Shown here: piece by piece, positions 1 to 18,088 of the stretch | Layout of the letters: each line of letters starts with the position of its first letter | How positions within the stretch are numbered: position 1 is the first letter of the stretch | Assembly: GCA_044356295.1 (NCBI GenBank) | Contig: JBIKWN010000052.1 | Span: 1 to 18,088, forward strand | Length of the DNA stretch: 18,088 nucleotides | Source of the DNA: Bdellovibrionota bacterium | GTDB lineage: Bacteria > Bdellovibrionota_C > UBA2361 > JBIKWN01 | Direction: 5' to 3' | Program-made: the position numbers and the translations under genes | The notes under the pieces: model-generated | The model's database searches: none | Seen by the model: the letters and a program-made list of their open reading frames with translations, nothing else | Told to the model about the DNA's origin: nothing

Positions 1-70
<70 letters not shown>

Positions 71-84
71 TTCCGCGGGGCGGC

Positions 85-113
85 ATTATGTGGAAACTCG
101 GGCTGCATGTAAA
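85..113 (-). promoter_or_regulatory. sigma70-type promoter for the minus-strand tRNA-Thr(GGU)
   Basis: Minus strand: TTTACA (113-108), 17-nt spacer, CATAAT (90-85), then GC-rich discriminator GCCGCCCC, typical of stable-RNA promoters. Confidence 0.75.
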
Positions 114-132
114 CCCACGGAGAGGTCTAAGT

Positions 133-161
133 TTGCTGAATTTTTCGCGAAACCGTAAGAT
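133..161 (+). promoter_or_regulatory. Probable sigma70-type promoter towards tRNA-Thr(UGU)
   Basis: TTGCTG (133-138), 17-nt spacer, TAAGAT (156-161), then ACCGCACC. Back-to-back with the minus-strand promoter. Confidence 0.5.
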
Positions 162-239
162 ACCGCACCAACCTCTGTTATCGAAGCCGTGACAGCAGCA
201 ATCGGCTCATGTATGTACCCTCAATAATTCTTCACTCGC

Positions 240-312
240 GCTGACATAGCTCAACTGGTAGAGCAACTGATTTGTAATCAGTAGGTTATGGGTTCAAGTC
301 CCGTTGTCAGCT
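240..312 (+). tRNA. tRNA-Thr(UGU)
   Basis: GCTGACA-TA-GCTC-AACTGGTA-GAGC-A-ACTGA-TTTGTAA-TCAGT-AGGTT-ATGGG-TTCAAGT-CCCGT-TGTCAGC-T. 73 nt, anticodon TGT, CCA not encoded. Confidence 0.97.
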
Positions 313-365
313 TTGATTTTTCTTCCTTTTTTTCTCCCATCTTCTTTTTCATCCGTATTATTCAC

Positions 366-443
366 CCGTGACCATGACCGTGCGCGTAGGCGTTAGCGAA
401 AAAAATTCTCAGGTCACGCCTAAGCTCACGGTCATGGTCACGG
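366..443. repeat. Hexamer-periodic long inverted repeat (REP-like palindrome), copy A
   Basis: Arms 366-393 (CCGTGACCATGACCGTGCGCGTAGGCGT) and 416-443 are reverse complements with 2 mismatches in 28. Built of CCGTGA-like 6-mers. Related copy at 3660-3736. Confidence 0.9.
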
Positions 444-527
444 AAAGTAATCTAAGATTATTGAATTCCCTAAATCAACCACATCAATTATGTGCCAGAA
501 AAAAGTTGTGATATATTTCACCACAGT

Positions 528-600
<73 letters not shown>

Positions 601-602
601 AA

Positions 603-1418
603 TTAAATTTTTACAGTTTCTTTCTTTTCTAATTCACAATTCTCTGCAGCTGAATAATACCATTCCCCGTCGCTTCCTTGTTTGGTTATTCTTCCAGAGT
701 CTTCAAGAATTTTGATATTCAAATAGAAAGCATTTTCTATTACTTCATCCGAAAAATCATTTCCAAGTTTTTCTAAGAATCCTTCCAATAAATCATACGA
801 TTCAAGTGATTTTTTTTCGCGTAAAACAGCAACTATTGATTCAAGAGGGATTAATGGGTCAGGTTCTATCTCCTCTATTTCTGTTACAGATAGTGACATG
901 GGGCTCTGATTGGGATTTGAAAATTCAAAAATCGTTCTGTCTAACAGCGAAGCACCATCTTGAGAAAGTGTATAAGAAACAAGTCGATTTGAAGAATCAC
1001 TTGGATCAATAGAATAGATCCTCACTAACATTCCCCATCGATACCCAAGATCGATACACTCTCGGAGGTCTTCAAGGGGAAACATATATGCATCCGGATT
1101 ATTACGATGAAATTGTATTTTTGCTTTTTCAAAGATCTCTGATTCTCGGACTTCTTTTATAAAATTATTTTCAATAAAAATATCTTTTAGAAACGCACCA
1201 GTATTTTTTGTAAAGGTCCAATCTTCGCCATTTAATTTATGTGTAAAAAGCTCAATCAGTGCTTCTTCGTAAAATTCTTTTGCACGCTCTTTGCCAAGAG
1301 GAAGTTCTTGATATCGTACGGCTTGATTTTCAATAACTCGCTGCTCACGAATAACAAACGAAAGCTCGTTTAATTCAGAATGCGCCTCTGAGGCCGAATG
1401 TTGATCTGTTCTATCCAC
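603..1418 (-). CDS. Hypothetical protein (271 aa), possible C-terminal winged-helix domain
   Basis: Long ORF with GTG start. Its C-terminal ~70 aa show a three-helix plus beta-hairpin hydrophobic pattern. No family recognised with certainty. Confidence 0.75.
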   Translation of the reverse strand: MDRTDQHSASEAHSELNELSFVIREQRVIENQAVRYQELPLGKERAKEFYEEALIELFTHKLNGEDWTFTKNTGAFLKDIFIENNFIKEVRESEIFEKAKIQFHRNNPDAYMFPLEDLRECIDLGYRWGMLVRIYSIDPSDSSNRLVSYTLSQDGASLLDRTIFEFSNPNQSPMSLSVTEIEEIEPDPLIPLESIVAVLREKKSLESYDLLEGFLEKLGNDFSDEVIENAFYLNIKILEDSGRITKQGSDGEWYYSAAENCELEKKETVKI

Positions 1419-1561
1419 CTTATGTTAGATATGTGGGAATCGGCACAGCGGAGTGCTATTTTTTACTAGAGCGAATATTCGGTTCTTTTTTCTTGAATAT
1501 ATTCAACCATATAATTTTATAAATTTGAGTAAGGCTTCATCTGCGGCTACATTGTTACTCG

Positions 1562-2707
1562 ATGTTTAATCCTCTTGAAGTTCCGCCTTTTTTTGATGTC
1601 TTGGTCCTTCCACCATCAGATTGCCAAGAATCGTTAAGCCGCGCTCAGCGAGTTACTAATGGGAAACTTCTTCTTGTAAAAGATGAACTTATTGCAGAAG
1701 GCAAAGATGATTTTGATGAGCCTGTAAAAATTATGAGTTCATCCATTGCCGAGTACCCCAAAGGAGAGAGACCTAATCTTGATGATGCATTCTTTGAACC
1801 CTTACAGTTAAATTTCAAAAGAGAGATGGCGCTAAAAAATGTAGGTCCTGCCGATGATGTTTTTAACCAAGCGATCGATATACACACAGATGGTCGGATG
1901 ATTTGTAAGACATATAGTTACGGTAGAGATTCCGTTATTAGATTTGAAGGGTTTCATATTGATCACCCTAAAAAAAATCTGCCTATTCCATTCCCTGAAG
2001 ATTTGAATCCAATTTGTTTTCTTCAAAATGGGGATGTGCTTGTATTTCAGGATTTTCGTCAACAAGTAATTCGATTCAATGAAAATTCTGGGCAATGGTG
2101 TAATGTTTCTCCTGAAGGTCAGGAAGTAGTTTTTGGAAATATAGAAGATAGATACGGCTACAAATTTCTTTGTCCTACTACCGAAGAAGCTAATGTTTTT
2201 TTAGTTTCAGCCAATAATCCGAAACATACAGAAATCTCTAATTATTCAAATATCACGGGGCTTTCAGAATCAGGGGTCTTAATTGGGTTAGATAAACAAA
2301 AAAATCCTAGCTATTGGCACGAAAACGGCTCGACAGGACATTTAGCACTTTCGGATTCGATAGGCGACTCTTTTTGCTATCCATCTGTTATAAGCACGAA
2401 TCAAACTCCTCATGGATCTGTTGAAATGATTGTTGGAACTTGTGGAAAGTTGCACCAATCAGCCCAATATCAACCGAATCTATTAGAAGATGTATCATAC
2501 ACGTTTACTCCAAATCATGTTGCTCTTTGGGTAGCTTCTTCTGAAGACTTTGCCCAAGGTGTTTCGCCTGTTGGAGTCGACATTAATGAGCTTTGTATTG
2601 ATTCAGATGAACCAATAGTAGTAGCAACTGGTATGACAAATCAGCTTGATATATTAGCAACGACTTCAAGTGGTGATTCGGCATTACTTGTACGAAGAAT
2701 TTGGTAA
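1562..2707 (+). CDS. Hypothetical protein (381 aa) with divergent HAF-like beta-propeller repeats
   Basis: Long ORF with recurring motifs NQAIDIHTDGRMIC, NPICFLQNGDVLV, NITGLSESGVLIG and VATGMTNQLDILA, resembling the A-x-x-I-N-x-x-G-x-I-V-G repeat. No obvious signal peptide. Confidence 0.7.
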   Translation: MFNPLEVPPFFDVLVLPPSDCQESLSRAQRVTNGKLLLVKDELIAEGKDDFDEPVKIMSSSIAEYPKGERPNLDDAFFEPLQLNFKREMALKNVGPADDVFNQAIDIHTDGRMICKTYSYGRDSVIRFEGFHIDHPKKNLPIPFPEDLNPICFLQNGDVLVFQDFRQQVIRFNENSGQWCNVSPEGQEVVFGNIEDRYGYKFLCPTTEEANVFLVSANNPKHTEISNYSNITGLSESGVLIGLDKQKNPSYWHENGSTGHLALSDSIGDSFCYPSVISTNQTPHGSVEMIVGTCGKLHQSAQYQPNLLEDVSYTFTPNHVALWVASSEDFAQGVSPVGVDINELCIDSDEPIVVATGMTNQLDILATTSSGDSALLVRRIW

Positions 2708-2729
2708 GATATTTTTATATTATCTGCTT

Positions 2730-3560
2730 ATGTTTGATGAAAAAATAAAAATAACCAACTCGCAGGGTACCACAAACAAAGCATTAGCTTACACGCCTGA
2801 TGAACTAAAAATCGAACAGAGTACTTATGTAAATGAACTAGCTCAAGTCGTAACCTACATCCATCGCCCTCTTAATGTTTTCTCTCTTGAAGCCATTCCT
2901 GAGTGGGCGTACCAAGCTGCATCACTTGCATGGAATGATATTCGAGGCGGTAGATTTACTACTGAAATCTTTAAAGCAGAAACTATTCTTATGCAAAATC
3001 TTATAGAGATTGCTAAAGATGGTGACCTGCAGATGTATGATTCGAATGGTAGAATTGATGTTTCAACAATACTCAGCGTATTATCGCAACAGCTTGGATT
3101 TGAAGATTACGTTTCTTATTCACCTTCATTGTTGATTGTGCATGAAGTGTTAGGTTTAGGTAACGTCAGCTACCGAGGAGGAGCAATGGCTTCACAGGGC
3201 GTTGCTGTTGTATCCCTTCATGCGATAGAAAAACTGATATCGGCAGCAAAGAGCAATTCAGATTTTGATAATGCAAATATATTTACAGATGAGCAACTAT
3301 CCACAGAGCTTCTACGAAGGTTAATCCGTCACGAATTAGGACACCTTCATATGTTACCCGATGTCATGAATGGTCCAGTTGTAAAAGAGAAGGGAGCACA
3401 CTGTCCGGGCGAGGCAGTTTGTTGCATGCGTTCAGCAAGTAATGATGAGATTTGGATTGAGCAGATTGGTTCTGAAATTAAACATCAAAATCAGAGTGGT
3501 AATTGTTTTTGTTCTTATTGCTTGGCTCAGCTTGATGCGCTTAGTTTGAGCATTTCATAG
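2730..3560 (+). CDS. Archaemetzincin-like (peptidase M54-like) zinc metalloprotease
   Basis: HELGH zinc motif followed by HC-x4-VCCM and a C-terminal CSYC. Start taken at ATG 2730 (MFDEK) to avoid overlap with the upstream gene. Confidence 0.75.
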   Translation: MFDEKIKITNSQGTTNKALAYTPDELKIEQSTYVNELAQVVTYIHRPLNVFSLEAIPEWAYQAASLAWNDIRGGRFTTEIFKAETILMQNLIEIAKDGDLQMYDSNGRIDVSTILSVLSQQLGFEDYVSYSPSLLIVHEVLGLGNVSYRGGAMASQGVAVVSLHAIEKLISAAKSNSDFDNANIFTDEQLSTELLRRLIRHELGHLHMLPDVMNGPVVKEKGAHCPGEAVCCMRSASNDEIWIEQIGSEIKHQNQSGNCFCSYCLAQLDALSLSIS

Positions 3561-3579
3561 AAGATGAGGGAGGTATGTA

Positions 3580-3596
3580 TTCGATTCCCTCGCCCC
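3580..3596 (+). repeat. 17-bp inverted copy of the tRNA-Trp 3' portion (T-loop to acceptor stem)
   Basis: TTCGATTCCCTCGCCCC at 3580-3596 is the exact reverse complement of 3804-3820. Confidence 0.85.
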
Positions 3597-3637
3597 CAAT
3601 GATTGAATCTAAAAAGCGAGAGCAACGAGCGTGGCCC

Positions 3638-3761
3638 CAATGTCATTAAGTTAAGGATTTTCACCCGTGACCTTGACCGTAGGCGTGAGCGTGACCTGTT
3701 CTTTTTCGTTCACGCCTAAGCTCACGGTCACGGGGATCATGTGCTTAACTTAATGACATTG
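3638..3761. mobile_element. 124-bp non-autonomous MITE with IS4-like ends
   Basis: Perfect 18-bp TIRs CAATGTCATTAAGTTAAG (3638-3655 and 3744-3761) flanked by 11-bp direct repeats GAGCGTGGCCC (3627-3637) and GAGCATGGCCC (3762-3772). No transposase inside. Confidence 0.85.
3660..3736. repeat. Hexamer-periodic palindrome, copy B (inside the MITE)
   Basis: CCGTGA CCTTGA CCGTAG GCGTGA GCGTGA CC ... TCACGCCTAAGCTCACGGTCACGG. Shares the exact 21-mer TCACGCCTAAGCTCACGGTCA and TTCACCCGTGACCnTGACCGT with copy A. Confidence 0.9.
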
Positions 3762-3800
3762 GAGCATGGCCCGGAGCGGCGAGCGCGAAAAAAAAGTATA

Positions 3801-3873
3801 CACGGGGCGAGGGAATCGAACCCCCAACCGACGGATTTGGAATCCGTAACTCTACCAATTGAGCTAGCCCCGT
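3801..3873 (-). tRNA. tRNA-Trp(CCA)
   Basis: Reverse complement reads ACGGGGC-TA-GCTC-AATTGGTA-GAGT-T-ACGGA-TTCCAAA-TCCGT-CGGTT-GGGGG-TTCGATT-CCCTC-GCCCCGT-G. Anticodon CCA, G73 discriminator, 3' CCA not encoded. Confidence 0.96.
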
Positions 3874-3883
3874 ATGTTGGGTA

Positions 3884-3912
3884 AGAATAGCAAGACCAGA
3901 GAGGATCTTCAA
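3884..3912 (-). promoter_or_regulatory. sigma70-type promoter for tRNA-Trp
   Basis: Minus strand: TTGAAG (3912-3907), 17-nt spacer, TATTCT (3889-3884) with an extended -10 TGn, ending 10 nt upstream of the tRNA. Confidence 0.65.
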
Positions 3913-3958
3913 TTTTTGGTTCTTGTGACTTTAAATAGTGCAATTTATGCTCTTTGGT

Positions 3959-4459
3959 ATGATTAAACTGCAAAATATTTTTTTTAGAAGATCTAGGGTT
4001 TTAAGTTTTTTCTCTTCTTTTTTGTTTATTTTGCTTGCATTCGCTGTCATACCATCAGAATCAATAGCACAAACTCTCGGTGTTCTGTGTATGAACTCCT
4101 CCACGAAAACCATTACGGTAGAGAAAGCTTGCACAAAAACTCAAGTAAGATTGTCAGGTGCAAATATGCCTTCAACTCCATTCATTAATTCAAAATGTTA
4201 TACTCAAAAAGGTCAAGCATCTGATGGTTCATATAACGGAAAAGTCGCAGTAGCGCTCTCTTGTCGTACTGGTGATGTTGTCGTTTCTGATAGCTTTGAT
4301 ACTTCTGATGCAACAAGAGCAAATCCAAAACTTTCTTCAAAAACTTTAATTTTTACAGGATCATTGAAAGGGGCTACCGGAGTTCAATTTGAAACTCAAG
4401 GTGAAGCAAATAAATTCTATTCCATATCTGCTACGATACTTTGTTGTCCAGGTACATAA
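3959..4459 (+). CDS. Secreted cysteine-containing hypothetical protein
   Basis: Basic N-terminus, hydrophobic stretch and S-I-A cleavage-like site suggest a signal peptide. Six Cys in the mature part, ending ILCCPGT. Start uncertain (3938, 3947 or 3959). Confidence 0.75.
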   Translation: MIKLQNIFFRRSRVLSFFSSFLFILLAFAVIPSESIAQTLGVLCMNSSTKTITVEKACTKTQVRLSGANMPSTPFINSKCYTQKGQASDGSYNGKVAVALSCRTGDVVVSDSFDTSDATRANPKLSSKTLIFTGSLKGATGVQFETQGEANKFYSISATILCCPGT

Positions 4460-4547
4460 TCATTTTTGAAATAAGGCAAGGATATACTGTTACCTAGAGT
4501 GACGGACACTCCTAGTGCAATTTGTGCGTGATTAAAGTCTGAATATC

Positions 4548-5297
4548 TCACTCATTTACAGCAACTTTTCCCTCTTGACTATGAAGCCAAGAATCAATCT
4601 CTTCTTGGTTACAACTCATCAGAAGTCTATTATTAACATGCTCAATTGCAGCGTAAATTTCAGTATCATCGGTACAAGCAATAGTGAGCGCGATAAGTTG
4701 TTTTTCGAGTTCTTTCAAAAGTCTTATTGCTGACTGAAGTGCTTGACCAGAGATATCTTGAAATGATTGCGCCATGACAACATTGTGATTTGCAAGTTGC
4801 ATAGTATTTGAACGTTCTTTCAATTGATTCAAAAGGCTGAATGCTTCGCCAGGAATCTCTGCTGATGAAGAACGAAGTAAATCTTCAAGATTCTTAAGGT
4901 CGTTTTTTTGATCACGGATAGTAAATGCGTTTTTTTCACAGATTTCTAAAGTGTTATCTGTTGCTTGAAAACTCATCTGGATTACTTCTTCCAGCTTTGT
5001 AGCTGCACGAGGAAGTCCGCCATCTTCAGTTATTTCAAGTGCATTTCGAAAATCTTCTATTAATTTATGGACTGCAGCGTTAATTGAGCTCATTTTTACA
5101 ATGAGTGCATCTTCATCGGTTACACCCAAAGAACGGAGTGACATGACGATTGAGTTAGGCTCGTTATTTTTAATGCCTTCAAGCAGAAGGTACATTGAGG
5201 ATAGAGCAAGTTCTCTTCGTGCATTAAGGGCAGAAGAGAGTCTTTGCATTGATTCGGAGTTAGTTTCTTTCATAGTTAAGATTGCCTTCGGCACCAT
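4548..5297 (-). CDS. cheZ: CheZ-family protein phosphatase
   Basis: LPRAATKLEEVIQMSFQATDNTLEICE helix, catalytic MAQSFQDISGQ (DxxxQ) motif, and C-terminal NQEEIDSWL resembling the CheY-binding peptide. Start 5297 or 5273. Confidence 0.85.
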   Translation of the reverse strand: MVPKAILTMKETNSESMQRLSSALNARRELALSSMYLLLEGIKNNEPNSIVMSLRSLGVTDEDALIVKMSSINAAVHKLIEDFRNALEITEDGGLPRAATKLEEVIQMSFQATDNTLEICEKNAFTIRDQKNDLKNLEDLLRSSSAEIPGEAFSLLNQLKERSNTMQLANHNVVMAQSFQDISGQALQSAIRLLKELEKQLIALTIACTDDTEIYAAIEHVNNRLLMSCNQEEIDSWLHSQEGKVAVNE

Positions 5298-5384
5298 TTT
5301 TTGAATACTTTTCGTTTGGAGTGAAAAAAACGACTAAAAGTCAAAAATCATAACCTCTGGTAATTACTCGTAATCTTGCCTTGT

Positions 5385-5413
5385 TTGATCTACGTACCTG
5401 TTTCTGGTAATTT
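5385..5413 (+). promoter_or_regulatory. Probable promoter of the secE-nusG-rpl-rpo cluster
   Basis: TTGATC (5385-5390), 17-nt spacer, TAATTT (5408-5413) with extended -10 TGn. Confidence 0.55.
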
Positions 5414-5482
5414 TCATGACTCTTCGGTTTTGGGGGAACCCCCTCTAAATAACCGAAAAGTTTAAGCAAACAATCAATTGTT

Positions 5483-5701
5483 ATGACTAACGATCAGAAA
5501 GATTCCGTTAGTTCCGGGCACTTTGGCTCTGGGAACTACTTAACGGACAGCATTGCTGAACTTCGTAAAGTTTCGACTCCAACGAAGCAAGAAGCTATGC
5601 AGGCCACTTGGGTTACGCTGATCATTATTGCATTCATGTCGTTGTGCTTGTTTTTTATGGATTACTTTTTCCATACAGTGGTTTCGTTCTTGGTGTTATA
5701 G
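5483..5701 (+). CDS. secE: Preprotein translocase subunit SecE (single-TM type)
   Basis: ELRKVSTPTKQE matches the ELxKVxWP-like motif, followed by one TM helix. Located before nusG. Confidence 0.93.
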   Translation: MTNDQKDSVSSGHFGSGNYLTDSIAELRKVSTPTKQEAMQATWVTLIIIAFMSLCLFFMDYFFHTVVSFLVL

Positions 5702-5735
5702 ATTTTTTAATTTTGTCTCTTTTTGGTAAAACAAC

Positions 5736-6320
5736 GTGTCAACGTCTGAAGAAACAGTTACAGCACAGCAGGACTCTCCTACTGCAAATCCAAAGCTTGC
5801 GTGGTATGTTGTTCATGCTTATTCAGGATTTGAAGCCAAAGCAAAGCAAACTCTTGAAGAGCGTATAAGACAGTGCTCATTTGCTGATAAATTCGGCGAA
5901 ATACATGTTCCACAAGAAACTGTCGTTGAGCTTGTAAAAGGACAGAAGAAAACTTCAAGTCGTAAATTTTTCCCAAGTTATATCTTAGTTCAGATGGAAC
6001 TTAACGAAGATACTTGGCACCTTGTTAAAGAAACTCCAAAAATCACTGGTTTTGTTGGTGATGCAAAAGATCCTTCACCGATAAGCCTCGAAGAAGTAGA
6101 CAGGATAATGAACCAGGTTCAAGAAGGTTCAGCTTCTCCTCGTTCGAAAATGAGTTTTGAGCACGGTGAAACAGTAAAAGTTATCGATGGTCCGTTTGCA
6201 GAGTTTAGCGGGACAGTTGAAGAAGTTAAGCCTGACAAACAAAAAGTCAAAGTACTTATTAGTATATTTGGTCGTGCAACTCCGGTTGAACTTGATTTTA
6301 TGCAAGTTGAAAAGAGTTAA
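5736..6320 (+). CDS. nusG: Transcription termination/antitermination factor NusG
   Basis: [20 protein letters not shown] and KOW domain [15 protein letters not shown]...[16 protein letters not shown] start. Confidence 0.99.
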
Positions 6321-6351
6321 TTTAATTTTTCAGAATAGATGAGAACGAAGT

Positions 6352-6777
6352 ATGGCAAAAGAGATTACCGCATTAGTAAAATTACAAATTAAAGCAGGAC
6401 AAGCAAATCCAGCTCCTCCGATTGGTCCCGTACTAGGTCAACACGGCGTGAACATTATGGAGTTCTGTAAGCAGTTCAATGCAAGAACTCAAAAAACTAT
6501 GGGAGAAGTTACTCCAGTTGTTCTTACCGTTTACAAAGATAGATCGTTTACTTTTGAAGTTAAAACACCACCGGTGTCATACCTTCTTAAGAAAGCAGCT
6601 AATATCGAGAGCGGATCAAAAGTACCGAACAGAGATAAAGTTGCAGTGATTGCAAAAAGCAAAGTGCAAGAAATTGCTCAGCTTAAGATGCAAGACCTTA
6701 ACGTAAACGATATCGCAGCAGCTATGAAATGTATCGCAGGTACAGCTCGAAGCATGGGCATAGATATTAAAGATTAA
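6352..6777 (+). CDS. rplK: 50S ribosomal protein L11
   Basis: [30 protein letters not shown] and [10 protein letters not shown]. Confidence 0.99.
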
Positions 6778-6812
6778 GTTTTTCAAAAATTCAGAAAAGA
6801 GAGATACAGAAA

Positions 6813-7523
6813 GTGGCACAGTTAGGAAAAAAAACAGGTAAGCGTTTTAAGAAGGTTGCAGCGCTTGTAGATTTTGAAAAGTCATATGCATTAGGTGAAG
6901 CATGTGAAGTTATCGCTAAAACTGCATCAGCAAAATTTGATGAAACAGTTGAAGTGGTTGTTTGTCTTGGTGTTGATCCAAGAAAAGCAGATCAAAACGT
7001 ACGTGGTACAACTGCACTTCCGCATGGACTTGGAAAAAATGTTCGTGTTGCAGTATTTGCAAAAGGTGAAAAAGCTAAAGAAGCTGAAGCCGCTGGCGCA
7101 GATATCGTAGGAGCAGATGACCTAGCAGAAAAAATCAAAGGTGGATTCTTTGACTTTGATACTGTTGTTGCTACACCAGATATGATGGGCCAAGTAGGTA
7201 AAGTAGGTAAATTATTAGGCCCACGTGGTTTAATGCCATCACCTAAAGTTGGAACAGTTACGTTTGATGTAACTGCAACTGTAAAATCAATCAAAGCAGG
7301 TAGAGCAGAGTTTCGTGTTGATAAAGCAGGACTTGTTCACTCAGCTGTTGGAAAAGCTTCTTTTGGAAAAGATAAAATCCTTGAGAATGCCACTGCTCTT
7401 ATCTCAGCTCTTAACAGAGCAAAACCACAAACAAGCAAAGGCGTGTATATCAAGTCTGCTGCTATGTCATTAACTATGGGTCCTGGAGTCAGGCTCGACC
7501 CGTCATCGATCAGAAACGTATAA
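6813..7523 (+). CDS. rplA: 50S ribosomal protein L1
   Basis: [22 protein letters not shown] and [19 protein letters not shown] start. Confidence 0.99.
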
Positions 7524-7541
7524 GTAGGGAACCTAAAGACA

Positions 7542-8090
7542 ATGAACCGCCAAGAAAGACAAGACCAAATTGAATTCCTGGGTAATTGGTACTCAAATGC
7601 TCAAGTAGCACTTTGTGTAGATTACAGAGGATTAACCGTTGATCAGATTACACGCTTTAGAAAAGAGCTCACTAAAATTGGCGCTAAGGGTCAAGTTGTT
7701 AAAAACACCCTTAACGTTAAAGCTATTGATAAATCTTTCTCAAGCTCAAATGCTGAGCAAGTTGCTAAGTATAAGAAACTTTTCAAAGGACCAAGTCTTT
7801 TGATTATTTCAGATGCTGATCCAGTTGCTCCTGCAAAAGTAGTTGCGAAATTTGCAAAAGATTTTCAAGCCCTTCAAATCAAAGGTGCTTGGATGGATGG
7901 TACTTATCTTGATGAAGCAGGTGTTCAGGAATTATCAAGTATGCCAGGTAAACAAGAAGTGCTTGCGCAACTTCTTGCTCTTATCAATACCCCAGCAACT
8001 CAGTTGCTAAGACTTATGAATACTCCAGCAACACAAATGCTGACAGTGCTCGATGGTCACCGCAAAAACTTGGAAGCCAAGGCTGCGTAA
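7542..8090 (+). CDS. rplJ: 50S ribosomal protein L10
   Basis: VDYRGLTVDQ, VVKNTL and LSSMP motifs, in the expected position. Confidence 0.98.
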   Translation: MNRQERQDQIEFLGNWYSNAQVALCVDYRGLTVDQITRFRKELTKIGAKGQVVKNTLNVKAIDKSFSSSNAEQVAKYKKLFKGPSLLIISDADPVAPAKVVAKFAKDFQALQIKGAWMDGTYLDEAGVQELSSMPGKQEVLAQLLALINTPATQLLRLMNTPATQMLTVLDGHRKNLEAKAA

Positions 8091-8129
8091 TTTTTAAATT
8101 TTTATTTTAACCTATTAGGAGTAAACAAA

Positions 8130-8507
8130 ATGAGTGTAAATGCTGAAGAAGTAAAAGAGTTCATCAAAAGTATGTCTTTGATGGAAGCTGCAAAACTAGT
8201 TAAGGCCTTAGAAGAAGAGCTTGGCGTATCCGCTGCTGCTCCTGTTGCTATGGTCGCTGCTGCTGGTGGAGCTGGTGCTGCTGCTGTTGAAGAGCAAACT
8301 GAGTTCACTGTAACTTTAGCTGACGCTGGTGCAGACCGTGTGAAAGTTATTAAAGTTATCAGAGAAATCACAAGCCTAGGGCTGAAAGAAGCTAAGGATC
8401 TTGTTGATGCTGCGCCTAAAGTTGTTAAAGAAGGTGCATCTAAAGCTGACGCTGAGGATATCAAGAAGAAACTTGAAGAAGCTGGCGCTAAAGCTACAGT
8501 TAAGTAA
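8130..8507 (+). CDS. rplL: 50S ribosomal protein L7/L12
   Basis: Ala/Gly hinge, [10 protein letters not shown] and [16 protein letters not shown] Shine-Dalgarno upstream. Confidence 0.99.
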
Positions 8508-8522
8508 TAACTACTTAACAAA

Positions 8523-8544
8523 AGCCTATTATTTTCAATAGGTT
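8523..8544 (+). terminator. Possible weak hairpin after rplL
   Basis: AGCCTATT-ATTTTC-AATAGGTT stem-loop, AT-rich and without a clear U-tract. Confidence 0.3.
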
Positions 8545-8877
8545 GGCTCTGTTTGAGAATCTTTATACCTATCTTTTTATGGCAATGAAAAGGTCGGTTT
8601 TGAACCCTGATTCACTGTTTGCTCCAGTTAAAGAGAACCAAACAGGGCCTAAAAATCTCGAAAGCCCCCAAAGAAGTCTTAATTTTTTGGGATTTCTAGT
8701 GGGCTTTCTTGATATTGGAATAGAATTTGCCTAAACTACTAGGCACTCAACATAAAACTTAAAACTAGACAAGTTATTTTTGTACGTGTTCTTCTCGATT
8801 TGATGTGTTTGCTAAAAAATTAGTTGCACAATCTTTTCAGGGAGCAAAAGTTTCGTTGTCTGTTTGTTCGCGATCGT

Positions 8878-11800
8878 ATGACTTCAAAAATCAAAACCAA
8901 CCTTCGTCTTCGTCGTAGCTTTTCAAAAATTAAAGAGGTAGCAGAGATTCCTAACCTCATAGGTATTCAAAAGAAATCCTATGACCGGTTTCTCCAAGCG
9001 CATATCGATCCTGATAAAAGGGAAGAGATAGGGCTACAAAAAGTATTCAAATCAATTTTTCCAATTAAGGACTACAACAATACTGCAACGCTTGAGTATG
9101 TATCCTATACGCTTGGAATACCTAAGTATGATCAAGACGAGTGTCGCGATCGTGGAATGACTTGGGCAGCTCCACTTCGTGTAACGATTCAACTTGTTCT
9201 TTGGGATGTCAATCCTGATACAGGTGCTCGTACATTAAACGCTCTTAAAGAAGACGTTGTGTACTTTGGTGAAATACCTTTGATGACAGATAAAGGTACA
9301 TTCATCATCAATGGTACAGAGCGTGTAATCGTATCTCAGCTTCACCGATCGCCTGGTGTGTTCTTTGATCACGATGACGGGAAAAGTCACGTATCTGGAA
9401 AACTTTTGTATAACTCAAGAATTATCCCTTACCGTGGTTCGTGGATTGATTTTGAGTTTGATATCAAAGATATCCTTCATGCTCGAATCGATAGAAGAAG
9501 AAAAATCAACGCAACTGTTGTACTTCGTGCACTTGGTTTGGACGGCGAAGAAATTCTTAACACATATTACAAGAGTGATGAAGTCACTTTTGGTAAGCGT
9601 GGTCTTGTTACTAAGAAATTCGCACCAGAGCAACTCGAAGGACAAAAAGCATTCAAAGAAATTAAAGTTGGTCAGAAAGTTCTTGCAAAACAAGGCGGAA
9701 AGATTAACCGAGCTGCAATTCGTCGCATGAAAGAAGCAGAGATGGATCTCATCGAGATCGATCCTGATTCTGTTCCTGGAATGTGTGCTTCTGAAACTAT
9801 TATCCGTGCAGATGAAGAAGTTGCGCATCCAAAGACTGGTGAAATTCTTGCAGAAGCAGGAGAGATTCTTATTGGTTGGGAAGCAATTAAAGAAAGACTT
9901 GCTGGATCGATTACTGCTTTAAATGAGAATGATGGTAAAAACATCTGTTCGAAATTTACTGTTATCGTTGACGCTGGTGAAGAACTTACTGCTGATAAAG
10001 TTAACTCAAAAGGTGAAGTTGTTGAGCAAGGAACTATTTCGCTTGTTCAAGATCTTAAAATTGAAACTGTAAAAGTTCTTTATTTAGACGATCACCACAT
10101 TGGCGATGCACTATGGAAAACTCTTGTTACTGACAAGATGTCACCAGAGCGTGAAGATATCTATTCACGATTAGCGAAGAAACCTACATCTGATTCGTTG
10201 ATCGAGATCTACCGCAGACTTCGTCCAGGAGATCCTCCTCGACCAGAAACTGCAGCAGCAACATTTAAAAATCTTTTCTTTAACGCAGATAGATACGATC
10301 TATCAGATATTGGACGATACAAACTTAATCATAAGTTGTACCACGCCCATGGTAAGGAAGCGCCAAGCCTTGAGCAGGGTGTCCTTTCTCAATCTGATAT
10401 CGTTGAAACTGTTCGTTACTTACTAGAACTTCGTAACTCATCTGATGCAGTGCGACACTCTACTGATGATATCGATCACCTTGGTAACCGACGTGTACGT
10501 GCGGTTGGTGAGCTTATCGAAAATCAGTACAGAGTTGGACTTGTACGTATGGAGCGCGCTGTTCGTGAACGTATGGGTATGCAAGATATTGAGACTCTTG
10601 TTCCGCAAGACCTCATTAACTACAAACCTGCTTCTGCTGTTATCAAAGAATTTTTTGGTTCATCGCAACTTTCTCAGTTCATGGATCAGACAAACCCACT
10701 TTCAGAAATTACGCACAAGCGACGTCTTTCAGCCTTAGGCCCAGGCGGTTTAACAAGAGATCGTGCAGGATTTGAAGTACGAGACGTAAATACGACTCAC
10801 TACGGAAGAATCTGTCCGATTGAAACTCCTGAAGGTCCAAACATTGGTCTTATCTCATCACTTGCAGTTTATGCTCGTGTTAATGAGTTTGGATTCCTTG
10901 AAACACCTTACAGAGTTATAGATTCACAAAACCGTGTAACTGATGACATTGTTTTCTTATCTGCACTTGAAGAAGAAAGAGAAACTATTGCTCCTGCAAT
11001 GGATTGCCTTGCTTCTGACGGATCATTTAGAAACGACTCTGTCCCAGCACGTAAGAATGGTGAGTATATCGCTGCTCCTCAAGCCGACGTTACAAAGATG
11101 GATGTAAGTCCGAAGCAAACTGTTTCAGTTGCTGCGTCACTTATCCCATTCCTTGAAAACGACGATGCGAACAGAGCATTGATGGGATCGAACATGCAAC
11201 GACAAGCTGTGCCTTGCTTGAGAACTATGGCACCACTTGTTGGTACTGGAATGGAAGGCATTGTTGCTAGAGATTCTGGTGCAACAGTTGTTGCTAAGCG
11301 TTCTGGAAAAATTATGTCAGTAGATTCTGAGCGTATTGTAATGCGTGCAGATAAGTTGACTGATGATCCACTTGATACTGGTGTAGATATCTATAACTTG
11401 ATCAAGTACAGACGTTCAAACCAAAACACTTGTATTACACAGAAACCAATCGTTCGCCCTGGTGAGAAAGTAAAAGCGCAGGAAGTTATTGCTGATGGCC
11501 CATCAACTGAGATGGCTGAGTTAGCACTTGGACAAAACTGCCTTGTAGCTTTCATGCCGTGGAATGGATACAACTTCGAGGATTCAATCTTGATCTCTGA
11601 GAAGCTTGTTCAAAGCGATGTCTTTACTTCAATCCACATTGAAGAGTTTGAATGTATCGCCCGCGATACCAAACTTGGTAAAGAAGAAATCACTCGTGAT
11701 ATTCCAAACATTGGAGAGGAAGCACTTAAGAACCTTGATGAATCTGGAATTATCCGTATCGGTGCAGAAGTTAAGCCTGGTGATATCCTCGTTGGTAAAA

Positions 11801-13332
11801 TTACTCCGAAAAGTGAAACTCAACTTTCACCTGAAGAGAAGTTACTACGAGCAATCTTCGGCGAAAAAGCTGGTGAAGTTCGTGATACATCATTAAAACT
11901 TCCTCCTGGAGTTGAAGGTACTATTATATCTGCTCAAGTATTCTCTCGTAAGGGTACTGAGAAAGATGAGCGTATGCTTGCAATTGAAAAGAGAGAAGTT
12001 TCCCGTGTTGAACAGGATCACAAAGATGAAATTAAAATTCTTCGTGAAGCTGCTCTTACCGAGATTAATGAACTCCTTGTTGGTAAAACTACAACAGCAA
12101 GACTTGTCGACGATAAACGTGCTCAGTTGATTGCGAAAGATACAGTGCTAACTGAAGAAATTCTTGAAGGTGTTCCATTCGAATACATCAGAGATATCCA
12201 AGTTGGTGATGAAGAAATTCAAGAATCACTGAACAAAGTTGTTGTTCGAACTGGTCAGCTTATCAACAATAAGCGTGCATTTATTCAAGAGAAAGTGAAG
12301 CGTTTGAAAGAAGGAGACGAACTTGCTCCTGGTGTGATTAAGATGGTTAAAGTCTTTATCGCTATTAAACGTAAAATCCAAGTAGGTGATAAACTTGCTG
12401 GACGTCACGGTAACAAAGGGGTTCTCTCCAAAGTTGTACCTGTAGAAGACATGCCTCACCTAGAAGATGGAACACCAGTTGATATGGTGCTCAATCCTCT
12501 TGGGGTACCTTCGCGGATGAACGTTGGTCAGATTCTGGAAACTCACCTTGGATGGGCTGCGTATATGTCAGGTAGACGTGTTCGCGATGCACTTGAAGAA
12601 GTCATGGATCCAACAACTGGCGAGTTCCACCCTGAAGCGTCACTTCAAGCTAGAAAAGATGCTGCTACTAAAATTAAGTCTATCTTCACTTCAGTTTTGA
12701 ATGATGAGAAATGCTTGAGCAATATTACTAAGTTTAATGACGAAGATATTTTTGCTTTTGCTCGACGTGAAGTATGCGGTGTCCATTTTGCAACACCAGT
12801 ATTTGATGCTGCAAAACATGAAGAGATTAGAAATCTTCTTACATTTAACGGTGTAAGTGATTCTGGTCAGGTTCAACTTGTTGATGGACGGACAGGCGAA
12901 ACTTTCAAAGAGAAAACTACTGTTGGTGTCATGTACATGCTGAAACTCGACCACTTGGTCGATGACAAAATTCACGCACGTTCAATTGGCCCATACAGTC
13001 TTGTTACTCAACAACCGCTTGGTGGTAAGGCTCAGTTCGGAGGTCAAAGACTTGGAGAGATGGAAGTATGGGCGCTTGAAGCATACGGTGCTGCTTACAC
13101 TCTACAAGAATTCCTCACTGTGAAGTCAGATGACGTTGCAGGTCGAACCAGAATGTACGAGTCGATTGTGAAAGGTGAACATGTTCTTGAGCCAGGACTT
13201 CCTGAATCGTTCAACGTTATGATGAACGAACTTAAGTCGCTTGGTCTCGATATTCAGTTAGTTGAAGAAAATCCTGAAGAGGATTTCCATGCTGACTCAG
13301 TAACTTCTAATAGCGCGGATATGCCGGCATAG
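8878..13332 (+). CDS. rpoB: DNA-directed RNA polymerase subunit beta
   Basis: [47 protein letters not shown] and [13 protein letters not shown]. Start taken at ATG 8878 ([15 protein letters not shown]), 1484 aa. Confidence 0.99.
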
Positions 13333-13346
13333 TCGTTACAAATTGT

Positions 13347-13370
13347 AGGCCCAAAGAATTCTTTGGGCCT
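13347..13370. terminator. Perfect 24-bp palindrome between rpoB and rpoC (hairpin)
   Basis: AGGCCCAAAGAATTCTTTGGGCCT, followed by GTGTTAATT, which is only a poor U-tract. Confidence 0.5.
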
Positions 13371-13426
13371 GTGTTAATTGTATAAAAGTACACATTAGTT
13401 TTTAAATTAGAATCAAGGATACTGGA

Positions 13427-16400
13427 ATGGACGATCTATTTAGCTTGTTCGAGAAGCCGAAAAATCCAATTAAGTTCAACGCTTTAAAAATCTCATTAGC
13501 TAGTGCTGATGTTATAAAGAGTTGGTCTCATGGCGAAGTTACTAAGCCTGAGACAATTAACTATCGTACGTTAAAACCAGAACGTGATGGATTGTTCTGC
13601 GCAAAAATATTCGGTCCTGTTAAGGATTACGAATGTATTTGTGGAAAATACAAAAGACTTCGTCACCGTGGTGTTGTGTGCGAAAAGTGCGGCGTAGAAG
13701 TTATCCAATCAAAAGTCCGTCGTGAACGCCTTGGGCATATTGAGCTTGCAGCTCCAGTTGCACATATTTGGTTTTTAAAATCTCTTCCAAGCCGAATTGG
13801 TGCAGTTATTGATATTACACTTCGTGATCTTGAAAAGGTTCTTTACTTCGAAAGCTACATCGTCACTGATGCTGGTGATTGTGAAGATCTTGAAGAAGGG
13901 CAACTTCTTACTGAAAAAGAATTCAGAACTGCACGTGAACAGTACGGTGCAAAATTTGAAGCAGGTATGGGCGCGGATACGATCCTACAAATGCTCAAAG
14001 AGATTGATGTTCATAAGCTTGTTCCACAGATTCGTGAAGAGCTTAAAAACGTTACTTCTGAGGCTAAAAAGAAAAAACTTTCAAAAAGACTAAAAGTTCT
14101 TAACTCATTCCTTATCAGCGGTAATAAGCCGCAAGATATGATCATGACAGTTGTTCCTGTCATACCACCAGATCTTCGTCCGCTTGTTCCACTTGATGGT
14201 GGTCGTTTTGCTACTTCAGATCTGAATGATCTATATCGACGTGTTATTAACCGTAACAACAGACTTCGTCGTCTGATTGAACTTGCAGCACCGGATATTA
14301 TTATCCGTAACGAAAAAAGAATGCTTCAAGAATCTGTTGATGCACTTTTTGATAACGGTCGTCGCGGAAGAACTATTACTGGTCCAAATAAGCGCCCATT
14401 AAAATCTCTTTCAGATATGTTGAAAGGTAAAGGTGGACGTTTCCGACAAAACCTTCTTGGTAAACGTGTAGATTATTCAGGACGTTCAGTTATCGTTGTT
14501 GGTCCAGAATTAAGACTCCACCAGTGTGGACTTCCAAAGAAAATGGCGCTCGAACTCTTTAAGCCATTTATCTATAACAAACTCGAAGAGCGAGGCTACG
14601 TCACAACCATTAAATCTGCGAAGAAAATGGTTGAAAAAGAGAAGCCAGTTGTTTGGGATATCCTTGATGAAGTTATTAAAGAGCACCCAGTACTATTAAA
14701 CCGTGCTCCGACACTTCACCGTTTAGGTATCCAAGCTTTTGAACCACTTCTTATCGAAGGTAAAGCTATCCAACTTCATCCACTCGTTTGTACAGCGTTT
14801 AACGCTGACTTCGACGGAGATCAGATGGCGGTTCACGTTCCATTATCAATCGAAGCTCAGGTTGAGTCTCGCGTATTGATGATGTCTACGAACAATATTC
14901 TTTCACCAGCTCATGGTAAGCCAATCATCGTTCCTTCACAGGATATCGTTCTTGGTCTTTACTATATGACTCGTGAGCGACCATATGTTCGTGGTGAGAA
15001 TGCTATTTTCTCAAACATGGATGAAGTTTCTATCGCATGGCAACAAGATGAAGTTCATCTTCAAGCAAAAATTAAATGCCGAATCGACGGTAAATTAGAA
15101 GATACTACCGTTGGTAGAGTGCTTCTTGCTTACCATGCACCAAAGAATGTCCTTCCATTCAAAGCTTTCAACAAAGTAATGAAGAAGAAAGAGATCTCTG
15201 GTCTTATCGATGAAGCATTCCGTGTTGCTGGAAATAAAGCGACAGTTCTTCTTGCGGATAGCATTAAGAATATCGGTTACCGTTTCGCAACAATTGCTGG
15301 TATTTCAATCGGCATTAACGATATGGCGATTCCTCCATCTAAGATTAAACTTCTTGGTGATGCAGATAAAAAAGTTGCTGAAATTGATGGCCAATATCAA
15401 GAAGGTCTTATCACTTCAGGTGAGCGATACAACAAAGTAATCGATATCTGGTCAGACGTTGGTGATAAAATTGCTGATGATATGATGCAGGATATCTCTT
15501 CTGCAGAGTATAAGAGCGAAACTGGTGAGACTAAAAAAGGTCCTTCATTTAACTCAATTTACATCATGGCTGACTCTGGTGCTCGAGGATCGAGCCAACA
15601 GATTCGACAGCTTGCTGGAATGAGAGGACTGATGGCAAAACCTGATGGATCCATCATCGAAGAGCCTATTAAGGCAAATCTTCGTGAAGGTCTTTCGGTT
15701 CTTCAGTACTTCGTATCAACGCACGGTGCACGTAAAGGTCTTGCAGATACAGCATTAAAAACAGCGAACTCTGGTTATTTAACTCGACGACTTGTTGACG
15801 TTGCTCAAGATTCAATTGTTACTTCATACGATTGCGGAACAAACGAAGGTCTTGAAATCTCTGCACTTGTTGAAGGTGGGGAAGAGATCGAATCATTAAC
15901 GAACAGAATCTTAGGACGTGTTGCTGCTGAGGACATTAGCGACCCAATTACGAACGAAGTTCTTGTTAGAAGAAACGAAGAAATAGATGAAGAAAAAGCT
16001 GCTGCAATTACTAATTGCGGTATCGATATGGTCTTTATCAGATCAGCACTGACTTGTGAGTCAGAGCGTGGTGTTTGTTCACTCTGTTATGGTCGTGATC
16101 TTGCTCGTGGACATATGGTTAATCTTGGTGAAGCAGTTGGAGTTATTGCTGCTCAATCAATCGGTGAACCTGGAACACAGTTAACAATGAGAACGTTCCA
16201 CATCGGAGGTGCTGCGGTTGGACGAGGAGAACAAAGTTCTCTTGAAGCTCGCTTTGCAGGTAAAGTTAGATATGAAAACGGACGTATCGTTCGTCGACGT
16301 GATGGTTCACAAGTAATGATGGCTCGTAAGAGCGAACTCGTTGTTGTTGATGCTATTGATGGTCGCGAAAAAGAGCGTCACTCAATTGTATACGGTTGCA

Positions 16401-17551
16401 GACTTAAAGTTGAAGAAGGTGCAGAAGTTAAGCCTGGTCAACTTATGGCTGAATGGGATCCGTTTACTATTCCAATTCTTTCCGATGTTGCAGGTCGTGT
16501 TGAATGGCAAGACCTCAATGAAAACACCATCGAAGAAAAATCGGATGAGCGCACAGGATTTGTTGAGAAAGAAATCATCCAATCTCGTGACCGCGCAGCT
16601 GATCTTCGTCCTCGTATCATAGTATACGGAGAAAATGGTGAGAACCGCGTTTACAACTTACCTACTGGTGTTCGTGTTACTGTTGAACATAACACTGATA
16701 TCGATGCAGGTGATGTTATCGCTAAACGTGAAAGAGCTTCTACTAAAACGAAAGATATTACAGGGGGTCTACCTCGCGTTGTTGAGCTATTCGAAGCTCG
16801 TAAACCAAAAGATCCTGCAGTTGTATCTGATGTTGATGGTACTGTTGATTTCGGTGAAGATTCTCGTGGTAAGAGAAAAATCGTTGTTACTCCAGAATAC
16901 GGAGAGCCTCGTGAGTATCTTGTTGCGAAAACAAAACACGTATCTGTTCAGAAAGGTGATCGAGTTAGAGCTGGTGAATCACTGACAGATGGCGCAATCA
17001 ATCCACATGATATTCTTCGTATTGAAGGTGTTAAAGCACTTGCTTCATACCTTACAAACGAAGTGCAAGAAATCTACCGACTACAAGGTGTGCGTATCAA
17101 TGATAAACACATCGAAGTAATTGTTCGTCAGATGTTAAAACGTGTGAAGATTGCTGATTTTGGTGATACTCACTTCCTTGTCGGTGACTCTGTTGAGCGA
17201 TGGAGAGTAACACTTGAAAATCAAAAGATTGTTGCTACTGGTGGTAAACCTGCTATCTATGAGCCGCTTCTTTTGGGTATTACAAAAGCTGCTCTTACAA
17301 CTGATTCGTTTATCTCGGCTGCTTCTTTCCAAGAAACTACTAAGGTTCTTACCGAAGCTGCAGTGTCTGGAAGAGTTGATACGCTTCGTGGACTCAAAGA
17401 GAACGTTATCATGGGTCGTTTGATTCCTGCTGGTTCTGGTGTTTCTGAATATGTAAACCGTCAGATATTTGTTGATGGTGAAGAAGAAGCACCTCAAGCA
17501 GAGTATAAAATCAGTCAAACTTCTCTTGAAAGCTTGGCAGGACTTTTATAA
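13427..17551 (+). CDS. rpoC: DNA-directed RNA polymerase subunit beta'
   Basis: KPETINYRT, Zn-finger CICGKYK...CEKC, catalytic NADFDGD and [12 protein letters not shown]. Confidence 0.99.
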
Positions 17552-17560
17552 TAACTCGCA

Positions 17561-17983
17561 GTGGTCAAGTTTCGGATCGAAGAGGGCGAGACTGACCAAG
17601 TAACGTACACTGGAAAACGTGAACGTCGAAAGACCGTTCTCCTTAAAGTAGGGGAACGGTCTATCTCTAAAAAAGCTCTACAACTTGGATTAATCCTTAT
17701 TGTCTGTCAGGTTCTTGATGGCTTCCTCACTTATATTGGGCTCTCTTTAATGGGTGTTCATATGGAAGGGAATTCATTCCTCAGAAATTTGATGCATTAT
17801 TATGGTCAAGCACCTGTCCTTTTTGCAGCAAAATTAACATCGATTCTTTTTATTGCTCTGCTTACTCTTCAATCACATACTCGACGCTGGATTCGACCAG
17901 TTATCGTTGTGTTAATTATTATTTACCTCTGTCTTGCTGTGATTCCTTGGACATACCTTATTAGTCAAAAACTTGCTGGTTAA
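17561..17983 (+). CDS. DUF5658-like small membrane protein
   Basis: Three hydrophobic helices with the LDGFLTYIGL...G...EGNS motif (D-x-x-LT ... E-x-N). Starts 9 nt after rpoC. Confidence 0.75.
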   Translation: MVKFRIEEGETDQVTYTGKRERRKTVLLKVGERSISKKALQLGLILIVCQVLDGFLTYIGLSLMGVHMEGNSFLRNLMHYYGQAPVLFAAKLTSILFIALLTLQSHTRRWIRPVIVVLIIIYLCLAVIPWTYLISQKLAG

Positions 17984-18014
17984 CATTTCATATCATAATT
18001 GTCGTTTTTAATTT

Positions 18015-18088
18015 AGTAACGCGAAGGTCGCGAAGTAAGCGAAGGATGTAAATAAATACGTCGCCTACTTCGCGACCATAGCGTTACT
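18015..18088. repeat. Nonamer-periodic long inverted repeat (REP-like)
   Basis: Arm 18015-18042 (AGTAACGCGAAGGTCGCGAAGTAAGCGA) and arm 18061-18088 are reverse complements with 3 mismatches in 28. 9-bp unit nnnGCGAAG. Confidence 0.85.

What the first reader, a model, noticed from the sequence alone, without database searches (positions are those of the whole stretch)
3580..3820. Three-layer nested palindrome anchored on the tRNA-Trp 3' end
Seen: the outer inverted repeat is the tRNA-Trp 3' 17-mer (3804-3820) and its inverted copy (3580-3596). Inside is a GCGAG/GAGCG-rich spacer interrupted by an element with 18-bp TIRs and an 11-bp duplication, which itself holds a hexamer-repeat hairpin. Inference: a read-through tRNA-Trp precursor could fold so that the antisense 17-mer pairs with the T-arm and acceptor stem, competing with cloverleaf folding or 3' processing. 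Alternatively this is a hotspot where successive small non-autonomous elements inserted into each other's palindromes. Either way it may be an undescribed tRNA-associated element system.
Basis: partly seen in the sequence, partly recalled or inferred. Interest (0 to 1): 0.75.

Follow-up and report, generated by a model that had tools for sequence, protein, structure and literature searches.

The report
Relic tRNA-linked hairpin unit plus MITE
Behind this lake bacterium's only tryptophan tRNA gene lies the leftover arm of a small hairpin repeat that copies the tRNA's own end, later split by a tiny jumping element; such repeats are common in this bacterial group and resemble long-known, unexplained repeats in E. 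coli.

Summary
A perfect 17-nt inverted copy (a', 3580-3596) of the tRNA-Trp T-loop/T-stem/acceptor segment lies 203 nt downstream of the gene, and it encloses an element with 18-bp TIRs and an 11-bp duplication.

The "three layers" come from two events, not three.
1. a' is the surviving arm of a truncated tRNA-tailored hairpin unit. In this genome 5 of 36 tRNAs carry such an inverted self-copy. In relatives the figures are 6 of 28 (G002), 11 of 28 (G010) and 1 of 36 (G015). In Myxococcota loci they are 0 of 195.
2. A 124-bp MITE landed in the unit's spacer. It has 21 full-length copies in this genome, and a congener holds the empty site. The hexamer hairpin is built into every full MITE copy.

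Intact units read: trailer, inverted copy, A-rich linker (AAAACAACA..GG), direct copy, trailer. Mirror-image units sit at tRNA 5' ends. E. coli's tyrT RtT repeat, one of its tRNA-linked repeats (TLRs), has the same layout by my own test, but Rfam RtT does not match these units.

The mirror-image 5' units and the near-perfect Watson-Crick stems favour a DNA-level origin over the proposed precursor-RNA switch. That switch is thermodynamically possible but has no expression data. Earlier notes of this scan had already flagged this family on other DNA.

The parts
3800..3874 (-). tRNA-Trp(CCA), the only tRNA-Trp found in the assembly; CCA is not encoded
   Evidence: ARAGORN; Rfam RF00005, 64.7 bits at 3801-3873; list of the 36 tRNAs
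3804..3820 (-). Segment 'a' inside the tRNA (T-loop, T-stem 3' strand, 5 nt of the acceptor 3' strand); it is the partner of a'
3773..3799 (-). Proximal trailer. A T8 run (A-run 3789-3796 on the + strand) starts 4 nt after the tRNA. Then comes the GC-rich start of a trailer module (TTTTCGCGCT..CGCTCCGG) that also follows tRNA-Gln, Asn, His, Met and Phe.
   Evidence: the homologous spacer is present three times in G002
3762..3772 (.). Right copy of the 11-bp target-site duplication (GAGCATGGCCC)
3638..3761 (.). 124-bp MITE with 18-bp perfect TIRs (3638-3655 and 3744-3761). It has 21 full-length copies in the genome, and other copies have 10-11-bp TSDs.
   Evidence: single-copy empty site in G002
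3664..3734 (.). The MITE's built-in hexamer-repeat palindrome (arms 3664-3691 and 3707-3734). About 21 solo copies of this ~70-nt palindrome also occur, one of them at window 372-443.
3627..3637 (.). Left copy of the target-site duplication (GAGCGTGGCCC)
3597..3626 (-). Distal trailer: the rest of the GC-rich module plus a TTTTTAGATT-type spacer directly before a'
3580..3596 (-). a': perfect inverted copy of tRNA-Trp positions 54-70. It is the surviving 5' arm of a truncated tRNA-tailored hairpin unit.
   Evidence: G002 has the same a' (20 nt) followed by hairpin h1, the linker and a partial direct copy
3561..3579 (.). Breakpoint region. Homology with G002 stops at 3579/3580, the T-loop edge of a'. 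The distal half of the unit is replaced by about 3 kb specific to this genome.
2670..3560 (+). Convergent 296-aa ORF of unknown family that ends 20 nt before a'. It belongs to the 603-3560 block that G002 lacks at this locus.

Best explanation
The outer inverted repeat is a relic. tRNA genes in this uncultured lake Bdellovibrionota lineage are often followed by small, protein-less, hairpin-rich units tailored to the gene they follow. Read outward from the gene, an intact unit is: native trailer S; inverted copy a' of the tRNA's T-loop-to-acceptor segment; an optional hairpin h1; a conserved A-rich linker (AAAACAACA..GG); a direct copy of the tRNA 3' end (a1, often then a small hairpin h2, then a2); and the trailer S again. 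Units can be tandem.

Shown: behind tRNA-Trp only S and 17 nt of a' remain. The distal half was lost at a rearrangement whose breakpoint lies at the T-loop edge of a'. A 124-bp MITE, which carries its own internal palindrome, later inserted into S with an 11-bp duplication. So the 'three-layer palindrome' is one truncated unit plus one MITE.

Inferred, for how the family works: the units are DNA-level structures that copy the gene end. They arise by a copying or recombination process at tRNA gene borders, multiply by recombination between the direct copies, and are kept matched to the resident tRNA by re-copying or gene conversion. They are not RNA regulators. In this window a' is probably inert. 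Its only plausible activities are pairing with the tRNA 3' half in rare read-through transcripts, or hairpin/cruciform formation at this convergent gene junction.
For: Recurrence and specificity. A tRNA's own 3' 30 nt matches its own downstream flank in inverted orientation (score >=14) in 5 of 36 tRNAs, against 3 of 1260 mismatched pairs. The controls give 0 of 36 for upstream flanks and 0 of 36 for the tRNA 5' part against downstream flanks.

Relatives. G002: 6 of 28. G010: 11 of 28 inverted and 13 of 28 direct. G015: 1 of 36. Myxococcota-type loci: 0 of 195.

Layout. Intact units are seen. The linker AAAACAACA..GG is shared by units at different tRNAs in G000, G002 and G010.

The Trp locus. 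G002 has tRNA-Trp, three spacer copies, a' (20 nt), h1, the linker and a partial direct copy. Homology with the window ends at 3580.

MITE. 21 full-length copies, perfect 10-11-bp TSDs at C80, C57, C107, C61 and C104, and an empty site in G002.

DNA-level reading. Mirror-image units lie at tRNA 5' ends with the reverse-complemented linker and the same GGAG-looped hairpin: 3 of 36 tRNAs in G000, 4 of 28 in G002, 12 of 30 in G010, 0 of 36 in G015 and 1 of 166 in Myxococcota loci. Summed folding energy over 17 unit cores is -540.6 for the sense strand and -550.3 for the antisense strand, with few G-U pairs.

Maintenance. The core of two tandem Pro-tgg units is 51 of 53 identical, while the distal part is 22 of 29 and the proximal spacers barely align. 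Three compensatory pair changes occur in h1 and h2 between the Cys units of G000 and G002, and a' and a1 follow the tRNA-Cys T-loop difference.

Turnover. Only the Trp and Cys units are shared by G000 and G002.

The E. coli tyrV repeat has the same layout.
Against: No mechanism is demonstrated. None of the 14 ORFs next to five unit-bearing tRNAs, and none of the window's own ORFs, matches a recombinase family. No excised form, empty/filled pair or donor copy was seen for a unit itself.

The conserved linker and the compensatory changes in h1 and h2 could equally reflect selection on an RNA. Full read-through RNA would prefer a:a' pairing by about 8 kcal/mol. No RNA data could be laid, so transcription through a' is neither shown nor excluded.

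Perfect conservation of a' in two congeners could also mean it has a function here.

Unit counts in relatives rest on the loci I fetched: 28 of about 29 tRNAs in G002, 28-30 of 36 in G010 and 36 of 45 in G015. The relatives are not independent of one another.
Confidence: 0.65

Rival explanations
1. Cis-antisense RNA switch. Read-through tRNA-Trp precursors fold so that a' pairs with the T-arm and acceptor 3' strand. This blocks cloverleaf folding or 3' processing, and so tunes or quality-controls tRNA-Trp.
For: The MFE of the 305-nt read-through RNA is -139.8 kcal/mol with all 17 a:a' pairs at p>=0.96, against -132.0 with the cloverleaf enforced. a' is kept perfect in G000 (17 nt) and G002 (20 nt), although the flanks differ. 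In several units a' is perfect while the direct copy has decayed (C23, C38, C63).
Against: A T8 run starts 4 nt after the tRNA, and in other units terminator-like hairpins precede a'. The tRNA would fold about 200 nt before a' is transcribed. The same element occurs in mirror orientation at tRNA 5' ends, where the sense RNA would carry the complement of the linker. There is no sense/antisense folding asymmetry. In intact units a' has a local partner (a1/a2). No RNA run held more than 6% of the sampled words of the stretch.
Confidence: 0.1
2. Folded single-strand recombination cassettes. Each unit is the integrated form of a tiny ssDNA element whose a'/a stem reproduces, as a duplex, the target segment of the tRNA gene. 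This would resemble integron attC sites or the CTX phage attP(+) hairpin. A trans-acting recombinase would insert and stack the units behind, or in front of, tRNA genes. The window's a' would then be half of such a site, and the breakpoint at its T-loop edge a recombination product.
For: The order 'site, cargo, inverted site, loop, site', the tandem arrays and the regenerated site at the distal end match the integrated topology of hairpin-att elements; that topology is recalled knowledge and was not tested here. h2 sits at a fixed junction inside the direct copy, often between short overlapping repeats. Several h2 tips are C-GAA-G triloops, known from memory as very stable DNA mini-hairpins. 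The G000/G002 homology break is exactly at the T-loop edge of a'. Three PF00589 recombinases exist in the genome.
Against: The arms always match the resident tRNA, and no chimeric arms were seen. That is not expected for cassettes moving between different tRNAs. No recombinase is linked to the units. No circular or excised form has been observed. Abundance does not follow the Y1-transposase counts: 4, 5, 2, 6 and 5 in G000, G002, G010, G015 and G003.
Confidence: 0.15
3. Integration scar. The 603-3579 block (three orphan ORFs) is an island that integrated at a tRNA-type att site, and a' is what remains of the att core.
For: The block is absent from the same locus in G002, and its right border coincides with the T-loop edge of a', the crossover region of T-loop-targeting integrases (recalled). 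It lies between tRNA-Thr(ggt) and tRNA-Trp.
Against: a' is inverted relative to its tRNA, whereas att duplications are direct. The 18-kb window holds no second copy (score >=10) of the Trp or Thr-ggt 3' end. None of the block's three ORFs matches an integrase or any Pfam, NCBIfam or PHROG family at meaningful E-values. a' with the same spacer exists in G002 without the block.
Confidence: 0.07
4. Chance similarity or an assembly artefact (palindrome mis-join through a repeated MITE).
For: The MITE is multi-copy, and no independent contig spans a' to the tRNA in one piece.
Against: The chance expectation is about 2e-6. Independent-run contigs reproduce both unique-to-MITE joins with 0 differences. 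G002 has a' beside tRNA-Trp with no MITE between them.
Confidence: 0.01

Closest known systems
tRNA-linked repeats (TLRs) of E. coli K-12, including the 178-bp tyrT/tyrV repeats and RtT RNA (Rfam RF00391; Egan & Landy 1978 and Rudd 1999, as cited in PMC8144298)
   Same: They lie directly behind tRNA genes, can be tandem, and end in a direct copy of the tRNA 3' end. By my own test each tyrV unit also has a 59-nt spacer and then an inverted 10-mer of the T-loop end/T-stem/acceptor before the direct 19-mer. A CCC-GAA-GGG hairpin precedes the direct copy, as h2 does here. Function is unknown according to the PMC8144298 passages.
   Different: No detectable sequence or structure homology: Rfam RtT scores 133-137 bits on the four E. 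coli copies and gives no hit at E<=1 in 12 loci of this clade or in the window. The inverted arm here is longer (14-23 nt). There is a lineage-specific A-rich linker. Mirror-image units occur at tRNA 5' ends. In the window itself the defining direct copy is missing. The rrnB 5S-linked TLR has a direct copy but no inverted copy of 7 nt or more, so the inverted arm is not universal among TLRs.
MITEs (miniature inverted-repeat transposable elements)
   Same: The middle layer has 18-bp perfect TIRs, an 11-bp TSD, a length of 124 bp, no ORF and 21 full-length copies, and a relative holds the empty site.
   Different: No autonomous partner with these TIRs exists in this 94%-complete assembly: no TIR pair is more than 160 nt apart. 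The interior is a hexamer-array palindrome that also occurs on its own.
attL/attR duplications of tRNA 3' ends made by tyrosine integrases (T-loop sublocation class; recalled from Williams 2002)
   Same: The copied block starts in the T-loop and runs toward the tRNA 3' end. Direct copies in intact units resemble att duplications.
   Different: There is no integrase or island. The units are 90-180 nt. The inverted copy and conserved linker are not features of att scars. 5'-end units exist. The window has only the inverted copy.
Folded-hairpin recombination sites (integron attC; CTX phage attP(+) used by XerCD; recalled)
   Same: The topology is site, cargo, inverted site, loop, site, with tandem stacking. 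The stems are near-perfect, as expected for DNA hairpins.
   Different: No conserved core triplet or box was identified and no dedicated integrase is linked. The arms are tailored to each tRNA rather than being element-specific.

Membership tests
E. coli-type tRNA-linked repeat (TLR/RtT) | Located immediately downstream of a tRNA (or rRNA) gene | tested here: met
   a' lies 203 nt behind tRNA-Trp (79 nt without the MITE and one TSD copy)
E. coli-type tRNA-linked repeat (TLR/RtT) | The last 18-19 bp of the unit are identical to the 3' end of the upstream gene (PMC8144298) | tested here: not met
   The window holds no direct copy (score >=10) of the tRNA-Trp 3' end anywhere in its 18 kb. Intact sister units do have one: 14 nt at C12, 15-16 nt in G002 and 16-17 nt in G010.
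E. coli-type tRNA-linked repeat (TLR/RtT) | Match to the Rfam RtT covariance model RF00391 | tested here: not met
   No hit in the window at gathering score. No hit at E<=1 in 12 related loci, while 4 E. coli copies score 133-137 bits.
E. coli-type tRNA-linked repeat (TLR/RtT) | Co-transcribed with the tRNA and processed to a stable RNA | not testable with these tools
   No RNA run held a usable share of the stretch
MITE | Terminal inverted repeats | tested here: met
   18 of 18 nt at 3638-3655 and 3744-3761
MITE | Target-site duplication and an empty site | tested here: met
   The 11-bp TSD is 10 of 11 identical. Perfect 10-11-bp TSDs occur at 5 other copies. G002 has a single copy of the target.
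MITE | Multi-copy, short, non-coding | tested here: met
   21 full-length, 21 inner-only and 34 partial loci; length 124 bp
MITE | A related autonomous transposon with the same TIRs | tested here: not met
   Of 54 TIR occurrences, 16 form pairs of 100-139 nt and none form a longer pair. The assembly is fragmented (128 contigs).
Integrase att scar at a tRNA gene | Direct repeats of the tRNA 3' end bounding an inserted segment | tested here: not met
Integrase att scar at a tRNA gene | Integrase gene or remnant adjacent | tested here: not met
   No recombinase family among the window ORFs or among 14 ORFs at five other unit-bearing tRNAs. The genome's three PF00589 genes lie elsewhere.
Intrinsic terminator | Short GC-rich hairpin followed directly by a T-run | tested here: not met
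   No terminator-like site in 3300-4200 on either strand. A T8 run follows the tRNA without a separate hairpin.
Integron attC / CTX-type folded att site | Conserved core boxes and a dedicated or Xer recombinase acting on the folded strand | not tested
   Only the topological resemblance was noted.

The most novel reading that the evidence does not exclude
The a' arm belongs to an unrecognised class of protein-less, DNA-level 'gene-end-copying' hairpin elements. These colonise both ends of tRNA genes with outward polarity. They build their stems from an inverted plus a direct copy of the host gene's last 10-30 nt and share only a small core (a GGAG-looped hairpin plus an AAAACAACA..GG linker). 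The E. coli TLRs, unexplained since 1978, would be their enterobacterial members. This implies an unknown trans-acting machinery, or a specific replication template-switch process, that copies host gene ends.
Probability: 0.35. Interest if true: 0.8.

Novelty: new variant of a known kind. Interest (0 to 1): 0.55.

Why it matters
For this window the result is mostly clarifying. An apparently exotic nested palindrome resolves into one truncated repeat unit plus one ordinary MITE, so no special regulatory device need be assumed for the single tRNA-Trp gene.

The family behind it is more interesting. Up to about 40% of the tRNA genes examined in one relative (G010) carry tailor-made hairpin units, often on both sides. 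Congeners differ in which tRNAs are occupied. The layout matches E. coli's tyrT RtT repeat, one of the tRNA-linked repeats whose origin and function have stayed open for decades. The mirror symmetry at the 5' and 3' ends gives a concrete, testable argument that these repeats are made at the DNA level. The unit-rich lake Bdellovibrionota offer many natural replicates for finding the mechanism.

Tried and rejected
Literature. Six full-text searches found no description of inverted tRNA-end copies behind bacterial tRNA genes. Only PMC8144298 (passages read) and one bioRxiv passage on rttR bear on TLRs. Rudd 1999 and Egan & Landy 1978 were not available to read.

RNA evidence. The run search listed only RNA runs holding 4-6% of the words, and I laid none, so transcript ends are unknown.

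Read laying. No single contig of the independent runs spans a' to the tRNA, and the MITE interior is fragmented.

Enzyme hunts.
- IS110-type transposase (PF02371): 1 in G000, 2 in G001, 0 in G002. The G000 copy sits beside a different repeat, and its single T-loop-like 9-mer is within chance.
- Reverse transcriptase (PF00078): one fragment in G000, none in G001 or G002.
- Y1 transposase (PF01797): present in all 5 genomes tested, with no relation to unit abundance.
- PF00589: 3 genes, none near units.

Motif searches for the linker away from tRNAs.
- AAAACAACAAGG with <=1 mismatch: 45 hits, and only the 3 tRNA-linked ones have a flank-matching arm.
- Looser pattern: 525 hits, 23 with a stem of 8 nt or more, and only the 2 near tRNAs are convincing. 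This search is crude and missed known units.

Other tests.
- The rrnB 5S TLR has a 13-nt direct copy but no inverted copy, so the layout does not extend to all TLRs.
- Precise empty/filled comparison for the Arg-tct unit failed. G001 and G002 lack the unit, but their intergenic DNA is too diverged to align.
- The terminator scan found nothing.
- The orphan ORFs gave no family in Pfam, NCBIfam or PHROGs.
- The search of earlier findings 'near' returned nothing.

Rejected models. Fold-back priming at the T-arm, tandem-inversion duplication and staggered-cut models each fail to explain the constant linker. Retro-copying of tRNA rests on only two G-for-T changes opposite A58.
Full report
**1. Observation**

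tRNA-Trp(cca) lies on the minus strand at 3800-3874 (ARAGORN; Rfam 3801-3873). The repeat finder reports arms 3580-3596 and 3804-3820, 17 nt, 100% complementary, with 207 nt between them. The copied block is the T-loop, the T-stem 3' strand and five bases of the acceptor 3' strand.

About 2e-6 such matches are expected by chance. The 17-mer occurs only at these two places in the 2.96-Mb assembly.

- length 124 bp (3638-3761);
- 18-bp perfect TIRs;
- 11-bp flanking duplication (3627-3637 and 3762-3772, 10 of 11 identical);
- inner hairpin with 28-nt arms, 86% complementary.

Contigs of an independent run (X2) match 3535-3665 and 3733-3867 without a difference, and X5 matches 3694-3844. Both unique-to-repeat joins are therefore reproduced outside the source sample.

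**2. Setting**

The window carries tRNA-Thr(tgt), tRNA-Thr(ggt), three ORFs without any family, tRNA-Trp, a 173-aa ORF, a CheZ-like gene, then nusG-rplKAJL-rpoBC. The closest NusG relatives (93%, 80%, 75% identity and lower) are MAGs titled Bdellovibrionota from lakes, and the best DNA holders are lake-water metagenomes. This is an uncultured environmental bacterium.

**3. Middle and inner layers are one MITE**

BLAST of 3634-3765 against the genome gives 76 loci: 21 full-length (at least 110 of 132 nt), 21 that match only the inner ~70-nt palindrome, and 34 partial. The full copies share the TIR. Five of them (C80, C57, C107, C61, C104) have perfect 10-11-bp target duplications.

All 21 full copies align across the inner palindrome. 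The hexamer hairpin is therefore part of the MITE, not a separate insertion at this locus. Solo copies of the palindrome also exist, one of them at window 372-443.

No TIR pair is more than 160 nt apart, so no autonomous parent is present in the assembly. The congener G002 has the target sequence once, uninterrupted, in the homologous spacer. That is an empty site.

**4. The outer layer is one case of a recurrent, tRNA-tailored unit**

I scored each tRNA's last 30 nt against its own masked 300-nt downstream flank, in inverted orientation.

| Comparison | Score >=14 |
|---|---|
| Own tRNA 3' end vs own downstream flank, inverted | 5 of 36 |
| Mismatched tRNA/flank pairs | 3 of 1260 |
| Own 3' end vs upstream flank | 0 of 36 |
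| tRNA 5' part vs downstream flank | 0 of 36 |

The five are Arg-tct, Met, Pro-ggg, Trp and Arg-cct. A sixth, Cys, scores 13.

The sequences show a common layout. The native trailer comes first, then the inverted copy a', then a conserved linker (AAAACAACAAGG or a close variant), then a direct copy of the tRNA starting in the T-loop. At Arg-tct the whole ~109-nt unit is present twice in tandem.

**5. Relatives**

| Genome | Relation | tRNAs with an inverted self-copy downstream |
|---|---|---|
| G002 | same genus | 6 of 28 |
| G010 | another family of the order | 11 of 28 (13 of 28 with a direct copy) |
| G015 | another family of the order | 1 of 36 |
| Myxococcota-type loci near nusG | outgroup | 0 of 195 |

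In G002 the occupied tRNAs are Val-tac, Asp, Trp, Cys, Pro-tgg and Leu-taa. Only Trp and Cys are shared with G000. The Arg-tct, Met and Pro-ggg tRNAs of G002 have no unit.

These counts cover only the loci I fetched (28 of about 29, 28-30 of 36, and 36 of 45 tRNAs), and the genomes are related to one another.

The best-preserved units read: trailer S, often with a terminator-like hairpin; a' (15-21 nt); an optional hairpin h1; the linker; a1 (T-loop and T-stem 3'); a small hairpin h2, often with a C-GAA-G tip; a2 (through to the tRNA's last base); then S again. RNAfold draws these as a three-way junction in which a' pairs with both a1 and a2.

**6. What happened at tRNA-Trp**

G002 has, behind an identical tRNA-Trp, three tandem ~58-nt spacers homologous to the window's GCGAG-rich spacer. 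Then follow a' (20 nt, perfect), a perfect 8-bp hairpin, an A-rich linker, a 7-nt a1 and a decayed a2.

In the window, homology with G002 stops at 3579/3580, the T-loop edge of a'. Everything distal is replaced by the 603-3579 block, which G002 lacks at this locus. The window therefore holds a truncated unit, made of spacer plus 17 nt of a', with a MITE in the spacer.

The spacer itself belongs to a trailer module (TTTTCGCGCT..CGCTCCGG..) that also follows tRNA-Gln, Asn, His, Met and Phe.

**7. Closest known kind**

In K-12, each 178-bp unit behind tyrV has a 59-nt spacer, an inverted 10-mer of the tRNA-Tyr T-loop end/T-stem/acceptor, a structured middle, and the direct 19-mer. PMC8144298 (passages read) states three things. 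There are 22 TLRs at ten loci. They are defined by 18-19 bp identical to the 3' end of the upstream tRNA or rRNA. They have no known function.

Rfam's RtT model scores 133-137 bits on the four E. coli copies. It finds nothing at E<=1 in 12 loci of this clade and nothing in the window. The rrnB 5S-linked TLR has a direct copy but no inverted copy.

So the design is shared with the tyrT-type TLR, homology is not detectable, and the window's relic lacks the defining direct copy.

**8. RNA or DNA?**

The 305-nt read-through RNA has an MFE of -139.8 kcal/mol with a:a' paired (p>=0.96), against -132.0 when the cloverleaf is enforced. Several observations nevertheless point to the DNA level.

(a) Mirror-image units sit in front of tRNA genes. 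A direct copy of the first 14-32 nt of the tRNA is followed by the reverse complement of the linker (for example GTGTTGTTTTG or CCCTGTTGTTTTG). Then come a hairpin whose loop is the complement of GGAG, an inverted copy of the D-arm region, and the duplicated leader.
- Counts: 3 of 36 in G000, 4 of 28 in G002, 12 of 30 in G010, 0 of 36 in G015, and 1 of 166 in Myxococcota loci.
- Read outward from the gene, the 5' and 3' units are the same element. Polarity therefore follows the gene end, not the direction of transcription.
- By my comparison, nine G010 tRNAs carry units on both sides.

(b) Over 17 unit cores the summed MFE is -540.6 for the sense strand and -550.3 for the antisense strand. G-U pairs are few on either strand.

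(c) T-runs or terminator-like hairpins usually lie between the tRNA and a'.

There is also evidence that the structures are maintained:
- Two tandem Pro-tgg units of G002 are 51 of 53 identical across a'-linker-a1, but 22 of 29 in the next segment, and their proximal spacers barely align.
- The Cys units of G000 and G002 differ by three compensatory pair changes in h1 and h2.
- In the same Cys units, a' and a1 follow a T-loop difference between the two tRNA-Cys genes.

Selection on a hairpin (DNA or RNA), or repeated re-copying from the tRNA gene, could each explain this. I cannot separate the two.

**9. Mechanism**

No recombinase is linked to the units. None of 14 neighbouring ORFs at five other unit-bearing tRNAs matches a recombinase family, and none of the window's ORFs does either. 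Counts of tyrosine recombinase, IS110, RT and Y1-transposase genes do not follow unit load.

The topology resembles integrated folded-hairpin elements (attC, CTX attP; recalled). However, the arms always match the resident tRNA, which argues for local copying rather than transfer between tRNAs.

My committed reading is as follows. These are DNA-level gene-end-copying modules. They are generated at tRNA gene borders, amplified by recombination between the direct copies, kept matched to the gene, and eventually truncated. I give the DNA-level part about 0.4-0.5. I give the statement that the window holds a truncated unit plus a MITE about 0.85-0.9. The copying step itself is inferred and unexplained, and the constant linker is the feature that no simple repair model accounts for.

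**10. Verdict**

For this locus the structure is a relic plus an ordinary MITE. The family behind it is a lineage-rich variant of a known but unexplained kind (TLR), with the new point that it is symmetric about tRNA genes. Earlier notes of this scan had already flagged the same family in this genome and similar units in CPR bacteria and archaea; I did not test those.

Noticed in passing
G000 C74:25515-25700 (tRNA-Val-gac), C76 upstream of 33607, C110 upstream of 1496; G010 loci L161-L186: Mirror-image units lie in front of tRNA genes. Each has a duplicated leader, a direct copy of the first 14-32 nt of the tRNA, the reverse-complemented linker, a hairpin and an inverted D-arm copy. In G010, 12 of 30 tRNAs have one, and nine tRNAs carry units on both sides.
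   Followed up: partly
window 3773-3799 and 3597-3626; G000 C2:2163-, C25, C40, C59, C119: Two families of tRNA trailer modules. One (TTTTCGCGCT.GGCGCTCCGG.CAGGGGC..GCCCCT..) follows Gln, Asn, His, Met, Phe and Trp. The other has a CCC-TTCG-GGG hairpin plus GTTTGCC..GGCAAAC and follows Gly-gcc, Gly-tcc, Ile and Val-tac.
   Followed up: no
window 603-3560: Three ORFs (271, 381 and 296 aa) have no Pfam, NCBIfam or PHROG family, and G002 lacks them at this locus. The 296-aa protein has an HELGH motif followed by a Cys-rich tail. From memory this recalls archaemetzincin-type zinc peptidases; I did not test that.
   Followed up: partly
window 3800-6320: tRNA-Trp points away from the nusG-rplKAJL-rpoBC cluster and is separated from it by a 173-aa ORF and a CheZ-like gene. 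No tuf gene lies between the tRNA-Thr genes and tRNA-Trp. G002 shares the inverted tRNA-Trp.
   Followed up: no
window 372-443: A solo copy of the hexamer-array palindrome, the same module as the MITE interior, lies between the two tRNA-Thr genes.
   Followed up: no
G000 C12:44920-44990, C23:1-71 and about 100 other sites; C22:21050-22352: A ~70-nt repeat (..ACATTTTTAGTAACGCGAAGGTCGCGAAGTACGCGAAGG) has about 100 copies. They are often in inverted pairs and often at contig ends. The genome's single IS110-family element sits directly beside one copy.
   Followed up: partly
G000 C12 tRNA-Cys unit; L014 tRNA-Trp unit: In two independently decayed inverted arms the only T-loop mismatch is a G in place of the T opposite tRNA position A58. 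Two cases only; this may be coincidence.
   Followed up: no
window 1-70 (minus strand): A partial tRNA is cut by the window and contig edge (Rfam 60.4 bits). It resembles tRNA-Thr(ggt).
   Followed up: no
window 3874 versus L010: tRNA-Trp of G000 does not encode CCA (the sequence runs ..CCCCGTGT then ATAC), whereas the otherwise identical G002 gene ends ..CCCCGTGCCA. CCA is encoded in only a minority of G000 tRNAs.
   Followed up: no
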